From assembly GCA_030265395.1 (NCBI GenBank), contig JARFYF010000054.1, forward strand, positions 11,910,935 to 11,974,934: a stretch of 64,000 nt of DNA, written 5' to 3'. The notes under the pieces were generated by a model. That model worked only from the letters and a program-made list of their open reading frames with translations. It had not been told where the DNA came from and ran no database searches. The first letter of the stretch is position 1, and every line of letters starts with the position of its first letter. The stretch comes from Rhina ancylostomus (taxonomy: Eukaryota). Below are positions 1 to 64,000 of this stretch, piece after piece. The position numbers and the translations under genes were made by a program.

Positions 1-94
1 AGAAAGACTGATTCCAGTTATAGAGCCTTTGGTTAGTTTACAGTACTGCACAGAGTGTATATAGAACTTGGGGCTGTCCTGGTTTAGTTAGAAA

Positions 95-440
95 AATTAG
101 AGGAGCAGTAGACCATTCGGCCTCTGAAGCCTGCTGTGCTGTTCAATATGATCTTGGCTGCTCCTTTAATTTAGTACCATATTCCAATTGTCACAGATAC
201 TCCTTGATACCTTTTTTATCTGGAAGTCTATTAAACTCTTTAAAATGTATTCAGCGGCTTGGCCTCTATAGCCTTCTGTGGCACTTGGGACTAGGACAAG
301 GAGAAATTACACAAGTATCTTACTGAATATCCTCAGACAGTGGTCCCTAGTTCTTTACACCCTTGCTGCATCCAGCCTATTGAGACTTGTCAGAATTTTG
401 TATGTTTCAATGAGATCTGTATTTCTTCTAAACTCTAGCT
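95..440 (-). mobile_element. Degenerate CR1-clade LINE 3' fragment
   Basis: gaccattcggcctctgaagcctgctgtgctgttcaatatgatcttggctg resembles the reverse-complemented CR1 3' tail seen better preserved at 37695-38055. Boundaries approximate. Confidence 0.55.
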
Positions 441-771
441 CTGTGTCAAAGGTGCATTTACCTATTCTACCACTGTTAGCAGTGTTTGTTTTTAAAAGAT
501 ATTTTACAAAGTGCTTGGATGTAACAGTTCATTGTGACTAACATTTTCATTTATTAACATTTTTATGCATACAACTTCAGTTTTGAAAAAGTGCAATCAA
601 CTTTAAGTGTTTTGGGGGCTAAAATTTAATTTTCTTTATGATTTCACTAGACTTGCCTTTGTGGACAAACAATCTACTGTTAAGCCTCCTCCAACATTTC
701 TCATACAGCAGCCAAGATAGTTTGGAGGAAGCATTCTTGTATTATTATTTCTCATATATTTTCTTATGAAA

Positions 772-1070
772 TAGAAGAAGGTCATTTGGCCTATCAAGTC
801 TGTGTAATTGCATCAGGGCAATTGCATCAATCCCATTTCCTCTTGTATCTCTGTGATCCATTCTATCCCGCATGACCATCGGACACTGGTGTAATTTGCA
901 GGAATCAATTAACCTACCCACCAGCATGTCTTTGGAATATGGGAGGAAACCTGAACACCATGTGATCATGGCAGAAAGTGCAGACTCCACAGAGGCAACA
1001 CTGGAGGTCAGGATTGAACCAGTTGTTGGCGCTGTGGGACAGCAGTACTACCTGCTTCACCACTGTGCCT
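772..1070 (-). mobile_element. tRNA-derived HE1/V-SINE-like SINE
   Basis: tctttggaatatgggaggaaacc and ggaggtcaggattgaacc (reverse B-box) match the reverse complement of the copies at 15222 and 30770. Confidence 0.8.
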
Positions 1071-1676
1071 CCTTTCGCTCTGTCTGAAACTTTCTAGCCT
1101 ACTGCTGATGATGATTCTAATATCTGAAATTTAATGAAGCCAGACATTAAACTTGTGTCCCTGAACCTCGGCACACTTTGATGGTTGAATGTTCTGCCCC
1201 ACATATGGCAAATATTCGAAAAATCAGCACATCACCACTCCCACAGCGGCAGATGATATGATTTCCCAACTGGCTGCCTCCAGCACTTGAATGTACTGTT
1301 GACAGGAACGTATTTAATTATTGTGAAGTGCAGAGAATCAGAACAGCAGATGACTGAATTATCTTACTAAAGAAACCTCCTGTATTTCTTGGCTGCTATA
1401 TCAAAAGTAGTGTTGACAGTAATATTGCAGTTACTTGCCCAATGAACTGCTCACTCAAGGGAAAGGCAAAGCAGAAAGGAATACTAAAAATAATGAAATA
1501 CCGTTGAATCTTGATTACTTTGGTGATGAAGGGAAGAGTTGAGAGTTTGATCTTGGGCTTTCCTTAAATTATTTTCAAAAATAAAGTTCTATATAGCTGT
1601 GGACATTGCTGATGTTGGCACTAAAGGTTCCTGTTCTGTCTCTTCCTTCCTCCTACCACCCTCACTCAAATATAAG

Positions 1677-1816
1677 TGGAGACCAAAACAACATGTGACA
1701 TTTTTTCCAATATAAAGAATGATGAGGACATTAACCCTTCACTTGAAAGCAAGACCAAAAAAAGTCATGGCACAGAACCTAGTGCTGAGCAACGTGAACA
1801 CCAGCGACGAGAAAAG
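1677..1816 (+). CDS. DDX52: DDX52 coding exon, N-terminal low-conservation region ending ...EQREHQRREK
   Basis: Pyrimidine tract then taag| acceptor at 1676; donor AAG|gtttgt. Ends REK, matching RKEK before INFLR in DDX52. Phase 0 joins the next exon. The 5' boundary is less certain. Confidence 0.7.
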
Positions 1817-1929
1817 GTTTGTCTTTTGTCCATTTCTAGGAACATGCCTACTTGTTTGTTGCACAAAGAGTAATTTAAAAATACTACAGTAATGTTTGCC
1901 TTTGTTATAAAATCTTATTTGTTTTCAAG

Positions 1930-2115
1930 ATAAATAAGTTCCGGCGGAAGCATCGGATTTACGTGGATGGGACTGATATCCCTGAACCAGTTGCTACCTT
2001 TGAGCAGCTCAGACAAGAATATAAAGTCCACTCAAAAATTATTCAACATGTGCAGGAAGCTGGGTTCCAATTTCCTACTCCAATACAGATGCAAGCCATA
2101 CCCATCATGCTGCAT
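1930..2115 (+). CDS. DDX52: DDX52 exon [27 protein letters not shown]...[18 protein letters not shown] (Q motif)
   Basis: ttttcaag|ATA acceptor, CAT|gtaagt donor, 186 nt; contains the DEAD-box Q motif. Confidence 0.95.
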
Positions 2116-2224
2116 GTAAGTGTTTTGTTGGTTCACATGCAAAACATGAGCCCTGATGCATCTTTTTGCAGACCAGGCAGGTAAGAAAGTAAAGAATAGA
2201 AGTGGGAGTAGATCTTTAGATCCT

Positions 2225-2330
2225 TCATGAAAAAACGAGATACTGGAGGAAATCAGCAGGTCAGGCAGCATCCATGGAGAAAAGCAGATGGTCAATGTTT
2301 CGGGTCAGGACCCTTCTTCAGGACAGAACT
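2225..2330 (-). mobile_element. Penelope-like terminal repeat (pLTR) fragment
   Basis: ggaaatcagcaggtcaggcagcatccatggaga matches the reverse complement of the tail downstream of the GIY-YIG remnant at 39165-39230. Confidence 0.75.
2291..2324 (-). ncRNA. Minimal type-I hammerhead ribozyme motif (best-preserved copy)
   Basis: Minus strand reads GTC-CTGAAGA-A-GGGTC-CT-GACCC-GAAA-CATT-GAC: CUGANGA box, perfect stem II, GAAA box, NUH triplet AUU, stem I GTC/GAC. Confidence 0.65.
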
Positions 2331-2639
2331 TTATTCCCCAATGATAAATTCTCAGTACTTTGTTTTATTCTGAGTGACCCCAAGCTGCAGTACATTGTTT
2401 TTTATTAAATGCATCCTTTCTATTTGTATTTGTATCCTTGTTAACATTTGTCAGCTTGGTGGAAGGAGGTTATAAGTGCATAATGTAGAGGAACATAACT
2501 GTTTAAGCCCTTGAATCTCTTTCAACATTCAATAAAATAATGAATGTGACCTAGCTCCATATGCTCAGCATTGAACATCCAGTTCTTCACCATGATTCTT
2601 CACTGTCCTACCTCTTGATGCGCAATACTGCCTGCACCC

Positions 2640-3370
2640 TTTCCCCCAACAATCAAGATCTATGACAAGTCCCTAGTCGACATGAATTGCTTCCCATATT
2701 TTGGGAGTCAAAGACAGACACCAATGACTAAATCCACCGCTCTGTTCAGTGCACCAGTACAGACTTTGGTCACCTGAGGAAAAGAGTGTTGGAAGACCAA
2801 GACCTCAGATCTGGCATTAAGCTCATGATCAGTTGATCAGCAGGGAGTCCTGCCTTCCTCTACGCTTCAGAACCAGTTTACCAGAGGATCCTCAAAAGTG
2901 CTGCAGAATTACACCAATAAAGCAATGTTAGTGTCTTCTCCCAGACCAACATTACAAGCTTTAATCACGTTAAGCCAGCTCTGTTGGATAGGTCACATTC
3001 TTCACATGCTTGATATCAGCACTTTATGGCAGATCTCGGAATAATGAGCAATTTCCATAAGGAGAGAAAAAAAACCTTTTCAAGTGTGTGCTCAAAAATT
3101 CCTTAGAAAAAATGTAACATCCTCATTGGCTCATGGGAATCCATGGCCCAAGACTACTTAAACTTGTGGACTAGAATCCAGGAAAGCCACAAGCATTTTG
3201 GGTGTCCCCAGGAGCACCTGGAGGACAAGTACAGACAACGGTAAGAACCTACAGCAATCCAAACAACCCAGCCCACCCCACCATCTGTCCCACCTGTGAC
3301 AGAGTCTGCAGCTTCTGCATTGGGTTCATTAGTCACAGCCGAAAGCTAGAACTTCAGTGGAAACAACTAA
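2640..3370 (+). mobile_element. Degenerate RTE-clade LINE fragment (RT C-terminal region)
   Basis: Frame-broken remnants such as FPYFGS and FGHLRKRVLEDQDLRSGIKLM are typical of RTE RT; related to 40370-41350. Confidence 0.65.
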
Positions 3371-3761
3371 TGCTTGAATGAAGTACTGCCTTTTAAAAGA
3401 AAAAATAATAGTGTGCTATAAGGCTTCATGCCATTGGAACATATTCCCAAAAATGGGTGGACACTTGCTGATTAATTTTACTGACACATCAATAGTGTAC
3501 CTGGATGCTAGATGGAATTTCATTTGCACAAGCAGAAATTGTGTGAACGATGCAAATTTTAGGGAAGGTGCACTTTCTGGGGCACAGAATTTGAAGTTCA
3601 TTAATGCTATTGCAAGTAATTGCACACCATCTCCTATATTTTGAAGACCAATGGATAAATAAAATGAAAATAAATATTTCTCAGTAGCTAAATATCAATT
3701 GATTTAAATATTTGATGTTATATTGGTGTTATTCTGAAACTGTTTTATGTACCTGTCACAG

Positions 3762-3905
3762 AATCGTGAGATCCTGGCCTGTGCCCCAACTGGATCAGGA
3801 AAGACATTGGCATTTTGCATTCCACTCTTGACGTGTCTAAAACAGCCAATGAACAAAGGTTTCAGGGCATTGATCTTAGCTCCCACTCGAGAGCTTGCCA
3901 GTCAG
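3762..3905 (+). CDS. DDX52: DDX52 exon [18 protein letters not shown]...[13 protein letters not shown] (motifs I, Ia)
   Basis: cacag|AAT acceptor, CAG|gtaagt donor, 144 nt; Walker A APTGSGKT and PTRELA. Confidence 0.97.
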
Positions 3906-3959
3906 GTAAGTTTTGGTACTAGATAGCAATCTGACAGCAAATGTATCAGCTAACCAAAG

Positions 3960-4410
3960 TTAATTGGTACTTGTCACATGTACCAAGGTACAGTGAAAAA
4001 CTTGTCTTGCATATCATTCATACAGATCAAGTCATTACAACAGTGCATTGAGGTAGTACAAGGTAAAACATTAACAGAATGCAGAATAAAGTGTTAGTTA
4101 CAGAGAAAGTACAGTGCAGGTAGACAATAAGATGCAAAGTCATAATAAGGTGGATTGTGAGGTCAAGAGTCCATCTTATCGTACTAGGGAACAGTTTCAA
4201 TAGTCTTATAACTGCAGAATAGAAGCTGTCCTTGAGCCTGGTGGTTTGTGCTTTCAGGCTTTTGTATCTTCTGCCCAATGGGAGGGGGTAGAAGACAGAA
4301 TATCCAGGGTAGGAGGGATCTTTGATTATGTTGGCTGCTTTACTGAGGCAGCAAAGTGTAGACAGAGTCCATGGAGGGGAGGGGGGAGTTTTTGTGATAG
4401 ACTGGGCTGT
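3960..4410 (-). mobile_element. Rex-Babar-type LINE 3' fragment
   Basis: Minus ORF 4027-4473 contains KAANIIKDPSYPGYSVFYPLPLGRRYKSLKAQTTRLKDSFYSAVIRLL, the characteristic C-terminus of Rex1/Babar ORF2. Confidence 0.75.
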
Positions 4411-5464
4411 GCCCAATATAGGGTTGATAGAGCATAAGATAGTGACTCCATGCCATAAGATATTAGGCAGCATTGCAATGGCTTTCCATCAGCTTCAAGG
4501 ATGTTTAGCAAAACTACGCAATTCAACATATTAGTTTACTTCAACTTGTTTCCAATGAAAATTTGTTCTAAGAAATAAAATCTTTAAATTGCTTCCTTAA
4601 GAAAACTAACATTGTTTTTCTGCCCCCTTGCAGGCAACTCCTGGTTTACAAAAGTGACAAAGAAAGTGAAATCATTTGCTGCATTTCATGAATCGACAAC
4701 ATTTAACACACTCATCATCATCTATGTCCTGCTGTATGTATTTCCCACATGAATCTATAGTCTTTTAAGAACCTTGAAGTTTAAAAGAACCTATGACACT
4801 TTCGATAAAGAATACTTGTAGGATATTGGCAAAACAATGGTAATTCAGTAGAATTTATTGTTCCTACCATTTTAACTGAGGAGTAGCTGCCCCCAAAATA
4901 GCATGTGCCCAGATTCTTGGCAGTGTTTAGGCAAGTGTCCAACATGCCACCTACTTAAGGTTGTGGGGTCTTTTGATATTCAAATCCTATGGCTATATAT
5001 TGGGGCCCAAATTGTCACCTTAGTATAGAAATCGCAATTCTATCAAACAAAGATCCTTGTTTTGGAGGATGAGAGAGATCAGGAGTGCTCCCTCAATTTG
5101 TGCAAAAGTGGTCAAGGTGTAGTACTTTTTTCTTCTCTGCCTGCAAATCAAATCTATCATTTTGAAGTCATGGTATCCACTGCTGTAGTGTCCTTAAGGT
5201 GCACTACTCTGAGCAGCCAGTTTTCTGCCCTTTTTCCACTGAGAGCATAGCAATGAGGCACACTGCTCCACACGGCTCCTTCTACTTGGCACTGTCAAAG
5301 TAGTCACAGAATATTCCCTGGTCAGTTGTGCAATGGTCCAAAACAAATCATGTATTTCTAAATTGACAAAGCAATTTTTTTTCCCCAAGGGTATTAAAAA
5401 ATGTGTGGGACTAATGCATAAGTATGGATCATGTGAAAGAGCAATAAAAACTTCAAGCAGTCTT

Positions 5465-5645
5465 ACAGCAATACAGCATGAAAACAGGCCCTTCAGCCCA
5501 ACTCATCCATACCGACCATGGTGCCCACCAAGCTAGTTCCACTTGCTGGCATTTGGCCCATATCCCTCTAACCACCTCCTATCCATGTACTTGTTCCAAA
5601 TGTCTTAAATGTTATTATTGTACCTGCCTCAACCACTTCTGGCAG
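5465..5645 (-). mobile_element. CR1-type 3' tail fragment
   Basis: acaggcccttcagccc...gcatttggcccatatccctctaa...tacctgcctcaaccacttc is similar to 7725-7910 and to the reverse complement of 43800-44000. Confidence 0.7.
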
Positions 5646-6395
5646 CTAAAAGATGTTTTGTAACCATCATTTAAGATGTGAGATATAGGTAATTGATGAT
5701 TTACTATCATTATAGAATATATTGTGCCATGTGTTTGATGAAGAATAACACTTGCAAGTGATTTAGCTACACATTATTCCATAAATAATTTGCACATTTG
5801 CAGGAAATGGAGTTTCAATGTCAATCCTTTACTTCATTTTTCCAGAGTACTGCTGTTGCTGATTTCATCAGGGTACATTGGCTTAAGAATTGTGGCCCTT
5901 GAGGAGCAACTGATGTCCATGGGAGCCTGGCCAGAATTTCATACGCAAAGCGAGTAAGTGCAGTAATAAGCTTAAAAATGACAGGTTAGAAACTCTCTTC
6001 CTCAGTTGCTGGCACTAAACATGTAATATGGCAGCTGGTTGTACAGTAATGAATTTTGTAGTGGAATGCAACAGTGTGCTCATGTACACTAGCAAAATGT
6101 GTCTAAATGTACCTATAGGCTAAATTTGCGTGGAACATTTGAGCGGCTGAAACAGTCCAAACTACTTCTGAAAGGCATTATTACTGAATAGATGCAATAT
6201 TACCGTCTAATTTGAAAGGATTTCTACTCCTTCTATTGAACTAACAGATACTTCGGTGCAAAGTATCACTGCTTAAGGCTGAATTAAATGAAAATATTGT
6301 GTATAGGCAATTTTTATGCACACATACAAAGAAATATCCTCTTTTAGCTCCATGGAGGATTTTTCTCATTTTAAAGAAATCAGGCAGGAGGTCGG

Positions 6396-6495
6396 NNNNN
6401 NNNNNNNNNNNNNNNNNNNNNNNNNNNNNNNNNNNNNNNNNNNNNNNNNNNNNNNNNNNNNNNNNNNNNNNNNNNNNNNNNNNNNNNNNNNNNNN
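6396..6495. other. Assembly gap (100 N); others at 13235-13334, 14758-14788, 20741-20767, 25511-25610, 42487-42586, 52981-53080
   Basis: Runs of N seen directly. Confidence 1.
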
Positions 6496-6539
6496 CACTG
6501 AATTTCTCAGTATTGACACCAATGTTTCTTGAAGTGCAT

Positions 6540-6960
6540 GAACTGAAGTTTAGGAATTGGCTGCATTGTTTCCTGTACTCCCAGCAATCAGAACCATGCA
6601 AATATTTTGAAAAGTTTTCTTTCTTTAAGATATCTCCTCAAATTTTAAATTCTTATGTGTTCAAATCCCTCTTTGGTTTCAGCTCTCCCTTCTTCTAACT
6701 GCCCTCCAGCCCTAGAACTGTGTTCTTAAACTTGTTGGCTTCTTGTGCAACCCTATATCCATTCCTCTATGATTGACATTCACATGGCCCTGATCTCTAC
6801 AATACTGTCCATAAACCTTAATGCCCATTAACTTTCACTCCTGAAGCTGATTCTTAAGGCAAAATCTTTGTGCTTTTTGTCACCTGTTATTGTATCTGTT
6901 GATGTGACTCATCCTAGTTATGTCTGATGTGTTCCTGTGATATCCCCTAGGATATACTAC
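6540..6960 (+). mobile_element. Old L2-clade LINE 3' fragment
   Basis: attttaaattcttatgtgttcaaatccctc...ccctccagccctag resembles L2 ORF2 3' ends; highly diverged. Confidence 0.45.
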
Positions 6961-7116
6961 ATCATTAAAAGAGTGGTATTAGGCATCTGAATCCTAATCT
7001 TTGCATTCATGAGGAAGAAATTGATTTTCATGTACTGTGGAGAAGAAAAATGCAACCCACTTTCAAATGTTGTGACTGGTGTTTAAAACATCTGATTTTT
7101 TTTTCTCCATTTTCAG

Positions 7117-7228
7117 ACTCATCGGGAGCTAGTAAAACTCTCTGAAGGTATTGGTTTTAGAATTCACATGATCAACAAAGCAGCTGAGGCTGCCAAAAAA
7201 TTTGGTCCCAAGACTTCAAATAAATTTG
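7117..7228 (+). CDS. DDX52: DDX52 exon [37 protein letters not shown]
   Basis: ttttcag|ACT acceptor, G|gtgagt donor, 112 nt, phase 0 to 1. Confidence 0.96.
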
Positions 7229-7584
7229 GTGAGTAATGTTAACATATTTCCAACCTTAAAAGGTTAAATTGGGTGGGAAAAGATGGGTCTAACATCAGGA
7301 TTGAGCTCTAGTTGGTACCCTTGCCCTTGAAGGGTGATCAAGTATTGCAAGGGTTTTTATTGGGTACTAAATTGATTCAGTAGCATTTGTAGCTGTGGAA
7401 CTTTTCTGCATTTAAACTATTTCACACTTTTGTGATGGGGAAAGAATGGTAGTAGATGGAAACTTTATGGGCAAGAGTTTCTTGTGTAATAGACCTTGTT
7501 TCTAAATAACCAGTGATAAGTACAATGGTTCAGTTATCTGATTTTTAGAACCACGTTTATTGAAATGCTTTTCTTTGTCTTCAG

Positions 7585-7657
7585 ATATTTTAGTGACAAC
7601 TCCAAACAGACTGGTTTATCTGTTAAAACAAGACCCTCCAGCACTGGACCTCAGCAG
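7585..7657 (+). CDS. DDX52: DDX52 exon [24 protein letters not shown] (motif Ib/Ic TPNRL)
   Basis: ttcag|AT acceptor, AG|gtttga donor, 73 nt, phase 1 to 2. Confidence 0.95.
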
Positions 7658-7714
7658 GTTTGATGCTAGTTTTTTTTACACAAATTTACTCAGAAGCCGT
7701 AGTTGATGCATTGT

Positions 7715-8300
7715 AGACTTGTAGAGTTGTACAGCACAGAAAAAGGCCCTTTGGCCCTACTCATCCATACTAACCAAATGCCTGTCTGTGGTAATCCCAT
7801 TTACCTACATTTGGCCAATATCCCTCTAAACCTTTCCTATGCATGTCCCTGTCCAAATGTCTAATAGCTGTTGTAATTGTACGTGCCTCTACCTCTTCCT
7901 CTGGCAGCTCGTTCCATACACCCACCTGCTCTGTGTGGAATAACTTGCCCTTAAGATCCCTTTTTAAATCTTTCCCCTCTCACCTTAAACCAATGCCCTT
8001 TAGTTTTAGACCTGCACCCCCAACCTGGGGAAAAGGCTGTGACTATCTGCCCTACTTGTGCCCCTCATAATTTGATAACCTTCTATAATGTCACCTCTTG
8101 GCCTCCTTCATTCTAGGACACAGCTTATTCAATCTCTCCTCGTAACTCACGTCCTCCAGTCTAGGCAACATTCTGGTGATTGCATCCTTCCTAGAGTAAT
8201 ACTCCAAGTGCGATCTAACCAATGATTTATACAATTGTAACATGATGTCCCAAATCTTATAGTCTGTACCTTGGCCGATATGGTCAAGCATATTATACAC
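7715..8300 (-). mobile_element. CR1 LINE 3' fragment
   Basis: Minus ORF 8091-8300 LQLYKSLVRSHLEY...ITRMLPRLEDVSYEERLNKL is CR1 ORF2 C-terminal sequence; CR1 tail at 7720-7830. Confidence 0.85.
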
Positions 8301-9476
8301 CTTTGATGTCTCTTTAGCTTTAATACCCTAAAAAGCATAATATTCTGGTGGAATTTGTTTGTGTTTTAAAGTTGGCTAGTAAATTAAGTGCAATGAAACA
8401 TTGCATTTGAGAATGTTTGTTTATTTTTGTTTGGTGTATCAAATGCCATGACAAATTTTAAGAGAATTCCTCATTTTTTTTCCTTGGTTGTGAAGACCAA
8501 ATGAGCTAAATCATACCAGATTTAATTACTAGTCTGCTCAGATGGTAGACGTCATTTGCAATGGCAGTAGGTGTTCGACAGTCGGCCTCGGTACTACTTG
8601 GTTTAGAAGTGAAAAATCAGTTAATGTATCTACTTCTAATTGCTAGCCTTTGATGCTTGCTGGAAAGTGCTGTATTGGTAGTCATGGTAAGATGCACTGG
8701 ACTTGGCTGAGATCCCCGTAGTCAAAAATCCTCCCACTACTTTCAGACCAAACTCTCACGAGAGGCATGAATTGGTGCCTATTGTTTTTGAAACTGTATC
8801 CAGTCAGGCATTCTTTGTAAGTGAAAGGAAAGGGGAAATGGGTGAAAAATGAAGTATATGTTAAATTGAGGACTGAAATTTAGACCACTGGATCTTTCCT
8901 AAAACTTTCATTGGCATAATTTGGTATTATGACTTGTATTTTACCACAGATGAAATCAGTTCTGTATTTTGTGTACACGGTAAGGTGGAAATCTATTATC
9001 AACTTTCTGGCTATTCAGATGAATATCTTAAACAAATCTTGAGTTTTCTGTACCACAAGCATTTGACAAATTAAGAATGCATTATGATAGGGTGAATGAC
9101 TCCAATATCTTGTTGGTTTTTGTTTTGAAGCTGTCTGTTGCAAGCAAGTATTTCTGGGGAACAATTTTATGCAAAGGTTGTTGAAAAATGGGGTTACTGA
9201 ATAAAGGTGTTGATTAAAATTTAATCTTTTGCTTAGTAGATAGTGAGTTGTGTGACATGGCCTTCACACTGATTAGAATTTCAGTCTTCATGTTTATGAA
9301 ATGGTCATTTATAGTACAATAGCGGAAAACAGAATGAATTTAAATGAATATTGTATATACCAGAAAATATTTTAGGTCTTTAGCTCTGCCTGTCTCCATT
9401 TTTGCTAGAATAAAAATTATTTCCATTGTCTAGGAAAAGCATTTATCTCTATCAGTAATGCTCTTTTTTCAAGGTA

Positions 9477-9755
9477 GAGGTAACCCCTGTGTAATAGCCA
9501 GTTGGGTAATGAAAATTCACCCTTACAGAATTCACAGATGGCTACCCAATGATTTGAGAAATGGAATAAAATTTGATCTCTCAGAACTTAATGTGTAAGT
9601 AAGGTAAATTGGCACAAAATTTATTTAACTTTTCCATCTCTTGTTTCTTGATGCATGCGCATATGACGCAGCTTCATAATTATGTAAAATCACAAGGTGG
9701 ACCATTTTCTAGGAACACAGCCCCCCACACCCCTCTGTAATGCAGGGGTCGCCTG
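9477..9755. mobile_element. Putative Tigger/pogo-type MITE with TA target duplication
   Basis: Left end ta|gaggtaacccctgtgtaat; right end reverse-complemented ta|caggcgacccctgcattac. Imperfect TIRs flanked by TA. Confidence 0.5.
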
Positions 9756-9901
9756 TAATGAGAATGTTACTCAATTCTTGGCTCAGTTGGCTTTAAGTAA
9801 CGTATAGAATGTGCTGATGTCAGTTAACATTTGAATAATTTAGCAAAGTATAAACTGAAATAGTTCTGGTTTCTGAAAGTGGTCCTATTGATGAATTTCA
9901 G

Positions 9902-10105
9902 GGTGGAGTGGTTGGTTGTTGATGAATCGGATAAATTGTTTGAGGATGGCAAATCTGGATTTCGAGATCAGTTGGCCACCATCTTCCTGGCATGTACCTC
10001 TCACAACGTGCGGCGAGCTATGTTCAGTGCCACGTTTGCAATGGATGTGGAGCAGTGGTGCAAACTGAACTTGGACAATGTGGTTTCAGTGTCAATTGGT
10101 ATAAG
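9902..10105 (+). CDS. DDX52: DDX52 exon [28 protein letters not shown]...AMFSATF...VSVSIGIR (motif II DESD, motif III SAT)
   Basis: tttcag|G acceptor, AG|gtgaga donor, 204 nt. The DESD variant of the DEAD box is typical of vertebrate DDX52. Confidence 0.98.
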
Positions 10106-10164
10106 GTGAGAAAAAGGACAACCATTGGTATTTGTGCTAAGTTCACTAATTCCTAACCCAGTTT

Positions 10165-12415
10165 TAGAGTCATACAGCACCAATATGCCCTTTGACCCAC
10201 CATGCCTATGCAGACTGTCAAGTACCTATCCATACTAATCCCATTTACCCCGACTTAGTCTGTAGCTTTCTATGCAATGACAATTCAAGTGCTCAGCTAG
10301 ATGCCAAAATGTTGTGAGAGTACCTACTCCACCACTCACTTAGGCAGTGTGTTCCAGATTCTAACTACCCTCTAGGTGGAGAAAGTTCCCTTGTAAACCT
10401 CTTACCCCATGCCTAAACTAGTGCTTCCTAATTATAGGTACCTCTGCTATGGGGAAAAGTTTCCTGCTATCTAACCTCTCTATGCCCCTCCATTAGGTCC
10501 CCCCCCCCCCCTCGGCCTTTTCTGCTTCAAGGGTTTAAGAAAAAACTATCTGGTGTCTCCTCATAACTGAGACTGCACCATCCCAGGTAACTTCCTGGTG
10601 AATTTCCACTGCACCCCCTCTAATGTCCTTCCTGTATCTTGGCAACCAGAACTGTACACAGTACTTAAACTGTGGCCTAACCAAAGTTGTACCATAACCT
10701 CCCTGTCTTGTATGCTCTAGTTAATGAAGGCAAGTATCCCATATGTCTTCCTCACCACCTTATCTATTTCACCCATATGCTACATCCTCCAGGGATTCGT
10801 GAACTCCTACATTGAGGTCCTTTTGTTTCTTAATACTTCCTAAAAGCCTGCCATTCGTTGTGTATGTCTTTCCTTTATTAGTCCTCCCAAAGTACATCAA
10901 CTCTCTCTTATCAAGGTTGAATTCCATCTACTAGAAACACTCAGCAGATCAGAAAGCATCTCTGGAAGCATAAACAATTAAAGTTTCTGATATGGGACCC
11001 TTAGTCAGAACTGGAGAAGAGAAATACAAGTTAGTTTTCAGTAGGAGAGAAGGTGGAGGGATGTGTAGAACAAAGGGAATATCTCTGAAAGGATGCGAGT
11101 TCACATGTCTTAATGGGAATAGTTACCACATTAAGCTTCTTTATTTGTGTAATGTGATACAGACAAAGAATGAAAGTCAGCTGCCTAAAATTAGATAATC
11201 CGATTTGATCTTGGAAGGCTACTGTGTGCCCAATTGGAAGATAAAGTATTGTTTCTCAAGCTTGGGCCTTGTTGTAACATTGCTAGAGGTCACAAACAGG
11301 CCAGAGTTGAAGCAGGATGGTAAATTAAAGAGGCAGGTAATCAGAAGCTCAGGTTTGGGTGATGGCTGCTGAGCATCTGCATTCATTCCGCAGGGGTGAT
11401 CCTGAGCTTCCCACCTCTTCACCTTTTACAACACATTACACAGATAATGGAGCTTGATGTGCTGGTAGCTGACTCCATTAAGCCATTTGGATTCATATCA
11501 GAGATATTCTCTTTGCTTTACACATTCCCTCCTCCACCTTTTCTCCTACTGAAAACTAACTTGTATTTCTCTCTTTCCCAGTTCTGACAATGGTCCCAGA
11601 CCCAAGACATTAACTGCTTTTCCAGATGCTGCCTGACCTGAGTGTTTACAGCATTTTTTGTTTTTATTTCAGATTTCTAGCATCTGCTGTTTTCTTTGAT
11701 TCATCTACCCTTGCTCTGCCCATCTTATCAACTGATCAGTATCAGTCTGTAGTCTTAGACTATTTTCCTCATTATCAACAACAGTACCAATTTTCTTATC
11801 ACCTGCAAATTTACTAATCATACCTCCTGCACTGGTGTCCAGATCGTTAATGTATGGACCCCAGCGCTGATCCATGTGGTGCAGTCTTCCAAACACAATA
11901 GCAAACCTCCACCGTCACACTGTCTCCTATTACCGATCCAATTTGCCTGAATCTCAGGAGCTGTAACCTTTTGGACCAGTCTCCCATGTGGGACCTTTTC
12001 AAAGGCCTTACTGAAATCCATGCATATGAATCTATAATCAAACAAACTACCCTAATCAATGCATTTTTTTAACCACCTCAAAAAAAAATCAGTTAAATTG
12101 GTCAGACATGATATTCCCCCTAACAAAACAATGTTAACTGTTTTTATTTAATCCCTGCATTTCCAAGTGCAGGCTAATCCTGTCCTTCAGAATTTTTTCA
12201 ATAAATTCCCTACCACTGGCATTAGACTTGCAAGCAATTACCTGGCTAATCCCTATTGTCCTTCAATAAATGTACTATATTTACTGTCCTCCAGTAATTT
12301 GGTACTTCACCTGTGGCCAGTGAAGATTTAAAAATACTCATTATAGCCCATCAATCTCCTCCCTTGCCTCCCATAGCAGCCTGGGATACATCTCAACATG
12401 CATTGGGGATTTACT
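10165..12415 (-). mobile_element. CR1 LINE fragment (RT domain and 3' end), split by a Penelope-like insertion at about 10932-11695
   Basis: Minus ORFs MDFSKAFEKVPHGRLVQKV and YINDLDTSAGGMISKFAGDKKIG are degenerate CR1 RT motifs (DFSKAFD, FADD). CR1 tail near 10170-10260. Confidence 0.85.
10932..11695 (-). mobile_element. Penelope-like element remnant with inverted terminal repeats
   Basis: Arms at about 10935-11090 and 11498-11652 are reverse complements, including 30 nt perfect (gagaaatacaagttagttttcagtaggaga). Internal minus ORF RPKLEKQYFIFQLGTQ resembles the PLE GIY-YIG C-terminus. Confidence 0.8.
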
Positions 12416-12889
12416 GTATTCTTTTGGTAATATTTGCGAGATTGCATTTTTTTATACTGTGAACATAAAACCACTATTCAAATTCTGAATTGTGACCATA
12501 GTGTTACATTTTATTTAAAAGTTGCAAGCCCTTATTCTGGCTTTCACTGTAGAAAGGTGAACACAGTTATTTTCATTTGTACATATTCAATAATTTTGTT
12601 TCCTCATTGTCGGGCCTTGATTTAAAAGTGCAAAATTCAATTGAAAATTTCATAGTGAGAAGCAGAGATTTGTGTGTTTTGTTCAATTCACTCCTTTTTA
12701 GTGATATTATGCTGTTAATTTGATACAATACTTAATTTTACTATCAACCTATTCTCATCACAATTTGCATATAAATTGCATATGGATATAACGTGATCTC
12801 TAGATTGAACTGCTTTTGTTAGCAAAAAAAATTGTTTGGACTGTATCAGTTGGTTTACTAGATGTTTTTCATAAGCAGAAATGATTGTT

Positions 12890-13065
12890 AACATAAAACA
12901 GATAATGATGCAGATGCTCAGTAGGTCAGGTACATGTTGAGATTTCAGGTCAATGGCCTTTTCATCAGTTATAATAACATTAATACTTGTTTCTCTGATA
13001 GATACTGTTGAAACAGCTAAACACTCGCAGCATTTTTTTTTCAGATTTCCAACTGCTGCAACTTG
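12890..13065. mobile_element. Very degenerate inverted pair of Penelope-like pLTR fragments
   Basis: Left part ctcagtaggtcagg...tttcaggtcaatggccttttcatcag is in minus orientation; right part gcagcattttttttcagatttcc is in plus orientation. Confidence 0.5.
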
Positions 13066-13115
13066 CTTTATGCTATTCTAGTTAAAAATGTACATTTATT
13101 TTTGTTCTCTTTTAG

Positions 13116-13206
13116 GAATTCTGCTGTAGAGACTGTCGAGCAGGAATTACTTTTTGTAGGTAGTTAAAATGGGAAATTGCTGGCAATGCGAGACCTAATT
13201 AAAAAG
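13116..13206 (+). CDS. DDX52: DDX52 exon [29 protein letters not shown] with in-frame TAA at 13165-13167
   Basis: ttttag|G acceptor, AAG|gtacat donor, 91 nt. Matches the orthologue except for a stop at the position of a conserved Glu. Confidence 0.93.
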
Positions 13207-14497
13207 GTACATAATAAATAGGACAATAAGCCCCNNNNNNNNNNNNNNNNNNNNNNNNNNNNNNNNNNNNNNNNNNNNNNNNNNNNNNNNNNNNNNNNNN
13301 NNNNNNNNNNNNNNNNNNNNNNNNNNNNNNNNNNAAATAGGACAATAAGCCCCACATCACCAGCATAACTGCTACTAACATAGCTCTTCAAAACACAAGT
13401 TTAGAAGATAATCCATCTGAGTTGAAATGTCCATGTTTTAGGAGTAGCAAGTGCTCTGCTAGAGTCCTGGTTGGGATTAAATTATTTGAATAGTATTAGT
13501 GATGGGTCAATAGCTATGTTGGATTGTAGCAAACTTTTTAGTCCTGGCACTGAAATATTAGCTCAGGCTACACTGAAACTTTTAATGTTATCAGCAAGTG
13601 AACAGCGACCAGAACTAAAATAATGCTTTTCTATAAGAATATTTCTGATTGATTGTAATTCATTAGGAACCCTTCTTAGGTTTCTTATGAACTTTAGTGC
13701 CTTGTGTACTTGTGTAATTTCCACTGCTTTCCACTATGTGGCACCAATTAATAATTTTGACATCTCAGTACTGTGTTGTCTTTTTTAAAGTGACTTTATA
13801 AAAATCACTAATTTCCCATCTTGTCTCATCAAATGCTTCTGCCTATTACAAACCTTATATTTTCTTTCTTGATATCTTTATGTAATGTATGCAATGAGCA
13901 GGTGCTCAACATTCCATTGAAAATAGCAGATAGTAAGTGTAATTCAAACCTCCTGTCAAGCTCTTCTTCCATTCCTTAAAGAAATTTTGAGAAAAGGTCG
14001 GAGTTATTTAGAACCTTCTGGTGGCTGCAGGGGAATCAGTGTTCCATCACACAGCCATCTATTTACTGCTAAACTGGGGGAATGTACTTAATCTCACTGT
14101 TGAAACCTTTGTGTAGTGGGTTGGTGGAGGACAGTGAGGGTTTGGTTGGGTGGTGATAGTTGAATATTATCTTTCATTATGAAGGTAAGTTTCATTTGCT
14201 GGCAGTGTTGGGTTGCCTTTAAATTGTACTTTAAATTAACAATTACCTATCCTTGCCTGGCAAAGCCAACCAATTCAATGTTGATTAGTCGTATGACCTT
14301 ACTCCACATTAAACCTCCTTTATACTGTCATCAAATGTTTTGTATAACACCATTTGTACAGATGAACATGTGGTGTTCTCAGTATTATGTAAACACTCCC
14401 TTGCTTAGAGATGCAGTTTGAGATTGTAGCAGTGTGAATTGTTTCAATTGCATCAATATGTGAATCTGCTAAATTGTATTTCTTTGAAACTCTGAAG

Positions 14498-14620
14498 GGT
14501 TTTTCACCTCCAGTGCTGGTGTTTGTTCAGTCTATTGAAAGAGCAAAGGAGCTCTTTCATGAGTTTATCTACGAAGGTATTAATGTTGAAGTTATCCATG
14601 CAGAAAGAACACAGCAACAG
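14498..14620 (+). CDS. DDX52: DDX52 exon [41 protein letters not shown] (motif IV)
   Basis: tgaag|GGT acceptor, CAG|gtaata donor, 123 nt. Confidence 0.96.
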
Positions 14621-15221
14621 GTAATAGTGGTTTTTATTTTCTTGTATTTTGATTGAAGGAATCAAACGTAATAAATTATTAAAGAGTTGCAACACAATAA
14701 CTTGCATTTATCGGGTAATAATGATTGACCAAGTATTCAAAAGTGTCTTTTGGGAGGNNNNNNNNNNNNNNNNNNNNNNNNNNNNNNNAAAGAAAAATTA
14801 AATCTAATCTTTTACATTAATATAGTGCTGGTAGTTGACGCACTACACCATTTATAGGAAGATATAATGGCAACTTAATTGAGCATACTGATGCAAGAAA
14901 TTAACGTGCTTCAGGTCTGCAGTGATTGTACAAGTTCTGAGGATGTGTAAGGAAACCTGAGGTACTCTGTTTGTTCAGATGGTAGTGGCAAACTGTTTGC
15001 TGTAGTCTATCTCATTGTCAGAAATCTCTTCTGAATTTGTCAACCTTGGTTGCAAACAGTGGTGTAAACACCAGAATTCCCAGTAGAGGTGTTGAACAGG
15101 TCAGTGAAGAGAACCGGGCAGACACTGCATTGTCTCAATTCCTTGGAAACTGTATTGTGGATCTGAAAATGAACTGGTTTAGTTGTAAATCCCACAATGG
15201 AATAATTCATCAGAACTGATC

Positions 15222-15572
15222 AGGATGGCACAGCTAGTAGAATTGCTGCCTCACAACTCCAGCAACTAGGTTCAATTTGACTTCCAGTGCTGTCTGTGTG
15301 GATTTTGACATTTTCCCTGTGACTATGGATTTCCTCTGGGTGCTCTGGTTTCCTCCCACATCCCAAAAATGTGCAGGTTGGTAGGTTAATTGAACACTGT
15401 AAATTGCCCCTGGTGTGTAAATGAATGGTAGAAAATGGAAGTACAGACAGTTGATGGGAATGTGGGGAAAATAAAATGGGCTATGATGGAATTAATGTAA
15501 AAATAGGTGCTTGATAGTTAGTGTGGACACGGTGGGTCAAAGGGCCTGTATCTGTGTTGTACGACTATAACT
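15222..15572 (+). mobile_element. HE1/V-SINE-like SINE, near full length
   Basis: tRNA-like head (tggcacagctagtag, ggttcaattt), central ctctggtttcctcccacatcccaaa, CR1-type tail gggtcaaagggcctgtatctgtgttgtacgact. Confidence 0.85.
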
Positions 15573-16161
15573 CATCATCAAGATATGCATTTGAGCCATG
15601 TATTGAAATACTGAGTGACTTAGGATGCCTTCTGTTTTCTAACTTAAGGCTAAGTTATATATTGCATGTCTGACAACTACATCTAAAGCCAATATTAATG
15701 AATTCTGGACTGTTACTTATCAGACTGAGCAACATTTGGAGTAATTTACATGTCTTATACAATGCTACAAGTGAACTCTGCGTTACCTGGGGGGAGCAGT
15801 TGTGTTTCAACAAAATGGGCTGTATTGTGATTTTTATTTCCCATAACATGGAGCTACATCATCTGTGCATCAACTGCAAGTTTAAAAAGAAATGTTGTGT
15901 TTTATTTACAGTTTTTTCCCACTTAAGTTCCATGAAAGCATATTTTATTCCATATCACAAATTTTTGGGTACTGATTTGTGAATTTTAAGGGCAAATTTC
16001 TGTAACTTGAACAGCCTTAACGCAGGGCTCACCTGTATTTGTATGCGTGAAAATGTGACATGCTTGGTATAATGTAAAATTATAGCCAGATCCCACTTGA
16101 ATTTTGTGTTTGACAGTCTATGGATCCATAGCAGTTACGTGCCTTTTTATTTCCCCATCAG

Positions 16162-16312
16162 AGAGATAATGTAGTGTGCAGCTTCAGAGCAGGAAAAATT
16201 TGGGTCCTCATCTGTACTGCACTCATGGCTCGAGGTATTGATTTCAAAGGAGTGAGTTTAGTCATCAATTATGACTTTCCAACCAGCGCTATTGAATACA
16301 TCCATAGAATCG
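16162..16312 (+). CDS. DDX52: DDX52 exon [50 protein letters not shown] (motifs V, VI)
   Basis: catcag|AGA acceptor, G|gtgtgt donor, 151 nt. Confidence 0.97.
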
Positions 16313-19063
16313 GTGTGTATGAAATTTTTCCTTTGTGCAATTGTTTGAAGAAAGAATATTGTGGTTAGCATAAAGTATTTTGGGCTTTATGAAGATGGAT
16401 TTGTATTTTGCAATAAGTTGAACTAAGTTCCTAGATGGAGGATTTTGTACCCTTAAGAAAGCCAATGAAACTAAATTTTTTTATGGGAAGTTTCATCCGA
16501 AATACAAAAGCTATACTGCAAGTTTTGTGCTGCAGCAGATCTGACATCTTTCACAATTTCCACCCTCCTGAAACATTTCCCCCCCCCCCCCCCAGGTGCA
16601 CATTATCATGGAAAAAGCTGATCTGTTCTTTCTTGTTGAATCTCTAGTGTGTGATTATAATTGCCTTCATTGAAGACAAAGGGTTAAATTCATAGGCTGA
16701 CAAAGCCTCTTAATATTTACAATAAATTGTGTGCAATGACATCAGATTACTGGCTTTTCAGAAGGCTGAGCATCTCTTTTGTGTTGGATTTATTTTGTTG
16801 GGTTGTTAATCCAGTAATTTTGGGTAATATAGTTATCATCCAATTTGGGAAGAGGAGAAAATTACACCATTTTTGAAAATTATTCTTGCCATCCATACCT
16901 GAGGGAATAACTGAGTAATTTGGTCTCAGGTGTGCTGAAGTCATCACAAGAAACTCCTAAGCTTGATTCCTAAGGGAACATCTCTGCAAGCTGTTTGGCA
17001 CCTCCTGTTCAACATTCTGCCCATTTTCAGTGCAACCACCCAGTCAATTTATTGGTTGTAGACAAAAATAATGACTGCATTCCTTACATTCTTGAAAGTA
17101 AAATTTCTAATGTACAATCTTATTCTTCAAAACCTCAAACATTGATGCTGACATTCCACAGCATCCATGTGAAAGAAAAGTTGCTTCTACTGAATTGCAG
17201 TGTATAGTTGAGCAGTACCAGAAGATGCAACAGCTAGCAAATTTGCTTTCAGTAAAATGTACAATAACCATGATATTCCATGATATCTTAGTGTTGGATT
17301 TTACCTGTCAGTGATAACTATATAGCCATGCAGATCTAGAGATCCTGGGACCTATTTTGTTTTCCAGTCTCTCCTGCACGCTGAGCTGTATTGGCTGATT
17401 TCAGCAAGGATAGGAATGGAGGTGTTGAAAATCGCCTCTGCATCTTGGCTAGGGAATAGAAAAATCCACCAAGATTCTCACTCCTGCATGTGTGATCGCC
17501 ATCAGACTTGGTTGTTAAGTCAACACTCAAAACAGCAGGGTTCAGCTGTGGAATTGTACTTCTGATGGCCTTGGAAGTGCAAATAATTGATGGACAAATA
17601 TATTTTCTTTTATAATTCATGATTCTTCATACATCTTCTATTGTCAATTTTAGAGTCTGGTCATCATTGATAGCATACTAAGATTAATTATTGTAGATTT
17701 TAATAAATCAACAACATTCACTATTTGGATCTAATCAGTTGACTTTATCCAATGATGAATGAAAAACAAGTTAATCTAAAATAAATTATGTAAGGCTTTA
17801 GAACGCTAGAGGTTATTTCTCCATAATAACACACATTTATGGAGTACTGCTTTCATTCTCGATTATCTCCAGCTTTTCACTCGCTTGATTAAAGGGCATT
17901 GATATTTAAGAAGATGCAGAATGCATTTTGCACCACCATCATCTTGGGTGAATGATTTTTGGTATCAGTTGTGAAAAAAAATGTTGAGTACAACACTTGG
18001 GGATGGTCTTGGTTGTCTGTGTGTAATCAAACGCAATCTTAATTGGAACAAGCAGGTAGGACCTATTGTCCAAAGTGGGCATATTTCCTGATGCAGCGCA
18101 CAGTTGATGCAGTGGCAAAATGATAGTTAAGATTATGACCTCTTGCTGGGAGGAGAGGATGCTACCACCTGGAAGCGCCTGTTTTTGAGAGGTGAAACTA
18201 GAAGACTGATCAATTCTGGCTGCTATTATGTGTCCCACAGTGGCATTTTCCCAGCCCTAGGTTCCCCCAGTTAAAGGTGGTTGATTGTAGGGGAATTATT
18301 TAGATATTTTATTCTTCAGCTCTCCCTTTGTTACAGAATAATACTAACAAAATCATACTTGAAAGCATGTATTATAGTTGCTGTTTATATGAATATTCAG
18401 CAAAATAGGTGCAAGTCCAAACCATCTGGGTAATTGCTTCACATTGACCTAGGGTACTCAAATATAAGATGCTACAGATATGGATGGCCAATTAGCCCAT
18501 TGGAACTCAGCCATCCTATGTAAACATAGTTGCCCCATTATGATATTCAAAGTTTCCAAGGGTTTGTCTCTACTGTCCAGGCATCCATGTCGATTCTTTT
18601 GTATAAAGACTTTGCTGACAAATTTGAAAGTCTGTATCCCTTTCCTATGATGTTAATGTGACAGTTTCCTGGGTTTATCTTATTTCTGCTGTTTATCTTG
18701 TACACGTGTCCTACATTGCTGCCTTCATTGTCTGTTAAATTTGAAAATATTTCTGGTCTTTACTCATAACTCACCCCTGTGGCACAAGAAAACCCCTCCC
18801 CCTCCCCAACTTATTACACATTGATGTGGTTTTGACTGCTTGAATGGAGCACATTTCAAAGTTCCAGCACTAAAGCCTCTAACTTGTTTTTCAATCCTAC
18901 AGAGTTCAGTATCTGTCTTTCTCTACTCTGCTATCTTTATGCAAAACTGCATTTTTATTATGTCTTGACAGCTTTCTATTTGTGCCACCTTGTGTAGTGT
19001 CTGACATTATTTTACAGTGGAAAAACCAATAACTGTTAGTAACCAATGTTCTGTTGTAACTAG

Positions 19064-19139
19064 GACGTACTGGAAGAGCTGGTCACCAAGGAAAGGCTAT
19101 TACGTTTTTCACAGAAGATGATAAACCACTATTACGAAG
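19064..19139 (+). CDS. DDX52: DDX52 exon [26 protein letters not shown]
   Basis: actag|GA acceptor, AG|gtcagt donor, 76 nt; completes HRIGRTGR. Confidence 0.97.
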
Positions 19140-21012
19140 GTCAGTTTTGGATGTGAATCTTCAGAAAATTAGATATTCTGAATTGTCAGAAGAATGCGAG
19201 TCCAGTTGCTGGGTACACAGAGCAAATATGCACCTCTTTTTATAGTAGTGTGTTTATGGGAAAGATAAAAGTGTGGTGAAAGGCATAAAAGTGCTGTGCC
19301 TCACTAGGATTTAAGTTGTTTTTATATATTGTTTGTGTTCACTGACCAAATACTCAAGTGTTAGTTGCATTGTACAAGTACTACATATTTTAACAGACTA
19401 TTACCTAAAATGAAAATACAAGCATTTTTCTAATTAAAAAGCAATAATGTGAACTGTGCTTCAGTGAAATGCTTTGCCTTGGAGAAACAATGTGCTGCAA
19501 ATTTGCAGCATTCATTTTGCAGCAAATTGCTACAAAGTGGGAAGTTGCAAAAATTTGGGCTGTTATTCCTAATGTACAGTACTTGGGTAGTTTTAAAATA
19601 TCCCCAAAACTAAAAGCTTAATAACCTGATAAAAAGGGAGCACATATCACAATGTTCCTTTATGTTTATCACTCAATGATGTTGACTTAACGGACCAAGG
19701 TCACTTTTCCAAAATTATGGCTCAACTTGGCAAATGGTGTAGGCTATATCCTTCTATGCTTCAGTCATTTAAGAAGAAAATTGCATTAGTGAATTGTTTT
19801 CTCGTGACTCACTTCGTGTCTAAGATCCTCGGTTATGTAGGTGTAAAATGAGTCAGTTGCTGCCATGTTGTAGTTTTATTTTCTTGATGCTTTGATGTTA
19901 TAGAAGGCAAGTGCAAACTATTTCCCTTTTGAATTCCTTTGGACTTCGAGGATAAATCGTGAGCCTGCAAGGCTTATTTTGTTTATTCTAACTGATGTTC
20001 TTGCACATCAGTTGTGAGAGCGTAGTTTTTATGCAACTGAATTGCCAAGAAGTTTTGTCATTTATCTGTGCAGTCATATTTGTTGGCACTGAATTTGCAG
20101 ACATTCATATGTTACCTGTATTCACTGCTGAGCACTGAACTGATGTTTGGAATTCCAAACTGCTGTTATAGTGGTTTGACTGTTTCTGGCATGCAAAGAA
20201 CATAAGTAATGATTAAAACCATCTTTCATTAATTAAAAATATCTGAGTTAACTGCTTAGTCATTCACAGGCGTTCTCCACCATTGAAACTGATGGAGAAG
20301 CATTCCTGTAATTCTTATACCTTGTGCGGATTTTTATGGCAAGCTCACTGCAGAACTGTCGGGTAAAGATACCAAGCTGCCACTCCCACCCAGGCTCCAC
20401 AAGGTGCCCAGTGTCAGAATGTAATTGATAAAACATAGAGAACACTAACTGTAACATTGGGGCTTCTGTGTTTGCAAGGAGAACAAATATGGAGAGAAAT
20501 ATGGGCAAGTTATGTGGGGAACAAAACATCTAATGATGGAATTCTGTGATCTGTTCTTCCTTGTGCGAGTTAAAATATATTGGTTTCTATTCCACTATTT
20601 AAATTGCTCGCAATGCTAGCTGTCAAAATCTATGCACTTAGAGTGAAGAGTATAGACCAGTGCAAGCCCAAAGTGTAATTTGAGTAACTTTAAACATATA
20701 TGGGAAGAGTCTGGGTCTGGTTTCATTGTAATTATCCCATNNNNNNNNNNNNNNNNNNNNNNNNNNNTGACAACTGCTCATCAACCCACATCACATTCAG
20801 AAAAATGATTATTTATTTAAAAATCAGTTAAATTAGTTCCTATCATGTTAGCAAGGTATTTAGTTCATTGGTTTCTTTAATGATGGAATCTAGGGACTCA
20901 ATGAATACAGTAATTCTTCGTATATGGCAGTGCTGACAGTGCTGTTAGTGAGGTTGTAATAAAACTTTTTCAGAAATTATGCATTATTTTGTTAATGTCT
21001 TTCTTTATTCAG

Positions 21013-21084
21013 CATAGCAAATGTCATCAAACAAGCTGGTTGCCCTGTACCGGATTACATGATGCAAATAAATAAATTGCAAAG
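21013..21084 (+). CDS. DDX52: DDX52 exon IANVIKQAGCPVPDYMMQINKLQS
   Basis: ttcag|C acceptor, AG|gtaaat donor, 72 nt. Confidence 0.95.
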
Positions 21085-22606
21085 GTAAATGTCCATGATT
21101 TAAATATGTATTAACTAAGACAAGGAATGCTGTATCTCACTCTTTATGAGTGAGTGGGCAGAGTTGTAAGATCGTTAGCTACCATATTTGGCAAATTGAG
21201 TTAAATCTGTTGCTGCTTTAAGGTTAATAACTGTACATTAGCCTTTACAAATATGTACTTCCCTGGAAATGCAACAGTCTTGAATTTACTCAAAAATATA
21301 ATACAGCAGATGCTGTTTGAATTAAAAAGAGAAAATGATGGAAATAGCAGATTAAGTAATACCTTTTGAAGAAATGGGTAACATTTCAAGGTAATGACTG
21401 TCTATCTGAACATCCTTTAATTTCTGTTTCATCCTTCACTTCTTCAAAGATTCATTTACATAGTCACATCAGCACAGCTGAGGCAGTCAGCAAAAATGTG
21501 ACAAGGGCGGGCAGACTGGGCGGGTGGAGTTGGCTGGGTAATTGGTGGCAGGGGAGGATGTATAGACAGTTCCCTCCCTTTTCTGAAGGGAGCAAATTAA
21601 GTCTATACTCTGCCAACAATTTGTAATAACTTATTTGAGAAATGGTATTTAAGTGGCCACACTGGAAGAATTGCACTGCTTAATGGCAATCTGTTTAATA
21701 GGTGCAGTAGTTTAAAAATTGGGTCTGGTCAGCAGTATTTTTCCTGTGTCCCTGCTCTTTGCTGCAGGTGCTCTTTTAACTGAACAGCTTTTGTGTAGAG
21801 GACTATTCTGATCGTTTTGATATTTGCCCTTTGAATACTATGATAAATATGTTAAGCCTGATTATTCACAGATAAAAGTTCTAAATTTGCAGAATTAACA
21901 AATGATCTTGAAATGCACTCCAATTTTATTGATCCTTTATATTTTATTCATATACATCAGAGCATCCTTTGTCCAGAATGAGAAGAGGCCATATATCAAT
22001 CTATTTCTGAATTAGCCATCCTCATGAGATTGCTATTATTTTTTTGCTTTCTTTTAATTGTTTGTTTTTTTTTAAAATCGTACTGTATTTCATTTTCTTT
22101 CATCAATGAGCATGATGTTCTCACTTTTTTACCCTCAAGTAAAAGCATCCTTGCACTTAGTCTTGAATGATAACAGTTTAGTCAAATTTCATAGATAAAC
22201 TTCCATTGGAGAACTCAGATAATGCACCAAATAGATGGCTTCCTTTTACATTATGGAAGATAAATGCTTCAGGAATGTTGTATCTCCATTTCAGCATTAT
22301 TTGACTGGAACATCAAGGCTGTATCTATTCAATGAATGCAAAGAAAGTAAAGATAGAAGCTGGGTTCTCTGAAGCTAGACTATTTGGCAGCTTTGGTACA
22401 AAGCAGCAATCTCCAGAATGAGTTTGAATGCATATCCTTCATATACCAACAAATTGTGGGTGGATTTAATCTTTCATCATTGTACCTCTTTCAGATTCCT
22501 ATTCTGTTTTATTAATTTGTTGTTTCAGTTTTTGTATTGATTTTGAAACCTAATCCATTAACAGTGTGTTTTTGTAATAATGGTTGCCACCTTGCTCTCA
22601 TTGCAG

Positions 22607-22699
22607 TAAACAAAGGAAAAGGTTAGTCAAAAATCCAATCAAACGAGCGACCATCAAGACCACACCAAAATACTTCCTGGAAATGGCAGCCAAAAAGAA
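22607..22699 (+). CDS. DDX52: DDX52 exon KQRKRLVKNPIKRATIKTTPKYFLEMAAKK
   Basis: ttgcag|T acceptor, AA|gtaagg donor, 93 nt; basic C-terminal region with the TTPK motif. Confidence 0.92.
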
Positions 22700-23234
22700 G
22701 TAAGGTTCTTTGAAATGTCATATATTTTTGAACTGAATTCTGTGCAATTAGATTATATTTAAGTCACCCAACAAATCAAGTAATTTCTGAAGTAAAATTC
22801 CCAGTACTCTTTTATGTGAGCCTGATGCCAGATTGAATGTTTAGAAAACTTAACAGCCACAGTACATCTGTTCTTGTATCTTGAAATTTATGTAAATCCT
22901 GGTCTGAAAGTTCATTTACAGGACTGGGTTGTATTTTTAAAAATGAAGAACTTGAATGCTAATTGAGTAAACTCATCTTTAGTTATTTTTGAATTCTTGT
23001 CTCAAGTACGAAAATAAGTGTACTGTTTTATATCCACTTTAATGTTCAATTGTTTCAATTCAGACAATCAGGACTGTGTATGTTAGGTTAGATGGAAGTG
23101 TTACATCATTGATAACCTATGAAAATTTAACCCACTGCGGCAGACAGTTCGATATAAAGGTGGCTTGAATTTAGTCATTCAATTTTTTTATTATGTTTAT
23201 TAGAATAAAATAGTTACTGTTATTTGAAAACTTT

Positions 23235-23340
23235 TGAAATAAAAACAGAAAATGCGACAGATATTCAGCAGGTCAGGCAGCATTTGTGAAGAGAGAAACC
23301 AAGTTAACCTTTCTGACTGATAATCGTTCATCAGAACTGC
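23235..23340 (-). mobile_element. Penelope-like pLTR fragment with degenerate hammerhead motif (23302-23338)
   Basis: aaataaaaacagaaaatgc...tcagcaggtcaggcagcatttgtg; minus strand reads AGTT-CTGATGA-...-GAAA-GGTT-AACT. Confidence 0.7.
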
Positions 23341-23617
23341 ATTTTGTAACATGAAACATTTCCTGAATGAAGCAAGTTAGATAATTTTGAATATGTGACT
23401 CAATACAACACTCAGTAATTCTGATGGTAGTTGCTGAGATGTAACCACCAATTACAAAAGGGAGAACTAAGTGTATTAATTAAAATTCAGGAGAATTGTT
23501 GAAAAAGTAATTGTAAATAAGAATATAGAAAATGAAATGTGGCAATATATTTCTTGCTATGCCTCAGGATCCCAGCTAGTGAACAGGGAACTCTAATTTT
23601 TATTTTGCTGTTTACAG

Positions 23618-23684
23618 AAAATTGATTCAGAGGAGCAAGAAGAAAAAAGAAAAATCCCAGAAACTGACAGCTATTAGTTCTTAA
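23618..23684 (+). CDS. DDX52: DDX52 terminal coding exon KLIQRSKKKKEKSQKLTAISS*
   Basis: tttacag|A acceptor, phase-compatible with the previous exon, Lys-rich tail, TAA at 23682-23684. Confidence 0.8.
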
Positions 23685-24200
23685 CAAGGTTCCACAGACA
23701 GACAATGCAATGCTGTTGGAAATGCTGAAGATTTTTGAGCAGTTGATTCTGTGGTAAATGCATTTATGCTGAACAAAGTTTTCACTGCTGTTTTGAAAGA
23801 AATATTTGTTTCTAAATTTTTTAATGAACTTTGGATGTGCTCAAGCGTGCAGTGTCATCTGCATGTAACTGCAAAATTGTGGTCTCTCCTATGTTTAAAC
23901 AGTTTAGAATTAACAGATGCTACAGTGTTATACCAATGAGGATGTGAATTTCACATACTTTTTTTGTCTGCAAACTTAAATTTGTACTTTATTTTAATAA
24001 GAAGTTGTTGTATGGAAGTTATTTTATGAACAGGTGTATAGTTACAGTGAAACTATTACTCATCTAATTCATGACAAAGTTGAATAGGTGATTTATCATC
24101 AAAATGTCGTAATTTTCTGATTTAAGTGTCCATTACTGTAAGGAGCAAAATTTGACTTTAACGCTGTTTACATTATCTTATTGTTTGAGAAGGAGTGTAA

Positions 24201-24206
24201 AATAAA
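24201..24206 (+). terminator. Candidate DDX52 polyadenylation signal AATAAA
   Basis: AATAAA about 520 nt after the stop codon, followed by T-rich sequence. Confidence 0.55.
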
Positions 24207-26679
24207 ACTTTTTTTATTTCATAATTGACAAATCTCTGGATAATGTATTATGGTTAATGCAGGGGCATGAAAAAGAGAGGAGAATCAATGAAGCTATTAC
24301 TACATCCAATATTCCTAGTTGTACTTCACAGCTTTCAATGAAAATATAGTTATTTATTCTTAATGTGGAATTTATTTCCCATCATTGGTTTTTCTTAAAC
24401 AACATATTTGTGCTGTCAAGATGATACTTATAAGTCAGTTGTGATGATGTGGCTCTGATTTCATGTGGAAGGCAATTTGAGTAACAAAAAGTTGCAGTGA
24501 TCAAACAACTTCACAATTACTTCATTGAAATTTTCTGCCACTTACACTGCCCAGGCTAATGCCAGGGAGCCCCTATAATAAGCTAACCATTTTTGCCACC
24601 ATTCAATTTAATTTACAGTCATATTAAATATGCCATTTATCTCAGAGAATTCAATAAGCTTCTTGTATGTTGAAATGTGATTAAGTATTGTTATCTATTC
24701 ACCCCAAGAGCTGAGTGCCTTGCTACAGCAGCAGCACTGTTGCAAAAAGAAATGAATTTGCTACAAATCCTAACTATTGAAAGAGCTATCCTTCCCTTAT
24801 CTCTTATTAATCCCCAAAGAACAGCTGATTGAAGCTCACTGAAGTCTCCATTCTCTGTCTGTGTCTGAAGTCTCTTGTCAGCTGTTTGCTAAATGCAGAT
24901 TATCTTTCAGTTTCCCGTCAAATAAATTATTCCTTGTGGAGCGACTGGAGAATTAACACTGTGCCAATCATCACATCAATATGCAGTCAATTACTTTATT
25001 ACAGTTCAACTGTTAAAATAGAATTCCACTTTTACAAACTAACAATTTTCTTGCTACTTTGGCTAATTCTAGGGGGTTATTATAGTCAATTTTTTAATCT
25101 GATGAAAATCCCTAGCTTTTTATGTTACAGCTCTTTGATCTTTGAAGCCAATTATCAAAATGAATAAACTGTAGTTTAAGGTAGTCTGTTCCAAACATTA
25201 TAATTTTTAAATTATAAAGAGTCAAATTGTAGATGTGTTACAAATTCCCTCCACTAAGCATCAATCTGCATCTATTGCTTTCCAACATTACTTGCAAACT
25301 TTGGTAGATCTAATATAAATTAGCAGCAATCCCTTGTCGGAGAGAATATGGGTACTATTGCTATGGTCTGAAGTTTTGAGTCCATATATTAAGACTGCAA
25401 AAAGTGTTGCAGAAAGATGAGGCTTTGTTCCTTGAACTTCATTGGAACAGTGTAGAAAATGGAAACACAAAAATCAGATGCAACAAAAAAATCAAAGTGG
25501 GTATTGAAATNNNNNNNNNNNNNNNNNNNNNNNNNNNNNNNNNNNNNNNNNNNNNNNNNNNNNNNNNNNNNNNNNNNNNNNNNNNNNNNNNNNNNNNNNN
25601 NNNNNNNNNNATAAGATGCAAAAAAAAAATCAAAGTGTGTATTTAAATGCAGACTAGTTATGTGCATGAAAGACCAAGGTGCTCACAATATGGTCAAATA
25701 ATCTTTGGCCAATATAATGTAGAGGAACCTAGAGAGTGGGTGGTGCACAGCCAATTGTAGGTTAATACACATGAATTGTTAGAGCTTAGCACTGAAAGGC
25801 ATAATTTAGTCAGTACAAGAGAAACGTTCCTACGCAACTATCTTGATTTCATGATTCCAGACATCAGCCAGTTCAAGTTTTAACACCATTTCTTGAGTTG
25901 TCAAATGTATCTCAGCTGAAAACACTTCCAATGATGATCTAAAATCCTATCAATGCACTGGCCTTTTATTACTTTATGATGTACCACAACTACATAATGT
26001 AATAGTGTAAAAGATGTTGTATTTGATCATGTAGTTTCCACACAAGTATTTTTCTTTACCTTTGTAAGGAATATATATAATTTACTGAAGTTGAGCTATA
26101 GAGTATTTTGTTTCAGGACTTGTTATTTGAACTCTGCAGAGCAAGGCCGAATCCACACACAAAGCACTAAGATGTACCTGCCTTGGAGGTAAAGCAAATA
26201 AGTTGTATTCAGTACTGGATAAGATGCTGCGATACTTTTGGCTTACCTTGAGCAATGCAAAAGGAGCCTTGTGACATAATAGTCTACTTATTTTGGTACA
26301 AACGATTAGTTGATTTGCATTTTGGTTTCTGTTCCTTCACCCCAATGCACTCTTTATCTCAAATGCTGATATAAAAGACGTGATCTTTCCTGCATTTAAA
26401 CCGTCTGCTGCCTTTCATTTTGTGTTTAGACATTTCATTTAACAATTCAACAGATAAGAGAGAAAGTCAGCGTACTATTCGTCACAATAACAAGATCTTT
26501 CCAATATTTTTGCAATGTTAATGAACCAAAAGAGTGTAACAACAATAATGAGGTCAGTATATGGTGCTGAATGGTGCATTGCACGAAAAGTAAAACCGTG
26601 CATGGTTTAAGATGATATACTTATATTGAGATAGCATTTCTGGTCATGAAAATGAGGTTCACGCAAATTAGGATGCTTT

Positions 26680-27200
26680 GACAGATTCCAGTGAACCTGC
26701 CTTCACAGCCACTGCCAAGCTCTGCGGAGCGGTGATTGACAGGCGACTGTGCGCTGACCTTTGGGGAGGAGGGAGGAGGGGAGGGGGTTCGAACCCGGAA
26801 GTAGTCGCTGGTTGACAAGGAGCCGAATCAAGATGGCGCTGCGACCAGGATCGGGAGGCGGTGGCGGCAGCGGCAGTGGGTAAGTGAGTGTTGGGGGGCA
26901 CCGGTTCTCCGGGACCCTCTCCTCCCCTTATAAAGTGATGTGGGATTTAACGCAGCTGCATCGGCGGCGACGGAGAGACGGGGCACTGGGGCGCTCGCTG
27001 CCCGTCGGATAGAGGGGCCCAGCCCGGCGATCTCTGTCCACCCCCGGACCCGGCTGGGCAACGCTCACCGCTGTCATTTACTCCCCGCCTCTCCTCTTCT
27101 GTTCCCAAAATTAACCGCCAGCCTTTCCTTCCTTCCAAACCGGCTGTAAAAGCCCCGAATCTGAAGCGAAGCGAAACCCACCCCCTCCCTTATCGTTGTT
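26680..27200 (+). promoter_or_regulatory. SYNRG: CpG-rich promoter/first exon region of SYNRG with ETS site (CCGGAAGT 26795-26802) and YY1-like site over the ATG (CAAGATGGCG)
   Basis: The only clearly GC/CpG-dense stretch in an otherwise CpG-depleted window; motifs read directly from the sequence. Confidence 0.85.
26833..26879 (+). CDS. SYNRG: SYNRG first coding exon MALRPGSGGGGGSGSG
   Basis: ATG in aagATGG context; MALRPG start as in synergin gamma; GG|gtaagt donor. Confidence 0.95.
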
Positions 27201-27831
27201 AAAAAGGGCAGAATGGAAGAAAGTACAGGATTTTATTCCCTCCTTTCAAGCTGTAGTGTTGCTGTTTGAAGGTAATCTGATGTGCTGCACGCTGAATAAT
27301 TGATGTTGCAGAAGGAAATCGGCCCCTCATGCATCTTTCATCCGACCTCATTTCTTTTTATCCATCATTACTAATTTAGGTGCAACTTCCTTGATTAGAG
27401 GGGGATTCATCATTTGATCGCTGCTTCCCCCTTTCTCTGTTCTTCTCCCACGCACTTAAAACAATGTTAGTGCAATAGAAGCATTCATAAAAATCGGTGC
27501 TGGCATCCCAGGGATCATGACAATGTGAAGTTTCCCAGGATCATAATGATGGAATAAAGCAGTTTTGAAATTGCTTGGTTTCTGTCCCAAGTGTGTGAGA
27601 TTGTGTTTTATATAGCAATGAACTATATTTTTGTTGCTCAGCAGGTCTGACTGCACCCATTTTTTATTCTTGGGCCCAGTCGGTATGAATGAATCATTGT
27701 TTTTCTGCTGGCTCATTGATCACTAGCAAATAAATCCATGTTGCAAAAAATGAAAGAAGGATTTGTAACGTTCAATACTTTTTGTCCTGCTATTTATTTT
27801 GGAAAGATGCATACACTCAGTTATCATTATA

Positions 27832-28105
27832 TAGTAACATAATGGTGAAGTTACTGAACTATCAGCCAAAGTACTGGACTAAAGGCATACATTTAAATCC
27901 CAACAGTTTAGGAAGTTAAATTCATGTAATTAAATCAGGAATTACTTTGAAATTACTTGATTGTAGTAAAGGTACATCAAATTCACTTATGCTCTTCAGG
28001 GAAGGAACTGTGCCATTCCTACCTTGGTCTATATGTGACTCCAGATCTAACAACCTGGTTGATAACTACCTCCTTAGTTCAGGGGCAATTAAGGATTTCA
28101 TGGAT
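27832..28105 (+). mobile_element. Old tRNA-derived SINE with L2-type tail
   Basis: ctcttcagggaaggaactgtgccattcctaccttggtctatatgtgactccag is shared with 33550-33610 and, reversed, 53660-53730. Confidence 0.6.
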
Positions 28106-29874
28106 GAAAAAACAAAATATAAGTAGTAGCAAGGGCCTCTAATTCTGCTTTAAGGCAGTGCCTAACAATTTGAAAAACACCTCCATAATAAAAAGGAATA
28201 TCAATCAAATGTTGCAAATGTCAAAGAGCATTGTCAAAAATAAATAATGTATTTCTCCTTTGCTTCATTTCAATCTCCTACCCTAGCAGCTTGTCATGCT
28301 TCCATCTGCAATTGGCAGAAATGGGATTCAAGTGGATTAATTTTACTGGTTAAGTTCAGCAACAAATGATTACTACATTGAACAAGTTGCTTAAATGTTA
28401 TGAATGCCCTCAGCCAGTGTTCTCTTTCTTTCCTTAATATATTTAATATCAGGCTTTCCTGATAAATGGCAGCTATTACTTATGAAGTCTTTCGATCCAC
28501 ATCATCCAGAAGGGTTTATGACTCCCTGAAACATGGAATTAAATGAATTATTGGTTGCTATTGTATATTTCTGAAAGCCTATTAAATTGAGCTAAGTGAC
28601 ATATTTTGTGTAATGTTGTGTCATTTAGGTTTTGACTTTACTAATTAGTGAAAGTTGTGTTGATATATTAGGAACTTTAGTATTGAGAAATGGATCACCA
28701 TTCTAACTGATGAGTTTGGGAACTTAGATGCAAGAAGAATTGTAAGATTTCCTCTCCCATACACTTCTTGTTCCACCCCCACAGCCTGAGTTATACAAGA
28801 AACTTTCTTTGGTACCAGCTTTTTCAAAGGCAACACCATGCTAAGCACATAAGTAACATAGACGTGACAATACAATGGAAATAATGTGAGCCATGCAAGA
28901 AGCATTCCATAATAACTTTTTTACGTTAATGAATTTGAACATCTAAACCTGCACAAATTTTCTGAGAAGCCAAAAATTCATGACCATCAACATTAAAAAC
29001 TTAATCTTTCTGATAAAATGGAGTGATGAAGATTATTGCATTGTAAAATAGCTGTATTCTGAGCACCAGTTTTAAGTTATATATGAATGATTTGATCTGT
29101 GTAAGAAAGTGGGATATGTTAGTAATTTTTGTTTGGCAACTTACAGTTGGTAATTTTTGCTTCTTGGTCCTAGAGTGATTATAATTTTGCTTTTGGATCA
29201 AGTGATATATGCTAGTTCAAGCAAAGTTAGTACATAGTACATTGAGGGTTGAAAGACCGTTGAGAGCCTTATTAACAAGAAGCACAATACAGTCATGAAA
29301 AATGAAACCATCTGGTTAACCAGGCAAACAATGATGTTTAATCCTTTGTTCAAGCTTAGTGCAGAACAGCATATTCGGTTTCCAGAATAATATAAAACAA
29401 ATCACTTACTGCTTAATATTTTATAGATATAACATTAAATTCTGACTTGCAACAATCAATTTTTGTTTTCATTTGTGACCTGATCTCTCGGTTGAGGATT
29501 AAGAGGTTATATAACTGTTTTCAGTTATAACGTTTGCGATGAATTTTAGTTTATGAATTTTTCTAGAACTTTAACAGAAGGGACTAAAACATATTGAGTT
29601 GTGATGCATCGGTTTAGTGGTTTTAGATTGAACTAATGATGTAGAAGCCATAAGTTTAAATTCCCACCACTCAAGGTTTTCAATAAATATTTCTTCTCCA
29701 ACACTGAGCACATCCCACAAATATTAAAAAAAGATTTGTTCATATGATGCAAGGCAGTGACATGGCCATATGACTATAGGGGTCTCTTGAATAGAACTTC
29801 TAACTATCTCTTGATATGAAAAAAATAGTCAAGGCATCTTGTGATAATTTGCATAAACTGAAGTACTTTTCCTG

Positions 29875-30040
29875 CCTCCATCTGCTTATCACCCCTCCTT
29901 ACCTGAATCCACCTATCACTTGCCAGATCTTGCTTCATCCCTTCCCCTCACCTCTTCATATTGACTATCTTCCCTCTGTCTTTCAGTTCAGATGAAGGGT
30001 CTCGACCTAAAATGTCGACTGTCTATTTCCTCCACAGATG
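29875..30040 (+). mobile_element. Penelope-like pLTR fragment with hammerhead motif (29984-30021)
   Basis: CAGTT-CAGATGA-AGGGTCTCGACCT-AAAA-TGTC-GACTG: stems I and II retained, core boxes mutated. Confidence 0.75.
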
Positions 30041-30279
30041 GTTCCTGATAAAGATGACCCAAATGAAGATGAGGTTACTGTTACATTCAACATCTAATAT
30101 ATGGTTGTTATGTTCCCAAACATTTTTCAGTCCTTCTAACACAAAAATTGTATCTTCCAGACACAGTTCCTTCATAAAGAGGACAGGCATATGATCTTAC
30201 ATTTCCCTTCATCCTTTTTAGTTGCTGGCCTTTACATTTTATAGCACAAAACTGACAACTTGATTGAGTATGAGAGCCC

Positions 30280-31930
30280 TATATTGATTAAGGCGTGGGA
30301 AAATGGGGTCAGTAGACCTACTAAGGTGACTGATATTATTCTTTCCAACTGAAATTATAGGTAGAGTGAGATGGGGAGGATTGTAATACATGTAGGCACC
30401 AATGACATCAGCAGGAAAAGAAAAAGAGGTTGTGCATAATTGGTATGAGTATCTAGGCATCAAATTAAGAAACAATGTTAAAGGTGATAATTTCTGTGCT
30501 ATTACCTGAGTCACTTGCAAATTGGCATAGGACAAATACTGTTCGAGGAATGATCCTGTGACGTGAAGCCTGATCTGCTAGAAGTGGGTTCTCATTCATG
30601 GTGCATTGGCATCATTAAAGGGGAAAGTGAAGACTGTACCACTTGGGTGGTCTAACCTGAACTATGCTAGGACCTTTGTTTTAATGAGTCATGTAACTAG
30701 GCAAGCAGGGAGCATTTTAGATCAGCTAAGGGGTCAAAGTCGCAAGAATAAATCAAAGAGTAGTGCAAAGCAGCACAGTGGTGTTAGTAGTGCCATTGCT
30801 TCATAGCTCCGGTGACCCAGCTTCAATCCTGACCTCCAGTGCCATCTGTGTGGAGCTTGCATGTTTTTCCTTTGACTCTGTGAGTTTCCCCTGGGTGCTC
30901 TTGTTTCCTCCCACATCCCAAAATTGTGCAGGGTGGTAGGTTATTCAGCCACTGTAAATTGCTCCTAGTGTGCAGCTGAGTGGTAGAACCGGGGGGCTGG
31001 AGGAGTTGATGGGAATGTGAAGGAATAAAATGGGATTAGTGTTAATTGGTGCTTGACAGTGGTGCAGACATGATGGGCCAAAAGGCCTGTTTCCATTCTG
31101 TACAATTCCATGACAAAGCAAGAGAGAATACTGTCCTGGCCAAATGATAACGATTATGAAAAGAAGAAATAAAGAGGACAAATCTAAGAGTAAATCAGTA
31201 GATAAGGACAGAGATTACAAAAATAATAAAAGAATAAAGTTAATGGCTCTCTATCTGAATGCATGTAGCATTTGAAATGGGACAGATGAACCAAGTATGC
31301 AGATAGAAATATTTATGATATGAGAGCTATTATAGAGATATGATAGCAGGATGACTTAGAATGGGACCTGAATATTGAACAGCAGGAAGGACAGCAAGCT
31401 AGGAAAAGGTGGAGGTGTGCCTCTTACTTAATGATAGTCTTGACACACTAGAGAAGGATGACCTAAGTTCAGGAGACTAGGATGTAGAAGTTGTTCAGAT
31501 GGAGATGACAAATGATAATGGAAAAAGTCACTTGTGCGAGTGGCGTACAGACCTCTTGAACAGAAACCACATGGTAGGATGGATTGTAAAGGAAGAAATA
31601 AGGGGATTGAAAGATACAAGATCACGAGGGGTCTTAAAGTGCATGTAGAGAGGATGTTTCCTTTTGTGGAACAATTTAGAACTAAGGGTTTAAGACAGAT
31701 AAGGTGAAATCTGTCAGAGAGCTGTGAGGCTTTGGAACTCAATTGTGGTGGAAGTAGAATCTTTGAATATTTTTAAAGCAGAAGTAGAATGTGTGATAAG
31801 CAAGAGACTTAAAGGTTGCTGGGTGTAGACAGTATAGAGTTGAAGTTGCAGTGAGATCAGCTGTGATCTCATTCAGTGATGGAGCAGCCTCAAGTGACCT
31901 TCACCTGTGTCTAGTTCACATGTTCTGAAT
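30280..31930 (+). mobile_element. Internally deleted CR1 LINE: ORF1 esterase end plus endonuclease start fused to the 3' end
   Basis: catgtaggcaccaatgacatc gives HVGTNDI (SGNH esterase block of CR1 ORF1); gctctctatctgaatgca gives ALYLNA (APE start); CR1 3' region from about 31610. Confidence 0.7.
30770..31113 (+). mobile_element. HE1/V-SINE-like SINE nested in the CR1 remnant
   Basis: Colinear with 15222-15572; caaagca occurs at both ends (30766-30772 and 31114-31120), a possible TSD. Confidence 0.88.
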
Positions 31931-33314
31931 ATATTGCAGCATTTTATGAAAGTAGTTGTCAAAAATGCAAAATGAGTAAAAGAGTGCATGGGCAGATTAG
32001 TGTTTCATGGGTGATCTGTTCCACCTCATTCAGCCTGTTGTCAATACATTTGTTAATAGTGAAAGGCTTTTTATTTTGAAGGAGGGCAGAGCAATCAACA
32101 ACATCATTTTACATAAAAATTAGAAAGAGCAAGTTGAGGGCAGCCTCAGATTGGTGACACCATAATGTGCGAAAAACTTACCTGCATCAAATTTTGATCA
32201 GACCAACCAAACAACGACATTGAAAACCCCACTTGACTATTTTCTGATCTAATTCTCCATTGTGACTTGTGTTTTGACTGTTGACAGCATGTTGAGGGAA
32301 TCTTTTCAGAATAATTAGTCATTGTGTTTATCACTGAAGTTTATTACTGTGGAACCTTTTCATTCCAAAATAATAGATAGGGTCTTGGGCTTAATTCAAA
32401 AGACATTCCTTTTAGTCATTACAGCATGCTTCTCTGCACTACAGTGAAGTGTTAGACAAAATGGTTAGTTTAGTTTTCTAGAGTAGGGCTTGAGCTCAGT
32501 ATCTTTTGATTTGAGATTGAGAGTGTTTCCACTTTACCGAGACTTATTTATTCTCTGTAAGCTGTTCTGAGTCGCGTTGCATTAATAAGCTTGTTAGTAA
32601 TTTTTTTGTTGTTTATGCGTTCACATTGTCTAATTATGAGTCATGATGGTAATGTGCTGTGGAATAAATGCCATCTCAGGTGGAAAAACCTGCTTGGTTG
32701 AATTTCCCACCAGTATTTTCCACCCAGAACCACTGTGTTTAATAAGTAGGGTTGACTCTCCAGTGTTAAGTTAACCAGTAACCCCAGTGTTCTTGTTTTA
32801 AAATTACTGACATAATTTAGTAATCCTAAAGATTTTCTGTCAGAAATTTATTTTTGAAGCACAACATAATCAGTGTGATGATTTATGAGATGAAATTTGC
32901 AAGTTTTACGGCCTAAGGTCACATAGAAACCTTATTGTGACGCATATTTTTCCTGTGGGTCCAATTTTGAATTTTGATCTGCTCCTTTACCTGACATTCT
33001 GAGCATCATAACCTCACAAATAATAGGTTATAACCCAAGGCATGTTTATTGAGACTTGGGGCATGCTCATGGTTCTGCACCAGTATTGTGTTACATTTAA
33101 TATGTGGGAGCTGCTGTAAAAATATGAGGGGTTTCACAGTAGTCTGTCACAAATTTGACGTGGAAGTTGGTGGCCTTTGTTGAGTTGCTGATGATGCAGG
33201 CAAAGCTTGGAACTTGTAATTTAATGACGCATAGATAATTTTTGTGAATATAAAACAAAGCTTCTGTGGAAGTTGAGGTTGGTAACTAGCTACAGTACTA
33301 CTCTAATGAACAAT

Positions 33315-33715
33315 AGTAGTGTGGTGTTTAAGTTACTAGCCTAGCGGTCAGCAACGTGGACCATTGATCCAGAGAAGAGATCAAATCCTGCCACAGCAAT
33401 CAGTAAACTTATTTTAGTTAATTAAAATTAAAAACTTAATTAAAAAAAATTCTAGCTCCTCTTAATCATTTAAATTTAAGTAAAGCTGGTCTCAGTCACA
33501 GTAAACAATGAAACTACATGATTATCATTAAACAAAAGCATGTGGTTCAAAATGTTCTTTAGGGAAGGAAATCTATTTTCCTTGCCTGGTCTTGCCTATG
33601 TGACCCCAAATTCACCAATATAGTTAACTCTTGGCTTCCTCCTGAGTCCAGGAGTGATTAGAGATGAATAATAAATACTGACATTGCCAGCACCATCCAC
33701 ATCCTCTGAATTAAT
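33315..33715 (+). mobile_element. tRNA-derived SINE with L2-type tail
   Basis: Head gtggtgttaagttac...gatcaaatcc; body ctttagggaaggaaatct...cctatgtgacccc; tail ataaatactgacattgccagcaccatccacatcc. Confidence 0.65.
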
Positions 33716-34754
33716 ACTTCTTTTAAAAAAAGTATATTTTTATATATTGCCACAAGCATTCAAAAACATATGCCAAGGATATAATATTTTATGACTGGCT
33801 GTCATTCTCAATGCTGCCTGAAAAACTGAAAGGCTGAGTTTTGTTAATGTATTGAATAGCAGTAGCTGGAACTTCAATATGGTTTGCAATTTTTAAAAAA
33901 ACTCTTTATTCTCTTTTTCCATTCTGTGATTTACTCATTGATGTTTTTGAAGGAATACTCAGGATGTGGGGATTGTTGGATTGATCCAGAAATGTATTCA
34001 TTGATCTTTTTGAGATAATGTTTGGAGTTGGGGTGAGTTTGCTTGTTTGGGGTCATTACAGCACAAGAGGTAGTCATTCAACCCAGCGAATCATTGTCAG
34101 GTCTTTGTTGAGCAATCTAGTCAGTCCCAGTCCCCTGCTTTTTCCTCTTTGCTTGCAAATTATTTTCCCTCTTCCACTGATTCCACTCCACTCCACAGGG
34201 ACAGAATCTTAAATAATAGAATTATTATTTAATCTACGTAAAGTAAAAGTTTATCCTTGCACTCCAGTGTATCCATTGCCTATCACTTCAAATCTCTGTC
34301 CCCAGTCCTTGAAGTGGAATTCCTGAAATTGCTGTGCCCATCAAGGATCATTTAAATTGGGCAAGGCTGGAGGCTCCATTTTCAAAAGGGGAATACAGTT
34401 GTATGTACGCTTAAATGAGTAGCTTTTGCAATCCTTTTCACTGTGATATTAAAAACTTGGCATGGAATTGTTTGAATGTTTTAAACTGTTGAATCGATTT
34501 CTGCACTTTTCTTCTCAGGCCCCCCTCAGATTTCCTCTCTTGCTTTACTGGTCCCCTTTCTCAATACCTATCAAATTTCCCTTATAAAGTATTTATAGAC
34601 TCAATAATCAATTGTTGCAGTATATTTCACCCTTTGTATAAAGATTATATTTCTCTAATTTAATGTAGGTTTTAAGAACACAGCAATTTAAATTCTGTCA
34701 ATAGCCTGTAAAGATCTGTTATGCTAATTTTATTTTTTTGTACTTTGGTTGCAG

Positions 34755-34795
34755 CTTCATGTTCCCAGTATCAGGGGGATTAGTTCCTCCCCAAG
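34755..34795 (+). CDS. SYNRG: SYNRG exon FMFPVSGGLVPPQ
   Basis: ttgcag|C acceptor, G|gtatgt donor, 41 nt; matches FMFPVAGGIRPPQ. Confidence 0.93.
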
Positions 34796-35035
34796 GTATG
34801 TATGGCAATGCTGCAATTCTACCATGCATATCTTGATGCTTTCCTTTTATATACATGTAACATTTGTGACCCATTATGTATCCTGTGTTGTTCTATTGCC
34901 ATCAATCTTTTAACCATTCATTACAATGCCCTAGTTTTGCATGTATTTCTTTTAATGCATTCATGAGTTCTAAATAAATTATTCTTCAGTTAATGGATTT
35001 GGTATATGAAGTAGATTAAAATTGGGAAATGCATA

Positions 35036-35152
35036 ATAAGATAAGATTTCTTTATTAGTCACATGTACATCGAAAAACAAAGCAAAATGCATCTTCACGT
35101 AAAATGTTCTGAGGGCAGCCTGCAAGTGTCGCCACGCTTCTGGCACCAACAT
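35036..35152 (-). mobile_element. 5'-truncated copy (tail only) of the SINE at 47133-47427
   Basis: ataagatttctttattagtcacatgtacatcgaaa...aagtgtcgccacgcttctggcaccaaca is nearly identical to 47133-47245. Confidence 0.85.
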
Positions 35153-36294
35153 ATAATTGTTTTGAACAGTGTGCTGTGTACCAGATGGCCCTGCTTCTCC
35201 ATATATATGTTGTCTTTTGTACAGTAATGGAAATGGTACTGAGGTTAGTTGCTGTTGGTGATGCTTTCGGTAATGAGTGGAAGAATTCACTCATGATCCC
35301 TTTCTTTTCACTACACCCTCACCTCCTGATGCTCATCACTTAAAATGAACTAAGCAATGAACCTTGTGTTCCTTGTCCTTTCCTCTATTGCTGTCATTTG
35401 GCACCCCACCTTACATGCAAGAAGTCAGAATCTCATTGGTGATAAGATATAGTTTGGTATAGCCAAGTTTTCCGCTTTTTCCCAGCAGCTTTCTCATGTT
35501 CACCCATGGACACATTTTCCATACATAGGTTAAATTTCTCCTAAATTAACATCTGCGTCCGTATTCTCTGCTATCCATGGGTTAGCATGACACAGTTTAA
35601 TAATTAACCTTGAGTCTCAGCAAACCACTTACCAGAAAATACATTCACCCTAGAACGCATTTTTAAAAGAAAACTTCTGCACTGAGTATGAAATATGTGC
35701 AAGGTTTAACTACAGATAAAATAAAATGCTAATATATTTTGCATAGACTGAAGTGGCAGCACCAGTACATCCTTTACTACTTATACAGTTACTTGTGTTT
35801 TGTACATTAAATTAGAGTGAAAGGAAAGAACATCTTGAATTTGTTTTTTTTTAATTGCACATGACAACACTCTTCAGCAAATAAGGTAGGAGCAGATTTC
35901 TTTAGTGATTGAAGTGTTGATGGGATTAAAATTGGTATCTCATTGTTAATGAGCACTTGCATCTTTCCATATGAGGAGGCAGCTTCTCATAACGCAACCA
36001 GAAAAGGAGGCCATTTAGGATCTCATGTCTGTGTCTGCTCATTAAATTCTCTAAATCCTCTCTGCCCGTATATTCCCTGTATCTTAATAAGTTTTCAATT
36101 TTTGGATATTTATTTGAATCACATTTAATAGTAGTAATGATCTTATCTCTGTCCTTGCTTCTCATAGAGTATTTCATTAAGATAAATAATTTTTAGCATA
36201 TTTACTTAGTCATGTAAAAGTTAAATTTATCTTATGAAGTCCCCTTTAAAGCACCCCTGACTTGTCTCTGCTATTATGTAAAGAACTCCCTTTT

Positions 36295-36390
36295 ATTAAA
36301 ATAAAAGCAGAAAGTGCTAGAAACACTCAACCATTCAGGCAGCATTTGTGGAAAGCTTCAAGTTGAAAATCCTTTGTTAGAACTTGGATT
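36295..36390 (-). mobile_element. Degenerate Penelope-like pLTR fragment
   Basis: aaataaaagcagaaagtgctagaaacactcaaccattcaggcagcatttgtgg resembles 23235-23290. Confidence 0.55.
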
Positions 36391-37694
36391 GTGTTCTTGT
36401 GAAGAACCTTGTATTTAGTATTGAGGTATGCAAATCTAAGTTTTACCTCTGCCTTTTGTATATTATAAAACTTGCAATATTTCAGAAGATTTTCATTACC
36501 AGAAAATGTTCCACTTTTAAACTGGTGTAAGCCTTAGTTACTCTACTTTTCTACTCCTTTCTAAGTTTTTGTTAGTGCGAAGAGGAAACATGCAAATTCT
36601 TTTTAATATGTACCATATGTTTCTGTAAAATTTCAGCCAGTATAAATTTATCCACTTTACTATTCTGTAACCCTTTGAAATCATATACATAAGAACCTAG
36701 GAGCTAGGAGAAGATTAGACCATACAGCCCCTTGTTTCTATTCTGCCATTCAATGACTGTAGCTGAAGTTGTACCAGTGATACCTTCCTGCACAACCCTC
36801 ATGTCCCTTAATATCAACAGTCATCACACTTCATATTTTTGTGAGATAAACAGTTTTCTTTATCATTATTCATTAGAGTCCAGATTACCTGACTGGCTCT
36901 GCTGTTTAGAGGTCCTCACTTTAAACAAATATGCAATAACCATTCACCTCTTAGTTCAGCCGTTTTATCTTTCTCCTATCCATGATTCCATATTTCTTTG
37001 TAAGTGAAAAAAGAAACACGGTTTACTTCAGTCAAAATGCCATCACTCTGATGTGCAAAAATTGCCACAAGGTTGAATTCACAAAAGAAAGACTATGTGG
37101 CATTCCTCGAAAATGGATAACTGACTGAATGTGGACCTAACACGAGCAATAATTGCATTTCATTCAGATTACTATACTGAATAAGTTGTCCAAGACTGAC
37201 TGCATGTGGTCCTTCAGAATCCATGCTGCCCTTTGTTTCTCTTGCCATGGAACAGATTTCCAATATTCATCCGAGAGGCATACAAATAGATGCTCTTTTC
37301 AATGGGAATGTATTTTCAATTGCAGACATTTTTCATAACACCACTTTTGTAATGTTCCAAGTTAAACTGCACAGTCTTTGCCACCTTTCCAATTCACTAC
37401 ATGCTGATCAGTGCAATTTGTGACAATCATTGCAACTCCTGCAAGAGGTTTGCAATTCAAAGCAGAAAGAAATATCATCCTCTGATATGTTCTATCTTGT
37501 AAATATTCTTATCATTACTCTCTGCAGTGGCTGTATGAATTAATGACACAGGCATTATGAATATAGCTGTAATTGACACTGATTCTAGCCACATTTTCGA
37601 TGATCAAAGGGAATTTAAGAAGTTGTAGGCCTGAAGTTTCCAGTGAGGACTTGGGTGAAGCTATCTGATTCCCCATTATAATAGACAATATCTA

Positions 37695-38055
37695 GACCAT
37701 AAGACACAGGAGCAGGATCAGGCCATTCAGCCCATCGAGTCTGTTTCGCCATTCAATTATGGCTGATTTATTTTTCCTTCTCAACCCCATTCTCCTGCCT
37801 TGTCCCCATAACCTTTGACACCCTTGTTAATCAAGAACCTATCAACCTCTGATTTATATATACACAATGACTTGGTCTCCACAGCCATCTGTGGCAACAA
37901 ATACCACAGATTCACCACCCTCTGGCTAAAGAAATTCCTCCTCATCTCTGTTCTAAAGGGACATCCTTCTACTCTAAGGCTGTGTCTTCTGGTCCTGGAC
38001 TCTGCCACTACTGGAAACATCCTCTCTATGTCTACACTATCCTCACCTTTCAATT
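37695..38055 (-). mobile_element. Relatively young CR1 LINE 3' fragment
   Basis: Minus ORF VDIERMFPVVAESRTRRHSLRVEGCPFRTEMRRNFFSQRVVNLWYLLPQMAVE is the CR1 ORF2 C-terminus; close match to 60951-61269. Confidence 0.92.
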
Positions 38056-38289
38056 TGACAGCAACTAATGGAGTATACACATGAGCAGTTAAATTCAAAT
38101 TTGCAACCAGTAGCCCTCCATTGGGTGCCTTTTCTACTCTTTGCAAGGTCATTGAAAATTAATTTGGTAAATTCATGGAAACTTCATTTTATGCATTGCC
38201 CTTGCTATAATAAAAGCAGTGAAAACATTATATGTTATGGAATGAGGTATAACTAAGTTATTATTAGCCCACTAGGCCATAATTGTTAA

Positions 38290-39250
38290 ATGGCATCTCT
38301 GCCAGCCCCAACTAGATTCCACTACTCCTTTCAGCATTTCACAGGGATTGCTCTCTAGGCGACTTTCTGGTCTGCTTATCCATCCCCATCAACTATTCCC
38401 TGTCTTATCACATTTTCCCATTGCAGCCACGGGATGGAACACCAGTCCTTTCACCTTTTCCCTTCCCACCATCCAGGGAGTCAAATAGTCTTTCTAGGTG
38501 AGGCAGTGATTTCCCTGCACTGCTTTCAGCCAAATGTACTATATTCAGTATTTACAGTGTAGTCGCCGCTACAGTGGAGAAACCAAACGCAGATTGGGTG
38601 CTCACTCTATGGTGCACCTCTGTTCAGTCTACAAAGGTGATCGTGAGCTTCGTATTGCCTGCCATTTTAATTCTCCATTCCACTCCCACTCTGACCTGTC
38701 TACCTGTGGCCTCCTGAGCTGTTACACGGCAAAGCCCAAAGCAAGCTTGAGGAACAACTGCCAATCTTCCATCTGAGCATATTGCAACTCTCTAGGCTCA
38801 ATTTCGAATTCTGCAAATTTAGGTAACTCCCTTTTTCTTCCTTTCTATATCAGAATTGGCCATTTCTGCCAGTCATTCATCTGTAATATTGGCTTAGATT
38901 TTCCCTCTTTTTTTATAGCCTTGTCTGTGGGCACTTCCAACAGCTCTGTTATTAGCAATACATAACACAGACAAAGAAACATAATGTGCTTCCAACCTCT
39001 ACATTAACTCATTTACCTCGTCTGGTTCACCCTATCAGAGCTATTCCCTTTGAATTTCTCATCCCTTCCTGTCTTCCCTGAAAGTGAAAATTAATCTGTT
39101 TTCTCTGTTTTCCAGTTCTGACAAAGGGTCTCAAACTTGAAACATGAACTCCTTTTCTCTTTCCACAGATGCTGTCTGACCAGCTAAATATTTCTTGCCT
39201 TTTCTGTTTTTATTTCAGATTTCTGGTATCAGTAGAATTTTTGATTTTCA
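38290..39250 (+). mobile_element. Penelope-like element 3' part: GIY-YIG endonuclease remnant plus pLTR with hammerhead motif (39114-39150)
   Basis: ORF 38534-38776 YYIQYLQCSRRYSGETKRRL...IACHFNSPFHSHSDLS is a degenerate VYxxxC..YIGET-R-H GIY-YIG; followed by aagcttgaggaacaa (KLEEQ) and the pLTR tail. Confidence 0.85.
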
Positions 39251-39859
39251 AACCATAAAACTTGTTATTTTTATGTGGGGAGTCTAATTCTCCAAAATGA
39301 TTATTTCTAAAAATTAGAATAACGTGTAAACGTTTTAAATAATTCATTTCTAGATCTGTTGTAATCCATGCGTTTTGAAAATATTTTGTGAGCGTTTTAT
39401 GTCAAAATAAATTCTAATATTTAGAGCTTATTACTTACTGGTTTGCTGTCAGAATTCTTTGGTCTTTTATTGGCTGCTTAACCGGTTAAGGATACTTCAC
39501 TTTTACTGGAGACCAAATTTCCTTACCCCCACCACCAACCCCACCTTAGTTATTCCCCTATTAAAAGTGGTAGTCAGCAATAAATGTCTGGAAAGGGAAT
39601 GTCTGAGCAACAGAACCTGCTGAAACTTTATGCAGAGGTGTCTTCATGTCAGTGGTGAATGTTGTTACTTTACTGAAAGTAAATGCAGCTGAGTCATCAA
39701 AGCATGAATTTTGATTTTAAATTTGAAGCTGAAGTGCCTTTGTTATTTAAGCAGAAAGAATAATCTTCTTATTTCCACTTAGTGTTTTATGGTTATTTGT
39801 TAACTAGTTCTTCATATTTGTGATCTGCACTCTAATACATGGAGTATTACGGTCCTTGA

Positions 39860-40330
39860 CATAAGAACATAAAAAATAAGCCACAACAGCCCCTTAAGCC
39901 TGCTTTGCCATGCAATAAGATCATGGATGATCTAACCATTAGTCATGACTCTGCATTCCTGTATGATTCTCCCATCGTCCAAAAATCCAGCACAGCCTTA
40001 AAGATACTTATGACAGCATCCTCGGCTCTCATCACAGAACACTAAAGATTCACAACCCGCCTGAGAAAGGAAACTCCTCCTCATCTGAATCTTAAATGGC
40101 TGACCCCCTTATCCTGAAGCTATTTCAGCATGTTCTAAATTCGTTCTAAGCTATCCTCACAACATTAAGCTATTACACAATCTTCTATGTTTCATTGGGG
40201 TCACCCCTCATTGTACTAAATTCCATAGAGCACATGCCCATCCTGTTCAATTTGTTCTTGAAGAAAATCCCCTTATTTCAGGAATTTTGGTGCATTGCCC
40301 TTAAGCCAAGTGTATCCCATGACTCTGTAC
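39860..40330 (-). mobile_element. Degenerate CR1 3' fragment
   Basis: cataagaacata tail repeats; aaagattcacaacc...gaaactcctcctcatctg is similar to 37905-37950. Confidence 0.65.
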
Positions 40331-40369
40331 AGTACTTCAGATGTCTTTTATGTTGCATTATTACACAAG

Positions 40370-41350
40370 AGGAATAGGACCCTCTCCAACCTTTGTCATC
40401 TCTTCTTCAAAACTGAAGTCACTCCAACCGGTGTGCACAGTTGACATTTATATTTATGCCCATTTGGAGTCATGCTCCAAATGGTCATTGACTCGTTCAC
40501 TGAAGCATATGAAAGAATAGGTCTTCCTTTAAATGTCTGCATAACAAAGGTCTTCTACTGACCTGCCCTACATGGCACAACACAACACCACTTGCCATCC
40601 TGGATCATAAAGGCTAACAAAGGAGGCTCTGGAAAAGGTGGAGAGTGCATTCCATATCTGAAGAGCCACCTCTTGGGGAAAAGCAGTCATTGATGCTGAA
40701 CTTCACCTCTGCCTCCAGTGCATTAGAACAGCCTTTGGCCTACTGAAGAAAAGACTGTTTGGATTTCAAAACCTCACACCTGCACTAAACTCATTTTCCA
40801 ATGGACAACAGTGACTGTGCACTTCAGAGACCTGGACAACCTACACCAGGAGAGGTACTACCAGTGCTGTCTCCACACAATCCTCAGAATCTCCTGGCAG
40901 GGTAAGTGAACTAACAACACCGTCTTCTCGCAGGCCAATTATCTCCTGCATCAGAACTGTAATTATATTCGGTAGCTCCAATGGGCATGCAAATGATAAG
41001 CCCTGCCCAATGCCAGATTCCTACTCTACTTCAAGCTCTATCATAGCAAGAGGGAGCTAGAAAACGCTTATAGGGTGTTCTCAAAGCCACCCCGGAAAAA
41101 TGTAATATCCACATCAACTTGCAGGAACCTCAGGTCATGACTGCTCAAAATGGAGAAGGGGCATCCAGGATGTATTGAAAACCTTGATTCCTTTCATTGG
41201 GAGAATGCAGAAGTTTGGGAAAAATGACCGAGCATCATTGGTCAAGCGTCATCTATTCCATCTGTGGTAGAGTTTGCCAATCCTACGTGAGGCCCATCAG
41301 CCAACTCGGAATCCACAGAACTGAAATGGAAGCAAGTCATTCTCTGTCCT
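40370..41350 (+). mobile_element. Degenerate RTE-clade LINE 3' fragment
   Basis: Remnants such as FTEAYERIGLPLNVCITKV, FPYL-SHL and AFGLLKKRLF; related to 2640-3370. Confidence 0.7.
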
Positions 41351-43797
41351 GTGGAAGTGCCTAAGAAGAAGGAGGTAATGTTGTCAAAAGATGTATTTAC
41401 CTTGCCCTCCAAACCCTTTGCAAGAAAGGTCAACAGACCATTTGCCTACCTTATGCATCTGTGTGCTGACTTTGCTTCCCACCAGACACCTCTGTTTAAT
41501 AATCTCACGCCATATGTTAGTATTCTGCTATTCTGCTTTTGGTTTTCTCTTAAAGTGGGTAACATCAAATTTCCCCATATATCCAAAACACAATTGTTTT
41601 GCGTATTCTCTTAATCTGTACAGCTTTGTATATCTTTCTCCCGTTGTACTTACCCTTACCTGTCTTTTCATTATTAGCAAACTGAATTACCTTACACTTG
41701 GTTCCTTTGTCTGTCATTAACAAAAAAAGATATTTTTCCCTGTTACCTAAGGTATAACAGCTGGACTCCTTGACATCCTCTCTCCCCATTTTTGATCTAG
41801 GACATAGGTCAGGAGGAAGAACCAAATTAATATCAGCTAGTTCAGCATAAAGATAAAACACAAGACATTTTGGTCCACATACTGTATAACAGTGTGCTTT
41901 CATCCTCAAGCCTTTTGTGGAACTTGTACATTGCATGTTAATTTTATTTCCTTTCTCACTGCGTCCTTTGATTTGTAGAAAAAGCCAAAGGGTAACCACA
42001 ACACAACCAGATGTCATCCTGTAGGATTTAATTTATGTTATAATGTTGAATTATTTTCAACTAACAATGCAATGGTGTTTAGCAATATCCCAAACTGAAG
42101 TAGATTTGAGTTCAAGCATTTCTTGAAATCAGTAAATTGGAACGGCTTCCAGTGCCAGCAACACAAGCCTTGTGCAATGTATTAGCCATATTCAAAATCC
42201 TTTCTGACAAATGTAATCATAAACTTGAACTTATAAATTTGAAGCTATTGATAATGTTCAACATCAGCAAAGCACACTTGGTCGTGAGGCATCCTTTGAA
42301 GTTGCAGAAAATAGATAACATTTTTCTTTGGCCTTTTTTTTTATTGACCAGAATTTTTCCCCTTGTCTAAGAGGCTATTTTAATATGACTTAATATGCCA
42401 TTTCACGCTGTGACACTCCTTCCATTTAGTCACCTAAAAACCTGCAAATATATAGTGAGAGGACAAATGTTGGCTGTAAATCAGCANNNNNNNNNNNNNN
42501 NNNNNNNNNNNNNNNNNNNNNNNNNNNNNNNNNNNNNNNNNNNNNNNNNNNNNNNNNNNNNNNNNNNNNNNNNNNNNNNNNNNNNNAAGACACCTGTTAC
42601 TTTGAGTCCCATCACGTATGGTTATTTCTGCAGTTCCAAAATAATGGCTGGGTTTAGAAATATTAAATCATTTTACTTGGGTACATTGGTATCAATTCTA
42701 ATGCACTTTTATTTGTTTGAGCTGAGATTTAACTAACTCATTAACTATGCTACCATTGTATCATCTGTGCTAATATAGCTCATGACAAATGTGACCACAC
42801 ATCATTATTCTGTCCACATAATTCAGCTTCTCTGATTTTTTTGTTTGATTATTTAATCAAATTGGTTTATTTTATCAATCTCTTAGAGAAAATGTTTAAT
42901 ATTCTCACCATACATGATTGACTTCCCATGGTATTGTAATCATAAATTTTCTTGTATATTTTTTGGTGGTGTTTACATGATATTTGTGAAGCTTATTTAA
43001 AATTAATTATCAGGTATAAGTGGGAAGTGTCACATGTTACAATCTATTTGCAGTCAACTGTTATCATTTGTTACACATGCAGTGAGTTAATTAGTTGTTA
43101 CTTTTCCATCTTAACTTAGGAAGCGGTGAGGTGGGTGGTGTTTGGTTGGTGGATGAAAGAAGCTGAATAAAATGATCTTACCATTTACATACACCACAAA
43201 ACCTCCAAAAAAACCTTTGACATTTATTGGTTATGCCAAATAACTTGAAAAGCAGCAGATACAACCTGCACGTTGAAACTATGGATGTTCACACAAATTG
43301 CAAACTACAGTTTAAATTAAGCAATGTACAAGTCAGTGCAAGCTGGCAGCTGGTGAAAGAAGCTCATTTTGTGCAATGGTGAGTTTTATACCTAGTGTCC
43401 AGAGCAATGGATCTATCTCACAATTACTCACATCCATCCAGTGGTTGAGGTTTTTCTCTCCACTTCAACGGAAGATGGGTAGAGAACTCCCCATTCAACA
43501 AAGATCAGGATCTGCTCCGAGCTAGATGATATTTCACCCTTCTTGGCTTGTAACAAATCTCTTCCCAGCCCTTTTAACTATGACCAGAATGTGCAGGGGG
43601 ACCTCAAGCATTGCTCTGCAGGGCATTAAACCCCATTTTGGTTGAGATCTCCCAGACTTTGAGCAATCACCTAAGCCTTCTACTGGCAGTGTGATAGATC
43701 CCAGGATTACAAAATCCTTCCTCAGTGGAAAAGGATCCTAGGATGGGAATGATAGAAAATACATTGAAATCCCATTCTGCTGGCAGAGCTCCAGAAC

Positions 43798-44000
43798 TTG
43801 AATGAGCTGCCGGAGGAAATGGTTGAGGCAGGTACAATGGCAACATTTAAAAGACATTTGGACAGGTAGATGGAGAGGAAAGGCTTAGAGGGAAATGGGC
43901 CAAATACAGACAAATGGGACTAACTTAGATGGGCAACTTGGTCAGCATATACAAGTGGGCTGAAGGGCCTGTTTCTGTGCTGTATTACTCTATGACTCTA
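43798..44000 (+). mobile_element. CR1 3' end fragment
   Basis: gaatgagctgccggaggaaatggttgaggcaggtac...gggctgaagggcctgtttctgtgctgtattactctatgactcta tail. Confidence 0.85.
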
Positions 44001-45199
44001 ATTAAACAGGATCTTAAGTAAGGTTGAAAAAAGGAACATCACAGAAGATGAAACCAGTCCAGGGGCATTTTGCACACTTGGTTTACTGACCATTTGAAAA
44101 TAAGGGCACATGCAAAAGAAAATAGAGCATCTGATGCAATTTTGTTAGAGATTCCAAATTTACAAGTTTCACCATATATTGCATAAACACTTGCTGTACA
44201 AAGCATCAATTTGGCAAACCACGCTACGTTGATGAACACATCATTTTCTGTGTTGAGCTAGCAATAGTCTTGACCACGAGTTGTGGGCCAATACTGTGAT
44301 GATTGTTTCTCAAAGCTAGAGAAAACAATCCCAGCTGAGTGAATACATTATCAGTGTTAAAAAGGCATTCTGTACCCTGCCCTGCTCACCTTTGTCAGAG
44401 AGCCTCAGGGTTACCAACAGGCACTTTATGTTCTTTCACCATAGAGAAATTTATACAGTAAGTACAAAGCAGTAATTACTGAGGACAGAGGGCCAACATA
44501 TTGTGGTTCTTTTTCCCTTTTTCCAGACCAAGACTTGCAAGGATGGCAGGTCGCCAGGGTGACCAGTAGTGTGGAGAGGAGATGTATAGAATTGTTTCTT
44601 TTGCTTTTAATCTCTTTCCAATGAACGTCGCAGTAACTGTTGATATGGGCTGAGAACAGGATCATACTGAGCTACAATAATGTCAGCAATCAAAAATAAT
44701 CCATTGACTAAAGCAATCAAGGTTAACACTTTGCTGGCATTTGAGTGATACAGAAGGTTGACATGCTGTCAATCTGGGGAAAAAAGATTTTTAAGGGAAA
44801 TGTAGACAACTTGTTGGTTTAAATTATCAAAGTCCTCAGTAATTAATGCCTCGTGCTTGTTCTTGATTCTCAATGCTTTTTATTGATGTCTGTAAACTTG
44901 ATCATCAGTTAAGCAAGTTAAATTGAGGATTCTCTTCAGTATAGCTTAAATTATTCAGTGCTGAACCATATCTTTTCCTTAGGTCCTAGGATAAGTCAGA
45001 TTTTTAAAAAAATCTTCTTTATTTTAGCATTCTGACTTTTGGTGGTACTAAAAGGCAGCAGGTGCATAGGAACACCACTAGTTTACAAGTTTCACTGTAT
45101 ATTGTGTAAACACATGATACACAGAGCATTTATTTGTTGCAAGCTGAGCCACATTGATGAACACGTCATTTTCTGTGCTAATTTCCCTCAAAGGCATGC

Positions 45200-45395
45200 T
45201 TTATCTCAGCTTCAATTATATATTGCTATTCCTTCTTCACCATTGGGTCTAAATCCTGGGACTCGCTACCTGACACCACCATGGGAATGCAATCGTCAGT
45301 AGAACTCCAATGGTTCAAGAAGGGAGCTCACCACCACTTGCAATAAATGCTGGCCTTACCTGCAATGTCCAAATCCCATTAAAAATGAATAAATA
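45200..45395 (+). mobile_element. L2 3' tail fragment
   Basis: ggttcaagaagggagctcaccaccacttgcaataaatgctggcc...aatgaataaataa; similar to 63170-63245. Confidence 0.65.
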
Positions 45396-45579
45396 ATCCA
45401 AGGTTGCTATGGGCACGGAGACCTCAAGTTATACGTTATAATGAGCACATGATTTGTGGAATACCATAATCCATTTCTGCCTTGAAAGATCAGAATCATA
45501 TTTCCAAGTAACGTATAGCTTAATGTTATGTATTTAGAAAGGTATCTTCATTATGATGCAACGTTTGCTTAACAGGAAT

Positions 45580-46585
45580 AAGAATTGGCATAAATGAGTC
45601 ATTTTCGGATTGCCAATCAGTGGGTCACCACAGGGGTCTGTGCTGGAGCCTCAACTATTTACAATCCATGTTAATGACTTGGATGAAGGCATGGAACATA
45701 CTGTAGCCAAATGTCCTGATATAAAGATAGTTGGATAGGCAAGCTCTGAGGAGGATACAAAGAACCTGCAAAGGGATATAGCAGGTTAAGTGAGTGGACA
45801 AGAAGTTGGCAGATGGAGCACAACATTGGAAAATATAGAGTTATCCTCTTCATAAGGAAAGTTAAAAGGGAATTATTTAAATTGAATGAAATGATAAAAT
45901 GTTGCAGTGCAATTAGATTTGGGGTTTTATGCAGATGAAATACAAAAAGTTAACATGTAGGTACAGCAGGTGATTAAGAAGACTAATGAGACATAGCTCT
46001 GTATTGTAAGGGATGTGGAGTATAAAAGTAAGGAAGTTTTGAGGCAACTTTACAGTTGATGGTTAGACTGCATACAGTTTTGCTCTCCATATTTAAGGAA
46101 GGAAGTAGTTGCATTGGATGTAGTGCAGAAAAGGTTCACTGGGTTCATTCCTGAGATGAAAGGGTTGATGTATAGGGAAAATAATTCGGCCTACTCTCAA
46201 AGAAGAATAGAATAAGAGGTGGTCTTATTACAATGCAAAAGATTCCAAGAGGTGTTGAAAGCATGGATCCTTTAGTGGGGATATCTCGAACCATGGGGCA
46301 TTGCCTCAAAATAAGAGGTTGCCAGTTTAAAGCTGAGATGAGGAATGTCTTCTCTCAGTGGGTCATAGATCTCTGGAATTCTCTACCCCAGTGAGCTTTG
46401 GAGGGAAAGTTATTGAATATATTGAAGGTAGAGCTTGACAGACACTTGGATTACAAACAGGTGCTATGGGAAAAGAGCAGGAAGGTGGTGTTAAGACCAA
46501 GACTGGATCAACCATGATGTTATTGCACGGTAGAGCCTACTCAAGGTGCCAATTAGCCTACTCCTGTTCTTTTTCTTATGTTCTA
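45580..46585 (+). mobile_element. CR1 LINE fragment (RT to 3' end)
   Basis: ccacaggggtctgtgctggagcctcaactatttacaatccatgttaatgacttggat gives PQGSVLEPQLFTIHVNDLD; ends cctactcctgttcttt...cttatgttct. Confidence 0.85.
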
Positions 46586-46690
46586 TATTATTTCCAATGG
46601 AATTGTTCGAAGTACTGTGTTATTCTTCATATTTTAAGAAGCTGCACAAACTTTAAATGAAGCTTTCCACTTCACAACTTTTCTGTGTAG

Positions 46691-46827
46691 GAATGACACC
46701 AATGCAGCAACAACAGCAGCCGCAGCAGCAGGCATACCCCATGGTACCTTTGATGCAGCCTAACATGCAAAGCATGATGGGAATGAATTTTGGTTCGCAG
46801 ATGCCTCCTGGATCAATGCCGATGCAG
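46691..46827 (+). CDS. SYNRG: SYNRG exon GMTPMQQQQQPQQQAYPMVPLMQPNMQSMMGMNFGSQMPPGSMPMQ
   Basis: tgtag|GA acceptor, CAG|gtaatt donor, 137 nt, phase 1 to 0. Confidence 0.95.
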
Positions 46828-47132
46828 GTAATTAATTAAAATTTGACCTGTATTATTCTTCATCAGTATGATATTTAGAATAGAACATTTTGGCTATATT
46901 AATAGCTTCTGAATGGTTGGGTATGGTACCATATCCTTCATAGATTTGAGTTCCTAGTCTCCTCTATAAGATGTGGACGGTGTCAACAACCATGAGAAAT
47001 ATGAGCGAGAGTATATTGTGCCTAGATCATGCTTTCATTTATGCCTGAAAGAGGATAAAATAAGAAAGTCTAAATGAGTCTCAAACAGTAGTTGAGCAAC
47101 TGAAAGAGCTATCTAGATGTGTTTTCTTATAT

Positions 47133-47427
47133 ATAAGATGTCTTTATTAGTCACATGTACATCGAAACACACAGTGAAATACATCTTTTTGCGTAGAGTG
47201 TTCTGGGGGCTGCCCACAAGTGTCGCCACGCTTCTGGCGCCAACGTAGCATGCCCACAACTTCCTAACCCGAATATCTTTGGAATGTGGGAGGAAACCAG
47301 AGCACCCGGAGGAAACCCACGCAGTCGCTGGGAGAATGTACAAACTCCTTACAGGCAGTGGCTGGAATTGAACCCAGCTCGCTGGTGCTGTAACAGTGTT
47401 ACGCTAACCGCTACGCTACCTTGCCTT
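47133..47427 (-). mobile_element. Young, CpG-retaining V-SINE-like SINE with Rex-Babar-like tail
   Basis: Reverse tRNA head (ggaattgaaccc, taaccgctacgctacc), V-like core ggaatgtgggaggaaaccagagcacccggaggaaaccc, tail gtcacatgtac...acagtgaaa. Confidence 0.88.
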
Positions 47428-48026
47428 GCACACCAAGCTGTCAATTTTGCAGGGAAACGAGAAGTTGGGCAGTCAAATGCTTTATTCCCCAACAGATTTT
47501 TTCCAAGAACCATATTTCCCTCCCCAACCCCTTTCACAAATCCGGTCACAGTGACAGTTTATAGCCTTGGGCTTGTTGACGTCATAATTCCACCCCATGC
47601 TGCGTGAAATACTGTTTAAGCCTAATCCTGAGACAGAATATTTATTGTTGCATATTACTCAAAAGCTTTATCAAAATGAACACTGTACTTGATGGGCACT
47701 GTGCAAATGGAATGTTTGTTTAAAGGGTACACTTGGCTATCAATTGCTTTCCCATATGTTGTACAATATTTACTTAATTATTAACAACTCACTCAAGTGT
47801 GTATTGGGCTACCATGGTGATGTTTCCATCAGACGAATTTTATTATACAGCTGTACTAAACTAGGCTTAGAGGGTCCAAAGGAGATGAGCAAGTTCTGGA
47901 TATGGAACTAGCCAGGAAGGCGACTAAGTTGGACTGAATAACTTTATTCATTTCTGTTACGCTCAATTGGAGGTATTGTTTTTAAGTAATTAACACTCTT
48001 AAGTAATTACTCTTTACATCAATCAG

Positions 48027-48157
48027 GGTGGAATGGCAATGGGTCCAATGCCACCAGCTGGAATGCCATATATGCCACAGCATCATTACATGGCAATGCG
48101 TCCTTCTCCGCCACAGTACACACCGGATATGCAAAAGCAGTTTGCTGAAGAGCAACA
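48027..48157 (+). CDS. SYNRG: SYNRG exon GGMAMGPMPPAGMPYMPQHHYMAMRPSPPQYTPDMQKQFAEEQQ
   Basis: atcag|GGT acceptor, CA|gtaaga donor, 131 nt; QYTPDMQKQFAEEQQ conserved. Confidence 0.96.
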
Positions 48158-48817
48158 GTAAGATTGTTTTCTGTTCAGAATGATTTGTAGCTATTGTACA
48201 GCTTATTGTATTTCCTTAAAAATAATAAGCAAAAGAAAGCTATTGTTTTGGTCATTAAGTAGTGGAAATGACTTTGGAGGGCTGCAAATACTGAACAAGT
48301 GATTAGCAGGTCACAAGCTAGCAAATGTGTTTCTTTGAGTGTTCCTGTCTTTATTTGAACCCAACAAGTGATAACTGTAAAAGTAAATTAAGTCATAGTT
48401 TTTTTCTTAACTTTATTGATTACTTGTGTCTCCTTCCACACTATAATCCCATTATACAGTATTCCTTTCCCAGTGGACTGTTACATATTACTCGTACTGA
48501 CAATGTTAGAAGCATTTCATTTCTTCTTGTATTGAAACCAGTCTGTACTCTCCAAGTGTAAGCTTCATGCAGAGTGGTTAGATTCTTGACTATTTCCTGA
48601 AACATTTGCATTAAAAATCAATGGCTTTATGATCAAAATATTCAACTGCAAAGCAGGCCAATTAATGTAATTTAATGAGTTAACTTTTGATAGTTTTATC
48701 ATTTAGTGAGGGATGGGAAATGGGTTAATCGGTTACTGTATTGGTACAAGAATGAAATGTGAATTTGACAGTAACTATTCACTGTTATTTAGTCTTTGAT
48801 CACTTCTGCTTTTCTAG

Positions 48818-48923
48818 AAAACGGTTCGAACAGCAACAAAAGATGATGGAAGAGGAACGGAAGCGGCGACAATTTGAAGAGCAAAAGCAGAAGCTTCGTC
48901 TTCTGAGTAGTGTAAAGCCTAAG
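48818..48923 (+). CDS. SYNRG: SYNRG exon KRFEQQQKMMEEERKRRQFEEQKQKLRLLSSVKPK (coiled coil)
   Basis: ttctag|A acceptor, AAG|gtatca donor, 106 nt. Confidence 0.97.
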
Positions 48924-51576
48924 GTATCACTCAGCAATTTTGTTCTATTTGGTTAACATTTCTATATAAAGGGACATTCACCAATAGTAACCTAGTATGT
49001 AACACATTTTATGTATTGGCAAAAAAAGTCTTTAGATGTTTCAGAACAGATACTTATTTTGGTGAAACTCAAAACTGTTTGCTATTGTCAAAGCTGCTTG
49101 TGTAATCTGTTGGAGCGACTATAATCTACATTTAATGGACTGAATTATGCTGCTCCAGTTCAGGGCCACATTCTGGGCTTGCATACATGCACTATGAAAC
49201 AGAAGTCTGAGATTTAATTACAGGCTTGGGAATCCCCGTGGAAAATGCCAGTTGATTTCAGTAGGGGTTTTAGGAGGCAGTGGAGAAGGTAAATTATTTT
49301 GCTTTAATTTAATGTTTTTAATAAATTCTCAGTGATTTGCATTTTTAGTTAACTTGAGTTTTAAAACCACTTTATAACTTTAATTTTTTAAAATATTTAC
49401 TTCAATTTTAGTAGTTGTTTTCAAAGTGCTTCTGAATGTCTTTATTTAAAAAAATAAAGCCCCCACCTGATTTTACCTTCTGTCAAAGGTTGTTAGAGGT
49501 ATTTAGGGAGTTGGGCTTCTGCACTCTGCCGCCTGTGCCCTGTTGCTATGTGGACCATGCTGTTAGGCTCTATAAGGTGAAGGACCAGAGAGGTATGCCC
49601 TCCAGATCCAGCCCAGGCATGCTCGAGTATGTTGAGCTGGGATTCTGTGGAATGAGTGCCCTGCCTGATTGAGTCCATTATTCTAAATGGGTCTGACCTA
49701 TCAGTGATGCGGCACCCTTCCTTCAAAGGTTTGGAGAAGGGGTAAATGAACAAAGAAACTGAACTAACAGATCTTCAGAAACAGAAGAGGTTGACCACAG
49801 AAGATAACTTGATCAGGCAGTTGGGCTCAAGAAGATGCTGGCTTTTGTGCATGGTCACTTTTGATTTAACAGATTTATACATGGGTGATGGTACATTGAA
49901 AGCAGAAAAATTCAGCAAGGTTCCCAATCATGAAAATTTATTGATACTAACCAAGTTCAAAAAGCCTCTCCCCTCCTTGCCAAACGCTGCTCATCATTTC
50001 ATCATGGATGAGAGGTCCCAATAAGGCATGCAGAACCTCAAGGGGAAAAGTGCAAGAAATTGAGGGGAAAATACTGAATGTCATAAACAATGGCCAGAAT
50101 TTTGCAGTCGGTGATGTACATTTAGCACAAGTAGTTCATTACACAAATAATTCCCGATAGACTTTCTGCATCTCAACTGGGCATTATTAGAAAGTGAACT
50201 CTCTATGATGTCCTTAAAAGAAGTATTGGAACTTGCATTGATGGAGTAAATGTTATTTCCTTAATAAATCAGCTTGAAAAACCCTTAATGACAGTAATTA
50301 GATCAATTAAGTCAAAATAAATTTTTGATTGAGAGATTAAAGGGGTAAGACCATTATCAATTTTAACAATTAAAAATCTGAAGCAATGAGACTTAACATT
50401 ATTAAAAGTTAATTTTCATTGGCAGATAATATTATCTTGTGGTTAAAAATATACGTGTGCCTGAATGGACAAGCTCTTTGTTTGCTGCCAGGTTTAATTT
50501 GTATCCTTAATGTGAGTACAACAAGTTAATGCCTTTCTGTGTATTTAGATACTCTTAAAGAGATCTCTATCCATATTATTCTTGGAGAGGAGCTTGGACA
50601 GTAACTTCATGATTCCTGATTTGTATGTGCAGTTGGAGGAATTGAAGTCGTCTTTACTCTTCAGTAACAGTAGCTGCTGATGGCCTCTGAATAGCAGATC
50701 TCCAGCAAAAACAATTAATGCTGCCCTCTTTAATTCCTTTAAATAAAATCTTGGGTTGCTAATAATTGAAGAATATTTTCTAAGGTTATGAGGACACATT
50801 ATTCATTCTGTGAAAACAGTGAAATTATGTGTTTCAGGAACCATAAATTGGGATAGAGTGCAATTTGTCACATTGAATAATGTATCATGCATGGATGGAT
50901 TAATAGACTGAGTGTTTTCTTTATATAATGAGTTTTGTGAATTGTAGGGGAAATATTGGAGATGCATACAATTTAATTCAGCAGCTGAGTGAATCCATTA
51001 TGAGAAATTGTAGACGTTTTGGAGGGTTGATTTTTATTTTTGATCTGTTTTTATGTGCTTTAATGCTGCTGTGTTATGCTGGTCTTCCTTTTGAGGGCAA
51101 ACTTTTTTGGCCTTGGTTTCATGGTCTATAGAATCCAGCTGCTTGGAGTTCTATAAGAGCAGCTCCCACTGTACTCTTGTTTCCTTGGGATTCCTGTTTA
51201 CTGCCTGTCCACAGTAACATGGACTGAAGTACCTTTATAATTTTATAAATGCAGAAAAATATGAGTGGTTTTGGTTCTCTACACTGTGCATCTTTAAGTT
51301 GCTCTACAGTTTCTATAGCAGTGTAGATGTTGCCCCAGTCATGCACTTTTTTCCCCCTGATTCTACACTGTCTTTCCGTGGAACTTCTTGCCATCTGTTC
51401 ATTTTTATTGGATCTGCAATCATATAAAAGAGTCAAGCACATTTTATATAAACTGCTTTGTTCTTTGCTTTTTTTCCTCAGTGTAAATATAATACTTCTT
51501 GTTTTATAAGTGCTTTTTTCCCCCAATTTCATCTAATTTAATAATAATTCACTTGTTTCTCTCATTCTGGTTTCAG

Positions 51577-51688
51577 ATGGGGGAAAAAAACAGAGATGAT
51601 GCTTTGGAAGCCATTAAAGGAAATCTTGCTGGGTTCACAAGGGATGCGAAGATGCACCCAGGCCCCACTTCACATTCCGGTAAATCAG
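51577..51688 (+). CDS. SYNRG: SYNRG exon MGEKNRDDALEAIKGNLAGFTRDAKMHPGPTSHSGKS
   Basis: tttcag|ATG acceptor, G|gtcagt donor, 112 nt; an alternative donor 9 nt upstream is possible. Confidence 0.94.
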
Positions 51689-53649
51689 GTCAGTACTACT
51701 TTAAACAAATGAAGCTTATTATATAAGTAAATGGCTATCAATTTAGATGCATAAAATTTGACAAGAAGATGCTCTTGTCAATGATTTATGATTGTGATAA
51801 ATGAATCATGAGAAGAACTAAAATGATTTGAAACACTGCAGGCTTCCACCCATGCTATCTCCCGTCCCGGTATTTTTCAATACTGAGTGAAAATGATTTT
51901 CTGCTGCACAGCAGTCCACAAGAATAAATGGTGCCAATGTATTTCTTTTTGTTTTGCTCTCCACCCCTATACTAAATCTGCTTGCCAATAGCTTGGCTAG
52001 GGTGGGAGTCTGCTTCCACCAGTGGTAGAACATTGAGTTTTCAACAGGGAATAGGCACTGGCCAAATTTTAGATACTGAATCAGGGGTAAAAATTAATCT
52101 GTTTTGAAAAGGCAAAGGGAAAAGCACTGCAAATTATTACAGTTCTTTAAGCAGTGAGGAAAATATCAATCCTTTAAACAGAAAATTCACATTTTCTGTG
52201 CGGTATTGGCAACCAAACTTCAATTTGATTTCATTACTGCAGTTGGAAAATGTTGGCAATAAGCTTCAGACATAAACCATTTTTGTGTCTTGTACATCCT
52301 AGCGCTGTTGCCCATATCCAAAGATCCTTCTCAAAGGTATTTGCAACCTATTACTGGCAGGGAATAACCCTGAATCAGCCCATGTTGACAGAGCTGTGCC
52401 TCCTGTCAAAGAGAAACTGTTTTGCTGGCTCAATTGATGAATATAGAAGTGCACCAGAGGGATTAGAAAGGTCCTAGGCTTGATCCCTGGTTTAGTCTAG
52501 ACTGATTTCAGCAGCATTAAGGACACCAAACATGGGTTTCTCTCTCCATGTGAAAGGAAAAGAAAAACAACCTGTGATTTTGCTCTTGAATGTGTCTGGG
52601 AGATGAGGTTGGATCAGAATCGGCAACTGAGGTGACTCCTAGCCACTGCCACTGATGCTAGCTCAGGTTTAGCCACTTGAACAATAACCCATAAATGAAT
52701 ATTTAACATTATTTATTAAAATGTTTTTTTTTAATTACATTTTCTAGTCAGTTTTATAATACTGAAGAAAATCCAGCCTCTCATGCAGATTTGAAATACT
52801 ATATGTAAAAAAATTGCTTTGATTTAAGTAATATAACTTCTTGTGTTAAGGCAATAGTCCCATTTGTTTTAATTTTCTGGACCCAAGATGTCTGTCTTTG
52901 ACGCCAGTGTTTTGTTATTTACTGTTTGAGATGTATTAATATACAGTGTTACTACATTGGATTAATTCCTAAATTTAATTNNNNNNNNNNNNNNNNNNNN
53001 NNNNNNNNNNNNNNNNNNNNNNNNNNNNNNNNNNNNNNNNNNNNNNNNNNNNNNNNNNNNNNNNNNNNNNNNNNNNNNNNAATTTAATTGGATCGTGTTT
53101 TTTGTTTGATGTGTTACATGGCTCTTAACAAATGTGGAAACCTAACATGCTACTTTATCATGCTGTGGCTGCATCTAATCTATTCTATCAGCAAGACTGC
53201 ATCTAACAGCATACCTCTGAGTTCCTTAAGGCACGGGGGATATTATTTATGCTTTTTTTCATGTGTTAAGAATACTAACCAATTTACACAGAATCTTTGG
53301 CTTTCCTACAATCTTGGTTATTCCATTTGACTCTGGGGAGGGAAGAATCTGAATAGCAATTATAACCTGCTTTCTTCTTTCGAGGTTATTCCTGGTCTGG
53401 TGTAGGTATGGCTGGCTGTTGTAATGCTTTCATAAAATAAGAAGTGCATCATTTGGAAATAAGCAGTGATAAACTGCTTTTTTTTATATTTAACATGCTT
53501 TGGGGAAAAGAAACAGTAGACAATTGGGAAAAAAAAAGTATTCTCATATTTGGATTTGTCATTTTTTTGCATGATTTTCATACACAAGATTTAGATGTTG
53601 CTTGGTCAGATCAGCATTTAATGGCCTTCAGCAGAGGACAGCTTAGAGT

Positions 53650-53925
53650 GAGCCACATTTCTGGGGTCACATGTAGAGCATGCTGGGTAAGATTAGCAGG
53701 TTAACTTTTCTGGTATCGGTGAACCACTTAGGTGTTGCAATCATCCGGCAAGTTAATGATCATCATTATTGACACTAGTTTTTTTCTTAAACTCTAGAAT
53801 TTATTTAATTATTTGAATGCTCCAGTTACTCTCATGGGATGGGAACTCACTTCTAGATTTTTATTCAAGGTCTCTAATTTGCAAGTGCAATAACTTAACC
53901 ATGCTTCTACACCGCCATGCTACTA
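53650..53925 (-). mobile_element. Degenerate SINE of the 27832/33315 family
   Basis: ctggggtcacatgtagagcatgctgggtaaga...gtgaacc and catgggatgggaactc are reverse complements of that family. Confidence 0.5.
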
Positions 53926-55049
53926 TGTGAAGATTGTTTTGCACTTTCATTGCAGTAATCTATATTCAGGTCATTTCCAGAAGACACGTGATACTGTATT
54001 CATAATGTGCAGATTTTTGCCATGAAATATTTTGAATAACATGGTGGTCATTTGGCTAATTAGCACCATTCTGTCTTCTGCTGCACATAGTAATGTACCA
54101 AATATATACCGAATTAATTGATTCTCAAATGTTGACTGACAACAGAGAAATTAGTGATTTTGTATTTGCAATAAAAAAATATAGATAAATTGAAATCAAA
54201 CCAAATAATTAATAACTTCTTGACCCATTCCAAAGAAAATTATGTTCAGGCAACAATTTGATGTCACAATGTCTAATCAGCTTTTTCTCACCATGCTTTT
54301 TGCTGCTGCTTTTAGTGCAATGGAAAGCAGTCATCGTTTGCAAGCTCTAACTCTTTGGCACTTAACCAATTTACAGGGTGTACACTGTGCTAATTCAGTT
54401 ATTACCAGCCTTTCCTAACACTGTGTAATAAAACATTTTCAATGACTGTTTTAGTCAGCATAAACCCAGTAACTGAAAAGCGATGTTTTAATACAGTATG
54501 AAATGTCAATGAATTGAATCCTGGAATTGCTCATTTATCATGAATCATTTATTAAGCCCTGAAATGTTGGCTCTTGAAAGTGTGGAGTTGGGAATGGAAG
54601 AGATCTGCAGGATTACATTACCACCACCCCAAATTTATTATTCCCTTCTTCAGCGCAAGTGTTGAGCTTAGCTGTTGGTGCAGCTTTGTTTTCTGTCTCT
54701 GGAAGTGTTACTTATAGAGTCTAGCATTTTCTCACTAAACAGTTGTGTGCATCAGCAATGTTTATGCTGGTTTCCATGCTTTATTTTTACTAATCTTTCC
54801 GCTGGTTTCACACACTTATCAATTTTCCTACATGCAGAACAAAAAAAAAATGAAGGTTAATTTCTGAGAATTGGAGGAGAGATGCTTGTTCTGAAAAGGC
54901 TGTTATAGTCTGGGCTTCTCTGTATGTTTTTAGAAACAGATAAACTGATATTTGTTCAGAGAGTTAATATTAATCTGCCTACGTGTACTTGTATTTTTTG
55001 ATTTGTTAGTTTAATTTGTGTTGCCTTATTTTGATTTATCATTTTACAG

Positions 55050-55322
55050 ATACTCCCCAGTCATCCCTATCAGCTGCCCCTCCTTCCCAATCCCCTGCTT
55101 TTTCTGACGATGAAGAATTCAGTGACTTTGTTCAAGGGCCTGATTCTGCCGCACCTGCGGCTCCCGCCAGTTTCCAGCATTTCCAACCCTTCCACCCCAC
55201 ATTAGAGTGTGGGCTGCAGTCTGAGCTGGCTGCAGCTCCGGCCCAGCCTGTTACTTCAGTCCATCCCAAAGCTTCATCTGCATTGTATGCCACAGCAGGG
55301 TATTCAGCAAAATACAGCCAAG
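55050..55322 (+). CDS. SYNRG: SYNRG symmetric (phase 1-1) exon DTPQSSLSAAPPSQSPAFSDDEEFSDFVQGP...SAKYSQ, likely a cassette exon
   Basis: tttacag|AT acceptor, G|gtaaca donor, 273 nt open frame; acidic-Phe motif DDEEFSDF. Confidence 0.85.
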
Positions 55323-55675
55323 GTAACAAGTACTGAACTTATTTTAAATTGTTGATTTAAAAAAATACTCAAATTTATGAAAAAGAAATTATTCTATTGA
55401 AATTGTGTGATTGCAAACTATTTTAAATTTATTAAATTAATTTATTATCTATTTTCAACACAAAAACATAACCATAATGAATTATTTTAGATTTTTGATC
55501 CTTTATGTCAAAAGAGAGTGTTTGATTTTCTTTATTTAAATATGGATACGTTCTTAATTGCTACAGCATCTTTAGGAATTGAGGCTTCATCTTTAAGTCT
55601 AAAAGTTCATTGTAACTAACTTTAAATTTGCCAAACTAAGCTGGGAAACGCTTGTTCCACCTCCTGTTTGTTTAG

Positions 55676-55915
55676 GCCTTTCATTGGAAGAGAAAATGTT
55701 TGCTTCCTGTGATTTCAGCATGCCTAAAAAGGCACACAATAAATTTAACAAGTCTGAGCCAATGGCCCGCATAGGGTCTAAAGCCTCAGTCTCGACTCGG
55801 TTTCAGCCCAGTGCCAAGGCCTGTAACTGGGGCATCCAGTCTGAAAGCCTCAGTGGTGTCTTCACAGCAGACATGCCAAAGGATCCAGAGCCAGAGTCAC
55901 CTGCCAAAGAGAGTG
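55676..55915 (+). CDS. SYNRG: SYNRG exon GLSLEEKMFASCDFS...ESPAKES
   Basis: tttag|GC acceptor, G|gtgagc donor, 240 nt; SLEEK..SCD matches the orthologue. Confidence 0.9.
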
Positions 55916-57737
55916 GTGAGCAAATTATTTATTTCCAAATCACTAATAACCAGGCTTCTGCAAAATCAGAGCAATTATATCACTTTTTAATTTCAGTTTT
56001 ATAATTTGTTAACCTCTTAATAATTAACTCTCATCGTATAATGTCACTGTGATCTGTCATAATTCACATGCCTGAATGACAGATGTTTGCACCTCAAATC
56101 TATTCCAACATGTATTGAACATTACTCGAGGCAGCTGCATACTGCTCTGTGTGAAAATGAGTTTCTCTGTTATGTTGTAAGAATTCTGTGCAGATTATAC
56201 ATTGTACTTCAAATTTAGTCTTTGTAAGTAATTAAGCCAGTCAGATAGAAGAAAGTAAAATTTCTTGCAGTAGTGCCTTTCAAGACCGTAGTGCAATTAG
56301 AAAGATAATATTAGTTAAGTTTCCACTTTTAGGATTCATGTGCAGTCTTCTTGACTTGATTTGTTGAGCATTAAAACCATTAATATTGAAATGCTGGACA
56401 CCAGGAAAGAATGCTACCAACACTTCTCTATTATTAAAGTTTCTTGAGATTAAAATGTATTATGTCAAAGACTATTATTAATGTGGTTATATTAATTTCA
56501 AGTCTCTTGAAATTCTCTGAAAAATATTAAATAATTTTGCAGGAACTTTAAGATATTTGCATGCTTTATATAAGCTTGATTACCCATACCAACTTAAAAA
56601 TGAATTGCCACATTCACTTTTCTTGTGATTAAGTAAGTGATGTAAGTTAAATTATAGATAATTATCATCATTATAATCTCATTTTTGCCATCTCATCAAA
56701 ATTCAGTATTCATCTGCCCAAGATTATTCTGTTTGGTATGCTGTTATTCATGTGTAAAGTAATACGATTCACCTGGTGCTCATCTTGTATAGTAAACTTC
56801 TTACACGTGAGCTTTCACTTCTCTTTCAACCAGGTATTATTTAGTGGAAACTTTCTTAAATCATGCCTTACCTTTAGCAAACCATGTCACATTTTGTTGA
56901 TTTAGAATTTCTTTACAAGGAATACCACATTATGAACTAAAATAAACTTGGTATTTCACCGACAAAATAATTGAGAAGATGTGTGTGCAAATTGTAAACC
57001 AGCAATGCAGTCTTGCTTACTATGCATTCAAATGGAAGCAATATCCTTTCAGTGGACATCGTTAATGACTTTAAAAGCTGGAAGTTGTTTCCTTGTCACT
57101 CTGGATTGCAATACCACAGTATGAGGGGATGTGATTATTGCCCATGGATTTTTTTTGCTCCTCCTCAGCAGTACTTTAGAGGAGGACTAAGAGGAAGTGA
57201 GATGTTTCCCCAAAAGGAAAGGTAATTTTGCAGCCTCTTATGCCTCCTGGTGGCCAATTCAGAAGAAGGTTTTAAAATAGAGTCTGGTTAGTGCATGGTT
57301 CATGAAGATCAGAAAATTCATGTGAGAAGTGTGGAGAGGGAAATGTGGGGTTGGTATGGTTTACAAAACACAAAAAATGATAGAATTTCTTTGGAAGTGG
57401 AGACTCCTCTTGAACTATTTCCTGAAGTGTTCTGCATTTAAGTCCTGACAGTTTCAATGTATCAGTCAATGGGAATAGTACTTGATAAATCAAAAATGTT
57501 GTATTCTTCCTAGGATTGAATAACAATAAGAAACTGAGTTAATTATCTAGTTTTCTCTTTTATTAACATTGCACTAATCACTTTGGTAGTTTTTCAGAAA
57601 TTGTAAACTGGAATTCAGCATGTTGAGAAGAGATGTCACAATGCAGTTTACATAAAGTAGTTCTGGGATAAGTCTTGTACGCTGTGCTGTGCCATTTTAT
57701 TTCATTTTGTAATTGTTCATTTACTTCATCACTTTAG

Positions 57738-57815
57738 GTGTAGGAGTATACACTTCACAGGATACACTTCAGCCTATGCTGCCTCCTTGGCTTTTCAATG
57801 ATAGTCTTGTCCCAG
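57738..57815 (+). CDS. SYNRG: SYNRG exon GVGVYTSQDTLQPMLPPWLFNDSLVP
   Basis: ctttag|GT acceptor, G|gtacag donor, 78 nt. Confidence 0.94.
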
Positions 57816-58398
57816 GTACAGTGGACTTTGTGTCTGTTCAGATCTCCAGATGAAAGTAGTTAATGTGATTGTTTTCACAGTTTCATTGCATTCCTGTCTA
57901 TTTTTCATTCACTTTTTGAAAAATGGTACTGCAGGGCAACCATTTTTTTGCCCTTCTTTAATTGTCCATTGGATGGTGGTGATGAGGCATTATTTTGAAA
58001 TAATGTGTGAAGAGTGAAGGTACTACCGAGTGAAGGTACTCTTGCACTGATGTTTGGCAGGGAGCTTAAGAATTTAGACCCTATATATTTTTATTATGTA
58101 TTTAAACAATTCAGCTGTTAATGTATTTTAGGAAATACAGTTTTACTCAAGTAAGCTAATTATACAGTAACTTAGCTCAGATTTTGTAAACATTGCTGTA
58201 TTTTCTTTTTGTAAATTCCTCCTAAATCTCTCTATTTCTTTTAATTCACCTCAGTGATAGTAATATAACTGAGTATGGTTGTTGAGTGGTGGGTATAGGA
58301 TGGAACTCTTGATGAAAAATAGAGCAACAGGTCTTGGAAAAGAATTTCAGAATGGTTCAAATACATTCTTGTAAATGTACAAAATAATGTTCCAACAG

Positions 58399-58595
58399 AA
58401 CTCTACAAGAAAGTTCTTGAAGTCTCTCTCACCCCTGTGGGCATTGATACAGCAAAACTTTATCCTATTCTTCTCTCGTCCGGATTACCCAGGGAGATGC
58501 TGGGTCAGATATGGGCTTTCGCTAATCGAGCAACACCCGGCAAACTTACGAAAGAGGAACTGTATACTGTATTGGCTATGATAGCCATGTCACAG
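58399..58595 (+). CDS. SYNRG: SYNRG EH-domain exon ELYKKVLEVSLTPVGIDTAKLYPILLSSGLPREMLGQIWAFANRATPGKLTKEELYTVLAMIAMSQ
   Basis: aacag|AA acceptor, CAG|gtattg donor, 197 nt; EH signature SGLP..L.QIW. Confidence 0.98.
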
Positions 58596-59260
58596 GTATT
58601 GCAACATTGTTAATTTTCCATTATTAATTATTTACCTTCAGTGATCTGGATTATTTTATAATTTTCAAATTATCACCTTGTTACAGAATGCATAAATGTA
58701 AATTGTAGTAGGTGATGGCTGAATGCATTCCGGTCTGCAAATCTGCAGAGGAGATGATGGATATTTGGAAGGGATAGAGCTGGTTATGTGATTGAGGAGT
58801 TCAAAAGAATCTTAAGTATCTCAGAACTGACTACTAGTACCTTATGAATATATTATTGAGATTGTTTAAAGACCTTGTTGAGCACATGTATAATGAAGCT
58901 TGTGGATTTTCTCCCACCTCCCAGAGCATTTATAATCCCAATTTCTCATGGTGTTTAAACTTTATCAATAACATGCAAAAAAAACCTCAGGAAATAACTG
59001 GTTTTCCTTTTAAAAATATAACATTTGTAATACAGAAAATCGCTGGCAGAAGCCTCAATTGACAGAAATTATTTACAAACATTGGGTTGTCAAATTAAAA
59101 ATACCCTTAGGTGTGTAAAATATATGTTCAATCAGCAAGTGAATATAATCGGAAACTTCATATTTCTTGGTTGATTGTAGGGTAGCTAACATATAAATTG
59201 GTTAACATCTGTATATGCTTTTGATTCTACATTGTAATAGTTAGTGGGTTTTTTTTCCAG

Positions 59261-59515
59261 AGGGGCATTCCTGCATTGAATCTTGAAAATCTCAACCAGT
59301 TATCATCTGCTCCTATTCCTACGTTAAGTGCGTTGCAGATGACTTTACCTACTTCAGTTCCACAGCAGCCCATGATTTCGGTGCCATCTGGTCCAAGTGC
59401 AAGTCTGTCTGTTCAAGCAGGCCAGTCTGTGGTAGGAATGGATCTTTCTGCACCAGTGGGTGGCAGCACAGTCCCAGTTTCCAGCGGTTTTGTGGCATCT
59501 TTTCCTGCCAGCCAG
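59261..59515 (+). CDS. SYNRG: SYNRG exon RGIPALNLENLNQLSSAPIPTLS...SSGFVASFPASQ
   Basis: ttccag|AGG acceptor, CAG|gtaaca donor, 255 nt. Confidence 0.95.
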
Positions 59516-60859
59516 GTAACAGTGTTATTAAAACAGTAAGTTCATGATGTAGAACAAAATATTAACCGAAGCACATGGTACTTCTGTGATTGAGAGTTAG
59601 ATATGGAAGTACAATGAATTATTAACTTAATCAAAAAATAGTACTAAGACTATCAGCTGCCACCTTCTGTTATCACAGCATTAACAGCACCTATACACTC
59701 CATGTCTGCATAGTGCTTTCTCATTCATAAAACAATTACCTCTCTAATGCAATGCACCAGAGATATCTAATAAAAGGGAAGGGGTTTTAATATCTTTTAA
59801 TAGTCAGCCAGCCAAAACGAAAATACATTTGCAAAGATACTCTGCAAAAATAGCAAAAAGATGAACCTGCATTCTTATAATCATCAATGAGAAAGATGTA
59901 GTGAGAAGCACCATCCAGCCATTGCCTTAGTGAATAATGAGGATTTTCTCTCCATGGTGCTATTGATTATATACCAGCTTCTGCATTATTTCCAAATTGT
60001 GATGTTGTGCAAAATAGAGCATTGATGGAGCTCCATGAGCTGGTTGGTAACTTCAGGTTAGCATTCAGCAATCCAACTCCCAGTCAATGTTTTTTCTCAA
60101 CAGTTTGAAAGTTCTCTCTTCACATTTTTGACCTCATGTTGTATATAGTTCTTAAGGCACCATCAACCATCCGGAACCTAGCCTAAGTCCACATTTTACT
60201 GTGTGAACAGGAGATAGTAAGTTTGATCCCAATACAGGACAATCCCATCCTCTTGGTAATATATCAGTATCCTATTCATGTTCACATTTACCTCCACTTT
60301 CTCTTATTGGATAGTGAACAGGGTTTGAGGATCCTCATTGGTCTTGCTCTCTTTTTCTCTACCACCATATTTTATAATCCATTTTTACTTTATTGAACTT
60401 TATATTTTGAGTTGCAAAACTGTCTTTTTTAATGATTGGTGATGCTCTTGCAGAATAATAATTTCAAGTTAGTCACAGAGTAGATTGACTCAATATTGTA
60501 TGTAGTCTGTAAGCAAATCAATATTCTTACGCTAATGCTTTTGTTTAACCCTTTTAATACATGCATTTTTGAATAGAAATTAGAAATAGTTACTAGAACT
60601 GTTAACAGATCAGATAAAAACTATTTATTGTAAGTACTAGTAGGAATTCTTAGACTTTCCCATAAAAATAGAGGCCCATCAGTTGTAAGAATTGTATGGA
60701 TTAGTGGCTTGTACTTAGTTATTAAGGTTCAAAGGCAGAATTTTGTAGGTGCTGGAAATCTAAAATAGAAACTGATTTCTATGCAGGTGCTGTAGTTTTG
60801 TTCAATAGAAGGATTATCTTCCTGGATGTCAGTGCTGCAGTCTTTAGTCTCTGCATTCT

Positions 60860-61505
60860 GGGTGGTGATGCAGCAGTTAATGCAGCTGCCTCACATCTCC
60901 AGGGACCCACATTCAATTCTGACCTTGGCTGTTGTCTGCATAGAGTCTGTAAGATCTGAGGGCACAGCCTCAAAGTAAAGAGATGTCCCTTTAAAACTGA
61001 GATGAGGAATTTCTTCAGCCAGAGAATGGTGAATCAGTAGAATTCATTGCCACAGAGGGCTGTGGAGGCCAAGTCATTGGCCTGTGGATGACTTGGCCTC
61101 TGCCTGTGGAACCAGAGATTGATGGGTTCTTGATTGGTAAGGGTGTTAAGGGTTACAGGGAGAAGGTGGGAGAATGGGGTTGAGAAAAAAATCAGCCATG
61201 ATTAAATGGCAGAGCAGACTCGATGGGCTGAATGGCCTAATTTTGTTCCTATATCTTATGGTCTTATGGCATATTCTCCCATAACTGTGAAGATTTTTTT
61301 CAGGGTCTGTCAATTTCCTCCTGGAATTAATATATCAGCGAAGATGTGCTGATATATTAATTGGCTAAAAGAATCAAAAGGGGAAGTTGAAAGCCTGTGA
61401 GAGGCACTGAGTTGCAGGTCTACAAGATGTGGAAGATTGTGATTGATGGGATTTCTCTGCTGGCAGCCAGTATGAACTTGATGGGCTGCATGGTCTCTTG
61501 TGTCT
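60860..61505 (+). mobile_element. HE1-like SINE interrupted by a 5'-truncated CR1 (about 60951-61269)
   Basis: The SINE head ends at ...gcatagagtctgt and resumes at catattctccccataactg after a CR1 3' end terminating tcttatggtcttatgg. Confidence 0.8.
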
Positions 61506-61780
61506 TAATAAATATGATCAAGCCGGAAGTCTTGTGAGGATTAAATTACTGATTCATGATGATGCTTCGAAGGGACATTTTAAATGTTGTTTGTAGTTAT
61601 TTGTTTGGCTGAAGGACACACGAGGCATAAAGTTGCAGTGTGATAATTTTGGCAGTGTAGGTCAAGTGAATAAAGTTCAAGTTGTGCATAAAAAAAAGTG
61701 CAATATGATATATTAGCAGAGACAAAACATTATTGTTAAGATTAAGCATATCACAAGATTAAAACCTTTCCTTTATCTAG

Positions 61781-61920
61781 GCTGCAAAATCTGATGATGA
61801 TGACTTCCAGGATTTTCAGGAGGCTCCTAAGCCCAATGCAACTGATGATTCATTCAAGGGATTCAAGGGTGAAGCATCTGGAACTTTATCAAAAGCATCA
61901 AACTCACAAACTGCAGTCAG
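61781..61920 (+). CDS. SYNRG: SYNRG exon AAKSDDDDFQDFQEAPKPNATDDSFKGFKGEASGTLSKASNSQTAVS
   Basis: atctag|GCT acceptor, AG|gtttga donor, 140 nt; DDFQDF gamma-adaptin-ear-binding-type motif. Confidence 0.95.
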
Positions 61921-62289
61921 GTTTGAATTATTGTTGTGCATATCCTACACTCATTTCTTCTCTACTTTGACTTCTTCAAAAATTATACTGGCAGTCTTGT
62001 TGAAATCCTGTTTTCAGAAACCTAAACCTATTGATAAATTGAGAGCCGTTGAGAGCAGTGTTTGCTAATAATAATATTCATTCTCAAAATGAATGATATG
62101 CACTTGCCAAAACTTAATAAAGTTGTCTTTGTAGAATCAGAGTTAAATCGTGATGATCAATGAGGTGAAGATATTTAAAGATATATTAAAATGCAATGTA
62201 AAAACAGTAGATTTTATGTTAAGAAGAACTAAGTGATGGCCTGCAAATGATCCATTGTAATTGGGTGGGGTGGCAAAAAGACCCCTTAA

Positions 62290-63265
62290 CACAAAGGCTA
62301 CATTTGACTAATGATAGAACCAAGGAATCGCTCGAGACATTGAAGTCACTGAGAATCAAGGAAGAAATGGTTTCATTTCCTGGAGTCTTTCTTAACACAA
62401 ACACATCCTGGGTGGTTGTGGAAGCCAGTCATTTCATTCCCATGACTTTGATGTAGGTGCTTCTCAGGGTACCGTCCTGGGTCAAATAATCTCCAGCTTC
62501 TTCAATAACTTTGTCTTAGACAAAAATAGGATTGTTTGTTGCTGATTGTGCAGACTTCCATTCTGTTGCAACTCTGCAGATAACAAAACAGATCATTGCT
62601 CTGTTCTGTACAAGTGCTTGGCAGTGAACATTTCCAAAATCAGTGAGAATCTAACCACCTCGTTAGGTTTTCAGTCACTTACCAGAAAGTTAACTGGAAC
62701 ACTTATATTAATACACTGGCTACATCAGATTAGAGTTTGATTGCTCTGTGGTAATTCCCCAAAGTATTAACACCATCTGCAATATTTGTCTGGAGTGTGA
62801 TAGAATGCTGTCCATTTGCCTGGATAAGTGCAATTCCAACAACACACAAGAAGCTCTACACCTTTCGGGACAAAGCAATTGTCAAATTTGTACCCTCTCC
62901 TTCATCCTGAATGCCCCTTCCCTCCACCATTTGTACTGTGACTCAATGCACACAGCAACCTGAAAGTCTCTTTCAGCACATTCAAAAGCTGAAAACTCTA
63001 CCATGTAGAAGAACAGTGGTGTATAGAAAAGCTATACCTGGATATTCCCCTCTAAGTTATGTGTCACCTTGAAGTTAAAATATTTTGCTATTCATCCTCC
63101 CTTCCTGGGGCCAAGTACTGAACTCCCTATGAAGCAACACTGTGAGAAGACCACCTCCACAAGGGCGTCAGTGGTTCAAATAGGCAATTTACAATAGCTT
63201 CTTGAGGGCAGTTGAGGGTGGGCATTAATACTGGCCATGTCAACCATACACCCTGCAGAGGAATT
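62290..63265 (+). mobile_element. Old L2/CR1-superfamily LINE fragment with L2-type tail
   Basis: cagggtaccgtcctgggtcaaataatctccagc gives degenerate QGSVLGP; tail gtggttcaaataggca...gagggcagttgagggtgggcattaatactggcc. Confidence 0.6.
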
Positions 63266-63942
63266 AGCCAGATTTCTATTCATTGAAACTAATGGTGTCA
63301 AATTTGATATGAAGTCTCAATTATTGAACCAAATTCAAAAATCATTTTGTTGTGATTAATGACTATTGAATTGGGCCAGGATAGGGGATCTTCCTTTGTT
63401 CCCTTTAAAATAGGATTTGTTATCCTCTTGTCAGATGTGTGTAGTCACTTGTGGAATCTGTTCTAGCAATGAACTAACAATCATAAATAATAGGTAATAG
63501 TCATTACTTGTGGAAAAAATAGCTTTTCAATGCATCATCTAAGTAATAACACCCATTAATATGTAGACTATATTGTGTAAATTGTACACAAACATCTGAT
63601 ATTTTAAGGTAGTGACTTCTTTAGCATGAGCAAATTTTGCTGTTTTCTTATTGTCATTATTCAGAGCTTAGATATTTGCTTATCCCTTGACTGTCAAAGG
63701 ATGGTACGATGATGTTGCTTTCTGGAGTGCAGTCTCTGTGTAAGTGAAAGGGGGCATCTTTTAAAATGTTATGGATTTAAACTGACACTGGGTACTTCTA
63801 GATGAAATTACATGCCTTAACTGGAGAGACTTATTGGTTTTGTTTGTAACACTGCAGAAAAATAAAACATTTGTGGCAGTTCTTCCAGCATAGGTTTGTG
63901 AACAGTGATGTTTGAAATAGTTTTATGAATTCTGTCTTTCAG

Positions 63943-64000
63943 TGCACATACTTTACTGACGCCAATTTCAGGAACCTCTGCATTGTCTTCAGTGGATAAA
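63943..64000 (+). CDS. SYNRG: SYNRG exon start (S)AHTLLTPISGTSALSSVDK, truncated by the window end
   Basis: ctttcag|T acceptor, phase 2 compatible; resembles SAPSLLMPLPGTKALPSMDK. Confidence 0.9.

What the first reader, a model, noticed from the sequence alone, without database searches (positions are those of the whole stretch)
2291..2324. Near-intact hammerhead ribozyme motif antisense in a DDX52 intron
Seen on the minus strand: GUC CUGAAGA A GGGUC-CU-GACCC GAAA CAUU GAC, i.e. both catalytic boxes, a perfect stem II, an NUH triplet and a stem I. Established: Penelope-like elements carry minimal type-I hammerheads in their terminal repeats, with a vestigial palindromic stem III thought to work as a dimer. 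Here the expected AACGUU palindrome reads AACAUU, one CpG-type change away. Inference: a recently active self-cleaving RNA module in this genome.
Basis: partly seen in the sequence, partly recalled or inferred. Interest (0 to 1): 0.7.

Follow-up and report, generated by a model that had tools for sequence, protein, structure and literature searches.

The report
Decayed Penelope retrotransposon hammerhead stub
The self-cutting-RNA motif is real, but it is the front of a roughly 100-base leftover end of a known kind of jumping gene (Penelope-like), one of thousands of old worn copies in this genome, and it is most likely inactive here.

Summary
The motif is at 2291-2324 (minus strand), inside a DDX52 intron and antisense to it. 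It is the 5' edge of a ~100-bp stub (2227-2324/2328) of a high-copy Penelope-like element. Longer copies carry broken RT, CxxxxCxxC linker and GIY-YIG remnants upstream. They also show the optional ~35-nt tail and inverted partners typical of these elements. Minimal hammerheads in such ends are described (PMC4209133).

'Recently active' is not supported. In 100 copies picked by flanks only, the catalytic core decays like its neighbours (56/1000 vs 140/2200) and CpGs survive in 36-42 of 100. The window copy has 8 changes in 74 nt against a mean of 6.5. Its exact 34-mer occurs 260 times. Its G-to-A change breaks the only dimer helix.

One extra: 39 of 79 short copies begin at the front edge of the hammerhead, at an initiator-like motif 31 nt behind a TATA-like box, with no excess at the cleavage site. 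This suggests copying of uncut transcripts to their 5' end. This scan has reported this element class, and the shared start point, many times on other DNA and in this genome.

The parts
2291..2324 (-). Minimal type I hammerhead motif: 3-bp stem I, CUGAAGA box, extra A, 4-5-bp stem II, GAAA box, no helix III loop; position 16.2 (2296) is A where the family majority is G; predicted cleavage after 2294
   Evidence: 260 genomic copies of this exact 34-mer and 483 of the family form
2227..2328 (-). Whole insertion: tail-less terminal-repeat (pLTR) stub of a Penelope-like element. The 5' junction is at 2324 or up to 2328 (ambiguous); the 3' end is at the T-run/CAT end shared by tail-less copies; no target-site duplication was recognised
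1930..2115 (+). DDX52 coding exon upstream of the host intron
   Evidence: E 5e-25 to 3dkp_A residues 4-65
2116..3761 (+). Host intron (GT...AG, phase 0); the stub lies 111-212 nt from the donor, antisense
3762..3905 (+). DDX52 coding exon downstream of the host intron (Walker A region)
   Evidence: E 5e-19 to 3dkp_A residues 67-113

Best explanation
This is a hammerhead-shaped motif at the front of a ~100-bp leftover terminal repeat of an endonuclease-bearing Penelope-like retrotransposon (likely Neptune type), one of thousands of old copies decaying without sign of selection, and this copy is most likely inactive. Shown: family membership, copy number, linkage of the same end to RT, zinc-linker and GIY-YIG remnants in longer copies, two alternative 3' ends about 35 nt apart, inverted partner copies, and neutral-looking decay. 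Inferred: the stub was made by the element's own RT and endonuclease in one old burst, primed at the first of the two internal start sites and copied to about the 5' end of an uncut transcript. The ancestral motif would have cleaved only as a dimer or with the element's protein. Here a G-to-A CpG change removes both C-G pairs of the 4-bp homodimer helix, there is no tandem partner, and DDX52 pre-mRNA carries the non-catalytic complement.
For: Family size: 2155, 6554 and 2267 exact pattern hits, controls 0. Element identity: upstream frames with RT and GIY-YIG motifs; exact CxxxxCxxC linker in 17 of 29 loci anchored on the endonuclease, which PMC8557442 (passages) assigns to Neptune/Nematis. 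3' ends: 43 tail, 47 tail-less, 6 broken, 4 masked of 100 copies, with inverted partners often showing the opposite tail state, as described in PMC11167929 (parts 1-2 of 4) and PMC3846280 (passages). Decay: non-CpG substitutions 56/1000 in the core vs 140/2200 outside (p 0.43); CpG kept in 36/100 at C11.1-G12, 42/100 at 15.2-16.2 and 37/100 at a control CpG; the two hammerhead CpGs decay independently (p 0.53); only 5 of 100 keep boxes, stems, G10.1-C11.1 and a pairing 15.2/16.2. Hammerhead intactness does not track downstream identity (rho -0.06, n 92). Among copies anchored on the endonuclease, 0 of 24 keep the full core plus palindrome (five further copies fell below the identity filter). 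Rough dimer energy: -10.3 family/family, -4.5 mixed, -1.2 window/window kcal/mol. A contig from a second organism runs from unique intron sequence into 26 letters of the motif at about 2% divergence, suggesting the insertion predates that split.
Against: No cleavage assay or RNA data were available, so inactivity is inferred. Pfam GIY-YIG hits are below cut-off (E 0.045 and 0.025) and the RT remnants gave no Pfam hit, so the protein identity rests on motifs read from broken frames and on recalled PLE motifs. In the smaller endonuclease-anchored set the core looked slightly better kept than downstream sequence (8/274 vs 81/1334, p 0.04); this did not hold in the 100-copy set. 483 copies do keep the perfect family 34-mer, and only 150 of 49047 endonuclease candidates were scored, so a rare young subfamily is not excluded. 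The orthologous contig falls short of the tool's 31-letter bridging rule and does not cover position 2296.
Confidence: 0.9

Rival explanations
1. The family is young and still mobile, and this is a recently inserted, nearly functional ribozyme.
For: Only one change in the 34-mer; 483 perfect family 34-mers exist in the genome.
Against: Poisson-like divergence with no near-identical copies among 92; the window copy has 8 changes in 74 nt; about 60% of CpGs lost; long copies read are broken by stops or frameshifts; probable presence in a second organism.
Confidence: 0.04
2. This copy has been domesticated as an intronic regulator of DDX52, like the conserved RECK intron hammerhead of amniotes.
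For: It lies close to a splice donor in a housekeeping gene and keeps both boxes.
Against: It is antisense to the pre-mRNA, lacks helix III and tertiary-contact loops, has lost the dimer palindrome, and the rest of the stub has drifted at the family's average rate.
Confidence: 0.02
3. The ~100-135-nt unit is a non-autonomous element (SINE- or retrozyme-like) that amplified from its own short master transcripts rather than as a by-product of full-length element RNA.
For: Short copies share a start and two fixed ends, and 7 of 22 such copies are framed by duplications of 10 nt or more (null 26 of 1400). A 2026 preprint (10.64898/2026.07.22.740005, parts 1-2 of 5 plus passages) derives animal retrozymes from pLTRs.
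Against: The short unit is the same sequence as the end of the long element, without its upstream TATA-like box, so it carries no evident promoter of its own. No tandem arrays of the unit were seen in the loci examined. Retrozymes are defined as tandem units.
Confidence: 0.15

Closest known systems
Minimal hammerheads (min-HHR) in pLTRs of metazoan Penelope-like elements (Cervera and De la Pena 2014, PMC4209133; parts 1-3 of 4 read; supplement term search, file 1 not searchable)
   Same: [quoted passage not shown]
   Different: Shorter stems here (I 3 bp, II 4-5 bp, versus 4-5 and 7-8 bp in Schistosoma). No shark or ray term was found in the searchable supplement files. This copy has lost the palindrome.
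Poseidon of Anolis carolinensis (Frangieh et al. 2024, PMC11167929; parts 1-2 of 4 read)
   Same: Two 3' ends about 35 nt apart (the optional tail) roughly 100-135 nt past the hammerhead; uncut RNA appears to be the template.
   Different: There the hammerhead overlaps the ORF start and cleaves only with the protein. Here the linker points to Neptune/Nematis, no 5' ORF end was recovered, and nothing was tested biochemically.
Neptune/Nematis EN+ PLE clades (Craig et al. 2021, PMC8557442; passages)
   Same: RT, then CX2-5CxxC linker, then C-terminal GIY-YIG; inverted 5'-truncated copies; one-sided tail.
   Different: No phylogeny was run, and only broken partial frames were recovered.
Non-LTR retrozymes (bioRxiv 10.64898/2026.07.22.740005; parts 1-2 of 5 and passages)
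   Same: Non-coding, pLTR-related, carrying a type I hammerhead; reported in one chondrichthyan.
   Different: Defined as tandem units with intact hammerheads; this is a solitary decayed monomer.

Membership tests
min-HHR of PLE pLTRs | CUGANGA and GAAA boxes, U16.1, H17 | tested here: met
   Window sequence and family majority; H17 is U in 97 of 100
min-HHR of PLE pLTRs | Stems I and II, G10.1-C11.1 pair, extra nucleotide after A9 | tested here: met
   stems are short (3 bp and 4-5 bp)
min-HHR of PLE pLTRs | Palindromic 15.2-16.2 allowing dimer helix III | tested here: not met
   Met by the family majority (CG in 42 of 100, the commonest state) but not by this copy (CA)
min-HHR of PLE pLTRs | Location in the terminal repeat of a PLE | tested here: met
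   The same end follows the GIY-YIG remnant in endonuclease-anchored loci
min-HHR of PLE pLTRs | Self-cleavage as a dimer or with protein | not testable with these tools
   No assay; no RNA run listed
EN+ Penelope-like element (family level) | RT followed by C-terminal GIY-YIG | tested here: met
   Motifs in order in L181 and L182; Pfam GIY-YIG only below cut-off
EN+ Penelope-like element (family level) | Optional 30-40-nt tail and inverted 5'-truncated partner | tested here: met
   43 tail and 47 tail-less of 100; inverted partners listed; 38 inverted junctions of 79
EN+ Penelope-like element (family level) | Full pLTR-ORF-pLTR partial tandem with intact ORF | tested here: inconclusive
   None in the loci fetched; only 150 of 49047 candidates scored
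Neptune/Nematis clade | CX2-5CxxC linker between RT and EN | tested here: met
   17 of 29 loci exact
Neptune/Nematis clade | RT phylogeny | not tested
   No reference sequences were at hand
Non-LTR retrozyme | Tandem units each with an intact hammerhead | tested here: not met
   Solitary copy; the other related fragments in the window are 8.6 kb or more away and decayed
Canonical Rfam hammerhead families | Score at the gathering threshold | tested here: not met
   0 matches in the window

The most novel reading that the evidence does not exclude
The fossil record of this family maps the element's transcription start: stem I of the hammerhead begins at the second nucleotide of the RNA (initiator-like TCAGT, TATA-like box at -31). 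The many 100-135-bp solitary hammerhead stubs are then strong-stop-like cDNAs, primed at the 5'-proximal internal start sites and run to the 5' end of an uncleaved transcript. This would explain why minimal hammerheads litter vertebrate genomes as monomers, and would be genomic evidence that cleavage is not a step in making the template.
Probability: 0.5. Interest if true: 0.4.

Novelty: new member of a known kind. Interest (0 to 1): 0.16.

Why it matters
The locus itself matters little: it is one ordinary dead copy. The family statistics give a cheap handle on an open question, namely what PLE hammerheads do. 5' junctions pile up at the front of the motif (39 of 79 in 9 of 53 positions) and show no excess at the cleavage site (6 observed, 6 expected). 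That agrees with the in vitro finding that uncut RNA is the substrate, and it predicts where transcription starts.

Tried and rejected
- Rfam scan: nothing. Two-box pattern and folding z-score: not above chance, so not used as support.
- The 30 best BLAST hits are biased towards the window's own variant and were not used for frequencies; flank-anchored and endonuclease-anchored samples were used instead.
- A faint resemblance of 2325-2460 to an inverted older copy gave no nhmmer hit.
- Target-site duplication around the window copy: none.
- Direct-repeat pairs 4.4 kb, 0.9 kb and 1.6 kb apart (L031, L032, L185) did not turn out to frame a PLE ORF.
- A pile-up of 5' ends at the cleavage site was tested and not found.
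- The upstream pyrimidine tract plus CAG also resembles a 3' splice site. Host exons spliced on as the cause of the pile-up is disfavoured for those copies where a duplication abuts the junction (6 of 22), but it is not excluded in general.
- Sequencing runs: no RNA holder listed. The second lay gave no contig for the left flank.
- The paper on dimer cleavage of PLE hammerheads (PMC5785218) is not held; I know it only from the review PMC6765202 (passages).
- Searches for shark or elasmobranch PLE hammerhead papers and for a TATA/TSS-hammerhead link returned nothing specific; subscription papers and Repbase were not searchable.
- Rows dropped: 21 of 100 copies in the junction analysis (13 internal deletions or indels, 2 masked, 6 long copies); 8 of 100 in the divergence analysis (indels or masking).

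Full report
Observation. The minus strand at 2324-2291 carries the motif exactly as described. It sits in the intron 2116-3761 between two plus-strand exons whose translations match consecutive parts of human DDX52, so it is antisense to the host pre-mRNA. On its own the motif is not statistically striking: the two-box pattern occurs 10 times in the window against 7.1 +/- 2.8 in shuffles, the 34-mer folds with z -0.26, and Rfam reports nothing. In hammerhead numbering the dimer palindrome is A15.1-C15.2-N16.2-U16.1; here 16.2 is A and the triplet is AUU. A published ranking puts AUU and GUU among the weaker triplets (PMC8879150, passages).

It is part of a repeat. A 111-nt query gave 2313 candidates in the 2.2-Gb genome, 40 scored, at 89-94% identity. 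Exact patterns give 2155 hits for the subfamily core, 6554 for a looser stem II pattern and 2267 for flank anchors, with 0 for reversed controls. The window's exact 34-mer occurs 260 times and the family form 483 times. Homology in the window runs from 2324 (or up to 2328) to 2227. Five older, more decayed relatives lie elsewhere in the window. That the host is a cartilaginous fish is my recall of this repeat plus earlier scan notes, not a test.

The repeat is the end of a Penelope-like element. In longer copies the same end is preceded by a pyrimidine-rich tract and then by broken frames with RT motifs, a CxxxxCxxC linker and a GIY-YIG-type motif. The exact linker is present in 17 of 29 endonuclease-anchored loci, and the motifs stand in order in L181 and L182. 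Pfam support is weak (GIY-YIG E 0.045 and 0.025, below cut-off). The linker points to the Neptune/Nematis clades (PMC8557442, passages). Of 100 copies, 43 end with a ~35-nt tail, 47 end without it, 6 are broken and 4 are masked; inverted partners upstream often show the opposite tail state. This is the described PLE signature, explained in vitro by two internal RT start sites (PMC11167929). The window copy is tail-less and has no recognisable target-site duplication.

Age and selection. I sampled the first 100 copies on contig C1 that match flank anchors only, so the hammerhead was free to vary. H17 is U in 97. CpGs survive in 36 (C11.1-G12), 42 (15.2-16.2) and 37 (downstream control) of 100, and the first two decay independently (p 0.53). 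Non-CpG substitutions are 56/1000 in the catalytic core and 140/2200 elsewhere (p 0.43). 34 copies keep both boxes; 5 keep boxes, stems, the G10.1-C11.1 pair and a pairing 15.2/16.2; 3 match the majority over all 34 nt and 8 differ once. Over 74 nt in 92 usable copies, mismatches have mean 6.5 and variance 6.7, hammerhead and downstream decay are uncorrelated, and the window copy has 8 (78 of 92 have as many or fewer). In the endonuclease-anchored set 0 of 24 keep the full core plus palindrome; there the core looked slightly better kept than downstream sequence (p 0.04), which the larger set did not repeat. A contig from a second organism runs from unique intron sequence into 26 letters of the motif with 16 substitutions and a 6-nt gap over 696 nt. 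This suggests a shared, older insertion but misses the tool's 31-letter rule.

Mechanism. Shown by others: single min-HHRs did not cleave and dimers cleaved weakly (PMC4209133); the anole Poseidon hammerhead cleaved only with protein and was dispensable for insertion. Computed here, roughly: the dimer arrangement costs -10.3 kcal/mol for the family form, -4.5 mixed and -1.2 for the window copy. Inferred: this solitary, antisense, palindrome-broken copy does nothing. No RNA run was listed, which is not evidence either way.

Where short copies begin. A pattern designed to pick copies truncated near the hammerhead gave 813 hits; I analysed the first 100 listed and dropped 21. Numbering the A before stem I as +1, 39 of 79 junctions fall at -3 to +6 (9 of 53 positions; binomial p 4e-11), none at -14 to -4, and 6 at +31 to +35 around the cleavage site against 6 expected. 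The peak holds for plain-flank junctions (22 of 41) and for inverted junctions (17 of 38). Seven of the 22 plain-flank peak copies are framed by duplications of 10 nt or more, six abutting the junction, against 26 of 1400 for mismatched pairs; these were therefore inserted as short units. In long copies the majority upstream reads TATATA from -31 and TCAGT around +1, the canonical TATA-initiator spacing (recalled); a TATA plus initiator pair is also described in a rotifer pLTR (PMC3846280, passages). My reading is that +1 is the transcript start and these stubs are cDNAs of uncut RNA. Rivals are RT stalling or template switching at the base of stem I, and the 3'-splice-site-like sequence at the same place; in D. 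virilis the intron end maps to the 5' end of helix I. My searches found no paper stating this link, but coverage is limited. I found the pile-up before seeing that earlier scan notes report it too; those notes are not independent support.

Verdict. A real but ordinary decayed minimal hammerhead of a Penelope-like terminal repeat: a new member of a known kind, low interest for the locus, modest interest for the family-level start-site inference.

Noticed in passing
window 10929-11023 (-), 11577-11692 (+), 23241-23348 (-), 29979-30047 (+), 39109-39220 (+): Five older, more decayed copies of related hammerhead-bearing PLE ends; none keeps both boxes intact in register.
   Followed up: partly
L187, L191, L209, L254, L260: A recurrent 13-nt deletion between two 7-nt direct repeats removes the CUGAAGA box and half of stem II in several independent copies, probably by slippage.
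   Followed up: no
family upstream sequence, positions -19 to +2: The tract before the hammerhead is also a strong 3'-splice-site look-alike (pyrimidine tract plus CAG), and the tail often ends in a similar pyrimidine tract plus AG; sense-strand intronic copies could be exonised.
   Followed up: no
L033, L035, L050, L124/L125, L174: Head-to-head pairs 500-700 bp apart; in the pairs scored one arm mostly has the tail and the other lacks it.
   Followed up: partly
window 893-1051, 5459-5647, 7714-7914, 15237-15552, 30819-31093, 37694-37984, 43800-44000, 60963-61264: Other interspersed repeat families with several copies in the window, not identified.
   Followed up: no
window 2707-2990: Raised contig depth shows another repeat fragment in the same DDX52 intron.
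   Followed up: no
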